Shown: positions 1 through 64,000 of the stretch, one piece after another
Layout of the letters: each line of letters starts with the position of its first letter
Position numbering within the stretch: position 1 is the stretch's first letter
IMG/VR virus record: IMGVR_UViG_3300042691_041392
Strand: one strand, 5' to 3'
DNA length: 64,000 bases
Origin: a virus
Made by a program: the position numbers and the translations under genes
The notes under the pieces: generated by a model
The model's input: only the letters and a program-made list of their open reading frames with translations
Told to the model about the DNA's origin: nothing
The model's database searches: none

Positions 1-176
1 TTGGTTCCGTTTAAAGATAATCTTTGATTTTGACTTCTATAAACACCATTTCTAATTAGATTAAAGTCTGATTGTGAAATCTTTATTATAGGATTATTTG
101 GATTATTTTTATCAATAATCCAAACTTTATTATCAATATTAACTATTGTATCTAAATCAAAAAAATGTGCTTTCAT
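1..176 (-). CDS. Partial (runs off window) possible HAD-like protein, MKAHFFDLDTIV...
   Basis: Read manually: ATG at 176 (minus), open to position 1; FFDLD resembles HAD motif I. Confidence 0.5.
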   Translation of the reverse strand, partial: MKAHFFDLDTIVNIDNKVWIIDKNNPNNPIIKISQSDFNLIRNGVYRSQNQRLSLNGT

Positions 177-415
177 TAATAATATTTATTAATTTTATAT
201 TTTATTTCATGTGGCATACCATCAAATCTAGAACCTTCATATTCTTTATCCTTCCATTCGATACCACCACTTAGTTCATTCTCAAAACTTCTACACTTAG
301 AACAATTTTTAGGTGGAACTAAATCACCGTTTTCATTTTTAACCATTTCATGTTCTTTATATTCAAATCTGGCTTTACACCAAGGACTTTGACATATCTC
401 ATATTTTGTTTCCAT
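176..415 (-). CDS. Small zinc-ribbon protein
   Basis: CQSPWC...PKNCSKC Cys pairs; TAATATATA upstream. Confidence 0.55.
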   Translation of the reverse strand: METKYEICQSPWCKARFEYKEHEMVKNENGDLVPPKNCSKCRSFENELSGGIEWKDKEYEGSRFDGMPHEIKYKINKYY

Positions 416-432
416 ATTTTATATATTAAAAT

Positions 433-457
433 AAAAAACCCATCTTGTGATGGGTTT
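433..457. terminator. Intrinsic terminator hairpin
   Basis: AAACCCATC-ttgt-GATGGGTTT with A-run, giving a U-tract on the minus strand. Confidence 0.7.
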
Positions 458-461
458 AATT

Positions 462-914
462 TTATTTTATCATATTCTTACTTAAAGCAAAATCATACAA
501 AATAGGAAGATTTAAATACTTTAAAAAATTTTCTTTTATATCGTTTAAGGTTTTAGACTTTTTAACTATATTTAAAATTAGATAACCAAACTCCTCTTGA
601 AAATCTAAATATAACTCAGACCAAGGTTTATTATAATTTTCCAATGTTCTCCATTCTAAGTATCCACCAGTTAACCAAAAAAGTGATTTACCAGGTGATA
701 AGTTTTCATAAACTATATCATTAATTTCCAAGTCCCAAATTGCCTCATTAGAATCCACATTTCTCATTAAAATAGCCACAGCTTCTGCCACATCACTTGT
801 TAACTCTTTACCAATTTCAAAGAAGTATTCTTTTTCCTCTTTGGAAACACTAACAATTCCTTTATTGTAGATGTTTTTTCCAATTGGCTTTAAACCAACT
901 TTTCTCTTTTTCAT
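462..914 (-). CDS. Hypothetical protein
   Basis: 150-aa ORF with normal composition. Confidence 0.6.
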   Translation of the reverse strand: MKKRKVGLKPIGKNIYNKGIVSVSKEEKEYFFEIGKELTSDVAEAVAILMRNVDSNEAIWDLEINDIVYENLSPGKSLFWLTGGYLEWRTLENYNKPWSELYLDFQEEFGYLILNIVKKSKTLNDIKENFLKYLNLPILYDFALSKNMIK

Positions 915-930
915 AATTGTTTCTTATTTT

Positions 931-1230
931 TTATGATTGATAAGTAAGTAAATTAATACCACTTAACCATTTACCATAGAACATACCATTTTCAAAAATT
1001 CCATTTTCCCACACACCGTAGAATTTACCATTTTTGAATATTCCATAATGCCAATTTCCAGAAATATACTCACCATTTTTCCAAATAAGAGTATCTTTTT
1101 TAATTTCTATTTCAGCATTTTCTATTTCAGAATCTAAAAGCCAATAAAATTTATTATCTTTGAGTATTTTGATTATTTGAGACTCTGTTGTATAAGTCTT
1201 ATTATCATATTTCAATTCACTATATCTCAT
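931..1230 (-). CDS. (W/F)xxGx pentapeptide-like repeat protein
   Basis: WKNGEYISGNWHYGIFKNGKFYGVWENGIFENGMFYGKWLSG. Confidence 0.6.
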   Translation of the reverse strand: MRYSELKYDNKTYTTESQIIKILKDNKFYWLLDSEIENAEIEIKKDTLIWKNGEYISGNWHYGIFKNGKFYGVWENGIFENGMFYGKWLSGINLLTYQS

Positions 1231-1277
1231 ATCTAAGATATTATTTTAACATATATATTTAGATTTTTTTCCATCAA

Positions 1278-1325
1278 TTTTTCAAGTCTTAAAAAATCCA
1301 TAGTTTTTTCAAGTCTTAAAAAAAA
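1278..1325. repeat. Two direct copies of TTTTTCAAGTCTTAAAAAA upstream of the 931..1230 gene
   Basis: Seen directly at about 1278-1297 and 1305-1323. Confidence 0.6.
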
Positions 1326-1335
1326 TTTTTTAAAT

Positions 1336-1368
1336 AAAAAAAGAGAGACTTAAAAAAGTCTCTCTTTT
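1336..1368. terminator. Intrinsic terminator
   Basis: AAAAGAGAGACTT-aaaa-AAGTCTCTCTTTT downstream of the AIPR-like gene. Confidence 0.8.
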
Positions 1369-1389
1369 ATATTCATTTTCAATAACTTA

Positions 1390-2544
1390 CTAAACCATAA
1401 TGGAATTCTTTTCGAGAATTTCTTTCAATCTTTTTAATTCCATATCTTTTTTGTGACTGTTCATTGAGTTTAATTCATTCTCTATATTTGAGAATATAGT
1501 ATTACAATTTGACTTAGATCCATAATATTGAGAGTCTAACTTTTTATCACCAGATTTAGCAATTTTCCAAACATTATCCATAAATAATTTAAAGAATCCA
1601 TATGATGAATCATTTGTAATATCTTTATATTGATTATAGTATCTTTTATAAGCTAATACTAAAACATTCTTAGCATAACCAGGTCTTCCAGTATCATAAA
1701 AATTATTATCATGATAAGACTTATAATTAATATCAAACCAGTTATCAATTTCTTTAGATAACTCAAACACTGATATCATATCACTTGGTGAAATAAAGTC
1801 AATAACATTACCTTCAAAGTTTTCAATTGCCTCACTTGCAGTTACCCAAGGAGTTTCATTAAAATAAGCATTAATAATATTATAATAGTTTTGCGACCAT
1901 AAATTTATAACATTATCACCAGCTATAGTGATATCCTTTTTATTATTTAAAATATAACCTAGTTTATCCAATTCATCTTTCATGTCATTCCAATCATTTG
2001 AAATTGTATCTTTGTTACCGATTTTATTAGAAGTGTTATGAGAACTACAAGAGTTATAAGAATCATCTTCATCATAACCAACCATTATCTGTAATTGTAT
2101 GTAAACATCATCACTAATAGGAAATTTGTTATCAACAAAACTTGAAATTGATATTGTTTGTTGACCATTCCCAAATCCATGATATCTTTCAGATAAAATA
2201 ATCTCATACTCATTATTTTGAATTTCATTTATAGACCCACATATTAACAAACCACCACCATTTCTATTATAGAAGTTTATAGAATCTAATGAACCATTTG
2301 AAATACTAACTAAAGTATCATTTATACCAACATGTACTTTATTTTTTTTAGAATTTTTAGAATTTGTTAATAGTCCTCTTACATTAACATCATAAATCTG
2401 ACCATTAAACATTTTATGTGTATCCACTAATTGTTTTAATTGAACAACAGCTGAATAACTTCTACCCTTTGTAGAATTACTAGGAATTTCCACAATTGAG
2501 TGGAATTTTAATTTAAATTTTTTCATAAATTTTTTATATAACAT
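1390..2544 (-). CDS. AIPR-like (abortive infection phage resistance family) protein
   Basis: NVRGLL...INDTL...FYNRNGG...NGQQT matches the AIPR NVR / F..NNG / NGqQT motif order. Confidence 0.55.
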   Translation of the reverse strand: MLYKKFMKKFKLKFHSIVEIPSNSTKGRSYSAVVQLKQLVDTHKMFNGQIYDVNVRGLLTNSKNSKKNKVHVGINDTLVSISNGSLDSINFYNRNGGGLLICGSINEIQNNEYEIILSERYHGFGNGQQTISISSFVDNKFPISDDVYIQLQIMVGYDEDDSYNSCSSHNTSNKIGNKDTISNDWNDMKDELDKLGYILNNKKDITIAGDNVINLWSQNYYNIINAYFNETPWVTASEAIENFEGNVIDFISPSDMISVFELSKEIDNWFDINYKSYHDNNFYDTGRPGYAKNVLVLAYKRYYNQYKDITNDSSYGFFKLFMDNVWKIAKSGDKKLDSQYYGSKSNCNTIFSNIENELNSMNSHKKDMELKRLKEILEKNSIMV

Positions 2545-2663
2545 TATTTACTCTCATGGTGGTAATAAACCAGACACTTTAACGATTAATGTCAAACGGT
2601 CATCGCGAATAACAATAGTTCTATTTTTAATGATTAAAAAGTTTAAATTTTAAAGCAAGAATT

Positions 2664-2672
2664 TAATATATA
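2664..2672 (+). promoter_or_regulatory. Putative phage late promoter TAATATATA (representative of about 20 copies)
   Basis: Same 9-mer about 5-45 nt upstream of starts at 4840, 19210, 31324, 40103, 41961, 42817, 56731, 57248 (+) and 420, 17916, 19174, 34447, 38487, 40076, 50605, 55148, 62162, 63671 (-); one more at 14235 lies about 90 nt upstream of the tube gene. Confidence 0.65.
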
Positions 2673-2690
2673 AAAAAAATATATTATAAT

Positions 2691-3407
2691 ATGAAATATT
2701 TAAAAAAATTTAATGAAGAGTTAGATCCAATGACTTATAGAAGAGCAGCTGCTAAAATCATAAAAAGAGCTGAAAAGGATCCTTTTTATGATATGGAAAC
2801 TGCTAAAGCAAGTGCTGAAGAACTAAGAAATTGGGCTTCTAAAAGAGAAGATGATGAAACTATCGTAAAATGGCATAAAAATATTGAGGAGTTTAAAAAA
2901 TATGGTAAAATAAAAGCTAATATAAATGGTAAAGTTGGAGATTTTTATCTAAACCTAACATTTGATAGAGATGCCACTTTAGATCAATATGAAGATACAG
3001 AAGGTTCAGAACTTAATATTGGTTTCTTTATTGGTTTAATACCAGTTGATGAATCTACTAAAGATAAGTTTATGGATGAATTTGATGATTTTGGAAATGG
3101 GTTCTTTTGGGCATCAATTTTAAATATTAAATTTTCTATTGAGTCTGGAACATATAAATTTGAAAAAATAGAATTCTTTGATTATGGTGATTCTGTATTT
3201 AAAATTGCTGATGCTCCTTCTTCAAAAAGAGTTAAGAAATTAATAATTGACTTATTCAATAACCCAACATTAAATTATCCGTCTGGATATACAGATTATG
3301 AATATTTCTATGAGTTATTCGAAGAAGTTGTAATACCTGTTGTATCTGGTGATACAGGTATTACGATGGAAGCAATTGCTGAAGAAATTAAAAAAATTGG
3401 ATCATAA
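2691..3407 (+). CDS. Hypothetical protein with N-terminal capsid-targeting-like tag
   Basis: Starts MKYLKKFNEE. Confidence 0.6.
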   Translation: MKYLKKFNEELDPMTYRRAAAKIIKRAEKDPFYDMETAKASAEELRNWASKREDDETIVKWHKNIEEFKKYGKIKANINGKVGDFYLNLTFDRDATLDQYEDTEGSELNIGFFIGLIPVDESTKDKFMDEFDDFGNGFFWASILNIKFSIESGTYKFEKIEFFDYGDSVFKIADAPSSKRVKKLIIDLFNNPTLNYPSGYTDYEYFYELFEEVVIPVVSGDTGITMEAIAEEIKKIGS

Positions 3408-3433
3408 ATCCAAAATAAAAATAAACTATAACT

Positions 3434-3610
3434 ATGAACATTAAGAAATTTAGTGAAATCAACGAAGCTAAGAAGGAAGACAAAGTTGAGAAAATTGAAT
3501 CTTATATCGAGAAGAATAAGAAAAACAAATCATCTTACGAGATGTATAAAGAATTGAGAAATGATTTTTCTGAGAAAGATTTGAAAAAATACTTCCATGA
3601 TAACTATTAA
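3434..3610 (+). CDS. 58-aa protein not in the ORF track, with capsid-targeting-like tag
   Basis: Manual translation MNIKKFSEINEAKKEDKVEKIESY...FHDNY*. Confidence 0.7.
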   Translation: MNIKKFSEINEAKKEDKVEKIESYIEKNKKNKSSYEMYKELRNDFSEKDLKKYFHDNY

Positions 3611-3624
3611 AATAAATTAAAATT

Positions 3625-4221
3625 ATGATAAGTAAATCTAAAGAAATTGCTAAAATTAAATTACCAGAATATAAAGGAGATAGAGTTTATATGCATGAAT
3701 TCCTTATTGAAGATCCTAAAATGCCAGCAGGATACGAAAGATGGAACGAAACATTAAAAAATATTGTAGCTCACTCACCTAAGAAAACTGGTAAAGCTTA
3801 TATCACTATTGATGAAAAATTAGTTAAAGCTGGTGAATCTCATAGAAGAGGTGGTGCACACGTTGATGGTAACTACCTATTTGGTTGGGGTGGCGGAGGC
3901 GGCTGGTTAACTGGTGAAGATGGTAGAGTTTTACCAAGAGAAAAACACATACAACAATATTGTTCTGATAAAGGAGGTATGTTAATCATTTCTTCTTATG
4001 AAGCTTGTAAAGCTTGGAATGGTGAGTTTGAAGGTGAACCAAACCAAGGTGGTGATTGCTCACATATTGATCTTTCTAAATTAGAAAGTTACAATCTTAA
4101 ACCAAATACTTTATATTGGGGTAACAGTACTTTCATTCACGAGTCTCTTCCAATCGAAGAAGATATTGAAAGACAATTAGTGAGAATTACTCTCCCAGCA
4201 GACGCTGAAGAACTTGTTTAA
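3625..4221 (+). CDS. Putative 2OG-Fe(II)-type oxygenase
   Basis: HVD...HES...R motif spacing (HRRGGAHVDG; FIHESLP; RQLVRI). Confidence 0.5.
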   Translation: MISKSKEIAKIKLPEYKGDRVYMHEFLIEDPKMPAGYERWNETLKNIVAHSPKKTGKAYITIDEKLVKAGESHRRGGAHVDGNYLFGWGGGGGWLTGEDGRVLPREKHIQQYCSDKGGMLIISSYEACKAWNGEFEGEPNQGGDCSHIDLSKLESYNLKPNTLYWGNSTFIHESLPIEEDIERQLVRITLPADAEELV

Positions 4222-4222
4222 T

Positions 4223-4250
4223 AAAAAAGACCTCATTTGAGGTCTTTTTT
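4223..4250. terminator. Bidirectional terminator between convergent genes
   Basis: AAAAAAGACCTC-attt-GAGGTCTTTTTT. Confidence 0.85.
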
Positions 4251-4782
4251 ATTTCAATTTATTTATTTTATCTCTTAAAATGGCAGCTTTTTCATAATCT
4301 TCATTTTCTAAACATAAAATCAATTCAGATTCCATTTGTTTTAACAGTTTAGATATTTTAGAATCTAATAATTGTTTTTCTTTGATAAGTGAATCAACAT
4401 CAAATGTTTCATCTTTAGATTCTTTAGATTCTACTACTTTATCAGTTACTTTAACATCTGATCTATTTTTTGGTTTCTTAGTATCGAAAACAGTTGGTTT
4501 CATTTTCAACAAACTATCCTTTTCTTTTTTAGAAAGAATAATACCATCATTGATGACCAATCCTTTATAAGTAAACGCATTATTAACTCCCATATCAGAT
4601 TTAAGCATATAACCAACATCAATACCATTTACATCATCTAACCACAATTTAGCAAATCCATCTTTTTTTAACTTTTGAAGACAACCATCAACTAGATTTA
4701 ACTTCTCAGTTACAACTGATAATTGTTGATCATTATACATTCTCAAATCAATCAATTTAATATTTAAATCTTTTATGTTCAT
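4249..4782 (-). CDS. Protein with C-terminal UVR (UvrB/C-type) coiled-coil motif
   Basis: LENEDYEKAAILRDKINKLK. Confidence 0.65.
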   Translation of the reverse strand: MNIKDLNIKLIDLRMYNDQQLSVVTEKLNLVDGCLQKLKKDGFAKLWLDDVNGIDVGYMLKSDMGVNNAFTYKGLVINDGIILSKKEKDSLLKMKPTVFDTKKPKNRSDVKVTDKVVESKESKDETFDVDSLIKEKQLLDSKISKLLKQMESELILCLENEDYEKAAILRDKINKLK

Positions 4783-4799
4783 ATCATTAGTTATTTATA

Positions 4800-4830
4800 C
4801 AAATATAATAAAGTTTTTCTTTTTTACAAA
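4800..4830 (-). promoter_or_regulatory. Bacteroidota-type host promoter (-33 TTTG, -7 TATATTTG)
   Basis: TTTG-N19-TATATTTG upstream of 4782. Confidence 0.7.
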
Positions 4831-4869
4831 ATTATTATTTAATATATATTCAAAAAATATTATTTTATA

Positions 4870-7533
4870 ATGAGATACCTTAGTAACAGAGATCAATTTT
4901 TAAAGGAATCAAAATTTACTGGTTTACAAAAATACGAAAAAACTCCATATTCTGGTGAAGAATTTAAATTATATGAAAATGAAAATGCAGGTCCATTTGT
5001 AAATGATATCGGATGGAATGATTCACTATTAGGTAGATTTATTAATCATTTAGTAAGAAAAGCTAAGATCGCAATTGGTAAAATGAGATTAAAAGGTCTT
5101 ATAAGACAGTTAAAATCTACTTTTGATGAAATAATAAGTAGAGGTAGAGTATCCGCTATGAGTAACGAAGATCGTTTACAAATAATAAAACTTCAAGTTT
5201 ATGCCTTCTTTCATGAATTAATACAAGGGGTTAATGATGGTGAAAATATAGTAGTTCTAAAAAAACTTACAAAATCAGCTATGTCTGCTTTAAAATCAAC
5301 TGAAGATTTTGAAAAAAAAGATGATTTAATGAATGAATTAGAAGAATTCTTGAAATTCTTAGAACAATTTGGTGATAAAGAAGGAAGTACTGATAAAAGA
5401 GAAGGTCAAGAAGAAGGTCAAGAAGAAGGTGAAGGTTCCGAATCCGAAGCTTCTTATGGAACTATGGTCAAAAACTTAAAATCTCTATCTTTAATTTTAT
5501 TAAATTATAAAAAAGTTACTTTTAAAAGTAAAGAAGCATATACAACACAAAAAGGTGACACTTTTCAAAAAATACAATCTAATCCACAAGTAAATAAAAG
5601 AAAATTGGATATAAAAACTTTAAGAAGTAGAAATCTAAAAATATCTCAAAAATATCCAAAAGATAATCAAGAGTTACAACCTGGATTACAATTAGTAATG
5701 GAAAACTTTTTGTTTGAAAATACTATTGGTGATGGATCTGGTGTTGAAAGAGGTGTTATTAAATCAGGAGAAGATCACTTAACACAAGCTTATAACAAAC
5801 TTAAAAAGGATATAGAAGTTTTAATTTCAGCCAAAGAAAAAGGTATAGGAGTTGATTATAATTCACTTAGTGATTTATTGAAAAATGCTAATGATTCCAA
5901 GACTAAAAATAATATAAAATCTTTATACTCAGAGATTAAAAGATATTTAGTCGGAGACAAAAAAGGAACTCTACAAGACAAAGATGCTCTTTATAAAGAA
6001 AGTTTAAATATTTCTGTTCCAAAAGAAAGAGTTATTATTGCTGAAAAAATTGCTAGATTTGCTAAGAGAGCTTTACAGTTCAAAGGAACCAATCTTGAAG
6101 GTGGTTTAGGTGATTTAAAAGTTCCTCTTAAAGACTTCATATCATCATTAGATGAAATATTAAAATCTAAAATTAAAATTGAAGAAAATAGATTATTTAA
6201 ATATGATACGTTTACAACGTTATTAAAAGAAGCTGATGGTGATAATGATGATAACCAAGATGATGATAACGAAGTAGAAAGTCAATCTAATCAAAATGAA
6301 GGAGGATCTGGTGTATCACAAAGAGTAAGAGAATGGTTTAATAAAAATTGTAAAGGTGTTATTTCGTTCACAATTGAAGAAGCTGAGGCAAAAAGACTAA
6401 GAGTTGAATTTGATAAGGTTAAATCAACTGATTTTGTTATTGATGGATTTGATCCAATTATTGAAATAATAAGAATATTCAACAGAGCTTATAAAATCTA
6501 CACAACTAGAATAATATCAAAAAGAAGTCAAAAAGTGACGGGAGGTACCTCTGGTCCAAGTGCTGGAACAGCGATGGAATATATGCCACTAGGTAATGGT
6601 GGTGGAGAACCATACAGACACATAAAAACATTTAATATTTGGGAAGATGCTGTTTTTGATATTTTAGGAAATAGAGAATATCAAGAGATATTTGATAAGA
6701 AAACTGGTCTTCGTGTTGGTGATGAAATTAGACCAGAAAAAGGAGTTGCTTTAAGAAGATTTATATTTGATCTTCTAGATGGTAGTAAACTATATGGTAG
6801 AGAAGATGGTGGAACAAGTACAGGTATTCAATCTAAATTTTTAGAAGAATATTTTGGTGAAGTTGATGATAAAGCTAAAAATTCGGTAACCGAAATCAAC
6901 GAAGGTGAAGACGGTGCTGGTGAAGCAGCGGCAATGCAAAGTGATATAAACGATGCAGCTGTTGAAGTTTCAATGTCAAGAGATAATATGCGTATTTTAA
7001 CACCAGGAGTTGGTTATGTATTCACGATAACATCCGAAACAATAAATGAAGAAGCTTCTGATAACAGTACACAATATACTTTCATTGTAACTGGAGTAAA
7101 AGATGGTTATATAAGATTACTTTATTTTAGTAGTATTGGTGGTCTTTTCCCAATGTTCCAAAATGCTGGTAATATCAAAAGAACAAATATTAAAGGTGAC
7201 TTCCAAGGACTTAATGTTTATATAGCATCTAATAACGGAAACAAGCTATTGAAACACTACACAAAAATTAAAAAAGAAGATTTTGTTAATTTGTTCAAAA
7301 AAGATTCACAAATTTCTTTAAATCATGTAGTAAGTCCTAATTATAACACATTGAAAAAAGATAACATAAAAATAAGTAGTATTTATTGGTTATCTAAAAC
7401 AGTTGATGGTAAAAAGAAACCTTTTAATTTAGAAGGGGATAGTTTAACAAGAGCTCAACAATCATTTGATAGAGGTTCTACTTGGATGCCAAATATTGAT
7501 AATAGTGCAATAGTAAAAAGATATACTAAATAA
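4870..7533 (+). CDS. Large putative virion protein with a LysM-like domain
   Basis: YTTQKGDTFQKI...LQPGLQL; tag-like MRYLSNRDQFLKE and internal LFKYDTFTTLLKEA; late promoter; lies upstream of the sheath gene. Confidence 0.5.
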   Translation: MRYLSNRDQFLKESKFTGLQKYEKTPYSGEEFKLYENENAGPFVNDIGWNDSLLGRFINHLVRKAKIAIGKMRLKGLIRQLKSTFDEIISRGRVSAMSNEDRLQIIKLQVYAFFHELIQGVNDGENIVVLKKLTKSAMSALKSTEDFEKKDDLMNELEEFLKFLEQFGDKEGSTDKREGQEEGQEEGEGSESEASYGTMVKNLKSLSLILLNYKKVTFKSKEAYTTQKGDTFQKIQSNPQVNKRKLDIKTLRSRNLKISQKYPKDNQELQPGLQLVMENFLFENTIGDGSGVERGVIKSGEDHLTQAYNKLKKDIEVLISAKEKGIGVDYNSLSDLLKNANDSKTKNNIKSLYSEIKRYLVGDKKGTLQDKDALYKESLNISVPKERVIIAEKIARFAKRALQFKGTNLEGGLGDLKVPLKDFISSLDEILKSKIKIEENRLFKYDTFTTLLKEADGDNDDNQDDDNEVESQSNQNEGGSGVSQRVREWFNKNCKGVISFTIEEAEAKRLRVEFDKVKSTDFVIDGFDPIIEIIRIFNRAYKIYTTRIISKRSQKVTGGTSGPSAGTAMEYMPLGNGGGEPYRHIKTFNIWEDAVFDILGNREYQEIFDKKTGLRVGDEIRPEKGVALRRFIFDLLDGSKLYGREDGGTSTGIQSKFLEEYFGEVDDKAKNSVTEINEGEDGAGEAAAMQSDINDAAVEVSMSRDNMRILTPGVGYVFTITSETINEEASDNSTQYTFIVTGVKDGYIRLLYFSSIGGLFPMFQNAGNIKRTNIKGDFQGLNVYIASNNGNKLLKHYTKIKKEDFVNLFKKDSQISLNHVVSPNYNTLKKDNIKISSIYWLSKTVDGKKKPFNLEGDSLTRAQQSFDRGSTWMPNIDNSAIVKRYTK

Positions 7534-8093
7534 TGAAATATTTAAAGAATTGGTCTTTATATCTTGAAGACTTTGAAGTAAATGTTACTGACACATCGGA
7601 TATTAAGAAGGCTAAAGAGAAATTAAACACTCTTAGAAGTCAGATTGATGAGTTCAATAATAAGTACAAAACTATTGATGCTGCTTATAAAACTAATGAT
7701 CAGAAAAAAATTGATGATATGGAAAAAGCTCTCTTTGGTAATACCGATGTAAAAAATGGACCAGATAGAAATGAATTTTTAGTTAGATATCTAAATATAG
7801 CTAAAAAAAGAAGAGAGATTGAAAACAACACAAATAATATAGCATCAAGCAATGCTGATTTAATAAGATCTAAAGATATTTTAACAGCAACAACTGATAA
7901 TGAAATAAAAAACAGATATACAAAAGACGTTATACCATCTATTCAAAAAAAGATAAATACGTCAAAAGAAAAAATAAAAAATAACGAAAAGGATATTAAT
8001 CTACAAATAACTCAAATTCAAAAAGAGATGAGTAAAAGAGAAAAAGATTTAATGGAATTTATCAAGAAAATTGAAATTAAAGAAAAAAAATAG
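7533..8093 (+). CDS. Coiled-coil protein with capsid-targeting-like tag
   Basis: MKYLKNWSLYLED; TAATG stop/start overlap. Confidence 0.6.
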   Translation: MKYLKNWSLYLEDFEVNVTDTSDIKKAKEKLNTLRSQIDEFNNKYKTIDAAYKTNDQKKIDDMEKALFGNTDVKNGPDRNEFLVRYLNIAKKRREIENNTNNIASSNADLIRSKDILTATTDNEIKNRYTKDVIPSIQKKINTSKEKIKNNEKDINLQITQIQKEMSKREKDLMEFIKKIEIKEKK

Positions 8094-8152
8094 AAAAATA
8101 TCGTTTTTTACATTTTATATATACACTAAGTATAAAAAATTAAAATAAAAAT

Positions 8153-11100
8153 ATGGCAATTCAAATTGGAAAATACAAAAGACCAGGAATCTTTTTAGAA
8201 GAATTTGATAACTCGGTTATCGCCACTCCTTTAGTGGAGGGAATAACTAATATGGTTATGGGTGTGTCCAAAAAAGGACCAGTTAATACTCCTATTAGAA
8301 TAACTAATGTTACGGATTTCGAAAATATTTTTGGTACATTAGACAGAAGTCTAGAAAGAAAAGGATCTTTCTTCCACAGAACTGTTGCAAAAATGTTGGA
8401 AACTGCTCCAGTTTTCGCAATGAATTTGTTATTAACTGATGATAATTTAGATAAAATTGAATATCAATCTTTATCAGTATCATCTGATTATGCAAATGAT
8501 ATCGAAAGAGAAGGAGCATATAGAAGATTTTTTGACACAACTGGTTTCTGGAAAAGAGATACAGAGTCTTTTATTAATTTAACAAAATCAAATACTGGTT
8601 ATGCTGATAGATTATTAAACATAACTAACTTATCTGATAGATTCGCAACCGTTTTCATATTCAAATCTTCTTTAACTGGATTTGATAGAACATTAGTAGA
8701 ATGGTATGGATCTATTGATAAAATACCTGCTTATGTGAATTCTAACGATTGGGCATCAGACTACATGGTTGATGTGGTAGTAGTAGCAGGTGATTGGTCT
8801 GATTACAAAACATTAGCGGTAGACTCTAGATGGAGTGCTTACTTCAACGCAAGTGGTCTTAGAAAATCTCAAATTAGAAACTTTGCCAATGATAGAAATG
8901 TTACCTTATTAGGTTACTATGAAGGTCTTTCTTTAATTCCATATTTTAGAGATGCTAATGGTAGAAATATATTTATTGAAACTACATTAAATAGAGATAC
9001 TGATAGAACTGGTATATTCTGTTCTTTTAATGCTGATTTAGCAGAAGCTGATTTCTTTAATGGTAAAATCGACTTAATTGGTCACACAATAGCAGGTAAG
9101 AATGAAACAACTATTAACTTCTTATCCTATAACGAAACAATAGCAGAAGAAGTTGAATTTGTAGCAACTCCACTTGATTTACCAGGTAACGTAACTGCTT
9201 TAATGGGTACTTATTCAAATGGTACTCACTTCTTTGGTGGTGTTAGTTCATATGATAATGTATCAACTTTTCCAGTTGAACCAAGTGGAGTTCAAGGTGG
9301 TAGAAGTAATACAGGATTCAATAATAGAACCGCATGGTTCTCAGAAGGATATGTTTATGATGTTATGTCAACAGGAACTGCTTCAGTTGGAACATCTTCT
9401 ATATCAATTACTTATAGTATTACCGATAGTTCATATTTAGTTGTTGGTAATAACTACGTACCGGTTACTGCTACTGGATCACTTGTTGTTAATTCTACTG
9501 ATTACACATATTCAACAGTAACAGCTTCTTACTACGCAACTTATGTACTAGATTCATCAGGAGCTTTTAAAGTTTACAAAACAACTGCTCAAAATACTAA
9601 ACCAACAGTTGCTGCTACTGATACAGTTCTTTCATACGTTTTCTTTAAAACAAGATATGGTTCTATTTTAACAAGTGGTTATACACAATCAAATGTTACA
9701 TTAAATAACACCGGAGCTGGTGGTGATGATTCATACTTAGATTTAGTACACGGAACAGCATCTGGAAAAGATTACTACATCTCAGATTTAGGATCAGGAT
9801 CAATAAAAGTAAGCTTTAATAATACTAATTCTTCACCAAGTACATCAAACTACGAGGTTTATAGAAGAATTAAATTATTTAATAAATTGGTTTCTATATT
9901 AGATAGTGCTAATAAAGATAAAGTTGTTATGGTTTTAAAACCATCAAGTATATCAATAGATCCAGTAACCGGTGTTGGAAATGATAAATATAGTTTATCA
10001 GGAATGACTATTACTGATATTGTAACTAGTTCAACTCAAAACAAATCATTCGTTTTAAACACTGGTTTAACTACAGCTGATTTATCATATGTATTAAATG
10101 GTTTCTTATGTTTTTATACAGTAGATAATGAGTTTATCTTAGGAACAGAAGGTTTCAATACAAGAATGACTTCAGCAACTCAATCATTTGGTATTGTATC
10201 ACCTTACACCAAATTCTATACTCAATACTTTAATGGTAATATCAATACATCTGATTATTTCTATAACAACAGAATGACTGAAGATATTCTTGTTGCGGGT
10301 GGTACAGTGAGTGTTACTTTCTTCGACGGTGAAACTTTATCATCTATCACTGGATTTAACACTGGTGTAACTTCATCATTCGCTGGATATGATTATATCT
10401 TAATTGATACATCAGCTATATCTACATCTTTAGGAAGTAATCAAGATTTAGGATTAGAAATTGGTAAAGTTATATCAATCAGAGGAGCTGAGACAAACAC
10501 AGGAACATTTACAATTGATTCTGATAACTTAGGAGCTCCTAACACTGGAAATGGAACTGGTGATTTTAAATTATCAAGTGGAAGTAATTTACCAGATAAC
10601 TATTATGTATATAGAGTTGTTGAAGAAACTTCTTATGAAGTAGTTAACAATGTTACATTTATAAACGACCACTCCGATTACGTACATTACTTAAAAATGT
10701 ATTTAACTGGTTCTAATCTTACTGTTGACTTTAAAGATTCTTCTCTAACATCTGATGAGAGACTACATTTATATAATAACTCAACTCCATCAGAAGACTT
10801 TAGAGTAGCATCTACTTTCTATGTAAATAGTCAAGATTCTAACTATAAACAAACTTTAGAAATTGAAAGTGCTAATGGTTATACACCAGTACCTAACAAA
10901 ATACTTGTTAAAGGTGAAAGATATACCGAAGTTATGATTGGTGACTTCTTAGAAGCTGAATATGACTCTTCTTTATTAAAGATCGGTGAATATCCAAGAA
11001 AACTTACAAGAGTTTTAAGTAAAAGAGCTTACGCTGGTGATACTTCTTTAGTAGAAATTACTTGTGATGCAGCTATCAAGAAAGTAAACTTCGAAGGTGA

Positions 11101-12187
11101 CTACCAAACAACAAGATATAAATCTGTTGATGTTTACGCTTCAACTTATAAAGCAATCTCGTTAAAAGGATTTAGAGTAAGAGAAGCTTCACTTCCTGAT
11201 GGAACTGAAACTAGACAAAATGCTATTCTTAACTTAGTTGGTAGAGGAACTCCTTTATTCAAAGCGTTAACTAACAAAGAGGCATTAGATTTTAGATACT
11301 TAATTGACTCATTTGGATTAGGATTAACAGAAAGATCTAAACAACAATATGTTGATATCTGTGGAGATAGAAAAGACGCATTTGGTTTCTTAAATATGCC
11401 TTCAATGAAGTCATTTAAAAACTCATCATCTCCAACATTCGTTAACTCTGAAGGTGTTTTACAAACAGAATTCATCGCTAAAGGTGGTGATCCTGAAAGT
11501 GGACCAGCATTCCTTTACTCATTCGGTGACGGAGCAGGAACAACTTGTGTAGGTTATTTCTTACCTTACTTAACAGTAAATGATAATGGTAGACCATTAG
11601 ATATGCCACCAGCATCTCACGTAGCTACTACTTATATGAGAAAACATATCTCTAACTTAGGTGGAATAACTCCTTGGACTATCGCTGCTGGTGTTACAAA
11701 TGGTAGAATTACTAACATCGCTGGATTAGAACAAGATTTCACACTTGAAGATATCGAATTCTTAAACCAAGCTCAAATGAACCCTATCGTATTTAAGAGA
11801 AATAGAGGTAATATCATCGAGACTGAGAATACAGCTCAAACTCTTTATAGATCAGCTCTTTCTTACATTCACGTTAGAGAGGTATTAATTGAGTTAGAAA
11901 GAGAATTATCTAGAATGTTATTAGACTTCCAATGGCAGTTTAACACTCCAGATATCAGAGCTGAGATTAAACTTAGAGCTGACTTAATCTGTGAAACTTA
12001 TGTTAGTAGAAATGGTTTATACAACTACTTCAATAAAATGGATGAGGAAAACAACACTCCTGAAATCATTGACAACCAAATTGGTGTTCTTGATACATAT
12101 GTTGAACCAATCAAAGGTATGGGTATCATTGTTAACAATGTTACAATTCTTAGAACTGGAGCAATTGACGCAGGTGGTTTCCTATAA
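8153..12187 (+). CDS. Contractile tail sheath protein (gp18-like) with a large central insertion
   Basis: N-terminal RPGIFLEEFD...KGPVNTP; C-terminal PPAS..., PWTIAAG..NG, ALSYIHVRE, FQWQFNT, DEENNTPE. Confidence 0.92.
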   Translation: MAIQIGKYKRPGIFLEEFDNSVIATPLVEGITNMVMGVSKKGPVNTPIRITNVTDFENIFGTLDRSLERKGSFFHRTVAKMLETAPVFAMNLLLTDDNLDKIEYQSLSVSSDYANDIEREGAYRRFFDTTGFWKRDTESFINLTKSNTGYADRLLNITNLSDRFATVFIFKSSLTGFDRTLVEWYGSIDKIPAYVNSNDWASDYMVDVVVVAGDWSDYKTLAVDSRWSAYFNASGLRKSQIRNFANDRNVTLLGYYEGLSLIPYFRDANGRNIFIETTLNRDTDRTGIFCSFNADLAEADFFNGKIDLIGHTIAGKNETTINFLSYNETIAEEVEFVATPLDLPGNVTALMGTYSNGTHFFGGVSSYDNVSTFPVEPSGVQGGRSNTGFNNRTAWFSEGYVYDVMSTGTASVGTSSISITYSITDSSYLVVGNNYVPVTATGSLVVNSTDYTYSTVTASYYATYVLDSSGAFKVYKTTAQNTKPTVAATDTVLSYVFFKTRYGSILTSGYTQSNVTLNNTGAGGDDSYLDLVHGTASGKDYYISDLGSGSIKVSFNNTNSSPSTSNYEVYRRIKLFNKLVSILDSANKDKVVMVLKPSSISIDPVTGVGNDKYSLSGMTITDIVTSSTQNKSFVLNTGLTTADLSYVLNGFLCFYTVDNEFILGTEGFNTRMTSATQSFGIVSPYTKFYTQYFNGNINTSDYFYNNRMTEDILVAGGTVSVTFFDGETLSSITGFNTGVTSSFAGYDYILIDTSAISTSLGSNQDLGLEIGKVISIRGAETNTGTFTIDSDNLGAPNTGNGTGDFKLSSGSNLPDNYYVYRVVEETSYEVVNNVTFINDHSDYVHYLKMYLTGSNLTVDFKDSSLTSDERLHLYNNSTPSEDFRVASTFYVNSQDSNYKQTLEIESANGYTPVPNKILVKGERYTEVMIGDFLEAEYDSSLLKIGEYPRKLTRVLSKRAYAGDTSLVEITCDAAIKKVNFEGDYQTTRYKSVDVYASTYKAISLKGFRVREASLPDGTETRQNAILNLVGRGTPLFKALTNKEALDFRYLIDSFGLGLTERSKQQYVDICGDRKDAFGFLNMPSMKSFKNSSSPTFVNSEGVLQTEFIAKGGDPESGPAFLYSFGDGAGTTCVGYFLPYLTVNDNGRPLDMPPASHVATTYMRKHISNLGGITPWTIAAGVTNGRITNIAGLEQDFTLEDIEFLNQAQMNPIVFKRNRGNIIETENTAQTLYRSALSYIHVREVLIELERELSRMLLDFQWQFNTPDIRAEIKLRADLICETYVSRNGLYNYFNKMDEENNTPEIIDNQIGVLDTYVEPIKGMGIIVNNVTILRTGAIDAGGFL

Positions 12188-12199
12188 AAATAAAAACTT

Positions 12200-12231
12200 A
12201 AAAAAACCTCAGAGAAATCTGAGGTTTTTTT
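12200..12231 (+). terminator. Terminator after the sheath gene
   Basis: AAAAAAACCTCAGA-gaaa-TCTGAGGTTTTTTT. Confidence 0.85.
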
Positions 12232-12319
12232 ATTTTATAACGTATAAACTTAATTATTATCAAATTATATAATAGAGGAGATAAATTCTCAAATATATAT
12301 CAAAAAATAATTAATTTAT

Positions 12320-13267
12320 ATGTCACAAAACGAAGGAATGAGTGAAGAAGACTACTTAAAAAGACATCTTCAAGATTTAGATGAAGGTAAAAAAGTAGTT
12401 GAACAAAAACAAATGAATAGTGATATACCATTTCAAGCAGTTGATAATGCTAGAGTATCAGATTTACAATACTTTAACTTTGATATTAGAGAATTACCTT
12501 GTGGGCAATTCTATCCAGCAGGAACTCTTTTTATGGTTAGACCAGCTCAAGTAAAAGAAATACAAGCATACTCTATGGTGGACGATCAAAACTTCTATGA
12601 TATTGTAGAAAAAATGAACGATATGTTACAAGCTTGTGTTAGAATTAAATATCCAGATGGTAAAATTGCATCATATTTAGATATCAAAGACCAAGATAGA
12701 TTGTTCTTAATATTTTTAATCAGAGAATTAACTTTCCAACAAGGAAATGGTTTATCTGTAAATAATGTTAGATGTTCATGTGGTCAAGAGAATTCAATTG
12801 AATTAAAAAGAGGTAACTTTGTTTACTATGATATCGATGAAAAATTAATGAAGTTTTATAACAAAGGAACTGGATCTTATAATTTCTCAACTATACACGG
12901 TAAACATTTTGATTTAACACCACCAAATATTGGTTTACAAAAAGCTTTCAGTGATTATATACTCAAAGAAAATAACGAAAAAAGAAGTCCTAATTTAGCT
13001 TTCTTAAAAATCATCCCATTCATGTTAAATGGTAGAAGTCATATTACATACGAAGGAATTAAATCAAAATTAACAGAGTTTGAAGGTATGGATGATATTT
13101 CATTCCAATTCTTAAACGCAGCTGTTGGTAAAATGACTTTCGGAATTAAAGAATTAAAAAAGACTTGTTCGTGTGGTGAGGAGGTCCACACAGATATGCA
13201 GTTTCCCAACGGAGCCTCAGGTATTTTCGTTATTCATGATGCCTTTGAAGCATATATTAAAGAATAA
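12320..13267 (+). CDS. Baseplate hub or tail assembly protein (T4 gp26-like)
   Basis: LPCGQFYP...VRP..VKE, DRLFLIFLIR, two CxCG zinc motifs; lies between sheath and tube. Confidence 0.6.
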   Translation: MSQNEGMSEEDYLKRHLQDLDEGKKVVEQKQMNSDIPFQAVDNARVSDLQYFNFDIRELPCGQFYPAGTLFMVRPAQVKEIQAYSMVDDQNFYDIVEKMNDMLQACVRIKYPDGKIASYLDIKDQDRLFLIFLIRELTFQQGNGLSVNNVRCSCGQENSIELKRGNFVYYDIDEKLMKFYNKGTGSYNFSTIHGKHFDLTPPNIGLQKAFSDYILKENNEKRSPNLAFLKIIPFMLNGRSHITYEGIKSKLTEFEGMDDISFQFLNAAVGKMTFGIKELKKTCSCGEEVHTDMQFPNGASGIFVIHDAFEAYIKE

Positions 13268-13475
13268 GTTATTACTTCAAAAGCACTTTCACACACAAGA
13301 GTGGGCTATGGATAATTGGCCCTTCTGGATGTTTGAAGAAAATATTAAATTAGTCAATGAAATTATTGAAGATGAAGAAAAACAAAGAAAAGATCAAGAG
13401 GGTGGACAAAATGCGAACCTTCCAGATACAGGATCAATAATGAGAAATATGACAAGTAATATGCCAAAATTCTAA
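13236..13475 (+). CDS. Small baseplate hub assembly protein (gp51-like); probable start ATG 13236
   Basis: LQKHFH...MDNWPFWMFE...EE pattern; overlaps the gp26-like gene in the +1 frame. Confidence 0.5.
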   Translation: MMPLKHILKNKLLLQKHFHTQEWAMDNWPFWMFEENIKLVNEIIEDEEKQRKDQEGGQNANLPDTGSIMRNMTSNMPKF

Positions 13476-13477
13476 AA

Positions 13478-13513
13478 TAAAAAAAAACCACTCTTTTGAG
13501 TGGTTTTTTTTTA
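13478..13513. terminator. Bidirectional terminator
   Basis: A-run ACCACTC-tttt-GAGTGGT T-run. Confidence 0.85.
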
Positions 13514-13525
13514 TTATCATAAGTA

Positions 13526-14146
13526 TTAATATCCAGTGATAAGTGGAGGAGTAATTGAGAAGTTTTGATCAATGTACTCATCAACAAAGTAATCATAAAT
13601 AAAGTCAGCTTGAACTGTTTCAATTGTGTTGTTACCATTCCAATCTAAAGAGTAACCAGCTATTTGTTTAATTTGAACGTTTTGGAAAGTTACACGTCTT
13701 AAAACAACACCTTTTTTATCATGTTGGTTAACAATAACAGTACCAATACAATCTGATTTATAGTGCATAGAACCATTTTGAGAGTTAAATACTAAATCAT
13801 ACCAAGCTTTAAGTGTATTCCAAGTCTCCATTGAACCAGCTTGATTAACATTAACTTGAAATTTAATGTTAAAGTCACCACTAGTCTTAGTAGGAGTTGT
13901 ATTAAATACTCTTGTTGAATACTTAAATCTTTGTTCTTTTTGACCAACATCAAATTGTGTTAAGTTCATATCAATATTAGTAGCATTCTCTAATAAAAGT
14001 AGAGTATTTCTACCTTGTGCTGTTAAGATGTTTGGTAATACAAATGTTATCTCAAACAAATTTAAGTAAACAATCTCATCAGGAAGAGTACCTGGCCCCC
14101 CTGGTGAACCAACATTCGAGATTTGTGTGTAATGAGGAAGTGGCAT
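13526..14146 (-). CDS. Tail tube protein (gp19-like)
   Basis: NLFEITF, W.DLV.N...G, YKSD, LDW, F.YDYF pattern; near the sheath gene. Confidence 0.8.
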   Translation of the reverse strand: MPLPHYTQISNVGSPGGPGTLPDEIVYLNLFEITFVLPNILTAQGRNTLLLLENATNIDMNLTQFDVGQKEQRFKYSTRVFNTTPTKTSGDFNIKFQVNVNQAGSMETWNTLKAWYDLVFNSQNGSMHYKSDCIGTVIVNQHDKKGVVLRRVTFQNVQIKQIAGYSLDWNGNNTIETVQADFIYDYFVDEYIDQNFSITPPLITGY

Positions 14147-14270
14147 ATTTTTTAATTATTTTTTCTAATTGTATCCAATTATAAAGTATATATTTTTATT
14201 TTTTTTTCTCTTGTTTTTTCTATACTTTTCTTAGTATATATTAATTATAAAAACTAATTTTTTTCCATTT

Positions 14271-15080
14271 TCACACAATACCGGAGAAGAATCCTTTTGG
14301 ATAAGAGACATCATTTTTTTTACATAAATTGTATATTTTTCTCCAATTACAATCATATATTTTAGATAATTCAACAATATTTAAATTCTCATTAATTTTA
14401 AGAATTAATTCATTTAAATCAATTTTGGCTTTATTGGAACTACGTATAGGTGGGTTATTAATAATCTCTAAACACTTATTATACTTTCTTTTTAAACCCA
14501 TCTCATATCCACACGGATATAAATAATTATATAAAGATTCTATTTCACTATACTTCTTAATTCTTATATAAGATGACTTATTACCATTATTACTAATAAC
14601 TCTTCTTATTTCATATTGAGATATATTTAATGATTTAAATAAACTCTCAATATGAGTCCAATCTTGTTCATATGATGATGTTACATAAAATTGCCTATTT
14701 TTATTTTTCAAATTAAAATAAAAACAACCATCACCATCAATCAACCCAAGATAGAAATATCTAACCAAATCATTTGGTATATCATTTATTAAATCCAATG
14801 GTGATTTAGTACTTTTATTTAAAAAATATTTAGATATAAAAAAATCATAAAATTTAACATCACAGAAGTAAATAGTCATCTGTGGTCTTCTATTCTCACG
14901 ATGTCTATTCATAGTACATATCTTTAAAAAATCTATTTTTTTAATATCTTCTAATATTTCAATTGCATCATTTTCTAATATTTCTACACCAACTCTTTTT
15001 CTTTCTATAAATCCATCAGACCATAAAAATCCCAAAAAATAGATAAAATATTTATTATAAACTATATTCACATATTCCAT
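14271..15080 (-). mobile_element. Free-standing LAGLIDADG homing endonuclease
   Basis: Two motifs YFLGFLWSDG and FYLGLIDGDG. Confidence 0.85.
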
Positions 15081-15146
15081 ATAATTATATATACAAAAGT
15101 GTTATGTCCCTATACATATTTGTAAAAAAAAAAAATAAAATTTATT

Positions 15147-16268
15147 ATGAAGGTTTATATGATAACTGATACTCATTTTGGTATCTATTTAAACAACTTA
15201 GATAAATGGTTAAATATGATGGAAAATACTATCTATAATTTTTTAATACCATTTTTAAAAAAAAATGTGAAAGATGGTGATATACTCATACATTTAGGAG
15301 ATTTATTTGATAATAGAACATCAATACCAATTAACGTTTTAAATAAAGTTGAAAAAATATTAAAAGATATATCGAATATAATACCGATGCATATAATGGT
15401 TGGTAATCATGATTTATTCAACAAAGGATCCAATTCAATAAACTCGGTTAGGTTATATAGTTATATAAATGATAATATAACCGTATATGAGGAACCAACA
15501 AATATAAAAGTAATGAATAAGAATTTAGTCTTAATACCATGGGTGGAAAAAAGAATTGATTTAATAAAGGTGATTAAGGATAACCAAGGTGATTACCTAT
15601 TCTGCCATTCAGATTTAAATGGATGTGTAATGCATCTAAACTCCGTAGCTCACAGAAATGTTGATAAAATAGATGTTGAAGAGTTTGTTGGATATAAAGA
15701 AGTATTTAGCGGACACGTGCATATTTGTCAACGTAATAAGAATTTTAGATTTATTGGTAGTTTATGGCAAATGGATAGAAATGACACCGGTGACCAAAAA
15801 GGGATAACATCTCTTGATTTAGAGACTGGAGAAGTTGAATTTTACCCAAATAACTATTCACCTATCTTTAGAAAGTTTAGAGTTATCACAGAAGAGGATA
15901 TTGATAGATTAGATGATTTAAGAGACACTAAAGACTATATTGATATATCTATATCAAATAACCTCCTAATCAACAACAGAAAGCTTCGTAGAAAGTTAGA
16001 AGTGATGTTAGAAAGAGGTAACTTTGCTTCAGTTGAATATATTGATGATATTGTTCAAAAAAATGAAGATGGTGAAGAAATATCAGAAGCAGTTGAAATA
16101 AACGAAGAAACTATGGATATCTCTATTAAGTTAGAATATGAGAGTTATATAAAAGAATATATTCTTAAACAAAAGTATGAGAATGAAGATTTCAAAAGTG
16201 GTATGTTAAATGAATACGACGAAATCATCAAAATATACGGAGAAAATTATAAATCAAATATAGATTAA
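15147..16268 (+). CDS. Recombination endonuclease subunit, T4 gp47/Mre11/SbcD-like
   Basis: DTHFG, GDLFD, GNHD, SGHVH metallophosphoesterase motifs. Confidence 0.88.
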   Translation: MKVYMITDTHFGIYLNNLDKWLNMMENTIYNFLIPFLKKNVKDGDILIHLGDLFDNRTSIPINVLNKVEKILKDISNIIPMHIMVGNHDLFNKGSNSINSVRLYSYINDNITVYEEPTNIKVMNKNLVLIPWVEKRIDLIKVIKDNQGDYLFCHSDLNGCVMHLNSVAHRNVDKIDVEEFVGYKEVFSGHVHICQRNKNFRFIGSLWQMDRNDTGDQKGITSLDLETGEVEFYPNNYSPIFRKFRVITEEDIDRLDDLRDTKDYIDISISNNLLINNRKLRRKLEVMLERGNFASVEYIDDIVQKNEDGEEISEAVEINEETMDISIKLEYESYIKEYILKQKYENEDFKSGMLNEYDEIIKIYGENYKSNID

Positions 16269-16272
16269 AAAC

Positions 16273-16299
16273 AAAACCCATCTTTAAGATGGGTTTTTT
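16273..16299. terminator. Bidirectional terminator
   Basis: AAAACCCATCTT...AAGATGGGTTTT inverted repeat. Confidence 0.75.
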
Positions 16300-16553
16300 A
16301 TTAGTTTTATTTTTAAATCACCAGTACCTTTTATAACACGATGATAAACACCCATTGGTATAAATACTTTACCTTCAATTTTTTTAGGTAACTCATCATC
16401 CAATTGTATCAACCAATCAGTCTCTTCTAATGACTCTATAATACGATCTTCTCGGTCTCTATGCCAAGTAAATTCACCAGAGTCAGTATCTTGTTTAAAC
16501 TCTCTAATAAAAATGTTTTCTTCTAGCTCTATTTCTTTGAATGGTAGTTTCAT
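16284..16553 (-). CDS. Small cupin-like phage protein
   Basis: WHRDREDR...FIPMGVYHRVIKG. Confidence 0.6.
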   Translation of the reverse strand: MKLPFKEIELEENIFIREFKQDTDSGEFTWHRDREDRIIESLEETDWLIQLDDELPKKIEGKVFIPMGVYHRVIKGTGDLKIKLIKNPS

Positions 16554-16556
16554 ATT

Positions 16557-17915
16557 CTATATATAAAAATATTCAGGATAATTATTTGATTTTAATCTAT
16601 ATCTCATTATTTGTCTATCAATACCACTCTTCTCAACAGCCATTGATATAGATTCATATTCAACACCATTTATAGAAACTGGTTTTAACTTCGGTACACC
16701 AGTTTCCTTTAGTTCAACTACTTTATCTAAGTAAAACCATTCTGGATATGATTTAGAATTAAGTCTCCAACTTATATAATCATATTCTTTATTAAGAATC
16801 TTTGTAGCATCGGTTATAGAACCATATTCAACACCGTCTATTGACACTCTCTCTTTTTTTGATAAATGAGGATCAACTTCAACAAATTTATTATACTTTA
16901 TATTCAAATCATTATCAACAAAAAGATAGTTTTTAAAGCGTGGTGATCTAAGTCTAAATCGAATTAATGACCTATCAATATCTATTTTACTCACAGCATC
17001 TGAAATTGAATCATATTCAACGCCATCTATTATTATTTTTATTTTAGTTTCTTGGTCAAATCGTTTTCTTTTTTCATTAAGTCTAATCTTTATTTTTAAT
17101 TTTAAATCTTGACCAAGATATTCATAGAATTTATATCTTCTTTTGAAAAACCTATTTGGAACACAATCGAGATAAGAAATTAGACCATCTATATTTTTTT
17201 CAAAAATTAACTTATCAATCTTATCAAATTCCAAATCTTCTCTAATTTTATATTTTCCAAAAAAATATTTTAATTCATGTCCAAAAAAATCATAGAATCC
17301 ATCAGTGTTTTTAAGAAAATTATTATAAACTCTTTTTTTAATCAATTTAATTTCATTCACATATTCATCAAACCTACCTTGATTTATTTCATTCTTAATA
17401 AATTCACACCTTTCTTTGAATTTATCATTAAATTCCTCCCACCTCTGTTTATTTTTTAATATAGAATTAATTGATAAAATATTCTTATTAATATTTACTT
17501 TGAGTTTTTCTTTATATTCAGTAGCTCTTACTTCACCAAAAGACTCTTCATATGTTCTTCCTTTAGTTTTACTACTTTTGGATATCTTCTCTTTTATTAA
17601 ATCCAAATCTGGATGATTTGAAAGTGTATCACCACCATCTCCACCAGGAGAAATATTATATCCTATATCTCTTTTAGTTGAATCATACTCAGATATCCAA
17701 TAAATTTCTTTTTTAGACAATTCCAGATAATCATCAGTCTCATCAATAACCTCTTTGATAAAATTGTTGATTCCATATTTACTTATGGCACGTTTAATAA
17801 GTAAACCAGATCCAAAATAATTTGGATCTGATGTAGTATCTTTACCTATATAAATTTTATTATTTATTAGATTGGTAATTTTATATATTTGCATAATGAT
17901 AATTTTATTTACCAT
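16557..17915 (-). mobile_element. GIY-YIG (Seg-like) homing endonuclease with repeated C-terminal DNA-binding modules
   Basis: IYKITNLINNKIYIGK, YFGSG, GYNISPGGDGG; three I(D/N)GVEY.SI..A repeats. Confidence 0.85.
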
Positions 17916-17945
17916 TATATATTATATGTTTTACCCTCCATTAGA

Positions 17946-19148
17946 TTACCAGAAGCCGGGATAGGTCATATTGTTCCACAAATGACCATATCGATTTATT
18001 CTACATGCCCAGTAGCCTGCCTTAGTTTTATCTTTCTTAGTTGAACATTTATGACGAGCAGCAAAAGATTTTCTAGCCTCAGGGTTACTAACTTTAGCAG
18101 TTAAACCACCATGAACATCACCAAAAGCAATCTTTTTAACTTTACCAGTTTTAGGATTTTTAACATATACATAATACTTTTTAGTTCCACCTCTCATTGG
18201 GTAGTTTAACTTAACTTCTTTCCCATGATATTCAGCCTCATTTAAATCCTCAATTATCTCCATCGGAATATCCAAAGCCACCATCTCACCTTTAAACATA
18301 GCAAATTTTCCAATCTCAGTTGATTCATATAATTCTTTATCAATACCTTTTAATTCTAAAAGTCCAGAATCATAAAGATTTCTAGCTTCTTTTAACAAAG
18401 CAAAAAACTTTTTAGAACCAGGTCTAAAAACATTCTCAGTAACAGGTAATGAATTCATTAAGTGATATTGTAATTCTTGAGTAGGATTTTCTTCACATTC
18501 ACAAGGTTCACATTCACAATCCGAACAAACATCATTAGTATCAAAAAAATCTTCCTCTGGTTCTACTTCATCAACAGAAATTGAAATTCTAAAATCTTCA
18601 AACTTTTTAATAGCTTTTTTCAAACCAGGTGTGTTACCATCATTTTGAATTTCTTTTTTAGTTTTCTTAACTTCTTTTTCCGGAGTTTCCTCAAACTCAG
18701 ATTTAAATCCAACTAAGTCATCTTTTTTAGGTTCAAAAGATTTAACATCAAACTTAACTTCTTCCGAATCCTTTTCTTTTTTAGATTCACCAAGACTCCA
18801 AACATGATTACCTTCTTCATCTTGACCTTTACTTTTAACTTTAAGTAAATTCATCATATCTAAAGCTGAATCTATTTCTTCCGGAGAAAGGTTCGCACTG
18901 ATTTTTTCCAATTCTTCCGGAGAAAAACTGTTTAAAATATCAACAGCATTTCTAAGTTGAACTATTTGATCATAATCTTCTTGTGTTAAAAGATTCTCAC
19001 CACATTTTGGACAAGGCTTATTAACAGAACTTTCATAATCTTCAAATGGAACTGTCATATCAGAATAATCACAATTAGGATTATCACACTTTAAACCACC
19101 AACTTCTAAATCACTATGGTTATGTTCGTTATATTTCAATATTTTCAT
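17946..19148 (-). CDS. Modular putative head protein; probable start MKILKYNEH (19148)
   Basis: Zn-finger N-module, CECEPCEC, basic C-module KKIAFGD...RKSFAARHKC...AGYWAC beginning after LNE/A. Confidence 0.55.
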   Translation of the reverse strand: MKILKYNEHNHSDLEVGGLKCDNPNCDYSDMTVPFEDYESSVNKPCPKCGENLLTQEDYDQIVQLRNAVDILNSFSPEELEKISANLSPEEIDSALDMMNLLKVKSKGQDEEGNHVWSLGESKKEKDSEEVKFDVKSFEPKKDDLVGFKSEFEETPEKEVKKTKKEIQNDGNTPGLKKAIKKFEDFRISISVDEVEPEEDFFDTNDVCSDCECEPCECEENPTQELQYHLMNSLPVTENVFRPGSKKFFALLKEARNLYDSGLLELKGIDKELYESTEIGKFAMFKGEMVALDIPMEIIEDLNEAEYHGKEVKLNYPMRGGTKKYYVYVKNPKTGKVKKIAFGDVHGGLTAKVSNPEARKSFAARHKCSTKKDKTKAGYWACRINRYGHLWNNMTYPGFW

Positions 19149-19238
19149 ATATAATAAATTAATTTTATAATTGTATATATTAAAATTGATTATCAAAGAA
19201 ATGATTTTTTAATATATACCAAAAAGTATTAAATATAA

Positions 19239-22200
19239 ATGTCTAATCATAAGAATCTAATATTCTTCGATAAAGAGGGTGGAAGTTTAAATTTTCAGTA
19301 TAACGAAACAACAGATAGATTTGAAGGTGATATTCTATTTCACCAAAGTTCATCAGATATATACAAAACATACGGGTTGTATATGATGGAGAGAGTTCCA
19401 TCATTTGAATATGAATTACCAGGTGAATTAACTTTAAATAAATTTCAATTATTTAACGAATATGGTTTACATTTTTATGGAACCAATGGATCAACACAAT
19501 CTATAACTGCAATAGAACCAATAAATAATGATTATAACTTCTATTCAAAATGGATTTATGGTGATAATTTTGATAATTTATATCCAATAGGAACATTTAT
19601 AGTATTTAATTCTAACTTTTTGGAATTTACTGATAAGAAAAAAACTTATGTAGTTGTTGGTTCAAAGAAAAATGCTATAATGATTTTATCATCTGTTGAT
19701 AACGCTACATTTGAAAATGATTATTACTCTATTTACTCAGCAACCTCATCTTATCAAGATGTTACTATAAGAGGTATAAATACGGTTGGTGTTTATAATT
19801 ATATAGATTCAAAATTCAATAATAATATATCTGATTGGTCTGAACCGAATTTTTATGACAGATACTATCCAGGTAAAAAGTTAAATATAGTAGGTACTGA
19901 AAAAAATGATGGTGTAATAACTGTATTACAAGATAATTTAACAGATGCTATTCATTTTGAGTACTCAACATCAGAAATACCAGATAGTTCAAAGTTAATA
20001 ATAGAAGTTATATCAAGAACTGATTTACAAATAATATATCAAGGTGGTCTGTTAATCGATAATCAAAGTAGATTGTATTTTGATGATGATAAAGAAATAC
20101 CAAAAATATTAAAACCAGGAAGAGAATTTAAAATTGAAGGATCTGTTGAGAATACAAACTTTTTAAGAGTTGCGACAATACCAACATTTGTTGGAAATTC
20201 ACAAATGACTTATTACGCAACACAATCACAGGTTATTTATAATAATAAAGTATATGAATGCTTAATTGGATATACTCAGAGTTTTGCAGGTTCGTTAAAC
20301 TTTATAGCACCAGATAATTCACCAAATTGGGGGAAACAAACTTATATAAAGGTTGATAGTTCAACTACAACAGAACAACTACCTCTTTGTCAACTTTATT
20401 TAACAACTGATCGAAATTATTTTGAGTATGGATGGACACAAAGTACCAAAACAACTTTTGCATCAGCTGCTCAGAAATTTAAAGATGATTTAAAAGCTTT
20501 TAATATAGATCTATATTATAAAAATGGTTATTTAAAGGCGGATCTTATATATCCAAGTAAATATGCAATAGTAAACTTCTATCACACCAAATTAGGTGCC
20601 ACTTACTCAATAGGTAATGAGACACAAACAAACGAAAGATTAGTCGAAGTAAAAGAAAAACTAAACTATGAGTTAAATTATGATTATTCAGAAAACTATA
20701 AATATAATGTCGTTTTTACTGACATTGATGAATATGGAATTAAATTAATAATCAACAAACAAACTTACGAAGAAGAAGTTGCTTGGGTATATTCAGGTGG
20801 ATCACCTGATATGGAAAGAACTATTGATAGAACTTTAAGAGCATGGTTAACAAGAAACTATGTCAAATTATACACATTAGGTATTGTAGCTGAATTAGCA
20901 TACTTAGGAAGCTTCACATCACCATTTTACAATGGAATTGTTTTAAAAAGTTTCTATCCAAACGTACCATTTGATTTGGAAAGAGTTGAGGTTGGAACAA
21001 CCGCTAATTTCTTTATAGAACATTCAAGAGTTTTATTTGGATCATCAGCCTCTTTTGGTCCTTATTTATCTATTGATATAAATAATAAGAAATATGACCA
21101 AGAAACTATATATGCGACATATTCAGCAACACAATCAACATATAAACCGGTTGATATACCATCTACGTTAAGTGAATGGGTAGATACTCACTCGGAAAAC
21201 CTTTTAGAAATGGGTATAATTGTAACAAATATAAACAACCTACTCAAATTCGATCTTAATAGATTAGATAGAATTTTTCAATACTCTATAAGCACGGGTA
21301 AAGTAGAAATACCTGGATCTGAAGATTACACTATAACCAAAAAAATGAAAGGTAATCGAGGATCTTTAATTTCATCAAATGAAATAGCATTACCATCAAC
21401 AGCAACAGCTTCTTTTGAAGAACTTGGGTTTGCTACCGGGATGGTTGTAGCGGTACATAATACAAATTTCCCTTATAATAATCAAGAATATAATATAGAG
21501 TTTTTAGATCCACAAGTAATGAATTTAAGTTACCAAGGACCATTCTGGGGATTAACAAGTTCTATTTGTAACTCATCAGCTTATGTAACTTTGGCATTTG
21601 ATTTAGGATTTGGAGCAACAGCATGTTACATACCAGGTGTAACAGGTAGCGGAGGACCTTTTAATTCTAGTCAATTTGATCAAGTAATGTTTGGATTATC
21701 TTACAATCCAACAACATATGATTCAAATTCTCTTTTACTAGGAACTGATTTAGGAGCTACTAATTTAGTAGATTTGAAATATATTCAATTATCTAATTAT
21801 GTTTATTTATTTGGTGATAACGTGATTGTAATGGATGCTTATCTATATATGCATGTAAAAACAATAACACTATCAGGTAATGCAAATCCAATTAAAATGG
21901 ATTTTAACACATATAATAATTATCTATATTGTTTATCACAAAATAAAATATGGATTATCGATCCTCTATTAAATAGCATTGTCAAATCTATAACTTTAAC
22001 ATATAATGCTAAAGATATGGCTATCAATCCATATAATGGAGATATTTATATAACTTACTCAAATAGTGCTACAATAGACATATATGATTATTTAAATACT
22101 TTCGTAAAAACAATAACAACACCATCTACATTAGATACTATGACGGGTAAAATGGTATTTAACGACTTTGAAAAGGATATGTATGTCACAACCGATGCTA

Positions 22201-25001
22201 ACTTAGTATTGAGAATTGATGGAACAACAAGAACATATCAAACATCATACACAGTACCAGGATTAACACATTCAATATTTTACGAACCTGTAAGAGAGTC
22301 GATTTATGTATATGGTGAGAATTTATACAAAATTGATAATGGAGTTACTTATTCAATAACATCAGTTACAAATAGTTCATTTACTGATATATTATACAAT
22401 AATCTAACAGGTGAGATGAATTTAACAGATCCTAGTAAGAGATTTTTATCATTAGATTTATCAACGGATACATTAACAACAAACATTGATATTGGATCAT
22501 ATGGATATTTAGCATTAAATCAATTTGATGCTAGTCTTTATGTATCATCACAAGTATTAAACTCTATTTTTGTTATAGATCCAATAAATGGACAAGTTAT
22601 ACACAACCAACCAGTTGGAACGAGAACAACTAAAATAATTTATAACCCGGAAAGAAAGTCAGTTTGGGCTATTCAACCATCTATAAACTCTTTAGTGGAA
22701 ATTTTACCAACCGTTTTAAGTGAAATAAACTACTCATCAGAAACGAATGAAGCTTTCACCGAAAATATGTATGGTACTTTAGATCCAAACTATATAAAAA
22801 GAGATAATCTTTGGTTAAAGACAAGAGAGTATGTTAGAAGACCAAGAGAAAAATTCACTGGTCAAACTCCAGTTGTTTACTATTATGAGTGGTTATCTGA
22901 TAACGCACCTGAATTTTTTATGTATGATATATCAGGAGAACAATTAGAAAAAACCGGATCATATGCTTATACAGGACCAAAACCACTTCTTGAAGCTCCT
23001 ATAAATAAAAAACCAAATAGAGATATAACAAAGGTAAATTCACCACAACATCAACAAACTGTTTTTGATAGAGTTGAATATACATTAGAATATATAGATG
23101 ACGAGGTATCAATATCAACAAAACCAAGATCTTTAGAACTATTCTTAGGATATAAATCGGAAGAAGAAGGACCATTAAGATCTGTTTTACAACTATATAA
23201 ACAAGAAGAAATAGAGTTTAGTATAACCAGTACATCAACTAATAATAATGTTGTCACGTTTCAAATGTTAGGAACTGCATCTCAATTTGATACAGATAAA
23301 AGAGCAGTAATAACACTAAACACAGAATCAGGTGAGTATTTCAATGATAAAGAATTATCACCTGGTCAGAGAATTGCTATCTATCTAAAAGATACATCAA
23401 ATACTAAAAATCAGTATATATCTTACAACAATGGTAGTTTATTTAAAATAAGACAAGTTTTTAGTAAGACACTTATATTAGACTTCATAGATATAGAAAA
23501 TGACTTTATAGTAAACGAATCAACAGTTATAAGTGATTATCCTAAGGTGGGTAACACAACATATCTAAAAGCGACTTTTCAAGTTGTTGATAGAGAAATA
23601 GCTAGATTAACAACTTATGCACAAACAGAGATTGAGGATATCCGTTATAAAACTGAACTTTCTAATATAGGTAAAAATATTGGACCAAATGAAATATTTA
23701 TTTTTAAAGACTATGATATATTAGAGGGTGGTATAGATTGGGGATTTTTAAATAGGAAAAGAAAAGAGTTACTTCTAACTAAAAATGTTATATTTCCATA
23801 TATAGGAGCTTATAAATCAATAATAAACGCTATAAATTTCTTTGGTTATAATGAGTTAACATTAAATGAATATTATAGGAATATTGATCAAACATCAGCT
23901 AACTTTTTAAAGTTATTTAAGGTTGAGATTCCAGATATATTTGACAACACAGTAGAAGGTTGGAATGAAAATGATTTTATAAAACATACTCTTCCAAATG
24001 ATAAATATGAATATACAAACTTATTCAATTTAACTTTTTCAATAACAGATAAAGATGGGAATAATGTATTAAACTATAGCTTAGACGAGATAACAATAAA
24101 ACTACAAGGCTTAAAACACTGGTTAAAAAGAAACATAATTCCATTAACACACAAAATCTTAGATATAACAGGTAAAGCATATTTTACAGGTGGTAATCAA
24201 ATTACTCATAAAGTAAACGATATGATTATATTTAACATGAAACAAAATATGACACCAGTTACATTCAAATTAAATGAAGCATATCTAATGCCAGTTAATA
24301 GTGGATCGACTGTCTATAACTGCGTGATTGATTTCTATTCAATAATAGAGGGATTGGGAGCTGATAAAAATCCATTTGGATTATCAGTACCACCAAAACC
24401 TAATAACGAATATATAAACTTACTACAAACTCCTGATTATTTCAATGTGAAAGTCAGAACTTATAAAACTTATAAAGAATGGCAACCATTTACAACATAC
24501 TCTAAAGGAGATAAAGTTATCTATTATGGAAAAATATACGAATCATTTATAGATAATAACAAAGTTTTTAATCCTAGAAAATATGAAGATGTTATATCTT
24601 GGAGCGCAAATGATGAATATGAAGTAGCAACTATAATTGAATATAATAGAGAATATTATTCATATAGTGGTTTAGGATCAACACAATCAACTAACCCACC
24701 ATTAATAGACCAAGGTGATAATGCAAATTGGGTGAATGTAACCGAATGGAAAATGATAGATTTTGAACCTGTACAAGTTTTGGATGAATTTAGAAAAGGT
24801 GATAATTTATTACCATTTAATTTTACGATAGATGCTAATATAGATCCATTTGTTGTTATAGAAGTAACATCTGATAACGGATATGGCGCTGTATATAGAG
24901 ATAAGAAAAATTATGAGATAAGAACTCTTAAAGATTTATCAGATTCGATTAAATACATTGAAACAATAGGACCTTTTAGTCCAATCACACCAATATATTA
25001 A
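19239..25001 (+). CDS. Very large baseplate or structural protein with a beta-propeller region and CBM-like motifs
   Basis: YVTN-like repeats, WQPFTTYSKGDKVIYYGKIY, baseplate-wedge-like IGAYKSIINAINFFGY; late promoter. Confidence 0.6.
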   Translation: MSNHKNLIFFDKEGGSLNFQYNETTDRFEGDILFHQSSSDIYKTYGLYMMERVPSFEYELPGELTLNKFQLFNEYGLHFYGTNGSTQSITAIEPINNDYNFYSKWIYGDNFDNLYPIGTFIVFNSNFLEFTDKKKTYVVVGSKKNAIMILSSVDNATFENDYYSIYSATSSYQDVTIRGINTVGVYNYIDSKFNNNISDWSEPNFYDRYYPGKKLNIVGTEKNDGVITVLQDNLTDAIHFEYSTSEIPDSSKLIIEVISRTDLQIIYQGGLLIDNQSRLYFDDDKEIPKILKPGREFKIEGSVENTNFLRVATIPTFVGNSQMTYYATQSQVIYNNKVYECLIGYTQSFAGSLNFIAPDNSPNWGKQTYIKVDSSTTTEQLPLCQLYLTTDRNYFEYGWTQSTKTTFASAAQKFKDDLKAFNIDLYYKNGYLKADLIYPSKYAIVNFYHTKLGATYSIGNETQTNERLVEVKEKLNYELNYDYSENYKYNVVFTDIDEYGIKLIINKQTYEEEVAWVYSGGSPDMERTIDRTLRAWLTRNYVKLYTLGIVAELAYLGSFTSPFYNGIVLKSFYPNVPFDLERVEVGTTANFFIEHSRVLFGSSASFGPYLSIDINNKKYDQETIYATYSATQSTYKPVDIPSTLSEWVDTHSENLLEMGIIVTNINNLLKFDLNRLDRIFQYSISTGKVEIPGSEDYTITKKMKGNRGSLISSNEIALPSTATASFEELGFATGMVVAVHNTNFPYNNQEYNIEFLDPQVMNLSYQGPFWGLTSSICNSSAYVTLAFDLGFGATACYIPGVTGSGGPFNSSQFDQVMFGLSYNPTTYDSNSLLLGTDLGATNLVDLKYIQLSNYVYLFGDNVIVMDAYLYMHVKTITLSGNANPIKMDFNTYNNYLYCLSQNKIWIIDPLLNSIVKSITLTYNAKDMAINPYNGDIYITYSNSATIDIYDYLNTFVKTITTPSTLDTMTGKMVFNDFEKDMYVTTDANLVLRIDGTTRTYQTSYTVPGLTHSIFYEPVRESIYVYGENLYKIDNGVTYSITSVTNSSFTDILYNNLTGEMNLTDPSKRFLSLDLSTDTLTTNIDIGSYGYLALNQFDASLYVSSQVLNSIFVIDPINGQVIHNQPVGTRTTKIIYNPERKSVWAIQPSINSLVEILPTVLSEINYSSETNEAFTENMYGTLDPNYIKRDNLWLKTREYVRRPREKFTGQTPVVYYYEWLSDNAPEFFMYDISGEQLEKTGSYAYTGPKPLLEAPINKKPNRDITKVNSPQHQQTVFDRVEYTLEYIDDEVSISTKPRSLELFLGYKSEEEGPLRSVLQLYKQEEIEFSITSTSTNNNVVTFQMLGTASQFDTDKRAVITLNTESGEYFNDKELSPGQRIAIYLKDTSNTKNQYISYNNGSLFKIRQVFSKTLILDFIDIENDFIVNESTVISDYPKVGNTTYLKATFQVVDREIARLTTYAQTEIEDIRYKTELSNIGKNIGPNEIFIFKDYDILEGGIDWGFLNRKRKELLLTKNVIFPYIGAYKSIINAINFFGYNELTLNEYYRNIDQTSANFLKLFKVEIPDIFDNTVEGWNENDFIKHTLPNDKYEYTNLFNLTFSITDKDGNNVLNYSLDEITIKLQGLKHWLKRNIIPLTHKILDITGKAYFTGGNQITHKVNDMIIFNMKQNMTPVTFKLNEAYLMPVNSGSTVYNCVIDFYSIIEGLGADKNPFGLSVPPKPNNEYINLLQTPDYFNVKVRTYKTYKEWQPFTTYSKGDKVIYYGKIYESFIDNNKVFNPRKYEDVISWSANDEYEVATIIEYNREYYSYSGLGSTQSTNPPLIDQGDNANWVNVTEWKMIDFEPVQVLDEFRKGDNLLPFNFTIDANIDPFVVIEVTSDNGYGAVYRDKKNYEIRTLKDLSDSIKYIETIGPFSPITPIY

Positions 25002-25006
25002 AAACA

Positions 25007-25037
25007 AAAAAACCTCTTAAAATTAAGAGGTTTTTTT
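25007..25037. terminator. Bidirectional terminator
   Basis: AAAAAACCTCTTAA-aa-TTAAGAGGTTTTTT inverted repeat. Confidence 0.85.
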
Positions 25038-25052
25038 ATTTTTGTGATTTTC

Positions 25053-25706
25053 TTATTCAGAAATTTCTTCACTAGAAGTTTCGTTAACTCTATTTTCAAA
25101 AGAAACACCTTCTTCAAAAGTAGTTACCCAATTTTGGATATCAGTTGATAAATTTTTACCATAAGTATCATAATAGTTAAATACTTTAGAAATAGATCCA
25201 ATTCTTTTTAAAACTTCAGCAAACATATAAGCTTCTTTAGTAAGACCTTTAACTTTATGTTTAGCAATTAAGTGATAGATATAAGTAATCTCAGTAGCAT
25301 TAACTGGAAAAGCAACTAATTGATTATCATCAGCAAATTTAGCATCTCTCATAGAACCTAAAAGTTCTGTTAATTCAATTGCAAAGAATACAGTATTTAC
25401 ATCATATTCTAATTTAGAAAGAACTAAATCAGTAACGAATTTCCACTGTGGTCTATTTAAATGGAAGTTATATTTAGCATCTCTTAAAGAGTTAGCATAA
25501 GCCATCCATAATTCTTGAGCTCCTTTATAAAGTGAGTCTTTTTCATCTTCAGTTAAACCAGAACCGTTATTATTAGAAATAAAACTTTCAATGTTCTGAA
25601 TTTTTGAATCTAATTCAGCCTCATAAAAAGGAGTGATTAATAAGTTTTCTGTTTCATTTTCAAAAAATGAAATTTCAGGTTTTACAACATTAGTTTCGAT
25701 ATTCAT
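25053..25706 (-). CDS. Hypothetical protein
   Basis: 217-aa ORF. Confidence 0.65.
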   Translation of the reverse strand: MNIETNVVKPEISFFENETENLLITPFYEAELDSKIQNIESFISNNNGSGLTEDEKDSLYKGAQELWMAYANSLRDAKYNFHLNRPQWKFVTDLVLSKLEYDVNTVFFAIELTELLGSMRDAKFADDNQLVAFPVNATEITYIYHLIAKHKVKGLTKEAYMFAEVLKRIGSISKVFNYYDTYGKNLSTDIQNWVTTFEEGVSFENRVNETSSEEISE

Positions 25707-25739
25707 TGTTTATTTTTATTTTTTTACAGATTATATCTG

Positions 25740-25976
25740 TTAGCTTTTTATATGTGGTTTTGGATATTCAATTATAGCATTTAAGTTTTCTAATTTGTCT
25801 TTAGCCTCTGAATATTTAGTTATCCATTTATCTTGTTCTTCCAACAAATCAGAGTGTTCACCGATAGCGGCTAAATTATTTTCACTTAAATATAATTCTA
25901 AATTAGCTTCAGCTTCAGCCATTTGAGATTCATATCTCAGTTTAAGTGCTTTAATATACTTTTCGTTTCTTCTCAT
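25740..25976 (-). CDS. Small helical protein of a type seen in T4-like phages
   Basis: ANLELYL...IGEHSDL motif. Confidence 0.55.
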   Translation of the reverse strand: MRRNEKYIKALKLRYESQMAEAEANLELYLSENNLAAIGEHSDLLEEQDKWITKYSEAKDKLENLNAIIEYPKPHIKS

Positions 25977-25978
25977 AA

Positions 25979-26425
25979 TTAAATAATAAATTCTTCGTCA
26001 CTTTTAGCATCAGCTTTTTGCTCGTGATATAACTCTTCTACTTTATTTGCTCTTGCAACTTTTTCAACACCGTATTTATTAACAATAGATGAAAATGTAT
26101 TTAAATCAGTACCAACTAATTTAATTTTACCACTTTCGAAATTGATATTGATTTTATCAATCTCTTGTTCAATTAAGATAGTAATTGATTCGTCATCAAA
26201 AACATTTAATAGATCTTCATTAATAGAAATCAATAACTCTTTTCCTAAAGAAAAAGCATACTGATCTGGAATTTTTGAAACTTTGATTAATTGTTTTTGT
26301 TTTGAATTTCCTTGAAAAAGAAATCTAACATTCACAGGAAATGATTTCTTATTAAAGATTTCTAAGAATAATTCTTCAGTTGAAGAATCTACTTCATAAT
26401 AGGTTTCCTTAACTTCTTTTGCCAT
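25979..26425 (-). CDS. Phage metallopeptidase-like fold, apparently degenerate
   Basis: ILIEQEIDKI...KLVGTDLNTFSSIVNKYG aligns by eye with xLIxHELxHI...HDxxxF..IV.RYG. Confidence 0.4.
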   Translation of the reverse strand: MAKEVKETYYEVDSSTEELFLEIFNKKSFPVNVRFLFQGNSKQKQLIKVSKIPDQYAFSLGKELLISINEDLLNVFDDESITILIEQEIDKININFESGKIKLVGTDLNTFSSIVNKYGVEKVARANKVEELYHEQKADAKSDEEFII

Positions 26426-26473
26426 ATTTTAAAATTTTATGTTTTTATTTATAAAAATAAAATATGTAAAAGT

Positions 26474-26908
26474 TTAAGAAAAAATGATTATTAAAGAGAT
26501 AATTAAAGAAAATAATAGAGATATAGGTAAAACTCTAAAATATAAAGTATCATACCATTCATTTGATCTAAAAAATTTATAACCAATAACTATTTTCCAA
26601 GCTAACTTTTCTTCTTTTCTCAACTCATAGAAGTCATAAATCTCACTCAATCCAATAGAGTTTAAATAGTTAGATAACTCAGAGGTGTATTCTCTAATCA
26701 AAGGTTCGGAAATCCTATCAATATCAGATTTTCTAAGTGTGAAGGCTTCCCCAATCAATTCCTCTGGAATATTTAAAATAGTGTATAATCTATAAGCTCT
26801 ATCAACTCTAACACCAAATTTTTGTTCTAATTCATTTCTATTCTCTTTAATAGCCTTTTTGAAGGCTCTAAATAATTGATAGCGTTTAAAAAATGATATC
26901 TTTTTCAT
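26474..26908 (-). CDS. Protein with a C-terminal transmembrane helix
   Basis: VLPISLLFSLIISLIIIFS. Confidence 0.6.
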   Translation of the reverse strand: MKKISFFKRYQLFRAFKKAIKENRNELEQKFGVRVDRAYRLYTILNIPEELIGEAFTLRKSDIDRISEPLIREYTSELSNYLNSIGLSEIYDFYELRKEEKLAWKIVIGYKFFRSNEWYDTLYFRVLPISLLFSLIISLIIIFS

Positions 26909-26939
26909 GTTTTTTATATCTTATAATATTTAAAAGTTT

Positions 26940-29900
26940 TTATTCTTTCTCTTTTTTCTTACCTTTAGAAGAAAGTGATCTTTTTAGAACATTATCTAAA
27001 GTAGATCCATCACCAACAGTTTTGATAAGACCAGCCATTAACTCAATAAGTATATCCATTTGTCTGTTCAAATCACCATGTTTACCCTTTTTCTCTTTTG
27101 ACTTATCAACACTTTTACCTGCTCCAACCTGAGGTCTTCTTGAAGACTCAACACCTTTAACACCAGATTGCTCTTTCAATAATTTAGAAAATACACTAGA
27201 TCTTGATTCAAGAACTTGTAACATGTTATCAAACATACTACTATTTAAAGCTGATAAAACAGCAACATTAGCGGTTAGGTTATTAAACTCTTTTAACTTT
27301 TTAGAATCTAATGTCTTCATAGCACCGCCTAACTTTTTAATAGAAACAGATAATTTATCATAAGCTTTAGCCAATTTAACCATACCATTTGCTACATTAG
27401 ATATAGGATCACCAAACACAGCATTTTTAATTAGTCCACCAAGTGATTGTTCTTTACTTAACTTTCTTGATAAAGCAGCATAATATAATATATTAGAAGA
27501 AACACTCTTCATATAATTAGGATTTATAGTATCCTTCATATATTTAGAAGATGATGATATAATTCTCGCAGTAATAGCCATTTGATGAGCAATTCTATTA
27601 ATATTTGATAAATCAACAGCTCTCTTAGTTTTATATTCAAAACTACCCAATACTCCATTTCCAATAGATTTCTTTTCATCAATTGTTAAAATTGCATCTA
27701 ATTGTCTTGATAACAAAGCGTATGATAAAATATTAGAAGCAACATTTTTCATAAAATTAGCAGGTATAACTGCTGAGAAATTAGATTTGTTATTTTTGAT
27801 AATTTTCGCAGTAATAGCCATTTCAATAACTAAATCTCTAATATTATCTTCTGCGAAGAAATCAAGCTTATTAGAAATATAATTTGATAAATTAACAAAA
27901 CCAACAATATTTTTGGCAACTCCTTCAGACCAAGATAATGGTGGGTATTTCCAAGAAGCAGAATTAGCAAATAATCCAGCCAATTTGACCATACCTTTAC
28001 CAATCTTCATCATATTCTTAATAACATCATCAAAACTACTCATGAATCCATCATATTTAGATATAATATCAAAAGCAGGATCCATATGTTTGAATAAATT
28101 TGATATACCCATAGCCCATTTAATATCAGGATATTTATTCCAAGCACCTTTAGTAAGAATATGAGAAACATCAACTATTGTTTGTGCAACTTTCTTAATC
28201 ATTTTAAGACCACTACCGAAGAAAGGATTTAATACATTAAAACCTAATAGAACCGCACCAAGACCAAATCCAGCTAATGCAAGTCCAACACCACCAGACC
28301 AAGCAACAGTTGGATATTTTTTATAATTTCCTTTATTTAAAATATGTGAAGCAGTCACTATTGTACCAGCAACTAGTAATATTTCACCTAATCCAGCATA
28401 GAAGAATGGATTCAATACCTGAGTTCCCAATAAAACCGCACCAGCTCCAAAAGCTCCCAAAGCCAGTCCAACACCAGCACCCCAAGCAACAGTTGGATAT
28501 TTTTTATAATTACCCAACGCTAAAAGATGTGAAGCAGCAACCACAACACCAGCAACCAATAAAACAGCACCAAGACCACCATAGAAAAATGGATTCAATA
28601 CTTGAGTTCCCAATAAAACCGCGCCAGCTCCAAATATAGCTAATGAGAGACCAACACCAATAGCCCACTTAACACTTGGATACTTTGTATATTTACCAAG
28701 ATTTAATATATGTGAAGTCGCCATAATTGTAGCAGCGACAACTAAAATAGCAACCGCTCCTTTTATATAAGTTGTAACACTACCAATTTTCATAAGAGCC
28801 CATGAAACACCACCAAAAATAACAAGTGATAATCCAACCGATAAAGACCACTTCCAACCAGGATATTTTTTATATGTACCCTTATCTATAAGTAAAGAAG
28901 CCAACATAATAGTTGCTGCTAATATTGATATTGATATACCAGCTTTAGCATACATTTTAACATCACCTATTTTAGTAACTAATAAGGCTGTTAACGCAAC
29001 CACTATAACCGCAATACATAAAACAACAGAAAAAGCTAGTATCTCAAGAGATCTACCAAATGTTATTTCAGCAGAAGCTGATAATATCCAAGATGATAAC
29101 ATTATAGCTAAAGATAAAGCGACAAACATCGCTGGAATTTTAACTATATCTTTTAAACCAATTTTTCCAAAAACATTAGCTTTTGCTAAAACTAATAAAG
29201 TAACACTAAATGCTATAAATAAAATTGAAATTGCAAGTGATGTTAAAAATTGAGCTAGACTAATAGGGTTGACCAGTGCTAATACCCAAGATGAAGCAGC
29301 GATAGCTAAAGCCATTGCTGGCAAAAGAAGAGGTAACAACATAGCTGATTTGGCAATATCAGCACCCTTTATTTTAGATAAAGCAGTCAACATAGTACCA
29401 ATACCCCAAGATACAACAGCAAACATACCAGCTATTAAAATAGCGGTTATTGCTTTTCCTAAAGTTATAGGTTTAATCAATTGCAAAACATATGATGATA
29501 AAGTAATACCAACTGCAATAGCTAACATTACAATAGGTAAGAATACAGCAATCTTTGATAATTTACTCATATCCATGGATTTAGTCTTAAAGCCATTCTT
29601 ACCCTTAACCTCATTTTCCTCAGTCAACGCTTGTATTAATCCTTTAATACCCATAGCAGCAATAGCAAACATACCAGATATAGCAATAGCTGTTATAATC
29701 TGGCCAAGACCCATTGGTTTAACTTTAGATAATATCCAAGATGAAGCAGTGATACCCAGAGCCATAGCAACCATTAAAATAGGTAGAGCGACAATTGTTG
29801 CTTTAAGTCTTCCGAAATCAAACTTAGAAGTTTTAATTTTCTTACCACCAGGTAATGTTACTTCTTTTGTATTCATCATCGCATCCATCATAGATGTTAT

Positions 29901-30515
29901 AACAGGTGCTATAAAATAAAATGCAGTAGCAACACCAATTGATGTTACAATCTGACCAATACTCATCGGAGAAACTCTTGCTAAAAATTTAGATGCCAAC
30001 CAAATACCCATACCCATTAAAGGCATAACAGATGATATCATAAATACTTTTCTATAACTTAAATCTTTTAGCCTACCAATCTTATCAAATGCGACAGAAA
30101 CAGCATAAATACCAATACCTAATGCAATAACAGAGAAAAAGTCAACTTTACCAACTAATTTAAATGCCAATCCTATCGCTAAAACACCAGCAGCGATTAA
30201 TAAAATAGAAGTTACACCTTTTTTAATAGAACCTTGTTTTTTATCATCATCACCATCAAAAGCATCCATCTTTTTATCAGCTTGCTTCTTTTTAGATAAC
30301 TCTAAAATAGTTTTTTGTTGTTTTAATATCTTTTCAGTATCCTTTTTAATAGATTTAATACCAACATTAATTTCATTAATTGTTTTAGAAAAATTACCAG
30401 ACTGCAAAGCAGCAGTTGTATCGGATTTTGATCCTTTCTTATCTTTAAGAGCATCAGATATTTCTTCTAAGGCGAATGATAAATTATTCAGTGCGTCTAA
30501 TAAACGTTGATCCAT
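26940..30515 (-). CDS. Tape measure protein
   Basis: 1191 aa, Ala/Gly/hydrophobic helical repeats, 61-aa repeat YKKYPTVAW...ILNKGN. Confidence 0.7.
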   Translation of the reverse strand: MDQRLLDALNNLSFALEEISDALKDKKGSKSDTTAALQSGNFSKTINEINVGIKSIKKDTEKILKQQKTILELSKKKQADKKMDAFDGDDDKKQGSIKKGVTSILLIAAGVLAIGLAFKLVGKVDFFSVIALGIGIYAVSVAFDKIGRLKDLSYRKVFMISSVMPLMGMGIWLASKFLARVSPMSIGQIVTSIGVATAFYFIAPVITSMMDAMMNTKEVTLPGGKKIKTSKFDFGRLKATIVALPILMVAMALGITASSWILSKVKPMGLGQIITAIAISGMFAIAAMGIKGLIQALTEENEVKGKNGFKTKSMDMSKLSKIAVFLPIVMLAIAVGITLSSYVLQLIKPITLGKAITAILIAGMFAVVSWGIGTMLTALSKIKGADIAKSAMLLPLLLPAMALAIAASSWVLALVNPISLAQFLTSLAISILFIAFSVTLLVLAKANVFGKIGLKDIVKIPAMFVALSLAIMLSSWILSASAEITFGRSLEILAFSVVLCIAVIVVALTALLVTKIGDVKMYAKAGISISILAATIMLASLLIDKGTYKKYPGWKWSLSVGLSLVIFGGVSWALMKIGSVTTYIKGAVAILVVAATIMATSHILNLGKYTKYPSVKWAIGVGLSLAIFGAGAVLLGTQVLNPFFYGGLGAVLLVAGVVVAASHLLALGNYKKYPTVAWGAGVGLALGAFGAGAVLLGTQVLNPFFYAGLGEILLVAGTIVTASHILNKGNYKKYPTVAWSGGVGLALAGFGLGAVLLGFNVLNPFFGSGLKMIKKVAQTIVDVSHILTKGAWNKYPDIKWAMGISNLFKHMDPAFDIISKYDGFMSSFDDVIKNMMKIGKGMVKLAGLFANSASWKYPPLSWSEGVAKNIVGFVNLSNYISNKLDFFAEDNIRDLVIEMAITAKIIKNNKSNFSAVIPANFMKNVASNILSYALLSRQLDAILTIDEKKSIGNGVLGSFEYKTKRAVDLSNINRIAHQMAITARIISSSSKYMKDTINPNYMKSVSSNILYYAALSRKLSKEQSLGGLIKNAVFGDPISNVANGMVKLAKAYDKLSVSIKKLGGAMKTLDSKKLKEFNNLTANVAVLSALNSSMFDNMLQVLESRSSVFSKLLKEQSGVKGVESSRRPQVGAGKSVDKSKEKKGKHGDLNRQMDILIELMAGLIKTVGDGSTLDNVLKRSLSSKGKKKEKE
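28220..28690 (-). repeat. About 183-nt tandem repeat units inside the tape measure gene
   Basis: GTTGGATATTTTTTATAATT recurs at about 28308 and 28491; GGATTCAATAC also recurs. Confidence 0.7.
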
Positions 30516-31273
30516 GACATATTATCTCTTTTTATAACCCTATTAACAAAAGAACAAAGTGGTTGTAAATTTGTATAATGATTTAATTTAATAACATCCT
30601 CTTCCGTCTCAGCACTTGAGATTGGTATAATATGATCAATATCCCATCCATAATTTAATTCACCATTATACAATCCCTTGTTATCCCAAGTCATCCAATC
30701 TTCAAATTTAGATTCTAAGTAAGTCTTGAACTCTTCAAAAGAACATCCTAATATCTCATTTGTTTTTGATTTTTTAGAATACCCTCTTTTTTTAATAGAT
30801 ATACTCACTAAACTTCTAATTCTATACGAAAGATGATAAACTTCATCTTTCTTAATCCTATTATGATAATAATTGATAGCTCTACTATTTATCATATCTC
30901 TATTATCAGATTTATATTTTTTTATTTTCTCTTTATTATTCTCTCGATATATTCGTTTGGAAATAGAGATTTCCTCTTTATTCAATAAATTATACTCTCT
31001 ATTATATTTTTTTATTTTTTCACTATTTTCAATTTTATAAATATTCATATATTCACTTCTATTAGTTTTATAATTAATATTATTGCAAATACTTTTATAA
31101 TATTCATTACTAGACTCACATATACTTTCTTTATTTTTAATATAAAAGTTTCTACTATAATCTTTTTGACACTCTTTACAAGAATTCCTATAACCATCTT
31201 TTTTTGATTTATCCTTATTGAAAAAGTTCAAAGGCTTCTTAGTATCGCACTTTTTACATAACTTTTGATCCAT
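30497..31273 (-). mobile_element. HNH homing endonuclease
   Basis: N-terminal CKKC..CKEC, C-terminal WDIDHIIP...LNHYTNLQPL. Confidence 0.8.
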
Positions 31274-31335
31274 TATTTTATATAAATTTTACTTATACTA
31301 TATATAAAATTAAAACTCGTCTTTAATATATAATA

Positions 31336-31806
31336 ATGGAGGCAAAGAATATGAAAATTAAAAAACTGATTAAGTATTACTTATTAGGTGAGTCTATTAA
31401 AGAAATAGAACTTAATAGGATTTTGGATAAAATCAATAGTAAAAAAAAACTATCTGATAAAGAGATTAGTTTCCTAAATCTATACCAAGATACGAGAGAG
31501 GAAGACATGAAAGACTTTATGTTTCTTTCTAAAAATTCAACATATAGTAGAATAAAAGATCTCTTAGATAAAAATAAAAAAGTAATCTGTGATCTACATG
31601 ATAGAGATGGTAAAATTGGTCTTAGAATTATAAACGTAGAAAATGATTTTGAAGATGATGAGTGTGTTTTATTTCTAAAAGGTGATGAAACATTTACATT
31701 AGAAGATAAATATCTTTATAATTTAATATATAACACTAAGAAGGATGAATATTCTTTACAAGAACAAGATGAATATTTTGAAAAAATAGAAGATGATAAT
31801 GATTAA
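31336..31806 (+). CDS. Hypothetical protein with ILDKI motif
   Basis: ELNRILDKINSKKKLSDKEISFL. Confidence 0.6.
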   Translation: MEAKNMKIKKLIKYYLLGESIKEIELNRILDKINSKKKLSDKEISFLNLYQDTREEDMKDFMFLSKNSTYSRIKDLLDKNKKVICDLHDRDGKIGLRIINVENDFEDDECVLFLKGDETFTLEDKYLYNLIYNTKKDEYSLQEQDEYFEKIEDDND

Positions 31807-32068
31807 AAGATTTAAAGAATTTATTAAAGAAGAAGTGTCAGGAACAGAATTAGTTGGACCGGTTGGACCAGCTTATGGAGAAACCAGACTACAAAATAAA
31901 ACAATATCATCAAGTGATACAAATGTAATTTTTTGTGATTTAGATAGTAAATTCTACACAGAGGATGACTATAATGAACTATATAATAATTATCTAAAGG
32001 ATGGTGGAAAACCAATACCAAATCCTTCTTTTTCATTAAAAAATATAGAAAGAATATTATCAAAATAA
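31799..32068 (+). CDS. Small protein with capsid-targeting-like tag
   Basis: MIKRFKEFIKEE. Confidence 0.65.
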   Translation: MIKRFKEFIKEEVSGTELVGPVGPAYGETRLQNKTISSSDTNVIFCDLDSKFYTEDDYNELYNNYLKDGGKPIPNPSFSLKNIERILSK

Positions 32069-32099
32069 AAAAAATCCTCTATTTTCATAGAGGATTTTT
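32067..32099. terminator. Bidirectional terminator
   Basis: AAAAATCCTCTAT-tttc-ATAGAGGATTTTT. Confidence 0.8.
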
Positions 32100-32103
32100 A
32101 TTT

Positions 32104-33423
32104 TTATCCCATAACTACAATTCTAACTGAAGATATCGTGTTAACAGAATTAATATCTATAGCATCATTTGATGTTTTAGCAACACTTAAATTTAACTGC
32201 TCACCAGTTGTTTCATCCCAAGTATTAACTATAATAGCAGGTGTAGATAAACCATGTGTTATGGAATATGTAACACCGGCACTCATAGATTGAAGTGTTG
32301 TAAACTTAGTAATAGAACTTGTTCCACCACCACTATTAGGACCTAAAGCCAAATCAACCAATTGAACATTACCAGAATTTGATACAGTACCACCATTTAA
32401 TATCAATCCACCATCCAATATAACAACTTTACCATAAGTATCAATATCCAATCTACCTTCAACAGTTAAATCACCATAAATTAAATATTCATTATAATCA
32501 GGAACTTGAACAATCTCATTACTTCTAATTCTCCATTTTATATCAAATGGAGCATTACTAAAAGGTTTATTTAATCTAAAGTAAGTACCATCATACATCA
32601 ATGTATATGTTATATTAGGATTTAACTCACTAACTAATAAATCATCCAATCCATTAGATGTTTGTTTTTTAATAGATTTGGCACCTAAACTATTTATATT
32701 TAAAGTAACAGATGATGTACCAGAGTTAGTAGCTGAAAACCTAGTTAGATATACTTGATTTGTATTATATGAGAATAAATTAGGCAAAGATGTTGAAGTA
32801 TATGTGTATCCATTTGATGTACTAGCTGTTAAACTCATTACTTGATTAACATACTCTTTAACCCACTTACCACTTGAATAAGTACCTTCATATCTATAAA
32901 GAGAGTCATCTTCATTCTGAACTCTTAATGTATATCCATTTTTTGGAGATGTTTTATCCCAATCAGATAAAGTATTATTCCAAGTAACAATATAACCACC
33001 AGTATATGATGACCAATTAGAACCACTCAAAGTAGCCGTATTATCTAAACCAGCAATATATCTATCTCCATTTGACGGAGAACCTGGCTCAGATGTAGAT
33101 ACTGATATAACAGGATCTAACCAATACTCACTACCAGCCGCACCTGAACCACCACTAAATAAAATCCAATTACTATTATCAGTTATTGTAGTACTACTAT
33201 AACCATATTTTAATTGGTAAGTACCATTATTAGAACCATCATTATAAACAGTACATAACATACCCCAACTTCTTCTTTGTATAATAATTGAATTTCTTTC
33301 TGATAAAGTCTCATAACCATGATGACCACCTCTAATCTCATTTTCATACGCAGTAGAAATTAAGTCGTTTGAATCTATCGGTCTAATTGCCGCTCCTACT
33401 AATGTACCTGTATTTTTACTCAT
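32104..33423 (-). CDS. Tail fibre or virion appendage protein (DUF2793-like segment)
   Basis: PGSPSNGDRYIA...W...P.NG; TLNINSLGAKSIKK; YSITHGLST. Confidence 0.6.
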   Translation of the reverse strand: MSKNTGTLVGAAIRPIDSNDLISTAYENEIRGGHHGYETLSERNSIIIQRRSWGMLCTVYNDGSNNGTYQLKYGYSSTTITDNSNWILFSGGSGAAGSEYWLDPVISVSTSEPGSPSNGDRYIAGLDNTATLSGSNWSSYTGGYIVTWNNTLSDWDKTSPKNGYTLRVQNEDDSLYRYEGTYSSGKWVKEYVNQVMSLTASTSNGYTYTSTSLPNLFSYNTNQVYLTRFSATNSGTSSVTLNINSLGAKSIKKQTSNGLDDLLVSELNPNITYTLMYDGTYFRLNKPFSNAPFDIKWRIRSNEIVQVPDYNEYLIYGDLTVEGRLDIDTYGKVVILDGGLILNGGTVSNSGNVQLVDLALGPNSGGGTSSITKFTTLQSMSAGVTYSITHGLSTPAIIVNTWDETTGEQLNLSVAKTSNDAIDINSVNTISSVRIVVMG

Positions 33424-33438
33424 ATTATTTTCTTAATT

Positions 33439-34428
33439 TTAACTTATAACTATTGTTGTAGATGAATTATAAGCAGTATTACTTATCCAAACATCATAAT
33501 TCGTTCCACTAAACCCATAATCATTTGAAAATGTACTATTAGATCTAACTTTTGTAAATGCTGTATTGGTAAAACCACCAACAACAAATGTTGGAGTACC
33601 AAATAAAGTAGGCCATGCAAAACATAAATAATATCCCGAACCATCCATATTAGTAAAAGTTCTTGATAAACTTGTAGCTAATTCACTACCACTACCAACA
33701 CCAGCACCAGTAAGACCTTTAACTTTAGCATCTGTGATAAATGAACCAACAGCAGCACTTGAACCAGGAGTAAGTGTTAAATCTGGATTTGATGGTACAC
33801 AAGAAGTTAAATCAATAAATCCCCAATATCTCTTATTAGACCAAGTAACTGAAGCAGTAGTACTCAATGTTGTGGTACCATCAGATGTAGAGAAAGTAAA
33901 CAATTGAACTTGACTAACTCCACTTGGTGATGAACTGTGTGTAGCTGTAGTAGCTTTTGTACCAGATTGACTAGCACCGGTTGGTGAAACACTTGTACCA
34001 TCAACAGTTATTGACGTAATTGAGTTACTATTTTTAATAACTGTCCAACTTAAAGTAACAGAAGTAGATGATCCAAATTGTCTTGACGCACTCGAAGCTG
34101 AAAAAACATGAGTTTGAGCAACATAAGGATATAAAATTTTATCCAAAGCATCTTGAATTGTACCTGAAAATGTACTTCCAATAGAAGCACCACCAACAGC
34201 TATTTGAGTTGGAGTAGCTCTAATATAATCTGTATTTGTTGTTAATGATTGAGAAGCTGTTATTTCAATATCATCAATTCTATTCCAAAGAGTCCAAACA
34301 GAATCTCTAACATCTTTAGCGTCAATTAAATTAGCAGCGTTATCAGGTAACACAGTTAGTAATTCTTCTACTGTGAACCTATAATCAGCTGAAATAGGAG
34401 GATTTACATAACTTGAAGTTCCTGCCAT
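33439..34428 (-). CDS. Ser/Thr-rich virion structural protein
   Basis: Ig-like beta-rich composition; late promoter at 34447. Confidence 0.55.
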   Translation of the reverse strand: MAGTSSYVNPPISADYRFTVEELLTVLPDNAANLIDAKDVRDSVWTLWNRIDDIEITASQSLTTNTDYIRATPTQIAVGGASIGSTFSGTIQDALDKILYPYVAQTHVFSASSASRQFGSSTSVTLSWTVIKNSNSITSITVDGTSVSPTGASQSGTKATTATHSSSPSGVSQVQLFTFSTSDGTTTLSTTASVTWSNKRYWGFIDLTSCVPSNPDLTLTPGSSAAVGSFITDAKVKGLTGAGVGSGSELATSLSRTFTNMDGSGYYLCFAWPTLFGTPTFVVGGFTNTAFTKVRSNSTFSNDYGFSGTNYDVWISNTAYNSSTTIVIS

Positions 34429-34472
34429 ATAATTATTCTTTTTTGTTATATATTAATTTCTTAATACTTTAT

Positions 34473-34504
34473 TTTGATTTTTTTAAAAACTTTATCTATA
34501 TTTG
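34473..34504 (+). promoter_or_regulatory. Bacteroidota-type host promoter
   Basis: TTTG-N20-TATATTTG. Confidence 0.7.
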
Positions 34505-34520
34505 TAGATAATTAAGAATT

Positions 34521-35729
34521 ATGAAACAAGAACTATTAAATTTAATACAAGAAAAATCACCAGGTGCTAAACCTTTACTCTTAGTTATTAGAGGATCTCA
34601 CGCATATGGAACAAATATTGAAACTTCGGATACCGATTTCTCAGGTGTCTTTATACAATCCATGGAAGATATTTTAGGTTTTAATTACGTTGAACAAATC
34701 AATGATGATAAAAATGATATTGTTATCTATGAAATTAGAAGATTTCTTCAACTATTAGAAAGTAATAATCCAACTGTATTAGAACTACTTAATACACCAG
34801 AAGATTGTATTGTTTATAAAGATCCCATCTTTGATGAAATATTAAATAATAAAGATAAGTTTATTACTAAAATATGTGCTAAATCTTTTGGTGGATACGC
34901 AGTTCAACAAATTCAAAAAGCAAAAGGTCAAAATAAAAAACAAAACTGGGAAAGAGATAGAGTTACTCGTAAAGATGTACTTGACTTTGTTTATGTAATC
35001 GAAGGTGAGAAATCTATTCCTTGGAAAGTTTGGAATGAAACTAAAGGATATGAAGAAAAATTCTGTGGTGTATGTAATGTACCGAACGCCAGAGATGTTT
35101 ACGCAGTTTATTATGATGATGAAGCTCGATCTCTTTTCTCAACTAAACTAACAAGTAGAATGAGAAGTTATATGTTCGAATCCAGACTTTATAAAGATGA
35201 AAATGGTGAATTAAAATCAAAACCACTTGCTTTAGGATATAAAGGTCTTATTAAAGTTGGTGAAGGTGATAATTTATCAGAGTCAAATCAACTTAGACTT
35301 TCTTCAATTCCTAAAGGCGAAACACCGATCTGTAACATTATTTATAATAAAGATGGTTATTCACAACATTGTAGAGAATACAAAGAATATGAAGAATGGT
35401 TAGAGAATAGAAATACTCAAAGATGGGTAGATGTTGAATCTCATGGTCAAAAAATTGATGGTAAAAACATGATGCATTGTAAGCGTCTAACTCAAATGAG
35501 TAGAGAGATTGCTGAAGGTCTTGGTATTATTGTTAGAAGACCAGATGCTGAAGAATTACTCAATATCAGAAGAGGTAAAGTTGATCTTCAAACTTTAATT
35601 GATGATGTTGAGAATGAGATTAAAGAGATTGATGAACTATTCAAAAACTCAACTTTACCCGATAAAGTTGATAAAACATTTGTAAATGAACTATTAGTAA
35701 AAATTAGAAAAAATATTTATAATATATAA
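34521..35729 (+). CDS. Pol-beta superfamily nucleotidyltransferase (RlaP/YcgL-like)
   Basis: GSHAYG...SDTD, NPTVLELL, KNMMHC.RL, LLNIRRG. Confidence 0.8.
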   Translation: MKQELLNLIQEKSPGAKPLLLVIRGSHAYGTNIETSDTDFSGVFIQSMEDILGFNYVEQINDDKNDIVIYEIRRFLQLLESNNPTVLELLNTPEDCIVYKDPIFDEILNNKDKFITKICAKSFGGYAVQQIQKAKGQNKKQNWERDRVTRKDVLDFVYVIEGEKSIPWKVWNETKGYEEKFCGVCNVPNARDVYAVYYDDEARSLFSTKLTSRMRSYMFESRLYKDENGELKSKPLALGYKGLIKVGEGDNLSESNQLRLSSIPKGETPICNIIYNKDGYSQHCREYKEYEEWLENRNTQRWVDVESHGQKIDGKNMMHCKRLTQMSREIAEGLGIIVRRPDAEELLNIRRGKVDLQTLIDDVENEIKEIDELFKNSTLPDKVDKTFVNELLVKIRKNIYNI

Positions 35730-35732
35730 AAT

Positions 35733-36353
35733 ATGGCAACAACTACGTTTATTTTAGGAATTATTTGGGGATTTGTTACTTATCACATAGCTTTACAAGT
35801 GAAAGAAAAAGCTAAAAATAAAAAAATCATCAATGAGATAAACTCTAAATTTAAAGAGGTATTAAGTAATATTAAAAACAAAAAAACTGTATTTGTTAGT
35901 AGAGTTAACCATACAGTTATGTTTGACACCAAAATTCAAAATTTAGATGTTGTAAACATAGTCTATTTGATGGATAAACAAATTGTTTGTATATTCAAAG
36001 ATAATAACTGTATTTATACATCTGATAGTTTAGATAATAATATAAAATCAGACTTACTTATTGAAATTAATAGAGAGTTTAGTAACCAAATAAATGATGT
36101 TGTAAATATCATGGGTATGACAATTTCAAAAGAAGAGTTTAATAAGAGAATGCAGGATATTCAAGATATACTTAAATCCGATCCTAACTCTCTAAATATA
36201 GATCTTGATTTAAATAAAAATACTATAAATGATATAGTTGAAGAAAATAATAAAAAGTTTGATGTTGATTCAATCTTAGATAAAATTTCTAAACATGGAA
36301 TAAATTCCATAACAAAAGAAGAAAAAGATTTCCTTGATAATTTAAATAAATAA
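35733..36353 (+). CDS. Membrane-anchored protein with C-terminal DUF6576-like motif
   Basis: N-terminal TM helix; VDSILDKISKHGINSITKEEKDFL. Confidence 0.6.
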   Translation: MATTTFILGIIWGFVTYHIALQVKEKAKNKKIINEINSKFKEVLSNIKNKKTVFVSRVNHTVMFDTKIQNLDVVNIVYLMDKQIVCIFKDNNCIYTSDSLDNNIKSDLLIEINREFSNQINDVVNIMGMTISKEEFNKRMQDIQDILKSDPNSLNIDLDLNKNTINDIVEENNKKFDVDSILDKISKHGINSITKEEKDFLDNLNK

Positions 36354-36355
36354 TC

Positions 36356-36577
36356 ATGAGCTTAGTATTAAAAAGTTTTGACTATTTAATTAACAATAGT
36401 TATAAACGAATTTTTGAAGGTAAACATTTTGATGAAAATTTCCAACCTTATACTCAAGATTTCATAAAAGAAATGATAGAATACTTTCTATTAAGAGAAG
36501 AGTATGAGAAATGTCAATTCTTAAAAGAATATAATTCCAAAAGATTTGATCATGAAAAAAATTATTTATCTAAATGA
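36356..36577 (+). CDS. Small protein with a UVR-like motif
   Basis: MIEYFLLREEYEKCQFLK. Confidence 0.55.
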   Translation: MSLVLKSFDYLINNSYKRIFEGKHFDENFQPYTQDFIKEMIEYFLLREEYEKCQFLKEYNSKRFDHEKNYLSK

Positions 36578-37257
36578 GTAATCAAATACAAATAAACACT
36601 GTTACATTACCCGATGGAACAACAGGTATTGAAATAAACGACGGTTCAAAACCAACAGGTCATGTTGAAGATTTATCTACTTTTAAATATGAAAGATCTG
36701 AAATACCACAAAGTCTAATTGATGAATGTGAAAAACTATCAGAAGAAAATGGTATAGTATATTTTATCTTCGATAAACATATAAAAAATGTTATAGATAA
36801 AAACAAATCAAATCTATCAACTGAGGAAAAAAGAGACATAACACTTGATGATATACTAGATGATGGTGATAAATTTTATATAGGTTCTGAGAATGAATAT
36901 AATGAAATGCCATCAAGATTTGCTTACTATGACACAGAAACAAAAACAGTAGGTAGATATAATCGTTATGATAGAGTTTTAAGTTTCTTTAAAGATTTAG
37001 GATTTGAACCAGGTTTCTCAAACTTAGGACCAGAGTTTGAACAATCATTTCATTTAAAAGATCAAGATATTAATATAATTTTAAGAATTAAACCAAATCT
37101 TATTATAAATATAAGTTGTCATAAAGAATTTTATAATCACACATATAATGGTATCTTTTCAAAAGAAGGTATTTATACATTTTTTAAAAAGGTTATAGAT
37201 GAAAATAAATATAAAGAACTTATAAGAGATAAAAAAATCAATGATATACTATCATGA
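36574..37257 (+). CDS. Hypothetical protein with RDxKI terminal motif
   Basis: Ends LIRDKKINDILS. Confidence 0.6.
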   Translation: MSNQIQINTVTLPDGTTGIEINDGSKPTGHVEDLSTFKYERSEIPQSLIDECEKLSEENGIVYFIFDKHIKNVIDKNKSNLSTEEKRDITLDDILDDGDKFYIGSENEYNEMPSRFAYYDTETKTVGRYNRYDRVLSFFKDLGFEPGFSNLGPEFEQSFHLKDQDINIILRIKPNLIINISCHKEFYNHTYNGIFSKEGIYTFFKKVIDENKYKELIRDKKINDILS

Positions 37258-37568
37258 TACTAAACGATACCGACATATACATAAAAGAAAATCTCAATAA
37301 AATAATGAATGGTGATTGGGATGAAAATTTCAACAATAAAGAAGAGATAGAAATGCTGAAGAAAACATCATTTTTATATAATCACATAAAAATAGAAGAA
37401 AGATGTGTTATATTCGAATATGGTGATAAAAAAGTAAAATATAACTTTAATTCAGATCCATTAGATTATCAAATACAGTTAATCTCTATGATTAGAAATA
37501 GTGAGGATTTTCTAAGTTGTTATACCTCATTTTTAAGAGATTGGAAAATAAATAAAATAATTGATTAA
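37254..37568 (+). CDS. Hypothetical protein with RDxKI terminal motif
   Basis: Ends FLRDWKINKIID. Confidence 0.6.
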   Translation: MILNDTDIYIKENLNKIMNGDWDENFNNKEEIEMLKKTSFLYNHIKIEERCVIFEYGDKKVKYNFNSDPLDYQIQLISMIRNSEDFLSCYTSFLRDWKINKIID

Positions 37569-37572
37569 TTTT

Positions 37573-37603
37573 TTTGGTAATATAAATATTATTTGTATAT
37601 TTG
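37573..37603 (+). promoter_or_regulatory. Bacteroidota-type host promoter with no long ORF downstream
   Basis: TTTG-N19-TATATTTG. Confidence 0.65.
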
Positions 37604-37607
37604 TATA

Positions 37608-37734
37608 AGAGAAATGAAACACAAAATGGATGTTTTTTAACTCTTTCAGATTTTTCATAACTAAAGGAAATGACTACAAAGATTATGTAGTTTTAACCAA
37701 ACTAAAAACCCTACTCTAAAGTAGGGTTTTTTTT
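37608..37734 (+). ncRNA. Candidate small RNA or minigene transcript
   Basis: Promoter, then an 8-codon ORF (MKHKMDVF), an ACTACA/TGTAGT hairpin and the terminator AAAAACCCTACT-ctaa-AGTAGGGTTTTT. Confidence 0.35.
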
Positions 37735-38482
37735 ATTTTAATTTATGTGATATTTTTATATCATTATCTATTAAAAATTTTTTAAATTCATCAGCTCCCA
37801 TATTACCTCTACCAATGTTATAAAATTTACTAGATATTACTACATTACCTATAATATACCCTAAGTTACAATCCAACCTATCAATTGAAATTGAATTCAA
37901 ATCACCTAATCCAATATTATCAATTGGTAATTTTATACCAGACCAATAACATTCACAATTCTGTTTATAATATAAATCCTTTAAATAATCTTCAGTTATA
38001 TTAAAATCAATCATTCCTTTTTTATTATGATTACTTTTACATCTACTAATTAAAACACGAAATGGTTTTTCTCTAAAATATTTTAGTGATCTCTCTTCTC
38101 TTACTTTTTTTACATCTATATCTTCTGATAGTGTTTTTTTTCTTCTACATAATTTACAAGTATTTCTTAGACCATCCTCGCTACTTTTTAATTTACCATA
38201 ACAAGATCTACTTTTATTTTCAAAACAAGAATTACATATTTTAAATTCAGTATCTTTTAGATCTATATTTAAAATAGATTTTCTTTTTTCATATTGACAT
38301 GTTTTACAACCAACATTACTATATAGTATATTTCTAGCTTGTGTTAAACACTCATGTCCATTATCACAAATGAAAGATATATAAGATTTTGTATTTTCAT
38401 AGTCATTAAAATCACTTTTACTAAAACCCTTCAATCTAAAAATATCAATTATTTTTTCCAACTGTTCACTTCTTTTATCCAT
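37733..38482 (-). mobile_element. His-Me finger (HNH-like) homing endonuclease
   Basis: Zn fingers; KQNCECYWSG...SIDRLD...GY..GNV. Confidence 0.7.
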
Positions 38483-38530
38483 ATATTATATATTAAATGT
38501 GAATAACCTTTTTTTGGACTTTTAGATAGA

Positions 38531-39250
38531 CTACTTCAAGACATTCCAAATATTAATGAACTTTTCTAACCTATCAATATAACCATTCAGACCTCCGTTA
38601 ACTCTTCTACTAACCTTTTCAACAACATCATCAGTTGAACCTAAATCACATATTTTCCATAGATTATTTTTATCAAAGAAATAAGCTGCTGAAAGCATAG
38701 GATATTTAGTAGATACTAAATCAGGATTAGAAACACAATCTTCATTAACAAACTTAGAAAACTTATCATAATTTGCTCTACCCGTTAATTGTATATATCC
38801 TCTTCCTTTAAATTTAACACCATCACCTGGTTGAGTATTACCCAAATCTTTTCTTCCTTCATATGCCTTCCCTGAAGCAAACTCCACAACCCATTTAAAA
38901 TTACCACTCTCATGAGCACATTGTGAAAGAAAATGAGCTAATCTTAAATTTGTAGTTATATTAAATCTAGCAGCAGTATCTGGTATCTGAGAAATTACAT
39001 TATCAGGAATAATACCTTTTAATTTTTCTAACTTTAATACAGGATGAGTAACAGTGGAAGTTTGAGTAGTTGGAAATAATTTACTCCAAGTTACATCACC
39101 TACAACACCATCATCTTTAAGACCATTATCTTTTTGCCATTTCTTAACAGCAGTTTCGGTATTTTTACCAAAGTCTCCATCAGGTTTTAAACCTAATTTT
39201 GTTTGAAGTTTTTTAACATCTTCACCATTTGAACCTAATTTAAGTAACAT
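38531..39250 (-). CDS. Endolysin: peptidoglycan-binding domain plus GH19 chitinase-like domain
   Basis: LKLGSNGEDVKKLQ...DGVVG; FLSQCAHESG, FKGRGYIQLTGRANY, VNGGLNG. Confidence 0.9.
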   Translation of the reverse strand: MLLKLGSNGEDVKKLQTKLGLKPDGDFGKNTETAVKKWQKDNGLKDDGVVGDVTWSKLFPTTQTSTVTHPVLKLEKLKGIIPDNVISQIPDTAARFNITTNLRLAHFLSQCAHESGNFKWVVEFASGKAYEGRKDLGNTQPGDGVKFKGRGYIQLTGRANYDKFSKFVNEDCVSNPDLVSTKYPMLSAAYFFDKNNLWKICDLGSTDDVVEKVSRRVNGGLNGYIDRLEKFINIWNVLK

Positions 39251-39327
39251 AATAATTAATTAATTTTCTTATATATTCAAGTAAAAAACCAAATTATAGT
39301 TATTATATATCATGATGTTACATGTTT

Positions 39328-40053
39328 TTATTGATAATCTTCTAAAGTTGCCTTTTTCTCAATCCAGATTTCATATCCATTAAATGATTCATAATGTTCC
39401 ATTTCTAATAGAAAATCAATAGCTTCTACTAATTTTAATTGCTTACCGATTTCAAATCTTATATAACCAACATCACTAGTAATACTACTCAAAGAAAGTT
39501 CAACAAGTCCACCTAATAAAATATTTTTAGTTTTAAGTTCTTCAAATAAGAAATCAACCATATTATTTTTAATGATATCTAAATCTTCTTTTGAGTAAAT
39601 AAGAACATTCACATCACTATTATTCCAATCATTTATTTTGAAAATATGTTTATCAGAATCAACAACATCAATTGAACCCAAATTTGTATCAAAAACATCA
39701 GCTAAAGTCTTTTCTAAGTTGATATCAGCCTTCTCAATACCCTTGTATAAGCATTCCTTTAAACTAGCTGTTTTAAACTCATTAGATTCAAAATATTTGA
39801 AACTTTCAAATGTTAAAACACCATCTGATTCCATATTTACTCGATCTTCAATAACATCTGATAAAACTCTATCAATACCATTTACTTCTTTTAAGTTATT
39901 TCTGTGTAGAAATTTTGTAAATCTTTCTGAACCGGGTTGTAAATATCTTTTTAAGTTAGAAGGTCTTATCTTCCACTTATCCATGTAATCATCAATCAAC
40001 TCATTTATTTGTTGATAATATTTATTAGCATCTTCTCTATTATTTATAGACAT
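39328..40053 (-). CDS. Hypothetical protein
   Basis: 241-aa ORF; late promoter; internal VLTFESFKYFESNE tag-like motif. Confidence 0.6.
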   Translation of the reverse strand: MSINNREDANKYYQQINELIDDYMDKWKIRPSNLKRYLQPGSERFTKFLHRNNLKEVNGIDRVLSDVIEDRVNMESDGVLTFESFKYFESNEFKTASLKECLYKGIEKADINLEKTLADVFDTNLGSIDVVDSDKHIFKINDWNNSDVNVLIYSKEDLDIIKNNMVDFLFEELKTKNILLGGLVELSLSSITSDVGYIRFEIGKQLKLVEAIDFLLEMEHYESFNGYEIWIEKKATLEDYQ

Positions 40054-40115
40054 AATTATAGGCTATTTTTTGTTATATATATTAAAATATAAAATCATTA
40101 TTTAATATATACATT

Positions 40116-41060
40116 ATGAATGTTTATTATGTATATGCTTATTTAGATCCAAGAAAACCAGGAAAATATGAATATGATGATTATAAATTTGATCATGAGC
40201 CATTTTACATAGGAAAGGGAACAAAATCAAGAATACTTAGACACCTTAAAAATGAAAATAGAAACCCTATAAAATTAAATAAGATTAAAAGTATTAGAAC
40301 ATCTGGACATGATCCTATATTACTTAAAATAATAGATAATATAAGTAATGAAGAGTCTTTAAAAATAGAAAAGGAATTAATAAAATTAATAGGTAGGCTT
40401 TGTAAAAATGAAGGACCTCTAACAAATTATTCACCTGGTGGTGAAACATATATTGGTTATAAACATCAAGAAGACTATTTAGAAAAATTATATAAACCAG
40501 TTGTTAAATATGATTTAGATGGTAATTATATTGAAGAATATAAATCAGTTGGTGAAGCTGGTGAAAGAAATAATATACAACCACAAACAATTAGTCAAAT
40601 ATGTTCAGGTAGAATAAAGTTACATAAAAGTAATTTTATTTTTTTATATAAAGGAGATGCTTTTGAAAAGAGAAAAAGAGATAAGAAGGAATACCCAGTT
40701 ATAAGAATAGATTATAACAATAATATGAAAGAATATAAATCGGTTACAGATGCTGCAATTGACAATAAAACCACACTATCTAGGATAAACTCAGTTTGCA
40801 TGGGAGATAGATTTCATACAGGTGGATTTCTTTATAGATATAAAAATCATACTAACATAAATGAATATACAAAAAAGATAGAAGATAATTTTGGAGAATA
40901 TTTAAAACTTTTGAATAAAAAAATAAATATAGACGGTATAATTTACAAAAATCTATTACACGTATTAAAAGAAAAAAAAATCAGAATAACAAATTTAATG
41001 AAGTATATAAATAACACCGATAATAAAATATATAAATATTATGAATTTAAAACAAACTAG
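40116..41060 (+). mobile_element. GIY-YIG (LEM-3-like) homing endonuclease with NUMOD1-like repeats
   Basis: YYVYAYLDPR, FYIGKG, LTNYSPGG; EYKSV.(E/D)A repeats. Confidence 0.75.
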
Positions 41061-41943
41061 AGACTTCTTCAACTTGAAACCAGTAGAATTTGTAGTTAGG
41101 GAAAATTACAATCTTATTGAGGATAATGAATTCATTCCTAGATTTTCACTAAAGAATGTTAAAGATATAGCTAATATACCTATTAATGAGCCTATTAAAT
41201 ACTCAGATGATGTTATGATAAAAGCTATTAAATATGGTATGATATTTTTAATAAACTATAAAGGTGAAGAAGATACACATTTCGCCGGCCATGAGAGAGT
41301 TATATATGGAATGGTTTTAGGTCGTTCGTCAAAAGGAAAAACATTATTAAGAGCATGGCATTTAAATGGATGGTCTGTTTCAAATAATAGACATATAAAT
41401 AAAATTTGGAGACTTTTTAGAACAGATAGAATTTTGTCAATGACTTTTACAGGTTCATTTTATAGATTAGCACCAGCTGGTTATAATATGTACGATAAAG
41501 GAATGAGAGGTGGTATTATAGCAAGAGCTGACTTTAATGAAATTAGAAGAAACCAACAAAATCTTGTTAACCAAAACAAAATTGTAAACAGAGAGGAAGT
41601 GAGCTTGGGTACACCAGAAAGAACTTTTGCGTCTATTATAGTAAAGAATACAGATACTCAATTAGATTTAACTAAAGCAATGGAAAATGAATATATCAAG
41701 AATACAAAAGATCAATCAACTCTTAGATTATCGTTCCTAAAAAGTATCTATGGGAATAAGTTTATTGCTGTTTTAGGTGCTATGGGTCAACCAGGAAACA
41801 CTGTTAAAGTTAAAACTGATAAAGGTGAAGAGTTAGGTAATTTTAAAGTAATGGACTCTATAACAGGACAAGTTTTAAAAAGTATTAAAAACGTAAAAGG
41901 AAATTCAATTTATGATCTTTATTTATTTGATAAAAAGTTATAA
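41041..41943 (+). CDS. WYL-like domain protein
   Basis: INYKG...ERVI...LRAW...WRLFRTDRI. Confidence 0.55.
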   Translation: MNLKQTRDFFNLKPVEFVVRENYNLIEDNEFIPRFSLKNVKDIANIPINEPIKYSDDVMIKAIKYGMIFLINYKGEEDTHFAGHERVIYGMVLGRSSKGKTLLRAWHLNGWSVSNNRHINKIWRLFRTDRILSMTFTGSFYRLAPAGYNMYDKGMRGGIIARADFNEIRRNQQNLVNQNKIVNREEVSLGTPERTFASIIVKNTDTQLDLTKAMENEYIKNTKDQSTLRLSFLKSIYGNKFIAVLGAMGQPGNTVKVKTDKGEELGNFKVMDSITGQVLKSIKNVKGNSIYDLYLFDKKL

Positions 41944-41997
41944 AAATGATTTTTTTATATTAATATATAAATAATAAAAAAAAAACTAATAATAAAA

Positions 41998-42324
41998 ATG
42001 AAACATTTAAAAACATTTGAAAATTATTCAGTGAACGAAGAGATTTTTGGACTTTCAAAAGGAGAAAGAGAAGAATCTAAAAAAGCTAAACTTCAAGGTG
42101 AGTTAGATAAAATGTTAAAAGCATGGTCAAGAAAAGGCGCTGTTAATAAACCAACACCAGAAGTTTTAGATAAATTTTGGGCTGATGCTAAAGCTGATGG
42201 ATATAAAGGATTACCTGGTTTATCTTCAAGAAAATTTCCAGCTGATTTAGCTTATAGACCAGAAAGTTCAATTAAATGGGGTTCTGCTGGGATGAGCGGA
42301 CACACATTTGGTTCTGGAAGCTAG
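41998..42324 (+). CDS. Small protein with capsid-targeting-like tag
   Basis: MKHLKTFENYSVNEE. Confidence 0.65.
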   Translation: MKHLKTFENYSVNEEIFGLSKGEREESKKAKLQGELDKMLKAWSRKGAVNKPTPEVLDKFWADAKADGYKGLPGLSSRKFPADLAYRPESSIKWGSAGMSGHTFGSGS

Positions 42325-42340
42325 AAACTGAAAAAACATT

Positions 42341-42371
42341 AAAAAAGAGATACAAATTGTATCTCTTTTTT
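42341..42371. terminator. Bidirectional terminator
   Basis: AAAAAAGAGATACA-aat-TGTATCTCTTTTTT. Confidence 0.85.
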
Positions 42372-42759
42372 ATTTTGATAAAATTTCTTTATCTAAAGAA
42401 GATAAAGAGTTAATTCCAACTTCATTAATTTTATCTAGGATAGTATCGATATCTAAATTTTCTGTTAAGTATTTTTGAAAATCATCATCTTCAATACTAA
42501 CTTGACCATATAAAAACAACTTTGTAATATCTTGTACTTTAAATTTCACTTCATATTTATAAAACAAAGAACAAACTGCCTCCAAAACTCTTTCACTACA
42601 AATCATGTAAGATGAAACTAAACCATTTTCTACAACATCCACGTTTAAAACTTGGTCTTCCAAAGTTTCAATTAATGTCATATCAGAACTATCTAAAGAA
42701 TCATTTAATTTATCAATTTGATCTTGTGTTAAACCGGTGTTGATTTTATATACGTTCAT
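42370..42759 (-). CDS. Protein with C-terminal DUF6576-like motif; probable start MNVYK (42759)
   Basis: IDTILDKINEVGINSLSSLDKEIL; host-type promoter at 42785-42814 covers the longer predicted start. Confidence 0.6.
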   Translation of the reverse strand: MNVYKINTGLTQDQIDKLNDSLDSSDMTLIETLEDQVLNVDVVENGLVSSYMICSERVLEAVCSLFYKYEVKFKVQDITKLFLYGQVSIEDDDFQKYLTENLDIDTILDKINEVGINSLSSLDKEILSK

Positions 42760-42784
42760 AACTTTGTTTTTAGAAGATGTTTTA

Positions 42785-42814
42785 CAAATATAATACATTT
42801 TTTTAAATATCAAA
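42785..42814 (-). promoter_or_regulatory. Bacteroidota-type host promoter
   Basis: TTTG-N18-TATATTTG. Confidence 0.6.
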
Positions 42815-42843
42815 ATTAATATATAAAAAAAATAAAATAAAAT

Positions 42844-43416
42844 ATGGGTAATATTAAGAGTTTTGATTCATTCAACGAAGAGAAAAAATGGATTAAAGAT
42901 GCGATTAAAAATCCAGGAGCTTTAAAAAAATCTTTAGGTAAAGGAGAAGATGATAAATTGACTAAATCTGAAATTGATTCAGAATTGAAAAAGCTTAAAG
43001 CTAAGGATAAAGATAAAGAAAAACCAGGTACACAACTTGGTAAAAAGGATGCTACTAAAAAAAGAAGATTAGAATTAGCTAAAACTTTAAGAAGTCTTAA
43101 AGAACATAAAGAAACTAATAACTATATGTTCTTTGGAAATCTTCAAACAATCAAAAGATTGGTTGATGAGATGTTAGAAATGGATGAAACAGAATTAGAC
43201 GCAATTCTTTCTGAACATAACTGGGCTTTAGATCACATCGCAACTTCCAAAGATGATGTTGAAGAAGTTTTCAATTTTTTAGCTGGACATGAGTCACCAA
43301 AATCTGCTGAGGAAAAACCATTATTAGGTGGACCAGAATCATCACACACAGTTCATGATAGAACGGCTAAAAATTTTAGAGGTGATTGGACTACACAAGG
43401 TGAACCACCAATGTAA
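42844..43416 (+). CDS. Two-module putative head protein with tag
   Basis: MGNIKSFDSFNEE, basic KWIKDAIKNPGAL...LAKTLR module, then LKE and an acidic helical module. Confidence 0.6.
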   Translation: MGNIKSFDSFNEEKKWIKDAIKNPGALKKSLGKGEDDKLTKSEIDSELKKLKAKDKDKEKPGTQLGKKDATKKRRLELAKTLRSLKEHKETNNYMFFGNLQTIKRLVDEMLEMDETELDAILSEHNWALDHIATSKDDVEEVFNFLAGHESPKSAEEKPLLGGPESSHTVHDRTAKNFRGDWTTQGEPPM

Positions 43417-43431
43417 AAAATAATTTAAAAT

Positions 43432-44034
43432 ATGTACACAAGAGAACAAATAGAAGCAGCTGTAAAAGCAAAAGGATATGTTTGGTTTGAAGATAGTTCA
43501 AACAAAGGATTTGATGTGAATATAGTTGGTGTTAGAAACAACGCACCTTCAGTAGCTGATAAAGTAACAAATGTATTTGATGATTTTCTTACAATTTCAT
43601 ACAAAGAAAATGGAGTTTGGAAATTTTTCATTTGGAATGCAACAACAGATCCAGGTAAAAAAGGAGTTCAACAATTTCATAATAAAAAAGGTGTTGCTAG
43701 ACTTATTCCTAATCAATATAGAAGTGTTTGGTCAATTGCAAAACACCAAGGTAAATATGATGCATTATGTCAAAGAAATGGAAATGTTAAAGTTTGGAGA
43801 GATGCTAATAAAGATCTTATTTTTGAAGAAAAGGTTGTAGATGAAGGAATTTTCGGAATAAATATTCACAAATCAGGATTAGACTCAACTTGGGTAGAAA
43901 ATTGGTCAGAAGGATGTCAAGTATTTAAGAGAGTTAAAGATTTTGACGTATTTATGTCTATCTGTAAAAAAGCGTCTAAAATACATGGGAATAAGTTCTC
44001 ATACACACTAATCGAATCAACAGATATTAAATAA
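43432..44034 (+). CDS. Putative cell-wall enzyme with an L,D-transpeptidase-like catalytic motif
   Basis: GINIH...WSEGCQV (H...SxGC), TTDPG. Confidence 0.55.
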   Translation: MYTREQIEAAVKAKGYVWFEDSSNKGFDVNIVGVRNNAPSVADKVTNVFDDFLTISYKENGVWKFFIWNATTDPGKKGVQQFHNKKGVARLIPNQYRSVWSIAKHQGKYDALCQRNGNVKVWRDANKDLIFEEKVVDEGIFGINIHKSGLDSTWVENWSEGCQVFKRVKDFDVFMSICKKASKIHGNKFSYTLIESTDIK

Positions 44035-44035
44035 T

Positions 44036-44062
44036 AAAAACCCTCGAAATGAGGGTTTTTTT
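44036..44062 (+). terminator. Terminator
   Basis: AAAAACCCTC-gaaat-GAGGGTTTTT. Confidence 0.8.
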
Positions 44063-44105
44063 ATTATCACAAAAAACATTTGACAAACATCCATATAAAA
44101 TACTT

Positions 44106-44351
44106 ATGGATAAAACTGAAGAAATAAAAATATATATTGAGTATCTTTTAGAAAGATATATTCAATTTTACGAGCTATCAAAATCAACAGAATCATTTAA
44201 ATATGATATAATGGAAGAAATTGATAAAATATCTGAGTCTATGAATATAATACTCAATTCAATTGAGTTTAAAACACCAACCGATTTAGATCTTAGAGAA
44301 TATGTTAGAGATTTTAAATTAAATAAATTATTAAAAGATGGAAAAGATTAG
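44106..44351 (+). CDS. Small protein with RDxKL motif; probable start 44106
   Basis: VRDFKLNKLLK; the upstream predicted start lies inside the terminator. Confidence 0.6.
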   Translation: MDKTEEIKIYIEYLLERYIQFYELSKSTESFKYDIMEEIDKISESMNIILNSIEFKTPTDLDLREYVRDFKLNKLLKDGKD

Positions 44352-44787
44352 TGATTTGATAGAATTTCTCTTTGAAAGAAAAGATGATGAACGAGTTGAG
44401 ATAACAATTGATAAAAAATATGGACATAAAAACTTTTACATCAAGTTTCACCCAGATCAAGAACCAGAAGATACAAATAACTTAAATACTCAAAGTCCTT
44501 TTTCTTCAATGAAAGGAGTTTTTGGTTTTGGTGGTTATAACGGACTAACAATTCACTTTGATTTAAGAAATGAGTGTATTATAGTACAAAGAAGAAATAA
44601 CTATATTGTGGAAGATATAGAACTTTTAAATAAATGGGTTGATATTTTAGATAAATATTTAAAAGATAAATTCAATTCTGAAATAGATAGTATTATAGAT
44701 GATACATTTTCTAGTTGTTATAAAAAAGATATTATAAGAGAATGGAAAATGAAAAAAATATTAGATGATAGAGATGAATCTTTATAA
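44338..44787 (+). CDS. Hypothetical protein with RExK motif
   Basis: IIREWKMKKILDD. Confidence 0.6.
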   Translation: MEKISDLIEFLFERKDDERVEITIDKKYGHKNFYIKFHPDQEPEDTNNLNTQSPFSSMKGVFGFGGYNGLTIHFDLRNECIIVQRRNNYIVEDIELLNKWVDILDKYLKDKFNSEIDSIIDDTFSSCYKKDIIREWKMKKILDDRDESL

Positions 44788-45268
44788 CCAAGAAGAATTA
44801 GATAGAATTCAAAAAGTAAGAGAAACAAACGATAAATTAGAAGAGTTTTTTAACGAAAAAAGAGCAGAATGGAATAAGAATGTTGAACCACTTTTTAAAG
44901 TTTTGAATATTGATATTTCAAATCCAACTAACTTTAAAGAAATATTAGATGCTCAAGCGATTTCATTATCATTTAAACAAATGATAAATGAAAATATTAA
45001 CTACTTTTTAAATAAGAGAAGTAGAGAAACTACAAAAATAAAGAAAATAAGACAAGATAAATTTATCTTTTACGCAACAAATTTTGGTGTCAAAACAAAT
45101 ATGGGCGAAAAAGCCATCTTGATAGATGCTCACTTAGCTGAAAATGATCGTTGTTTAGAATTAATTGAAAGTTATATAACCTTTCTACGAGATACAGTTA
45201 AAAACTTAGAAGCTTTTGGATTTACAATAAAAAATATGACTGAATTATTAAATTATTTAGGTAGATAA
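44765..45268 (+). CDS. UvsY-like recombination mediator
   Basis: Helical 167 aa ending FLRDTVKNLEAFGFTIKNM, similar to the UvsY C-terminal F.IKNAI. Confidence 0.5.
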   Translation: MIEMNLYNQEELDRIQKVRETNDKLEEFFNEKRAEWNKNVEPLFKVLNIDISNPTNFKEILDAQAISLSFKQMINENINYFLNKRSRETTKIKKIRQDKFIFYATNFGVKTNMGEKAILIDAHLAENDRCLELIESYITFLRDTVKNLEAFGFTIKNMTELLNYLGR

Positions 45269-45299
45269 AAAAAACCACTATTTTAAATAGTGGTTTTTT
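45267..45299. terminator. Bidirectional terminator
   Basis: AAAAAACCACTATTT...AAATAGTGGTTTTTT inverted repeat. Confidence 0.8.
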
Positions 45300-46371
45300 C
45301 ATTTAATAACATTTTATCAAAATATTCTTTGAATATTTTATGATCTACAGCAACAGATATTCTACTACAATTATCATAAACTCGATTTTTTATCAAAGAG
45401 AAGTTATTAAGAGGAACACTTGAAATTCTATTTCTTAATAATCTTTCATATGCTAAATTAATAACCGCGAATGGACCAATAGGACATTTAGTATAATCAT
45501 CAAATAAAAGATTATGACCTACTAAATAATCAATATTTTTCTTAATATTATCTTTAGTAATTTCTTGATACTCATTTATGATTTTATCATTATCTAATAA
45601 CTTAGAAATAATATACTGAGGTAAAACAGATGTTGAATTCCATTTATATAAAGCTTTTATTTTTAAAGTTTTATACAAATTCTCATTTTTAGTTGCTAAA
45701 TAACCAACTCTATAACCTGATAATCCAACAGATTTTGAAAATGAACTAACAACAACAATATTATCATGTAACGAATCGGATAATCCATTATTTGGATTAT
45801 TAAATAAGTAATAATAAGGTAAATCTAAAATAACAGTAACATTTTGAGATTTTGACCAATTTAAAAATCTTTTAATTGTATCTAAGTCTGGTGTATAACC
45901 AGTTGGATTTGAAGGATAGCACAACATAACAATACCATTAGTCTGATTAAATTTGTCTAAATCAAAATCATCAAAAGTTAATATATTTTTATTATGTGTT
46001 TTTAATATCTTGTTCCAAGATCCCCAATGAAAATTTGGTATATAAACATTTTCTTCAGCTAATGAATTTATAATCAAATCAAGAGCTGCCATTCCACCAG
46101 GTGTTATAATAACCTCATGTTTATCTAAATTAAATTTAGACTTTACTTTTTGAATTAAATCAGGATAACCATCATTACCAGAGTATTGTTGTAATTTTGG
46201 ATTATTTAGGTTTAGATTTAAATTAACAGATTCAATATCTATGTTTGTAACATCCATCACACCTCTGTGGAGTTTTAGATATTTAAGTCCAGATTCGTTT
46301 TCTAACTTTTGGACATCTTCACCAATTTTAACGATTGATGAATAGGTTACATTTGCTTCGTTTATTCTCAT
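45283..46371 (-). CDS. PLP-dependent class I/II aminotransferase
   Basis: PSNPTG, ILDLPY, SFSKSVGLSGYRVGY. Confidence 0.88.
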   Translation of the reverse strand: MRINEANVTYSSIVKIGEDVQKLENESGLKYLKLHRGVMDVTNIDIESVNLNLNLNNPKLQQYSGNDGYPDLIQKVKSKFNLDKHEVIITPGGMAALDLIINSLAEENVYIPNFHWGSWNKILKTHNKNILTFDDFDLDKFNQTNGIVMLCYPSNPTGYTPDLDTIKRFLNWSKSQNVTVILDLPYYYLFNNPNNGLSDSLHDNIVVVSSFSKSVGLSGYRVGYLATKNENLYKTLKIKALYKWNSTSVLPQYIISKLLDNDKIINEYQEITKDNIKKNIDYLVGHNLLFDDYTKCPIGPFAVINLAYERLLRNRISSVPLNNFSLIKNRVYDNCSRISVAVDHKIFKEYFDKMLLNEKTTI

Positions 46372-46721
46372 AATAAGTCAGGTATATTTTCTTCTAAAAA
46401 TTTTTTAATTTCTTTTAATTTATTTAATGATGTATTAACATCTAATTGGATTCTCCACTTCTTTACCTCATCATCAACATTAATAGGCATTTCCTCAACA
46501 ACTAAATTCAACTCTTGATCGTTAACCGGCTCGAATAACAATTCATCATCAGATTTTAAGTTTAACATATTATCAAAAGTCATAAAATGATCTGATCCAT
46601 TAACCCCAGTTATATGATAATTACCCGACTCATCTGGTGTGAAGATGTGACCTTTATCATAGATTTTAACTTTGTCTAAAAAATCATTGATAAACCAATC
46701 TTTTTTTAATCGAAATTTCAT
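46368..46721 (-). CDS. Hypothetical protein
   Basis: 117-aa ORF coupled to the aminotransferase. Confidence 0.6.
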   Translation of the reverse strand: MKFRLKKDWFINDFLDKVKIYDKGHIFTPDESGNYHITGVNGSDHFMTFDNMLNLKSDDELLFEPVNDQELNLVVEEMPINVDDEVKKWRIQLDVNTSLNKLKEIKKFLEENIPDLL

Positions 46722-46739
46722 ACTGATTATATATTTTTT

Positions 46740-47612
46740 TCACAAAAATAGTTTATTAAAATCATTTTCCCAAATAGAGATAATATTAAAACCCATCTTA
46801 ACTAGATTATTTTCTTTATTTAATGTTTTTTTATATAATTCACCAAATGTCTTTTTCAAAACATTATTATAATCATTTTGTTTAAAAACATCTGGATTGC
46901 CATGCCAAAAATCACCATTGAATTCATAAACAGTTTTAGTTTCAGGATCATATCCATCAACTATATACTCACCTATTCTAACTTGTCTCTCTGATATATT
47001 TAGAGAATCTAACCATTTATTTTCCTTTACACCAAAATTATCACCACATTCCGGACAACCTTGACCAAATAAATGATTTTTAGCTCTTTGTTCAAATGAA
47101 TCATGATGTTTGCAAATTATTAATATTTTTGACCTTAAATTTTTATACCGAACCAAACTATAATCATATTTATAGTTATGCACCAAATTACATCTTTCGA
47201 TAAAATAGTCTTGACTTAATCTATTTTTTTCAGTGGCACAAAAAGAACAACCTTTACCACTTAGATGATTAGTTGGTGATTGGTTAAAATCACCGTGTAT
47301 TCTACAAGTTATTACAACATTTTTATGAGATCCAGTATATATTGTATTTTTGTATAAATATTTATCACCATGTACTTTCTTAGATAGTTCTATAAATTTA
47401 TCAGAATCATATTTTTTAGATTTTTTACAAAAATAACAACCTCGCCCTCTGAGATGATTAGATGCTCTTTGTTCAAAAGGTCTATGTATCATACAATTAA
47501 TAATAATCTTTTCAGATGATTTAGTATAATTAACTAAAGAATAGTCATATTTATCACCATGTATTTTTATAGATTCTCTTATAAAATCATTATTATCGAA
47601 TTTAACACTCAT
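46740..47612 (-). mobile_element. Homing-type endonuclease: three DUF723-like Zn repeats plus a Vsr/PD-(D/E)XK domain
   Basis: HGDKYDYS...C..H..F.Q....HL.G.GC..C three times; VDGYD...EFNGDFWHG. Confidence 0.78.
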
Positions 47613-47751
47613 TATTTTTAATAATTTTTACCTCATGATAGATATATCTACCGGATGGTAAAATCTCAACTTCTATCCATCCTCTTTTAACCCAATTACT
47701 CAATGTATTTCTAGTAATTTTATATTTCTCCATTATTTCTTTAGCTTTCAT
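47602..47751 (-). CDS. 49-aa MerR/IS607-type helix-turn-helix protein, not in the ORF track
   Basis: Manual translation MKAKEIMEKYKITRNTLSNWVKRGWIEVEILPSGRYIYHEVKIIKNNEC*. Confidence 0.7.
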   Translation of the reverse strand: MKAKEIMEKYKITRNTLSNWVKRGWIEVEILPSGRYIYHEVKIIKNNEC

Positions 47752-47780
47752 AATGTATATATTAAAATATTTTTACTCTT

Positions 47781-47814
47781 TTTGTATATTTTTAAACATT
47801 TTTGTATATATTTG
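47781..47814 (+). promoter_or_regulatory. Bacteroidota-type host promoter
   Basis: TTTG-N22-TATATTTG upstream of the peptidase. Confidence 0.55.
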
Positions 47815-47836
47815 TTAAATAAATTAAAATATAAAC

Positions 47837-48922
47837 ATGAAAATAAACGAAGATTTTTTAAAAGATTATCTAAATTCAAATGGTCCTGTTGGCTTTGAGT
47901 ATGAACTCGATGGTTGTGAAAAAACTACACAAAAATTATGGATGGAGTATATCTCAAAATATGTTGATAAAGTAGAGATTGATAACTACGGAACTGCTTA
48001 TGGTATTACTGGTAATTTGGATTCTGATTTCAAAGTTGTAATTGAAAGCCATTGCGACGAAATCAGTTGGTTTGTTAAACACATTGATTCTAAAGGTTAC
48101 ATCAAAGTAATCAGAAATGGTGGTTCAGATTCTCAAATAGCACCATCAATGAGAGTTACCCTATGGGGTGATAATGGTCCAGTTGAAGGTATTTTTGGAC
48201 ACCCAGCAATTCATATTTCTTATCGTAAAAAAGAAGTAGATTTAGATTCTATCTTCATCGATGTTGGTGCATCTTCTAAACAAGATGTTTTAGATATGGG
48301 TATTAATATTGGTACAGTAGCAACATTCACTGATGGGTTTATGAAGTTAGGAAAAGACTACTATACAGGTAGAGCATTAGACAACCGTATTGGTGGGTTT
48401 ATGATTGCTGAAGTTGCTCGTAGATTAAAAGAGAAGGGTAAAGAATTACCATTCAAACTTTATATCGTGAACTCTGTTCAAGAAGAAGTTGGTTTATGTG
48501 GAGCTTCTATGATTACAGAAACTATTAAACCAAACGTAGCAATCATCACCGATGTTTGTCACGAAACATCAGCACCTTGTTACAACGCATCTAAAGAAGG
48601 TGAAAATGTAGCTGGTAAAGGTGGTGTTATTACAAGAGCCCCAGCTGTACATAACAAATTAAGAAAGTTAGTATTGGATGTAGCAACTAAAAAAGAAATT
48701 CCTTTCCAATTAGCGGCTTCTTCAAGATCAACTGGTACCGATACAGATGCTTTCGCATTCTCAAATGGTGGTGTACCATCAGTATTGATTTCAATGCCAT
48801 TGAAATACATGCACACAACGGTTGAAACTTGTCACAAAGATGATGTTAAAAATGTTATTAAGTTGATTTATCATACTTTATTAAACATTGAAGAAAATCA
48901 TAATTTTAAATACAATGCTTAA
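47837..48922 (+). CDS. M42 family aminopeptidase
   Basis: SHCDEI, ALDNRIG, QEEVG, ITDV, TGTDTD, KYMHT. Confidence 0.9.
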   Translation: MKINEDFLKDYLNSNGPVGFEYELDGCEKTTQKLWMEYISKYVDKVEIDNYGTAYGITGNLDSDFKVVIESHCDEISWFVKHIDSKGYIKVIRNGGSDSQIAPSMRVTLWGDNGPVEGIFGHPAIHISYRKKEVDLDSIFIDVGASSKQDVLDMGINIGTVATFTDGFMKLGKDYYTGRALDNRIGGFMIAEVARRLKEKGKELPFKLYIVNSVQEEVGLCGASMITETIKPNVAIITDVCHETSAPCYNASKEGENVAGKGGVITRAPAVHNKLRKLVLDVATKKEIPFQLAASSRSTGTDTDAFAFSNGGVPSVLISMPLKYMHTTVETCHKDDVKNVIKLIYHTLLNIEENHNFKYNA

Positions 48923-48929
48923 TTAAAAG

Positions 48930-48957
48930 AAAAACCTCTCATTTGAGAGGTTTTTTT
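48930..48957. terminator. Bidirectional terminator
   Basis: AAAAACCTCTC-attt-GAGAGGTTTTT. Confidence 0.85.
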
Positions 48958-49192
48958 ATTTATTTCTTTTTTCTACATCCTTTTCAAGAGCAGCATACAT
49001 TCTTTCCAATTCAGTATCATCCATTTCTTCCAAATCATCATCTTCAAAACCAGATATAACTTCTAGTGGCTCTTCCATTTCCTCTCTATCCAATTCATCA
49101 TTATTAGATTTAACATCATCTAGATAAGGAAATTTATCTTCTGGATGTGGATTAAAGTTTTTAAATTCTTTTAAATAACTTAACTTCTTCAT
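48956..49192 (-). CDS. Small acidic protein with tag-like N-terminus
   Basis: MKKLSYLKEFKNFN. Confidence 0.55.
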   Translation of the reverse strand: MKKLSYLKEFKNFNPHPEDKFPYLDDVKSNNDELDREEMEEPLEVISGFEDDDLEEMDDTELERMYAALEKDVEKRNK

Positions 49193-49686
49193 TATTTTCT
49201 TTTCTTTTTTCTAGCTTTAGCCGCCTTTGCTTTAGCCCATAACGCAGCATCGGCTTTACGAGCACCACCAGCACCCGTAATAAATGAGTTTACTCTACCC
49301 ATTCCCCATTGATGTTGAGCAACACCTGGTCTATGACCAGCATTCCAAGCTTGCATTCCTTTAGCAAAAACTTTTCTTAAAATACCCATTGGTATTCCAG
49401 AGGCTTTTGATTTCTTTTTCAAAGAAGCAGTAACTCCTGATTTTTTAGATTCTTCTAATTCCTCTAACTCGTCTGGATAATTACACTCAGGACATCCACA
49501 CTCACAGTCTTTTTCACCGGTACACACTGGACAACATCCACATCCTTCATAAGAATAAGGATCATATTCTTCTTCATCGTCAAAATACTCATCTCCTTCA
49601 GGATTGATTCGAGTACCAAACATAGTTTTTCTATCACTAAATTCTTCTTCAGATTCAAAGTTTTCAAATAATTTTAAATATTTCAT
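49192..49686 (-). CDS. Tagged protein: Cys cluster plus DUF5824-like basic C-module
   Basis: MKYLKLFENFE; CGCCPVC...CECGCPEC; SGIPMGILRKVF.KG..AW..GHRPG...WG.GRVNSF. Confidence 0.65.
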   Translation of the reverse strand: MKYLKLFENFESEEEFSDRKTMFGTRINPEGDEYFDDEEEYDPYSYEGCGCCPVCTGEKDCECGCPECNYPDELEELEESKKSGVTASLKKKSKASGIPMGILRKVFAKGMQAWNAGHRPGVAQHQWGMGRVNSFITGAGGARKADAALWAKAKAAKARKKKRK

Positions 49687-49708
49687 TAATCTTTATTTTA
49701 TTTTTTAA

Positions 49709-50017
49709 TTACCAACCAGCGTTACATAATTCATCACAGAACTCATTCCAATCGTCTTCACCTGGAAAAGAATTAGGAAACTCAGTTTCTAACATGTAGA
49801 TTTCAGCTTCTGACTCATCCATCATATTTTTATAATTGTTTAATCTATCAATAAACTCATCATTTGTAGGATAAGCTTCTAAGAACTCATGAAAGAAATC
49901 ATTATCTAATAATTTATACCATTTCTCAGCAACTTCATCAGTTGTTCTAGCATCATCATCATAATATTCGTCATTTTGTGACTCATCAAAGTTTTCAAAT
50001 AATTTTAAGTATTTCAT
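49709..50017 (-). CDS. Small acidic tagged protein
   Basis: MKYLKLFENFDE. Confidence 0.65.
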   Translation of the reverse strand: MKYLKLFENFDESQNDEYYDDDARTTDEVAEKWYKLLDNDFFHEFLEAYPTNDEFIDRLNNYKNMMDESEAEIYMLETEFPNSFPGEDDWNEFCDELCNAGW

Positions 50018-50036
50018 AATCTTTATTTTTTATTTT

Positions 50037-50600
50037 TTATTTATCACCAAACATTCTTTGGTAGGCTTTTGTAGCAGCCGACTTTTTAGTTTTTACTCTT
50101 TTTCCAACTCCACCTTTACCAGATGTATAGTCAGCATCCCAATCTTTTTTATATTCTTTTTTACCTCTAAAAGTATCAATCTCTTTTTTCATCTTACCTG
50201 GATTTTTAGTTAAGTATTTACCCGGTATTTTACGACCTTTATATCTCTGAGCCTTAACACGTTCAGATATATTTAGTATCATTTGTATATCTTTCTCAAT
50301 CATATCAAGACCTTCGTCAACCGATTCAACTTCACTTTCGAAGTCTAAACTATCACCAGCGAACTTTTTTATTTGTAGATCATCAATATCAAACTCCCAT
50401 CTTAATTGTAAATCATCTTTTTTAAAATTTACAACCAATTGATGATCATTTTTATTTTCCCATTCATAAATTAAATTCTGTCCACTCTCATCAGAAATAC
50501 TTTGAATTAAATCATATAACTCTTGCATTTTAACATCAACTAAGCTTTCAGAATTGTCTATAAATTCCTCATTAATAAATTCTAACCACTTTTTAATCAT
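50037..50600 (-). CDS. Tagged protein with an acidic N-module and a basic C-module
   Basis: MIKKWLEFINEE; KIPGKYL...KTKKSAATKAYQRMFG. Confidence 0.65.
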   Translation of the reverse strand: MIKKWLEFINEEFIDNSESLVDVKMQELYDLIQSISDESGQNLIYEWENKNDHQLVVNFKKDDLQLRWEFDIDDLQIKKFAGDSLDFESEVESVDEGLDMIEKDIQMILNISERVKAQRYKGRKIPGKYLTKNPGKMKKEIDTFRGKKEYKKDWDADYTSGKGGVGKRVKTKKSAATKAYQRMFGDK

Positions 50601-50665
50601 GATTTATATATTAATAAACAAAACTCATTTTTGATAATATATCATGTAGAAATTAAATCTGTAAA

Positions 50666-51445
50666 ATGGATAAAATAAAATTTAAAGTAAAAACAGAAAA
50701 GTTTGGTGACTTCTTGAAGAAACTAGAAGACCTAACTAAAATATCACCTACAATAAAACTAAAAATTGATAATGATGATATCTTAATCTATTCTGTTTTA
50801 GGTAAAGCTGCTGTTTTAGCATTCAAAAACTATATGTTTAAAACATCTGATTTATTTGAAATGAAAGATGAATTAGAAAATACATTTGATATCGTTATTT
50901 TAGAAGGTAAAAAGTTTGTTAAAAACTTAGAGTTTCTACAAAGTAATGAGAAAATTACATTTGAAATCTCATATAAACAAAATCATGATGATGATACTGT
51001 TATGGATGCAAGAGCTATTCAATTAGTTGGTGGTAAACTAAAGATTAATTTGATCGCTGGTGAACATTATGAGATTAGAGATATGAATAAAACATCTTTA
51101 TCTAAAGGTTTAGATCTTAAAAACAAAAAATGGAGTTTCTCAATAAAAAGAAATGATTATTTAGATATTAAAAAGTTATCTTCTATTAACGGTACTAAAC
51201 TATTAAATATAAACGTAGTTAAAGGTTTAGTTAAAATGACTGAGACATCAGCTTGGGAACTAGAAATTGATGAAATTGAAGATAGAAATGCTAGTTTTAT
51301 CTTAAATAAAAAATTCCTTTCTTGTATAAATGATAGTAAAGAAGAAATAACATTTCACATATTTGAAACATTTATGCTAATAAAAGACGAGGAATCAAAC
51401 TTAATGCTTTCATTCGAACAAGACTGGTCTGATGATGATGTTTAA
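50666..51445 (+). CDS. Probable DNA sliding clamp (gp45/PCNA-like)
   Basis: 259 aa with a two-domain alpha/beta pattern; near the polymerase; acidic tail. Confidence 0.5.
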   Translation: MDKIKFKVKTEKFGDFLKKLEDLTKISPTIKLKIDNDDILIYSVLGKAAVLAFKNYMFKTSDLFEMKDELENTFDIVILEGKKFVKNLEFLQSNEKITFEISYKQNHDDDTVMDARAIQLVGGKLKINLIAGEHYEIRDMNKTSLSKGLDLKNKKWSFSIKRNDYLDIKKLSSINGTKLLNINVVKGLVKMTETSAWELEIDEIEDRNASFILNKKFLSCINDSKEEITFHIFETFMLIKDEESNLMLSFEQDWSDDDV

Positions 51446-51468
51446 TATTTATTACAAACAATATTTTA

Positions 51469-51825
51469 ATGAAGATGAATAATAGATACCAACGAAGACC
51501 ATATTATAATAAAAATGCGGCTATTGATAAAAAGAATAGAGTAATAACAATACTAATAATTGTTATTGGTGTTTTACTTTATTTTTTAAATTATCAAAGA
51601 GAAACTATTAATGGTTTAGAAGATGAAAACCTTTCTAATTTACAAGAAATTAGTGATAACACTTGTAGAATAAAAGAATTAAAAGAGGAGAATGATAGTT
51701 TAACAAAACCAGTTATTATTGTTCAACCAAAAAAAGAAGTTAAGTTCTTTAAACCAAAAACAAAAGAAAAATTAGATACAAGTACAACTAAAACTCCAAC
51801 AGTTATAGTTGATACTTTGAGATAA
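51469..51825 (+). CDS. Single-TM coiled-coil membrane protein
   Basis: VITILIIVIGVLLYFL followed by a coiled coil. Confidence 0.55.
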   Translation: MKMNNRYQRRPYYNKNAAIDKKNRVITILIIVIGVLLYFLNYQRETINGLEDENLSNLQEISDNTCRIKELKEENDSLTKPVIIVQPKKEVKFFKPKTKEKLDTSTTKTPTVIVDTLR

Positions 51826-52906
51826 ATTCTTCTTCAATTAAAGAATTTTTTATAGAATTAATAAATCTTTTCGTAATACAAAGATTATCAATAGATCCAA
51901 TTGTAATTGGATCTATTTTATTAACATATCCATAATAAACAGAAATTTTATGATCTATTGTAGGGTAAAATCTATGCGTATGTGTATATGAAGCATATCC
52001 TTTTATAAACTCATTATCATAGTAGTCAAAACCATCCCAATTTTCGTATAAAAACTTTTTATTTAATTTTGTTGTGTTTCTAACTACTTTTTTATAAGTA
52101 ACCCAATCACTTAATTCACTTTCTGGTATAATAAGTCCATTTAATTCCTTAGTTAATTTAACTTTACTTTTAATAGACTCAACCTTACTGACATTATCAA
52201 CACCATACTTCTCTAAACAAGTATTTTTTGTTTTATCGACCATCTCACTCTTTTTATTATTAAATATTGACTTCCAATAATCAGTCTTTGATAAATATTC
52301 ATTTCCATATTTTTCTTTAAAAGTACTCTTAATCTTATCTAAGATAATATCTTTATTATCAAATAATAATCTTTTAAACTCATCTGTTTTTGAATAAGAG
52401 TCCACTCCATATCTACTAATTAAAGTCTCCTTTGACTTATTACGAAATTCATCTGATGACATCCACTCTCGATTTTTAATACGCATTATATCAGTCTTAA
52501 AATAGGAATCAACACCATATCTTTCCATCATAGTCTTTTTACCTTTTTCGGATCCCTTTTTAATACCTTTCCATTTTTCACTTTCAGTTGATTTAAATTC
52601 ACTTGTCATCGAATATGATCTAACACCATACTTCTCTAAACATGTCTTTTCTTTAACATGATTTTTACAATTAAAGCAAGAATAATATCCTTTGTTATTC
52701 CTATTCATATTTATTAGATATTTTGAATATGATATTGAACTTTCGGATTTACATATATCACATATAGCAGTTACTTTGGTTTTAGATCCACTTGGTAAAT
52801 GTTCAACATCAACAATTATTTCATTATCAATTAAATATCCCAACTCAGAATAGTGAGATTTATTTCTAATATTTATTTTAACTAAAACTTTGTCTTCTTT
52901 AATCAT
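51803..52906 (-). mobile_element. Homing endonuclease with T(C/M)xE(K/R)YGV repeats and a C-terminal HNH-like domain
   Basis: About five xxYGV repeats; PTIDHKIS...NLCIT...NSIK. Confidence 0.7.
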
Positions 52907-52983
52907 ATAAACTATATAAATTTTTATTATATATAAAAACTATAAGTCCCCATTAGGACTAAATTGAAAAAAAATTAAAAAAT

Positions 52984-54454
52984 ATGACTAGGGAAGAAAA
53001 AATTAAAGAACTAGAGTCATTAAAAAATAAAGCGAGCGAGTTGAAGAAAGAGGTAGACTACTACAACGCACTTCAACTCGCTCTTTTTTAACCCCCTCAA
53101 ATTTATTTTGAGGGGGTGATGACTAAAATTAGTTTTGAATGGATCTTACGGAGCATTCGCAACACCATACTTTATCTTGTTTAACAATCATGTGGCTGGT
53201 ACCATCACTGCACAAGGTAGAGATTTAACAAAGACAATGGATAGAGTTAATGAAGACTATTGGTATAATCAATGGCACTTAGACTTTGAACTACATAATA
53301 AATTAGGAATTAGAAATGTAACTCAAATACCTAATTCAGAACCGGTAAGTATTTATGCAGATACTGACTCATTATTTGTTTCTTTCTTACCAGCAATTGA
53401 ACACTCTGAATGGAAAAATATCTTTATTAATAAAAGTAATCTTGAAAGTATTGACAAAAAGTTTATTGTATTATCTAAAGAAGATGTCAATTTTAATAAC
53501 CCTAATTGTTTAGGATATGTAGATAAGTATAATGACTTTGAAAATTTATTATCAACCGATTATGAAATGATAATCATTGACGGACATTTTGCTAAAAATA
53601 GAGATTTGAATAAACTAATAAATTTTGGATCTCTTACTTGTGAACCCATTTGGAATTGGTCTAACGAATTGGATTATATACATGGTATTGATCATTTTAG
53701 ATATGCTGATTATTTCAAGACTTGTTTAGAAGAATACGCCGGATCTTTTGGAGTTGAAAATAAAGAAGACTTTGAGTTAGAACGAGTTTCAGAATCAATT
53801 ATATCAATCGCTAAAAAGAAATATATTCAACACGTTGTATTTGAAGATGGTATTCCTTATGATAGATTAACTTACTTATTCCCTAAAGGAGTTGAGTTAG
53901 TTAGATCATCAACACCTCTTTTTGCAAGAGAGAAAATTATCAACATCGTTAAATACTTATTTGAAAACTCAAATACATTTAACATAAAAGAGTTATTAAA
54001 ATTAGTTAAAGATTTAAGAAAAGAGTTTGAGTTAGCTGATATTGATGATATTGCAATGCAATCTTCTTGTTCTAACTATGATACTAAAGTTATTAATGAT
54101 AAAGCTTTACCATTAGAGTTTGTAACAGGAGCTCACTTTGCTGTTAAAGCATCAGCTCTTTACAACTACTTATTACACACTAATAAGCAATTTGCTGATA
54201 AGTATGAGATGATTAAGTCAGGTACTAAGATTAAGTATTACTATTGTAAGAATAAATCAAACGGTGATATCTTTGCTTATATTAGAGGTTCTTATCCAAT
54301 CGAGTTCGCTCCGCAAGTCGATTATACAACTCAATTTTATAAAGCAATTCTATCACCTATAAACTCAATTATTGAACCATTAGGAATGCCAGAGATTACA
54401 GAAAGATTATCAGTTGTATTAGACATATTTTCAGGATTTGGTATGAAATACTAA
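52984..54454 (+). CDS. Family-B DNA polymerase, C-terminal subunit of a split enzyme; coding sequence interrupted by a 40-nt gap (join 52984..53085 and 53126..54454)
   Basis: Joined reading gives ...YYNALQLALKLVLNGSYGAF (motif B), ITAQGR, YADTDS (motif C), AKKKY, KGVE; C-terminal LDIFSGF is clamp-binding-like. Confidence 0.88.
53034..53158 (+). other. Candidate programmed translational bypass element
   Basis: 13-bp stem 53034-46/53071-83; CTT TTT TAA; 11-bp hairpin 53091-101/53107-117; TGA TGA CTA AAA. Confidence 0.65.
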
Positions 54455-55131
54455 TCAGACCATCTATTACCCTTAATTAAATTTTCAGTCTTCCAAAGAG
54501 GCTGAAAATTTTTATAATGGTTTAACTCATATACTTCAGATTCACTTATAGCCCATGAAACCGGAGTTTTATGATCCAAATGCCACTCACCATGATTTTC
54601 CCAGGTCATACCATCTAAGAATTTACTTTGTATATAATCTTTAAATTCATCTATTGTACAACCTAATATAGATTCAGTTCTATACAACTTTTTATATCCC
54701 TTACTCACAATCGAACTACGTATTAAACCAGATATACTATCTTTTATCTTAAAAAGTATATCATTCTTCCTCTTTTCTGAAATATAATCTTTAGCATATT
54801 CTCTAATCTTATCTTTATTTTTCTCTCGCCACTTATAATTTAAATCTCTTCTTCTTTCATCATTATCAATGTGGTATTTTTTCTTATATTCCAATAAAGA
54901 ATCTCTATTTTTTTCGTAATGATTTTTAACACGTTCTTTTACTTTATCAATATTTTCTTCTCTATATTTTTTAACACCATCCTTTACCTTATCTTTATTA
55001 TTTTTATAATATTCTCTCTTATCTTCTAAAGAACATTCTTTACATCTACAACATAGACCATCCTTTGTTTTTTTATGTTTATGAAAATCTGATATTTCTT
55101 TTTCTTTTTTACATTTTGTACATTTTTTCAT
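54451..55131 (-). mobile_element. HNH homing endonuclease, paralogue of 30497..31273
   Basis: CTKC..CKEC; ILGC..DEFK; WHLDHKTP...LNHYKNFQPLW. Confidence 0.8.
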
Positions 55132-55183
55132 AATAATATTTTTTATTTATATATTAAAATAAAAAACCGGAAAATATATCCAT

Positions 55184-55216
55184 AAAAAAAACCACTCTTG
55201 ATGAGTGGTTTTTTTT
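55184..55216. terminator. Terminator
   Basis: A-run ACCACTC-ttgat-GAGTGGT T-run. Confidence 0.85.
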
Positions 55217-55217
55217 A

Positions 55218-56135
55218 TTAAAATGTTTTACCTTCTTGATCCTTTTTTGTGTATATAATAACTTTATCACCAATTTTAGAACAAAATAAATCAATATTAG
55301 AATACCTCCACTCTGTTGATGATGACTTAGCCACCATCGGACTAGATTTAACCTGCACTAATTTAAATTCATCGGAACTTAACTTCTCGATTATTAAATC
55401 AACTCCATAAACCATGTCAACTGGATCTCCATCACCACCTTGATATACACACTTATAAACCTTCTCACCATTCTTTTCAATAGATTCAAATTTGTTTTTA
55501 ACAAAAACTTCCACATTATCACCTATTGATGACATTCTTCTATTATTTGACACATAATATCTTATATCACTTACGTTTTTATTAATTAGTTCAACTAAAT
55601 TTTTCCCACTAAAAAAATTAGACAACTCAACTTTAAGAGATTTATCATCAAGTTTAAGAGATTTCGATATAATCGAAGTATCCTCTTTAGAGATAATATC
55701 AAAAATTAACTCCGCTAAATCAGAGTAGTTAGTATTTAACTTATTAACAGGATCATAATTACCATTGGAATCTAAAACTTGATTAAAGTTACTTATTGAT
55801 TTAGCATAGTAAGTACCGTCTGGTAATTTATCAATGAATTTAAAATCACTTTTATTATCAAATCTACCGGTATCCTTCAGGTATTTAAGTGGTATTTGAT
55901 ACTTAGGATCTTTATTAAAATCAATAACTTCAGACATAGAAGATAATATTTCCTCAACAGCACTTTGGAATCCAAGACCGTCATTTTTATAAATCCATGA
56001 CTTTAGGTTAGCAACATTTCTACAAAATTGAGTTTTAGCTGCTATTCCAATTTTATTAGAATCATATCCTTCTATACCACTCCCGGTAAAAAGATCGGCC
56101 TCATTTACAAATTGTCCATATTTAAAAATTTTCAT
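55218..56135 (-). CDS. Tagged protein with a C-terminal PD-(D/E)XK-like nuclease domain
   Basis: MKIFKYGQFVNEA; GDNVE...DMVYGVDLII...LVQVKS. Confidence 0.55.
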   Translation of the reverse strand: MKIFKYGQFVNEADLFTGSGIEGYDSNKIGIAAKTQFCRNVANLKSWIYKNDGLGFQSAVEEILSSMSEVIDFNKDPKYQIPLKYLKDTGRFDNKSDFKFIDKLPDGTYYAKSISNFNQVLDSNGNYDPVNKLNTNYSDLAELIFDIISKEDTSIISKSLKLDDKSLKVELSNFFSGKNLVELINKNVSDIRYYVSNNRRMSSIGDNVEVFVKNKFESIEKNGEKVYKCVYQGGDGDPVDMVYGVDLIIEKLSSDEFKLVQVKSSPMVAKSSSTEWRYSNIDLFCSKIGDKVIIYTKKDQEGKTF

Positions 56136-56167
56136 AATGTATATATAAAAAACGGATATATAAAATT

Positions 56168-56386
56168 ATGAAAAATGATGTAAAATATCCATTGTATTTA
56201 TCTTGGTTAGATGAACAATTGAAAAATGGTAAATTAAATAAAGGTTCTTATGCTCTTAAAAAGATTAGTCAATCAGCTTTTGAACAGTTTAAGAATAAAG
56301 TAGAAAAAGACGAACTTTTTGAAGGAGAGATGATAAAAATCACAAGAGATAAAAAAATTGATGATATATTCGATGACCTTGATTGA
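56168..56386 (+). CDS. Small protein with RDxKI terminal motif
   Basis: ITRDKKIDDIFDDLD. Confidence 0.6.
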   Translation: MKNDVKYPLYLSWLDEQLKNGKLNKGSYALKKISQSAFEQFKNKVEKDELFEGEMIKITRDKKIDDIFDDLD

Positions 56387-56714
56387 TAAAATAGAGTATA
56401 ATAATTATAATATCTTTTTTTATGATGGAATAGATTTTAATATGATTAGAGATCATAAAGATACCTCTGGAGATTTTTTAATATTCTTTATTTATTCTTG
56501 GGATGACGAAGTAAAAAAATGGAAAAGAGACCAGAAATTAAATAAACTATTAGATGATGTAAATAATGACTTTGATCCAAATTCAATTGATAAAAATACA
56601 ATATGTATATACCATACAAATGGTTATGTTATGGAAACTTATAAAGTTATAAAAGATAAAATTTTTAAGTCCAATTATGAACCATTAGCTTGGAATTTAA
56701 AGGGTTTAGCATAA
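56373..56714 (+). CDS. Hypothetical protein with internal RDxKL motif; probable start 56373
   Basis: WKRDQKLNKLLDD. Confidence 0.55.
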   Translation: MTLIDKIEYNNYNIFFYDGIDFNMIRDHKDTSGDFLIFFIYSWDDEVKKWKRDQKLNKLLDDVNNDFDPNSIDKNTICIYHTNGYVMETYKVIKDKIFKSNYEPLAWNLKGLA

Positions 56715-56744
56715 AAAGTATATCAACTTTTAATATATAACATA

Positions 56745-57242
56745 ATGAAAATTATGAAACACTTAATGAGATATGAGGGATATACAACTCAACAAAGAGT
56801 TGATGACTTACTTGATAAAATTTCAAAGTATGGTATTAATTCTTTAACTACACTTGAGAAAGAGTTTTTAGATGCACATAAATTAGGCAATCAAGAAGAA
56901 GTTCATAAAAAGTTAGCAAAGAAAGAAAGTGAAACAGTATTTGTTGATGATGCAGGCTTTTTTAGATTTGAATTTGATTCTTGTGATGATTTAGGTGAAG
57001 AATGGCAATATCATGGAATTTTATATGTACCAGATTTAAAATTACCAAATGGTAAAGTACTAAAAGGTGAACTACACGGTTATATAAGTTATTTTCATGA
57101 AAGTGGAGTAACATCACCTGAGTTTTATCATCAAACATCAAGTGGTAAAACTTACGAAGTTTTTGATTTTTGTGAAGGAATTGAATATGAGTTAGATTCT
57201 TTTATAGATTATGTTGTTTCGGAAATCGAAAATCAAGAATAA
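56745..57242 (+). CDS. Tagged protein with a DUF6576-like motif
   Basis: MKHLMRYEGY; VDDLLDKISKYGINSLTTLEKEFL. Confidence 0.6.
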   Translation: MKIMKHLMRYEGYTTQQRVDDLLDKISKYGINSLTTLEKEFLDAHKLGNQEEVHKKLAKKESETVFVDDAGFFRFEFDSCDDLGEEWQYHGILYVPDLKLPNGKVLKGELHGYISYFHESGVTSPEFYHQTSSGKTYEVFDFCEGIEYELDSFIDYVVSEIENQE

Positions 57243-57275
57243 AAAATTAATATATACTAAAAAATAAAAAAGAAT

Positions 57276-57998
57276 ATGATTAAAAGATATAATCAATTTA
57301 TTAAAAAAGTAAATGAAGCTGAAGAATTAGAAGCTCCTGTTAAACCAGAAGTTAAACCAGAAGTTCAACCAGCTCCAGCTCCAACAACAACACCAGATCC
57401 GAGAAGAGAAAGATGGAGAAGAGATGCTCCTTCTGTAAATCCAGATCCATTAGCAAGTGGCGAAGAAGGTGTTGAAGATAATTTAGAGTATTTACACGAT
57501 ACTTTAGAAGGTTCTCAATTAATGGGTAATATTCTTAAATATAAAGGACATGAAATTACATTACCTTCTGAAACAAATCAATTTGAAGTTGATGGTGTTA
57601 GAAAAATTAAAAAAGAAGGAAATAAATTAGTTCCTACTTCATCAGCAGAAGATGTAATTGAGTATTTAGAAAATCCTGAAGCTCAAGCTGAGGCTCAAGG
57701 AGCTCAATCAAAAAGACTTCAAGCACAGGCTCAACGAGCTCAAGGACAAGGACAGGCTCAAGTACAAGGTCAATATGAAAATTTCCAATCAGAGGATATG
57801 GAAGATGAGCATTTTGATGATGAAGTTGAAGATGAAGTAAATAGACCACCTTTTGACCCAGATAAAGATCAAATGGAGTTTGAAACACAAACTGGTAAAG
57901 ATCCAGAAGCTGAAGCTTTAGCAGGTGAAAAAGTTGATGTTGAAAAAACAGGACTTAGAGAATCTAAATCATATAGAAAAACTAGATATAAATTCTAA
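57276..57998 (+). CDS. Tagged low-complexity (Pro/Gln/acidic) protein
   Basis: MIKRYNQFIKKVNEA; PVKPEVKPEV; QAQ repeats. Confidence 0.65.
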   Translation: MIKRYNQFIKKVNEAEELEAPVKPEVKPEVQPAPAPTTTPDPRRERWRRDAPSVNPDPLASGEEGVEDNLEYLHDTLEGSQLMGNILKYKGHEITLPSETNQFEVDGVRKIKKEGNKLVPTSSAEDVIEYLENPEAQAEAQGAQSKRLQAQAQRAQGQGQAQVQGQYENFQSEDMEDEHFDDEVEDEVNRPPFDPDKDQMEFETQTGKDPEAEALAGEKVDVEKTGLRESKSYRKTRYKF

Positions 57999-58000
57999 AT

Positions 58001-58032
58001 AAAAAAAACCACTCAAAAGAGTGGTTTTTTTT
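58001..58032. terminator. Bidirectional terminator
   Basis: A-run ACCACTC-aaaa-GAGTGGT T-run. Confidence 0.85.
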
Positions 58033-58033
58033 A

Positions 58034-58366
58034 TTAATTACTTTCCTCACTATCAGGATTTGACTGAGTTACACTATCCGTAATTTGATCATTAACAGAT
58101 GTTTTCTCTTTTTGTATCTTATTTATGATATATCCAGAAACTGCAAACTCAGCAGCTGCCCATAAGATAAACTCACCCATAGTTAATTTATCATATTTCT
58201 GTAAAAGGAAGAATATCATTCCCCATTGAGCAATGATGAATGCTATACCAGATTCAATTCTTTTCTTAGAAAAGTAAGAGTTTTTAGTTGAATAGATGTT
58301 CAATAATTCGGTTAAAATCCATTTGAAATTACTCCAACCAAAGAACATTTTTTTGTTTTTTTCCAT
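58034..58366 (-). CDS. Two-TM membrane protein, possibly a holin
   Basis: SKKRIESGIAFIIAQWGMIFFLL and a second hydrophobic helix. Confidence 0.45.
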   Translation of the reverse strand: MEKNKKMFFGWSNFKWILTELLNIYSTKNSYFSKKRIESGIAFIIAQWGMIFFLLQKYDKLTMGEFILWAAAEFAVSGYIINKIQKEKTSVNDQITDSVTQSNPDSEESN

Positions 58367-58399
58367 TTAGTTTTTATTTTTATATATAAAATGGAAAAA

Positions 58400-59590
58400 T
58401 CATAAATATTTTATGTTATTGAATTTTTTATTATAATCAACATCTTCAGATTTTAACTTTTTAATTCTCTTAGGTATCCATTTGATATCTAATTCATCGT
58501 GACTAAAAAAGTTAAATAGCTCTAATTTTTTATATGGATTTGGAACAAGTTCAGCTAATTTATTAATATCTTTAACTTTGGATATTCTATGTAATAACTT
58601 ATAAGGGTCATCAGATTTCTTTTTATCTACAATATCTTCAAATAGTTTTTTCCAAAGAAATACCGGAAATCCATCTTTTATCTTTTGTTCAGATTTTATA
58701 AATCCAGCCTCATCATTATCAAAAAAGTATTGCAGTTCCATTCCACTACTTTCAATTAATTTATAATCAGTATTAACACCTACCAAACCAATAGAATTAG
58801 GATAGAATAGAGAATCTAAATATCCCTCAAATACTGTTACTTTCTCAGTAAAATCAATATTCAATATATTAAAATAATAAGACAACTTATTATAAATAAC
58901 CATCTCATTTATATCAATTTCAATAGGTTCTTCTTTTATTAAATTAACCCACTCAAGTAAATTTTCATAGTTAAAAATTTTAAACATCCTACGTTTACCA
59001 GATTTTAAGTTTCTTAATTGAATACCAAGAACCTTATCATCTCTTCGATTTAACATAACAATTATCCACTCACTTTCATCATCATTTTTCCACCATTTGG
59101 CTTGATAAATGTTTTTATGATAGTATGGATCAATTCCACGACCAACTAAGTATTTATAAACACCACTATTAACCTGTATAGGTTTAAAATCTGATATAGG
59201 TGTTAGATCCATTGAAAATACTTTTTCCAAATCTTCTAAGTTTATTAAGTTTTCAAACTTAGCATCTGATACATTTGACTCATAATCAGAATAAGTCATA
59301 ACACTATTTAAGTGTTCAATCATTTCTAATTTTTTATCAGGATCAACTTGTTCATTAAAATGTTTACACATTTTATCAAATGAAGCTTTCTTATCACAGT
59401 TAAAACAAATAAAAATTAATCTATTAAAGTAAAGATTACCTCTTTTTTTATATTGATTCTTGGAGTCACCACAATACGGACAAGCAAAGTTTAATCGATC
59501 ATGATAATCGACAACTCTTCTTTTATTTGTATTTGAAAACTCTTTATTCAGTATTTTCTGAACTAAATCTTTTATATACGACTTATCCAT
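58400..59590 (-). CDS. DNA primase (T4 gp61-like); probable start MDKS (59590)
   Basis: CPYCGDS...CFNC zinc finger; TOPRIM motifs VFEGYLDSLF and FFDND.AG. Confidence 0.88.
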   Translation of the reverse strand: MDKSYIKDLVQKILNKEFSNTNKRRVVDYHDRLNFACPYCGDSKNQYKKRGNLYFNRLIFICFNCDKKASFDKMCKHFNEQVDPDKKLEMIEHLNSVMTYSDYESNVSDAKFENLINLEDLEKVFSMDLTPISDFKPIQVNSGVYKYLVGRGIDPYYHKNIYQAKWWKNDDESEWIIVMLNRRDDKVLGIQLRNLKSGKRRMFKIFNYENLLEWVNLIKEEPIEIDINEMVIYNKLSYYFNILNIDFTEKVTVFEGYLDSLFYPNSIGLVGVNTDYKLIESSGMELQYFFDNDEAGFIKSEQKIKDGFPVFLWKKLFEDIVDKKKSDDPYKLLHRISKVKDINKLAELVPNPYKKLELFNFFSHDELDIKWIPKRIKKLKSEDVDYNKKFNNIKYL

Positions 59591-59619
59591 ACACATGATA
59601 TAAAAAATTATCAATATTG

Positions 59620-59650
59620 TTTGTATAACTAAAAATTATTACTAATTTTG
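59620..59650 (+). promoter_or_regulatory. Bacteroidota-type host promoter
   Basis: TTTG-N19-TAATTTTG. Confidence 0.6.
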
Positions 59651-59690
59651 TATCTCAAATTAGATATATAACTAAAATTAAATATAAATT

Positions 59691-60041
59691 ATGAAAGCAA
59701 GAAGAAAAGCTATTTCAGCTGAGTTGGTGAGAGAATCAAAAGATAACCCAGGTTACTTTAGATATAATGTTGAGATTGAAGAAGTAGATGGAACAAGACA
59801 TACTGTACCAGCTTATGGTAAAGATATGCAAGACGCAATTTCTCGTTTAGTTTGGAACGAAAGAGTTCATACTAAATTGACAGCTGTTATTATTGGATTT
59901 GTTATTTTTATACCATTCTTAACAGCTTGTGTATTAGGAGCTATTAAAGATAGTCCAGTATTAGTATTATCTGGTTTAGGTTTCTCATTCATCTTAGGTT
60001 TGTTAATTCACCTTGTAGATAGATACTTATCTAAGTCCTAA
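59691..60041 (+). CDS. Protein with two C-terminal TM helices
   Basis: Hydrophobic C-terminal half; PAYGKDMQDA. Confidence 0.6.
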   Translation: MKARRKAISAELVRESKDNPGYFRYNVEIEEVDGTRHTVPAYGKDMQDAISRLVWNERVHTKLTAVIIGFVIFIPFLTACVLGAIKDSPVLVLSGLGFSFILGLLIHLVDRYLSKS

Positions 60042-60307
60042 GATAAATGGATTAATAATCCAACTAAACCACCCATTACAGTCCAAATGAAATCCCACCA
60101 ATCGAAACGGTGATTTGGGCTGTAATGGTCATATACTTCCTTTAGAATTGCCGAAAGAAAGCAAATAATCATTCCGATTAAATCTCCGAAGAACAAAGTT
60201 ATTATAAAATAAATAAGCAAACCATAAATAAAATGGTTTGCTTTATCTTCTTTTATCTCAGGTAAATCTTCTACTAAATTTTGTAGTTCTTTTTTAAGTC
60301 CAAACAT
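60038..60307 (-). CDS. Small VanZ/YfiM-like membrane protein
   Basis: DKANHF...KEVYD...FDWWDF..T..GG. Confidence 0.55.
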   Translation of the reverse strand: MFGLKKELQNLVEDLPEIKEDKANHFIYGLLIYFIITLFFGDLIGMIICFLSAILKEVYDHYSPNHRFDWWDFIWTVMGGLVGLLIHLS

Positions 60308-62157
60308 AAGTACATCTTATAGATGTTATCAGGTAATAAGTTGAATAAACCATTCTTAGCCATTATCATTTCAAGTTTATGTAGACCGAATGAAAAAGTT
60401 CTATTTAAATAAGCGTTTTCTTTAATACCCATTTTTTTAATATTCTCAATATCCATACTTGATAAAATCCAATCAAACTTTTCTCTATAAGAATCATTAT
60501 TCCAATCATTATCTAAATTAGATACAACTCCAACAACACCAGGAATGAAATACCAGAAAATTCTTTTTTTATCAATCGCACCTGACATTATTTTAGCGGT
60601 ATTATCAACTATTAAAATGCTATCAATTATTCTTCTCATTTGAAAATCAGAATACATACCACATAAAATAGAATTTAGTTTCATGAAAAATTCATTCTTA
60701 GAATCTTCTTTATGTGAATTAAAATATTCTATAAAAGTAGATGCTACATAATCTTTTGTTACATCACCTAACTCTGTTTCAATTTTTTCTTTTAAATAAT
60801 CTTTAAACTTAACACCATCGATATCATCATTCAAGAAATGATATTCATCAGTATATGGGTCTTTTTTATATGTTCTTGTTGAATAACTAACACCATCAAT
60901 CGTGATATATTCGTCATAATAATCTTTAGGTATATAGTTTTTAACACCCCTATCAATATAATATTCTATAATATCATCATCTATATATAACCAATCATCT
61001 ATAATTGGGTTATGAACAGCATCACTTCTAAGATAATCTTGTTGTGTATATTCAGAGTAAACAACACTTGTGTTATGACTTACATATCTTTGTTGATAAT
61101 CTAACCAATAAGCATTTTCATAATAAACATATGAATTAACATCTTCACACCAAACAAGATCATCTTCATCAAACCAATCACTTTCATATTCTGACCAAAC
61201 TCTACCTTCATTGCTGGTGTAATGACCATCAGTTGATTTTAATTGAAAAATATCATCACTTTTACTACTTCTTAAATCCGTATCGGATAAAATACCATTT
61301 TGGTGATCATAAAACTCAAAAGTGTCCATATATGGATACATTCCAAAATTTGTAACTTTTAAATGAACTCTACCAACCTCATCAGTATTATCATATGTTC
61401 TCATATTATTCTTCTCAGCCCACTCTCTAAATAAAACTTTATCAGAATCAGTTATAGTATAAATTCTATCCATATATTTTGAACCATCTGATAATTCCCA
61501 AACTAAAGCTCTTCCTTTAACTTTATCACCATCGAATAAGACTAATAGACTACAAACTTCAGGATTTTGGACATAAATATCTAAGTATTTTTGACATCTC
61601 TCATATCTCATACAAGAGTTACCTAATTGACCTTTAACTTCTAAATAATTATCTTCTAAATACCATTTTCTGATTTCTTCACCACTAACTAACTTAAAGT
61701 CAGATTCATCTTTACTATCAAAAGTAGCTTTATATGAGTTTACAAACTCTTCCAACTGACTATCAGTAATAGCCCACTTCTTAACATCTAAAAATAAGTG
61801 TCTAACCCATCTACCGACACTATATTCAGGAACTCTTCCTTGAGACCAAAATTTATAATCAGAACCAACCTTAAATGATCTCAAATCTTTTAAGTTAGTA
61901 TCTCTAGCAATTCTATTAACTTGAACAAATGATATTCTATCATTCTTTTCGGTAACGTCAATTAAGGTGTAAACATCTAAAGTTTCACCTGAATCCTCAC
62001 ACTCTAATAAATGTTCTGCTACTATTCTTGGAGTTTCTTTACTACCCTTTGATATCTTTGTTAGTAGTTCTCTAAATCTACCAGAGTAAAATACTCTCAT
62101 CTTATCATTAAATACTTCATTCTCATTTATGAAGTTATCATATCTAAAAAGTTTCAT
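60274..62157 (-). CDS. Tagged large protein with an SCM/GRALVW/DRIY domain and short aromatic repeats
   Basis: MKLFRYDNFINE; LGNSCMRY; KGRALVW; YMDRIY; VWSEY/VWCED/VYSEY repeats. Confidence 0.6.
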   Translation of the reverse strand: MKLFRYDNFINENEVFNDKMRVFYSGRFRELLTKISKGSKETPRIVAEHLLECEDSGETLDVYTLIDVTEKNDRISFVQVNRIARDTNLKDLRSFKVGSDYKFWSQGRVPEYSVGRWVRHLFLDVKKWAITDSQLEEFVNSYKATFDSKDESDFKLVSGEEIRKWYLEDNYLEVKGQLGNSCMRYERCQKYLDIYVQNPEVCSLLVLFDGDKVKGRALVWELSDGSKYMDRIYTITDSDKVLFREWAEKNNMRTYDNTDEVGRVHLKVTNFGMYPYMDTFEFYDHQNGILSDTDLRSSKSDDIFQLKSTDGHYTSNEGRVWSEYESDWFDEDDLVWCEDVNSYVYYENAYWLDYQQRYVSHNTSVVYSEYTQQDYLRSDAVHNPIIDDWLYIDDDIIEYYIDRGVKNYIPKDYYDEYITIDGVSYSTRTYKKDPYTDEYHFLNDDIDGVKFKDYLKEKIETELGDVTKDYVASTFIEYFNSHKEDSKNEFFMKLNSILCGMYSDFQMRRIIDSILIVDNTAKIMSGAIDKKRIFWYFIPGVVGVVSNLDNDWNNDSYREKFDWILSSMDIENIKKMGIKENAYLNRTFSFGLHKLEMIMAKNGLFNLLPDNIYKMYLCLDLKKNYKI

Positions 62158-62169
62158 GATTTATATATT

Positions 62170-62196
62170 AAAAAACCCACTTAAAAAAGTGGGTTT
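62170..62196. terminator. Terminator
   Basis: AAACCCACTT-aaaa-AAGTGGGTTT. Confidence 0.75.
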
Positions 62197-62199
62197 CTA

Positions 62200-63306
62200 T
62201 TATTTCTTTTTTCTTCTTTTACTTTCGTGTTTACCGAATATTTCTTTAGATAGTTTAGCTAAAAAGTTACCTTGTTGTATATTACGAGTAACATAAGGAT
62301 CTTGACTATTCATACCTCCTGACATAGCCGCGTTTGGAAGAGAACTGATAACACCAGCACTTGCTTCATAAACAAGACCAAAATCTTTAAAGTTTTTAAT
62401 TCTCGATTCTTTAGTATAAACATTCTTTTCAATTTCTTGCTTACCTGTGTCTTTAACAACAAACTCTTTAACATTTGAGTAAACCTCGTGATGTAAATCT
62501 TTTACTACATCATTTATGTGTTTAACATTTTTAGAGTCATCATCAGAAAACCCAATTTTAGCAATAACTTTCCATTTATCAGCACCCGATTCATTGAATC
62601 TTGTTTCTAAATCTTTGGCAAACTTGTTACATTTATCAACAAAAGCCATAAAAGCATCTTCTTTAGCTTTCTCTGGATTTTCAGGACTACCACCCCTTGA
62701 AGGAGCAGAAACGCCGATAAACTCACAAACATCTAAGTAATCACTAATTAGTTTATTTTCATCAACATTAACATCTTGATCATAATGATATTTATACATT
62801 TTTAAATGCTCAATCATTTTTCTTCTTTCATCTGATGATAATTGACTAATGATCAACTCAACTCCTTCTCTCATAGGCTCTGGCTCATGACCACGAGCAG
62901 TTATAATTGCGAAAAGAGATCCAGTTGTTAAACACTCAATAAAATCTTCCCAAGATTTAGCCTTTAGATTTTGATCTAAAGCTTTTTTAACATCTTTTAC
63001 AAATATTTCAGGGTCAACTTCATCTCTAAAATTTCTGAAAGGATTTTCAGCAAATGAAACAATACTGTGTCCGTTATAATCAAACTCCCCCTTACCAATT
63101 TCGGAACGATACTCAGCAAAATCAGCAGTTGACATACCCACTTCATTACCACCAGTATCTAATAAAACGATTTCGGTTGGCATATTCAGTATGTTGTCAT
63201 CCCAGTCAAAAGCATAATAAAGAAGTTCATACAATTTATATGTATCATCTCCTTGATTAACTTCACCAGCAAATCCTTCGTTGAATTTATTAAATTTATT
63301 AATCAT
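62200..63306 (-). CDS. Tagged HAD-superfamily phosphatase-like protein
   Basis: MINKFNKFNE; AFDWDD (I), IITARG (II), K (III), GFSDDD (IV). Confidence 0.65.
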   Translation of the reverse strand: MINKFNKFNEGFAGEVNQGDDTYKLYELLYYAFDWDDNILNMPTEIVLLDTGGNEVGMSTADFAEYRSEIGKGEFDYNGHSIVSFAENPFRNFRDEVDPEIFVKDVKKALDQNLKAKSWEDFIECLTTGSLFAIITARGHEPEPMREGVELIISQLSSDERRKMIEHLKMYKYHYDQDVNVDENKLISDYLDVCEFIGVSAPSRGGSPENPEKAKEDAFMAFVDKCNKFAKDLETRFNESGADKWKVIAKIGFSDDDSKNVKHINDVVKDLHHEVYSNVKEFVVKDTGKQEIEKNVYTKESRIKNFKDFGLVYEASAGVISSLPNAAMSGGMNSQDPYVTRNIQQGNFLAKLSKEIFGKHESKRRKKK

Positions 63307-63312
63307 TTTAAA

Positions 63313-63651
63313 TTATTTTCTTTTGTTGATAAAAGATTGGAAAGATTCTAATTTACTTTCACCTTCTTCTTCATCTTCATCTTCTTCGGAATCAAAATCT
63401 TCATCTTGTCCAAAATCTTCATCTTCATCTTCTTCAGAGTCAAAGTCCTCTTCTTCATCTTGACCAAATTCGTCAAAACCTTGAACGTCATCACCTTCTT
63501 CAGAATCTTCATCATCAAAACCTTGACCTTCTTCAGTTTCTAATTCAAATTCCTCAACAACTTCTTCATCTTTTAAAGCTGAAACAGAGATAACACCATC
63601 TTTTTCTTCGATTACGATTTCGTATCCGTTAACTTCTACTTTAGTTACCAT
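63313..63651 (-). CDS. Extremely acidic small protein
   Basis: D/E runs punctuated by Phe; ends ESKLESFQSFINKRK. Confidence 0.65.
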   Translation of the reverse strand: MVTKVEVNGYEIVIEEKDGVISVSALKDEEVVEEFELETEEGQGFDDEDSEEGDDVQGFDEFGQDEEEDFDSEEDEDEDFGQDEDFDSEEDEDEEEGESKLESFQSFINKRK

Positions 63652-63756
63652 ATTATTATTTATTTTTTTGTATATATTATTTTTACCAAGTCATTTTTGG
63701 TACTTTATATATTAAACTTTTAAGTTACTAATTGATAAAAAAATAAAAATATACTA

Positions 63757-64000
63757 ATGAATAGAATTGAAAAAATGTTGAAATCTCATATGAGAGACAA
63801 CAGTAGAATTCCAGTATCTACATCAGTATTCGATGATTACTTTAAAAAAGTAACTAAAATACAAAATAACAATACTTCTTACTTATTAGAAAATAATGGA
63901 ATTTCAGTTGATGTTTTTTCTAAGTTATTAGACGATAGAATAATTTTTCTCTCAACTGATATAGACGATTATACATGTAATCTAATCAAAGCTCAACTTC
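63757..64000 (+). CDS. clpP: ATP-dependent Clp protease proteolytic subunit (partial, runs off window)
   Basis: Manual translation ...VDVFSKLLDDRIIFLSTDIDDYTCNLIKAQL, the ClpP N-terminal signature. Confidence 0.8.
   Translation, partial: MNRIEKMLKSHMRDNSRIPVSTSVFDDYFKKVTKIQNNNTSYLLENNGISVDVFSKLLDDRIIFLSTDIDDYTCNLIKAQL

Follow-up and report, generated by a model that had tools for sequence, protein, structure and literature searches.

A candidate programmed translational bypass in motif B of a split family-B DNA polymerase from a giant aquatic phage

The sequence analysed, here called the window, is a stretch of 64,000 nt of viral DNA (IMG/VR record IMGVR_UViG_3300042691_041392) in which the gene for the C-terminal subunit of a family-B DNA polymerase (PolB) is interrupted within motif B. 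ORF1 (52984..53085, + strand; 34 codons) has the same start and sequence as its gap-free homologues and encodes the descending fingers helix up to motif-B residue Leu34, whose codon, CUU (53083..53085, +), is the proposed take-off codon. It is followed by a 40-nt coding gap (53086..53125, +), recognised from 59 distinct homologous gaps of 36–49 nt and consisting of a UUU codon, an in-frame UAA (53089..53091, +) one codon past the take-off codon, a hairpin, an A-rich spacer and the proposed landing codon, CUA (Leu; 53123..53125, +). ORF2 (53126..54454, +; 442 codons) supplies the remainder of motif B, motif C (YADTDS), the thumb and a C-terminal tail, and matched family-B polymerases in Pfam (PF00136, E 1.6e-14) and PHROG (262 and 1918, DNA polymerase, E 3e-44 and 3e-43). 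Upstream, and divergently transcribed, lies a gene for a putative homing endonuclease of 367 aa (51803..52906, − strand).

All three frames are closed within the gap, by TAA 53089 in frame 0, TGA 53117 and 53120 in the +1 frame and TGA 53109 in the −1 frame, so that readthrough or a single frameshift is blocked; the ORF2 frame is open from CTA 53123 to 54454. Without a hop, ORF1 would yield a 35-aa peptide with Phe at its end. An earlier note on this DNA had proposed a ribosomal bypass between the two Leu codons, and the coordinates on which it was built (ATG 52984, CTT 53083–85, TTT, TAA 53089–91, TGA 53109/53117/53120, CTA 53123–25) were all correct when checked. Its claim that removal of the 40 nt yields motif B also held, as the restored motif equals that read straight through in 57 homologous loci with the same ATG position. 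The joined ORF1 and ORF2 product has 476 aa, most gap-free homologues having 472–485 aa.

In an AlphaFold model of the gap-free homologue L087, the ORF1 region forms a helix (3–38), although at low confidence (pLDDT 58; below 50 in the motif-B region). Foldseek with this poor model gave only weak matches to RB69/T4 gp43 (best E 0.012), which is consistent with a polymerase but no proof, and a PDB sequence search returned no match. In each of five near-complete relatives, a separate intact ORF about 100–170 kb away encodes the exonuclease and motif A and ends in the ascending fingers helix. The interrupted gene is the C-terminal half of this naturally split polymerase; the earlier note had recognised neither this nor that the upstream nuclease gene belongs to the element. 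The split is ancestral rather than made by the element; element-free phages have it too. A pseudogene accompanied by an intact second copy had also been raised; no such copy of the C-terminal half was found in two 98%-complete genomes of gap-bearing relatives, both of which carry intact N-terminal halves.

The joined protein shares 71–73% identity with the products of genes in two records of uncultured phages (about 635 and 642 kb). Both are published Mahaphage genomes, and the window belongs to a giant aquatic phage. The Mahaphage clade, in which Al-Shayeb et al. 2020 placed their largest genomes, has predicted Bacteroidetes hosts (PMC7162821); by its relatives, the window phage would likewise have a Bacteroidota host. 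A Shine-Dalgarno (SD)-like sequence was present at none of 52 gene starts (long ORFs) in the window, where A/T runs precede the starts instead, and this fits the predicted host. No tRNA genes were found in the window.

Several other features of the gene and its surroundings were noted. About 80 extra residues after motif C (53390–53680) of the window protein are missing from a subgroup (L062, L065–L068, L133, L134 and L154) that has 354–356 codons after motif B compared to about 430. At motif C of L039, L048, L055, L061, L069 and L164, about 190 codons past motif B, there is an intein-like sequence that is broken by a stop and has a second ORF behind it, corresponding to either a fractured intein or an intein-nuclease cassette; L059 carries a continuous 641-aa form. 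A second nuclease-like gene (54451–55131; PHROG endonuclease VII-like, E 7e-22) is convergent on the polymerase 3′ end. A short start motif of the type MKYLKxFE recurs in many unrelated window ORFs (2691, 7533, 41998, 49192, 49709 and others). Ribosomal protein bS21 is encoded by four of the five near-complete relatives (G002–G005, the genomes of L035, L026, L066 and L007); a link between bS21 and the gap was dropped, as the protein is present in gap-free and gap-bearing genomes alike.

Homologous gaps and their boundary codons

Homologue searches yielded 72 viral and 80 metagenome loci. Of about 150 homologous loci, 57 were uninterrupted through motif B and 94 were interrupted. The 59 distinct single gaps fell into the three frame classes as 24, 19 and 16; being related by descent, their counts overstate the number of independent events. 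According to the take-off residue, the gaps were positioned after Ala33 (6), Leu34 (21), Val37 (7), Gly40 (2), Ser41 (1) or Tyr42 (22). These six positions differ by whole-codon shifts, and removal of the gap always restored the 12-residue motif with no residue gained or lost. One locus, L131 (729–900), has tandem cassettes, after Val37 (GTT/GTT) and Tyr42 (TAT/TAA), for which two hops five codons apart would be needed. The gaps of L015 (Ala type) and L068 (Leu type) have almost identical cores, displaced by one codon, indicating that the cassette has shifted register. L048 and L049/L050 carry one cassette with G-runs that differ by one base (42 compared to 41 nt), which may be a sequencing difference at a homopolymer or may point to frame-independence in a population. 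No second cassette was found in other window genes, nor in five related records searched with one strict pattern, which degenerate or shorter gaps would escape.

Alignment of homologous polymerase genes had been suggested as a check on whether the insert and its stems are conserved or covary. Gaps were present in 94 loci, and their hairpin covaries; nearly the same gap recurred in the independently assembled L100 and L101, in addition to 58 other variants. The gap is therefore real and not an assembly error, and its design is conserved. Both flanks are under purifying selection, the pS/pN values between the window and L087 being 0.95/0.13 upstream and 0.40/0.02 downstream. ORF2 was either full length or broken by intein cassettes only. 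Given these findings and the lack of a second copy in near-complete relatives, a pseudogene or assembly artefact deserves almost no credence.

The boundary codons were then compared across the 59 gaps. For non-Tyr types, the take-off codon was chosen as the last codon fitting the motif, a choice that favours a match, whereas the Tyr register is unambiguous; independent support for the choice comes from the distance between take-off codon and hairpin, which was constant at 5–7 nt in 59/59 gaps, Tyr gaps included. Take-off and landing codons were identical at position 1 in 49/59 gaps, at position 2 in 58/59 and at position 3 in 11/59, and the preceding base was identical in 13/59. Positions 1 and 2 both matched in 49/59 gaps compared to 2.9 expected from the spacer composition, and beyond the codon, on either side, identity was at background level. 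The last codon of the gap thus tracks the take-off codon, and identity limited to codon positions 1 and 2 has the look of a tRNA footprint rather than of a template switch.

The pairs found were CTT/CTA, GCT/GCA or GCT, GTT/GTA, GGT/GGT, TCT/TCA and TAT/TAC. The take-off codon ended in U in 56/59 gaps, the landing codon mostly in A or C, so the former would usually be a weak wobble codon and the latter mostly the Watson-Crick codon for the same anticodon. CUA was the landing codon in all 21 Leu-type gaps, though it accounts for 10% of window Leu codons. Landing coincided with the first matching dinucleotide past the hairpin in 48/49 gaps, the window included (first CU). The two codons were synonymous in 45/59 gaps and only near-cognate in 14 gaps (about a quarter), all of Tyr type; these 14 of the 22 Tyr-type gaps end on AAC, TAA, GAC, AAT, GAT, CAA, AAA or AGC.

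A stop was located directly past the take-off codon in 7/59 gaps, after one sense codon in 41/59 and 5–28 codons on in 11/59. With so few direct stops, a stop in the A site is not the trigger for take-off; the A site at the proposed take-off usually holds a readily decoded sense codon (UUU, GUU or GCU). The UUU before the stop and the match restricted to CUN, which the earlier note had listed as departures from T4 gene 60, are both present at the locus, but are no oddities within this family, where one intervening sense codon is the norm and CUU/CUA the commonest pair.

These data also bear on removal of the gap from the RNA, either as a protein-dependent micro-intron (hairpin nuclease and RNA ligase) or through template jumping by RNA polymerase. 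The constant 5-7 nt between the 5′ boundary and a covarying hairpin would suit such a process, Tyr-type gaps with unmatched ends would not have to undergo anticodon re-pairing, and RNA-repair ligases are encoded by huge phages (PMC7162821). However, the distance of the 3′ boundary from the hairpin varies (4–16 nt), codon identity rather than structure predicts where this boundary falls, and the ends match at codon positions 1 and 2 only, with identity at position 3 systematically avoided. In addition, 36–49 nt is far below the size of group I or II ribozymes, and no Rfam family came near its gathering score. Removal from the RNA is accordingly considered unlikely. A bypass from Leu CUU to Leu CUA, as first suggested, is strongly supported by the comparative evidence, its mechanism, outlined below, being read from sequence.

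RNA structures around the gap

The gap hairpin (53091..53117, +) has 11 bp and is clamped by C/G pairs. The structure described in the earlier note was borne out, with a folding energy of −19.9 kcal/mol (z −5.3) and none of 200 shuffles as stable. Its lack of a U-tract, which had been set against the window terminators, was confirmed too: an intrinsic terminator was not called at the hairpin on either strand, and A/T tracts flank most of the remaining strong perfect hairpins of the window but not this one. No other strong hairpin of the C-run/G-run kind occurs in the window. Across the 59 gaps, a C-run/G-run stem of 10–12 bp begins at the offset given above (6 nt in the window). With the anchor taken from each sequence's own fold, stem pairs 5–9 were paired in 96.6% of cases over the 59 gaps compared to 55.6% when arms were shuffled between sequences. 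The hairpin can be extended over the two codons past take-off, by 4.1 of 6 pairs in the Tyr type and 4.9 in the Val type compared to 2.7 and 3.4 after shuffling, the signal being weak in the Leu type.

A second structure, the 5′ stem-loop (53034..53083, +), has a 13-bp outer stem formed within synonymous codons, the 3′ arm running into the take-off codon. In the window it folds at −26.9 kcal/mol (z −8.9 relative to synonymous shuffles). On average, 20 Leu-type gaps had 11.7 of the 13 pairs and 47 gap-free alleles had 5.9, and compensatory changes were seen. Mean z values were −6.9 for Leu, −5.8 for Ala and −4.6 for Val types, and about −0.7 for gap-free alleles. The stem was present in the Ala, Leu and most Val types and was not significant in the Tyr type. 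Within the leader peptide, Ser12 (codon 53017–53019) was more frequent in gap-bearing alleles (36/57; p 8e-10 with no correction for kinship) than in gap-free ones, which mostly have Glu; this residue may be a nascent-peptide signal or may have hitch-hiked. Apart from Ser12, gap-bearing leaders match gap-free leaders.

The 3′ arm of the gap hairpin together with UGAU forms an SD-like stretch (53110..53120, +), its G-run ending 6 nt before the landing codon. The calculated duplex of the G-rich arm with the anti-SD was −16.8 kcal/mol in the window and −9.2 on average over the 59 gaps, while none of the 52 gene starts fell below −5. The G-run was 5–8 nt from the landing codon in 45/59 gaps, and the spacer is 75% A/T. 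The G-run could possibly act as an SD sequence, but it is also required for the stem. Bacteroidota ribosomes are described as sequestering their anti-SD (PMC7797042), a point against the SD step if the phage does infect Bacteroidota.

The same tract could be taken to mean that nothing is joined, and that the 35-aa peptide and an ORF2 product re-initiated at TTG 53135 or at a start past the G-run form a three-piece polymerase. A break at the fingertip already divides this polymerase, and T4-like gp43 is known to tolerate breaks of that kind (PMC3061061); a strong SD-like tract stands ahead of ORF2. This reading is nevertheless very improbable. An ATG, GTG or TTG in the landing frame past the last stop was present in only 15/59 gaps, and initiation at TTG 53135, an alternative that the earlier note had kept in view, would drop the invariant motif-B Lys. 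Six break points within one catalytic helix, with residues never gained or lost, and the duplicated codon would also go unexplained.

Nuclease gene, mobility and proposed mechanism

The product of the divergent gene at 51803–52906 contains DUF7487 repeats (Pfam, E 5e-17) and a C-terminal HNH-like IDH...N...N motif, also found in about 45 homologues, and matched PHROG homing endonuclease 3339 (E 8.5e-11). The 367-aa putative nuclease would be the mobiliser of the cassette. Of the gap-bearing loci, 39/59 have a divergent HNH-like gene immediately upstream, compared to 2/44 of the gap-free loci; these counts are not phylogenetically independent, and one of the two gap-free carriers lacks the nuclease motif. 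A third of gap-bearing loci lack this HNH-like nuclease family. In L043/L044/L046, L054, L136, L150 and L152, a GIY-YIG gene (LEM-3-like, NUMOD3) occupies the nuclease slot, in some of these with the gap and in L043 without it. When 50,697 phage records were searched by tblastn with the upstream nuclease as query, the matches were in Mahaphage-type genomes and in Lactococcus and Vibrio phages, with no T4-like MobA carrier among them.

The distribution of the gap is patchy. On a quick tree with SH-aLRT support only, gap-bearing and gap-free alleles were interleaved, and well-supported branches forced at least 17 gains or losses. L087, the sister of the window on this tree and its nearest gap-free relative, lacks the nuclease, the gap and the 5′ stem. 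L015 and L022 encode identical downstream proteins but carry different cassettes: their mismatches per 30 nt run 6, 9, 9, 10, 4, 1, 0, 0, so that the two differ strongly throughout the first 45 codons but little past motif B. This pattern marks a co-conversion tract that extends from the nuclease gene through the gap and ends at motif B. The gap thus occurs patchily together with the nuclease and a recoded 5′ tract, and a nuclease beside a conserved target gene, a co-conversion tract and a patchy distribution are the properties of a free-standing homing-endonuclease cassette.

Interleaved alleles, and the CT...CT repeat around the gap, would also be expected if the hairpin were miniature mobile DNA with a 2-bp repeat that is excised in part of the population to restore the gene. 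Gap-free alleles, however, have neither the 5′ stem nor the nuclease, and they diverge throughout the first 45 codons; they are therefore not excision products. Each genome searched had one copy of the hairpin cassette, and an essential gene would be unexpressible from the incoming genome. Excision at the DNA level is more improbable still than a three-piece polymerase.

The gap is very probably a programmed translational bypass within a free-standing homing-endonuclease cassette. The earlier note had assigned the gap a role in controlling an essential enzyme; the near-identical L087 does without it, and a selfish homing cassette fits better than a regulatory switch. In the proposed mechanism, the ribosome would translate 34 codons and meet the G/C-clamped hairpin at its mRNA entrance or A site, with peptidyl-tRNA-Leu on the weak wobble codon CUU, from which the anticodon would release. 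The 5′ stem could close only after the take-off codon had been freed, and would then prevent back-sliding and drive the ribosome forward. Having cleared the hairpin, the ribosome would re-pair at the first cognate codon, CUA (a full match to anticodon UAG), possibly aided by pairing of the G-rich arm with the anti-SD, and translation would restart at Lys35. Ribosomes that did not take off would add Phe and stop at UAA. As for purpose, the gap may disrupt the nuclease target within a motif too conserved to mutate, leaving the protein unchanged, as the gene 60 gap does against MobA.

Comparison with known systems

T4 gene 60 contains a 50-nt bypass and is associated with the MobA homing-endonuclease element (bioRxiv 10.1101/2022.08.31.505936; PMC7026636), in which the gap blocks nicking and which was called unique in the 2022 preprint (bioRxiv 10.1101/2022.08.31.505936). 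Here too, an essential replication gene is split, and the gap lies a few dozen codons into its second ORF, at invariant catalytic residues, and has wobble-matched take-off and landing codons, a nearby stop, a hairpin, a 5′ stem-loop, an SD-like triplet about 6 nt ahead of landing and an A-rich 3′ spacer free of premature landing sites. The upstream nuclease is HNH-type as in MobA, sometimes replaced by GIY-YIG or lost, and the spread is patchy in both. The tendency of Tyr- and Val-type hairpins to extend back over the two codons past take-off may bring these types closer to the T4 take-off stem, which has the take-off codon in its 5′ arm.

The differences are equally specific. The present gap lies in PolB motif B rather than the topoisomerase Toprim, is unrelated in sequence and usually has one sense codon before its stop. 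Its hairpin has no UUCG cap, and in the Leu and Ala types excludes the take-off codon. Three subtypes show strong conservation of the 5′ stem. Take-off positions number six, spread across ten codons and six amino acids, compared to two in MobA, and a double cassette occurs here. The MobA insertion splits the topoisomerase II large-subunit gene at Gly46/Asp45, while the split here is ancestral with the halves 100–170 kb apart. The predicted hosts are Bacteroidota, and the genes lack SD sequences. The cassette appears to work like gene 60/MobA but to be neither homologous to it nor a member, as the gene and hairpin differ, no stop directly follows take-off and no MobA match was found. The independence from gene 60 suggested in the earlier note is upheld by the unrelated gap sequence, the different gene and the nuclease matches, which include no T4-like MobA carrier.

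The byps of Magnusiomyces capitatus mitochondria (Lang et al. 2014) are summarised elsewhere as 27–55-nt inserts present in up to 81 copies in many genes (bioRxiv 10.1101/2022.08.31.505936; PMC7026636). As far as those summaries go, they share a hairpin, a sense codon past take-off, and take-off and landing codons that match fully or loosely, but are mitochondrial, spread like GC clusters and depend on unassigned codons, unlike the single nuclease-linked site per genome with common A-site codons found here. T4-like split gp43 (Petrov et al. 2006/2010) has the fingertip split and two independently translated subunits, with halves 2 bp to 3 kb apart compared to about 100–170 kb in the relatives studied here, and no bypass gap is described for gp43 genes in that account (PMC3061061).

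A search for reports of bypass in a phage polymerase found none in the literature covered, to which subscription journals did not belong. Candidate UUA-linked bypassing, deduced from sequence, has reportedly been proposed for Streptomyces phages as short hops at a rare codon with a regulatory role; we know of no homing cassette or long hairpin there. On balance, and with some reserve, we favour the view that the cassette is a portable, independently evolved and context-independent hop module, which would be driven by hairpin and spacing and would operate from at least six codons, with no stop or hungry codon at take-off, twice in a row, with near-cognate landing and on Bacteroidota-type ribosomes. 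Long-range bypass would then be a recurrent route for homing nucleases into catalytic motifs, beside introns and inteins.

Gap-bearing polymerase genes are currently annotated as N-truncated or as pseudogenes. Their variants, with matched or unmatched landing and with or without a stop or 5′ stem, make it possible to test which signals take-off requires, what determines the landing site and whether bypass serves as a shield against a homing nuclease. To our knowledge, published natural long-range bypass is confined to one homologous phage family (gene 60/MobA) and the yeast mitochondrial byps. The 59 variants and six take-off codons described here would provide a second, non-homologous and naturally mutagenised bypass series, located in an essential replicase of phages that are among the largest known.

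Follow-up and report, generated by a model that had tools for sequence, protein, structure and literature searches.

A covarying stem-loop beside a coding gap in the split family-B DNA polymerase gene of a huge phage: a candidate translational bypass cassette

The split polymerase gene and its 40-nt gap

The DNA analysed here, referred to as the window, is a 64,000-nt stretch of IMG/VR virus record IMGVR_UViG_3300042691_041392. Its G+C content is 27.8%, and its closest database relatives are the uncultured huge phages LR745206.1 and LR756502.1 (635-642 kb). No tRNA genes were found in the window. Judged by its sequence matches, the gene considered here encodes the C-terminal half of a family-B DNA polymerase (PolB) of a huge, AT-rich phage. 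The polymerase is split throughout this clade: the C-half gene begins within the fingers helix, and 133 kb separate the two halves in LR756502.1. The following features were placed at the locus.

51803-52906, minus strand: free-standing homing endonuclease gene (Zn-finger N-terminus, DUF7487 repeats, C-terminal H-N-H-like motif)
52984-53085, plus strand: 5' coding segment of the PolB C-half, MTREEK...DYYNALQLAL, 34 codons including the take-off codon, placed by colinearity with uninterrupted genes
53034-53046, plus strand: 5' arm of the stem SL1, (GC)G AGC GAG TTG AAG, in codons for A-S-E-L-K
53053-53064, plus strand: inner mini-hairpin GTAG-ACTA-CTAC in the SL1 loop (GTAG 53053-53056, CTAC 53061-53064)
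53071-53083, plus strand: 3' arm of SL1, CTT CAA CTC GCT C, in codons for L-Q-L-A-L, at -12 to +1 when counted from the P-site codon at take-off
53083-53085, plus strand: putative take-off codon CTT (Leu), after which colinearity with gapless homologues is broken
53086-53125, plus strand: coding gap of 40 nt, TTT TAA, hairpin, TGATGA and CTA, counted as in T4 with the landing codon included
53091-53117, plus strand: gap hairpin SL2, 11 bp, with C5 at 53092-53096 and G5 at 53112-53116, beginning 6 nt past the take-off codon
53110-53120, plus strand: G-rich Shine-Dalgarno-like tract GAGGGGGTGAT, whose G-run stops 6 nt short of the landing codon
53123-53125, plus strand: putative landing codon CTA (Leu), where homology with gapless relatives restarts
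53126-54454, plus strand: 3' coding segment of the PolB C-half, with motif B (KxxxNGSYG), YADTDS and the C-terminal tail (PF00136, phrog_262)

The ATG at 52984 opens an open reading frame (ORF) of 34 residues. Its codons are colinear with LR756502.1, LR745206.1 and many IMG/VR loci, and it then reads into TTT TAA. Forty bases on and in another frame, CTA AAA TTA... resumes as LKLVLNGSYGAF... and continues through YADTDS to 54454; translation from 53126 gives KLVLNGSYGAF.... This 3' segment matches PF00136 at 1.6e-14 and positions 516-839 of the 856 of phrog_262 at 3e-44. Both LR756502.1 and LR745206.1 carry an uninterrupted gene of 474 codons (474 aa) that reads ...YYNA(M/L)QLALKLVLNGSYG.... 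The insert is missing from the related loci L001, L002 and L083, and DNA similarity to gapless relatives picks up exactly at CTA 53123. The gap splits the gene inside motif B, and both of its flanks are conserved. In two relatives with genomes that are 98% complete, the gapped gene is the sole copy of the PolB C-half, and so it must be expressed.

Several ways in which the full-length protein might be made were considered and rejected. Simple frameshifting fails because stops shut all three frames inside the gap. Stop-codon recoding was dismissed since TAA, TAG and TGA are all in use to terminate ORFs in the window; moreover, decoding TGA as an amino acid would not spare the ribosome a frameshift, and motif B would be lengthened by 13 residues. 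Re-initiation past the gap would have to use TTG 53135, the sole in-frame start-like codon, which lies inside motif B and is not conserved (relatives have CTT or TTA); the ATG at 53119 is out of frame. Take-off from the TTT before the stop was rejected as well, as no landing codon matches TTT and motif B would become one residue longer.

The stem SL1 and its dependence on the gap

The original prediction for this DNA was that a perfect 13-bp stem is written into synonymous codons just at the edge of the gap. Positions 53034-53046 are indeed the exact reverse complement of 53071-53083, and the stem abuts the take-off site: the last base of its 3' arm is the first base of CTT 53083-53085, directly before the 40-nt insert. 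The loop between the arms is 24 nt long. When folded as RNA, positions 53030-53087 (58 nt) reach -26.9 kcal/mol (z = -6.9), a value that none of 200 shuffles equalled, and positions 53020-53140 fold as two adjacent hairpins, SL1 and the gap hairpin (-48.6 kcal/mol, z = -8.7). The window contains 40 perfect inverted repeats that are 10 bp or longer, and these two have the highest G+C content among them. The others, taken together rather than mapped by position, nearly all pair an A-run with a T-run and are mostly terminator-type tetraloop hairpins.

The codons of the stem had also been described as unusually G/C-ending for so AT-rich a genome, and the counts agree: the GC3 of the 19 codons here is 58%, against 16% for the ORFs of the window. 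Some of the arm codons are rare in those ORFs (AGC 0.9, CTC 1.0 and GCG 2.2 per 1000 codons). When synonymous codons were resampled according to the usage of the window, 200,000 draws averaged 6.1 pairs and did not go beyond 11, against the 13 observed, with a minimum free energy of -6.6 +/- 2.1 for the resampled codons. The stem is far beyond chance. Its 13 pairs, which exceed the resampled maximum, and its rare codons show it to be encoded through codon choice. The stem also needed a Glu where several gapless relatives have Asp. A small GTAG-ACTA-CTAC hairpin enclosed by the stem, which the prediction had included, is present but is not specific to the gap, being paired to 76% where a gap is present and to 77% where there is none. 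It can pair alike with and without a gap, and it was therefore rejected as a functional part and regarded as incidental.

The dependence of SL1 on the gap was assessed in 152 related loci from IMG/VR and metagenome contig scans. About half of them hold an insert of 36-48 nt within one nine-codon stretch, positioned after QLA, QLAL, KLV or NGSY and in a few cases after NG or NGS. With every sequence set in the register of the window, 9-13 Watson-Crick pairs per locus were found in all 35 loci gapped after QLA or QLAL; the corresponding numbers were 1-10 (mostly 3-6) in 80 gapless loci and 1-7 in 29 loci of the NGSY class. Across the 23 distinct sequences gapped after QLA or QLAL, 89.6% of the positions were paired and 7 of the 13 pairs had changed on both sides. 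None of 500 shuffles matched the observed values, and registers slid along the alignment were 29-43% paired. An equally good stem in homologues without the gap would have spoken against the prediction; the 21 gapless sequences were 44% paired, the same as shuffles. Pairing was also equal to the controls (41%) in 19 NGSY-class sequences, in which the gap lies 8 codons further downstream.

Individual compensatory changes can be followed in the helix. The pair GAG/CTC (E/L) is replaced by CAA/TTG (Q/L) in locus L044, by AGT/ACT (S/T) in L034 and by AAG/CTT (K/L) in L050, while AAG/CTT is replaced by CAA/TTG in L039; several of these changes alter amino acids. When the 3' arm was forced to pair, folds at the take-off site had medians of -23.7 kcal/mol in the QLAL class, -22.9 in the QLA class and -8.1 in gapless loci. 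A comparable 5' stem is missing at the take-off site of the NGSY class (-9.6 versus -7.7 kcal/mol in gapless loci), and the stem is thus no universal requirement for a gap. In the KLV class, three distinct loci (L031, L041 and L138) have a stem of 10-15 bp in another register, whose 3' arm stops at the last base of the locus's own GTT take-off codon or at most 4 nt short of it. Selection for RNA structure right at the gap, as originally proposed, is well supported by the gap-dependent pairing, the covariation and the re-registering of the stem in the KLV class. As read from these alignments, the gap-dependent covariation of the 5' stem and its tracking of the take-off site are new here.

The same data bear on two explanations in which SL1 would have no function in RNA. 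The stem could be a neutral passenger, or the gene could be broken or misassembled, as might be feared of metagenome-derived data. This is scarcely credible: dozens of independent assemblies show the same layout, both reading-frame segments are intact and conserved, near-complete genomes have no other C-half gene, and the covariation excludes neutrality. The inverted repeat could also act in DNA, as a hairpin or cruciform in homing or recombination or as a recoding against the phage's own endonuclease, with RNA folding as a by-product. SL1 and the gap seem to travel as a conversion tract beside an endonuclease gene, which would fit such a role. Wobble statistics show no preference for plus-strand RNA either: the helix has 12 G.U against 19 A.C combinations, a count without a strand signal, by which RNA and DNA hairpins look alike. 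Immunity recoding would account for the odd codons, but not for compensatory changes between arms that lie 24 nt apart, and no repeat of this kind accompanies the homologous endonucleases of the NGSY-class cassettes. A function in DNA is considered very unlikely.

The gap element and a proposed bypass mechanism

The 45 distinct gap elements share a common plan, which consists of a take-off codon, a spacer, a hairpin formed by a C-run and a G-run, A-rich bases and a landing codon. The spacer between take-off codon and hairpin is 6 nt in 36 of the 45. A stop is adjacent to the take-off codon in 5 elements and follows one codon later in 33, and the G-run is separated from the landing codon by 5-9 A-rich nucleotides in 37. 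The gap-hairpin stems vary in sequence between elements yet remain paired. At the QLAL position, all 18 distinct elements have CTT (once CTC) at take-off and CTA at the far end, so that Leu is encoded at both ends; the ends are Ala/Ala in 4 of 4 elements of the QLA class and Val/Val in 3 of 3 of the KLV class. At these three positions, then, the end codons are synonymous and differ at the wobble base only in 25 of 25 elements. The NGSY class has Tyr/Tyr ends in 8 of 18 elements, and the other 10 are without a matched landing codon (AAC, AAT, GAC, TAA, AGC or CAA, for the most part NAY or TAA). For this class, two-out-of-three pairing may apply by analogy, as for the mitochondrial byps (PMC5009743).

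The element is confined to its site. In five related genomes of 0.24-0.64 Mb, the C5..G5 hairpin is essentially unique to the polymerase gene; one further copy is intergenic, lies between convergent genes and resembles a terminator. With this one exception the hairpin occurs at the polymerase site alone, and a dispersed repeat or MITE was therefore rejected. In the window, the codon that would occupy the A site after CTT is TTT, a common codon (38 per 1000), with the stop one codon on; no obvious slow A-site codon of the kind found in T4 follows CTT there. Shine-Dalgarno-like motifs were found upstream of none of the 60 ORFs in the window, which makes landing guided by such pairing doubtful and the role of the G-run uncertain.

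Translational bypass of the kind known from T4 gene 60 is suggested by the combination of end codons, stop, hairpin, G-run, conserved flanks and linkage to an endonuclease. It is considered probable, with moderate confidence, that SL1 (53034-53083) is the 5' stem-loop of a gene 60-like bypass cassette and refolds behind the sliding ribosome, where bypass itself is deduced from the layout of the locus. The ribosome would stall with peptidyl-tRNA(Leu) on CTT on meeting the C5:G5 hairpin, which would sit at the mRNA entrance once the take-off codon has reached the P site. The position of the 3' arm of SL1 at take-off follows from the ribosome footprint on mRNA, with the geometry of -12 to +1 read off the sequence: the arm would lie within the mRNA channel and SL1 would be open, while the 5' arm and the 24-nt loop would already be outside the ribosome. 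The onset of sliding would free the 3' arm, which could then zip up with the waiting 5' arm at a gain of about -27 kcal/mol. Once re-formed, SL1 would bar backward movement and bias sliding forward over the gap. The tRNA would re-pair at CTA and decoding would restart at AAA 53126, to give ...YYNALQLAL-KLVLNGSYG.... Such a scheme would call for one tRNA(Leu) able to pair with both CTT and CTA.

An RNA-level alternative is the removal of the 40 nt from the mRNA, by a micro-intron or by cutting and rejoining, with SL1 stacked on the gap hairpin and recognised by the processing machinery. Two strong adjacent hairpins do abut the 5' boundary, the common codon TTT directly follows the take-off codon, and a matched landing codon, which 10 of the 18 NGSY-class elements do without, is needless for splicing. 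Group I and group II introns are, however, far longer, and an insert of 36-48 nt is far too short for either. The synonymous ends in 25 of 25 elements, with their wobble-only differences, fit the re-pairing of a tRNA rather than the ends of an intron. A stop 0-1 codon past the boundary (38 of 45) and a G-run 5-9 nt before the resumption are translation-type signals, and the NGSY-class gaps would require the same machinery yet are without SL1. RNA removal is regarded as quite unlikely.

It is also conceivable that SL1 is selected as an RNA structure but does not drive sliding, and instead slows ribosomes, limits or attenuates expression of the PolB C-half or stabilises the mRNA. The stem is strong, and in the window its 3' arm is followed by TTTTTT, so that stem and T6 together resemble an intrinsic terminator. 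The U-tract is not conserved, however, as gaps of the QLA class go on with GGATAA or CGATAA, and a loop of 24 nt is atypical of a terminator; an intrinsic (rho-independent) terminator was rejected on both counts. A further difficulty is that roles of this kind give no reason for the 3' arm to sit invariably against the take-off codon, or to move along with that codon in the KLV class. They are judged unlikely, and bypass assisted by refolding of SL1 is preferred.

The parallel to the 5' stem-loop of T4 gene 60, drawn in the original prediction, appears apt in that a gap-dependent, covarying stem lies at the take-off site, with bypass at this locus being putative. The T4 gene 60 cassette consists of a 50-nt gap with a 5' stem-loop, a take-off stem-loop, a mini-Shine-Dalgarno and matched GGA codons. 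In both systems, a split, essential replication gene is interrupted by a short non-coding gap early in its downstream fragment (codon 34 here, 46 in T4), with matched end codons, a stop near take-off, a hairpin in the gap, a stem-loop upstream of take-off, G-rich bases about 6 nt ahead of the landing codon and a gene for an HNH homing endonuclease just upstream. The host genes differ, as the gap here is in PolB motif B and not in a topoisomerase, and a comparison by eye found no sequence likeness between the T4 cassette and the C5..G5 element. Here the gap hairpin begins 6 nt past the take-off codon, the stop usually follows one codon later and the endonuclease is on the opposite strand, whereas the T4 gap hairpin contains the take-off codon. 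The 5' stem here is also far stronger and closer: at the energy and z-score given above, it abuts the take-off codon, whereas the upstream hairpin of T4 (L163:365-391) ends 9 nt before GGA and a 74-nt fold there reaches -15.3 kcal/mol (z = -0.9).

The 5' stem-loop elements of gene 60 have been described as folding on emerging from the ribosome, by which they may prevent backward movement (PMC6551183; bioRxiv 10.1101/2024.12.09.627546). Within the gene 60 family, the 5' stem-loop is not conserved between clades, nor is structure outside the T4 clade (Manning and Atkins, 10.1101/2022.08.31.505936). The stem-loop is helpful in experiments yet not conserved, and its biological role has been unsettled. 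What is known of long-range bypass rests almost entirely on T4 gene 60 and its topoisomerase homologues. Dozens of natural variants with a much stronger stem, in a different essential gene, amount to a mutational series for mRNA refolding as the power behind sliding, in ribosomes that possibly do not use Shine-Dalgarno pairing. If the proposed mechanism is true, they would be the first evolutionary evidence that refolding of mRNA in the exit channel drives forward sliding, and the stem-less NGSY class, often without a matched landing codon, would be a natural contrast for dissecting the requirements. There is also a consequence for annotation, in that a gapped polymerase gene will be taken for a broken one or entered as two ORFs.

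Mobility of the cassette and related systems

A full-text literature search found bypass cassettes described in topoisomerase genes and yeast mitochondria only, and none published for a gap in PolB. On balance, and by a modest degree, we favour the view that the PolB genes of huge phages, whose genes are without Shine-Dalgarno sites, carry an independent, non-homologous family of long-range bypass elements in which the refolding 5' stem is a selected, position-tracking part of the mechanism. PolB is encoded here by two genes, as are the split gp43 (43A/43B) polymerases that Petrov, Ratnayaka and Karam reportedly described in 2010 in T4-related phages such as Aeh1; we know of no coding gap described in those genes.

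In Magnusiomyces capitatus mitochondria, short G+C-rich inserts in an AT-rich genome (byps) are skipped in translation without a Shine-Dalgarno (PMC5009743), which is similar to the skipping presumed here. Byps are dispersed, with 81 instances in many genes, and have been reported to be largely independent of mRNA context (PMC5009743). The element studied here, in contrast, is limited to one site region of one gene and is linked to a homing endonuclease and a 5' stem. A closer likeness is seen to the MobA-element cassettes of myovirus topoisomerase genes, in which a mobile endonuclease is combined with bypass and the cassettes are scattered on the tree of the host gene (10.1101/2022.08.31.505936). 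As in those cassettes, the gap is found wherever the endonuclease is, as well as in some loci that have lost the endonuclease, and take-off and landing codons differ at the wobble base only. The MobA cassettes have been described in Topo2L only, with insertion within +/- 1 codon, whereas the elements here are inserted at five or more positions within 9 codons of PolB. A further difference is that here, at three of these positions, nothing outside the gap is as well conserved as the 5' stem-loop.

The endonuclease ORF of the window matches phrog_3339 and phrog_12131, both annotated as 'homing endonuclease', and DUF7487 at 5e-17. Searches of Pfam and of PDB sequences for its catalytic family returned nothing beyond DUF7487 and the PHROG 'homing endonuclease' label, and its H-N-H assignment is a judgement by eye of the C-terminal motif. 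A homologue lies directly upstream of the polymerase gene in 28 distinct gap-bearing loci and not in 17 others, and in none of 52 gapless loci; the gapped loci that have it span all gap classes. The distribution of the endonuclease and the gap across these loci indicates that the gap, the stem and the upstream HNH homing endonuclease move together as a mobile cassette. The gap would have come in with the HNH endonuclease and, by analogy with T4 MobA and gene 60, probably destroys the target of the enzyme in the conserved motif-B DNA. The cassette bears on how homing endonucleases invade invariant catalytic motifs while the gene survives.

In a tree computed for the downstream segment of the polymerase, the gap states are scattered across the branches. 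Near-identical polymerases can be in unlike states, as in the pairs L015 (gapless) and L020 (NGSY class), L023 (gapless) and L065 (QLAL class), and L067 (QLAL class) and L068 (NGSY class). The closest relative of the window, L083 (93% amino-acid identity), is gapless and is without both of the flanking endonuclease genes. The DNA of the two is about 90% identical along the gene, except for nucleotides 31-90 (63-66%) and the gap. Together with the hairpin, this patch matches instead L090, a gapped locus with an endonuclease upstream, and SL1 and the gap therefore look like a single conversion tract.

Codons at the far end of the gap

The related polymerase loci (L-numbers; from IMG/VR and metagenome contigs) include the NGSY class, in which the gap follows the residues NGSY of motif B. 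The codon preceding the resumed GGA was found to be TAT or TAC in 8 of 18 distinct NGSY-class gaps and not to be a Tyr codon in the remaining 10 (AAC in four, TAA in two, and AAT, GAC, AGC and CAA). Most of the mismatched codons retain two of three bases. Gaps of this class also lack a 5' stem.

NGSY-class loci with a non-Tyr codon:
L019, L020, L022, L024, L029, L033, L035, L043, L068, L128

In the window, the gap ends in ATGACTA (53119-53125), the same 7 nt that start the polymerase gene (52984-52990). This copy opens an out-of-frame ORF of only 21 codons. Among gapless alleles, L093 and L097 (also L030 and L103) can still form 9-10 of the stem's 13 pairs. They have also kept G/C-ending codons, with ASDLK encoded by AGC GAC CTG AAG. 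These alleles may be former carriers of the cassette (gap, stem and upstream endonuclease gene) that have since lost the gap.

Possible further disruptions and neighbors of the polymerase gene

The polymerase C-half ORF stops a second time about 185-190 codons past motif B in L041, L050-L052, L057, L063 and L071-L073. In L050-52 and L061, the tblastn match extends over about 500 nt more. This pattern suggests another split or insertion farther downstream. In LR756502.1 (L075, L076), the PolB halves are separate genes 133 kb apart.

254087-255361 and 120543-121892, opposite strands: PolB halves in LR756502.1
54451-55131 (-), window: second endonuclease-like gene (phrog_1035 endonuclease VII, 7e-22)

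The second endonuclease-like gene overlaps the polymerase gene 3' end by 4 nt. Its homologue is present in L008 and L022 and absent from L083, the closest relative of the window.

Hairpins and translation initiation signals in the window

52945-52960: small G+C hairpin AGTCCCCATTAGGACT, in the spacer that separates the upstream endonuclease gene from the start of the polymerase gene
13476-13515, 55182-55218, 57998-58035: examples of A-run/T-run tetraloop hairpins

The small G+C hairpin was called terminator-like on the minus strand in a scan. Perfect hairpins composed of an A-run, a short G+C segment, a tetraloop and a T-run recur at about 20 sites, several of them sharing AAAAAAACCACTC; they look like bidirectional terminators. 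A Shine-Dalgarno-like motif was found upstream of none of the 60 ORF starts in the window. The leaders of these ORFs are A-rich, often with TATATA followed by an A-run. Both features fit a host using Shine-Dalgarno-independent initiation, such as a member of the Bacteroidota.
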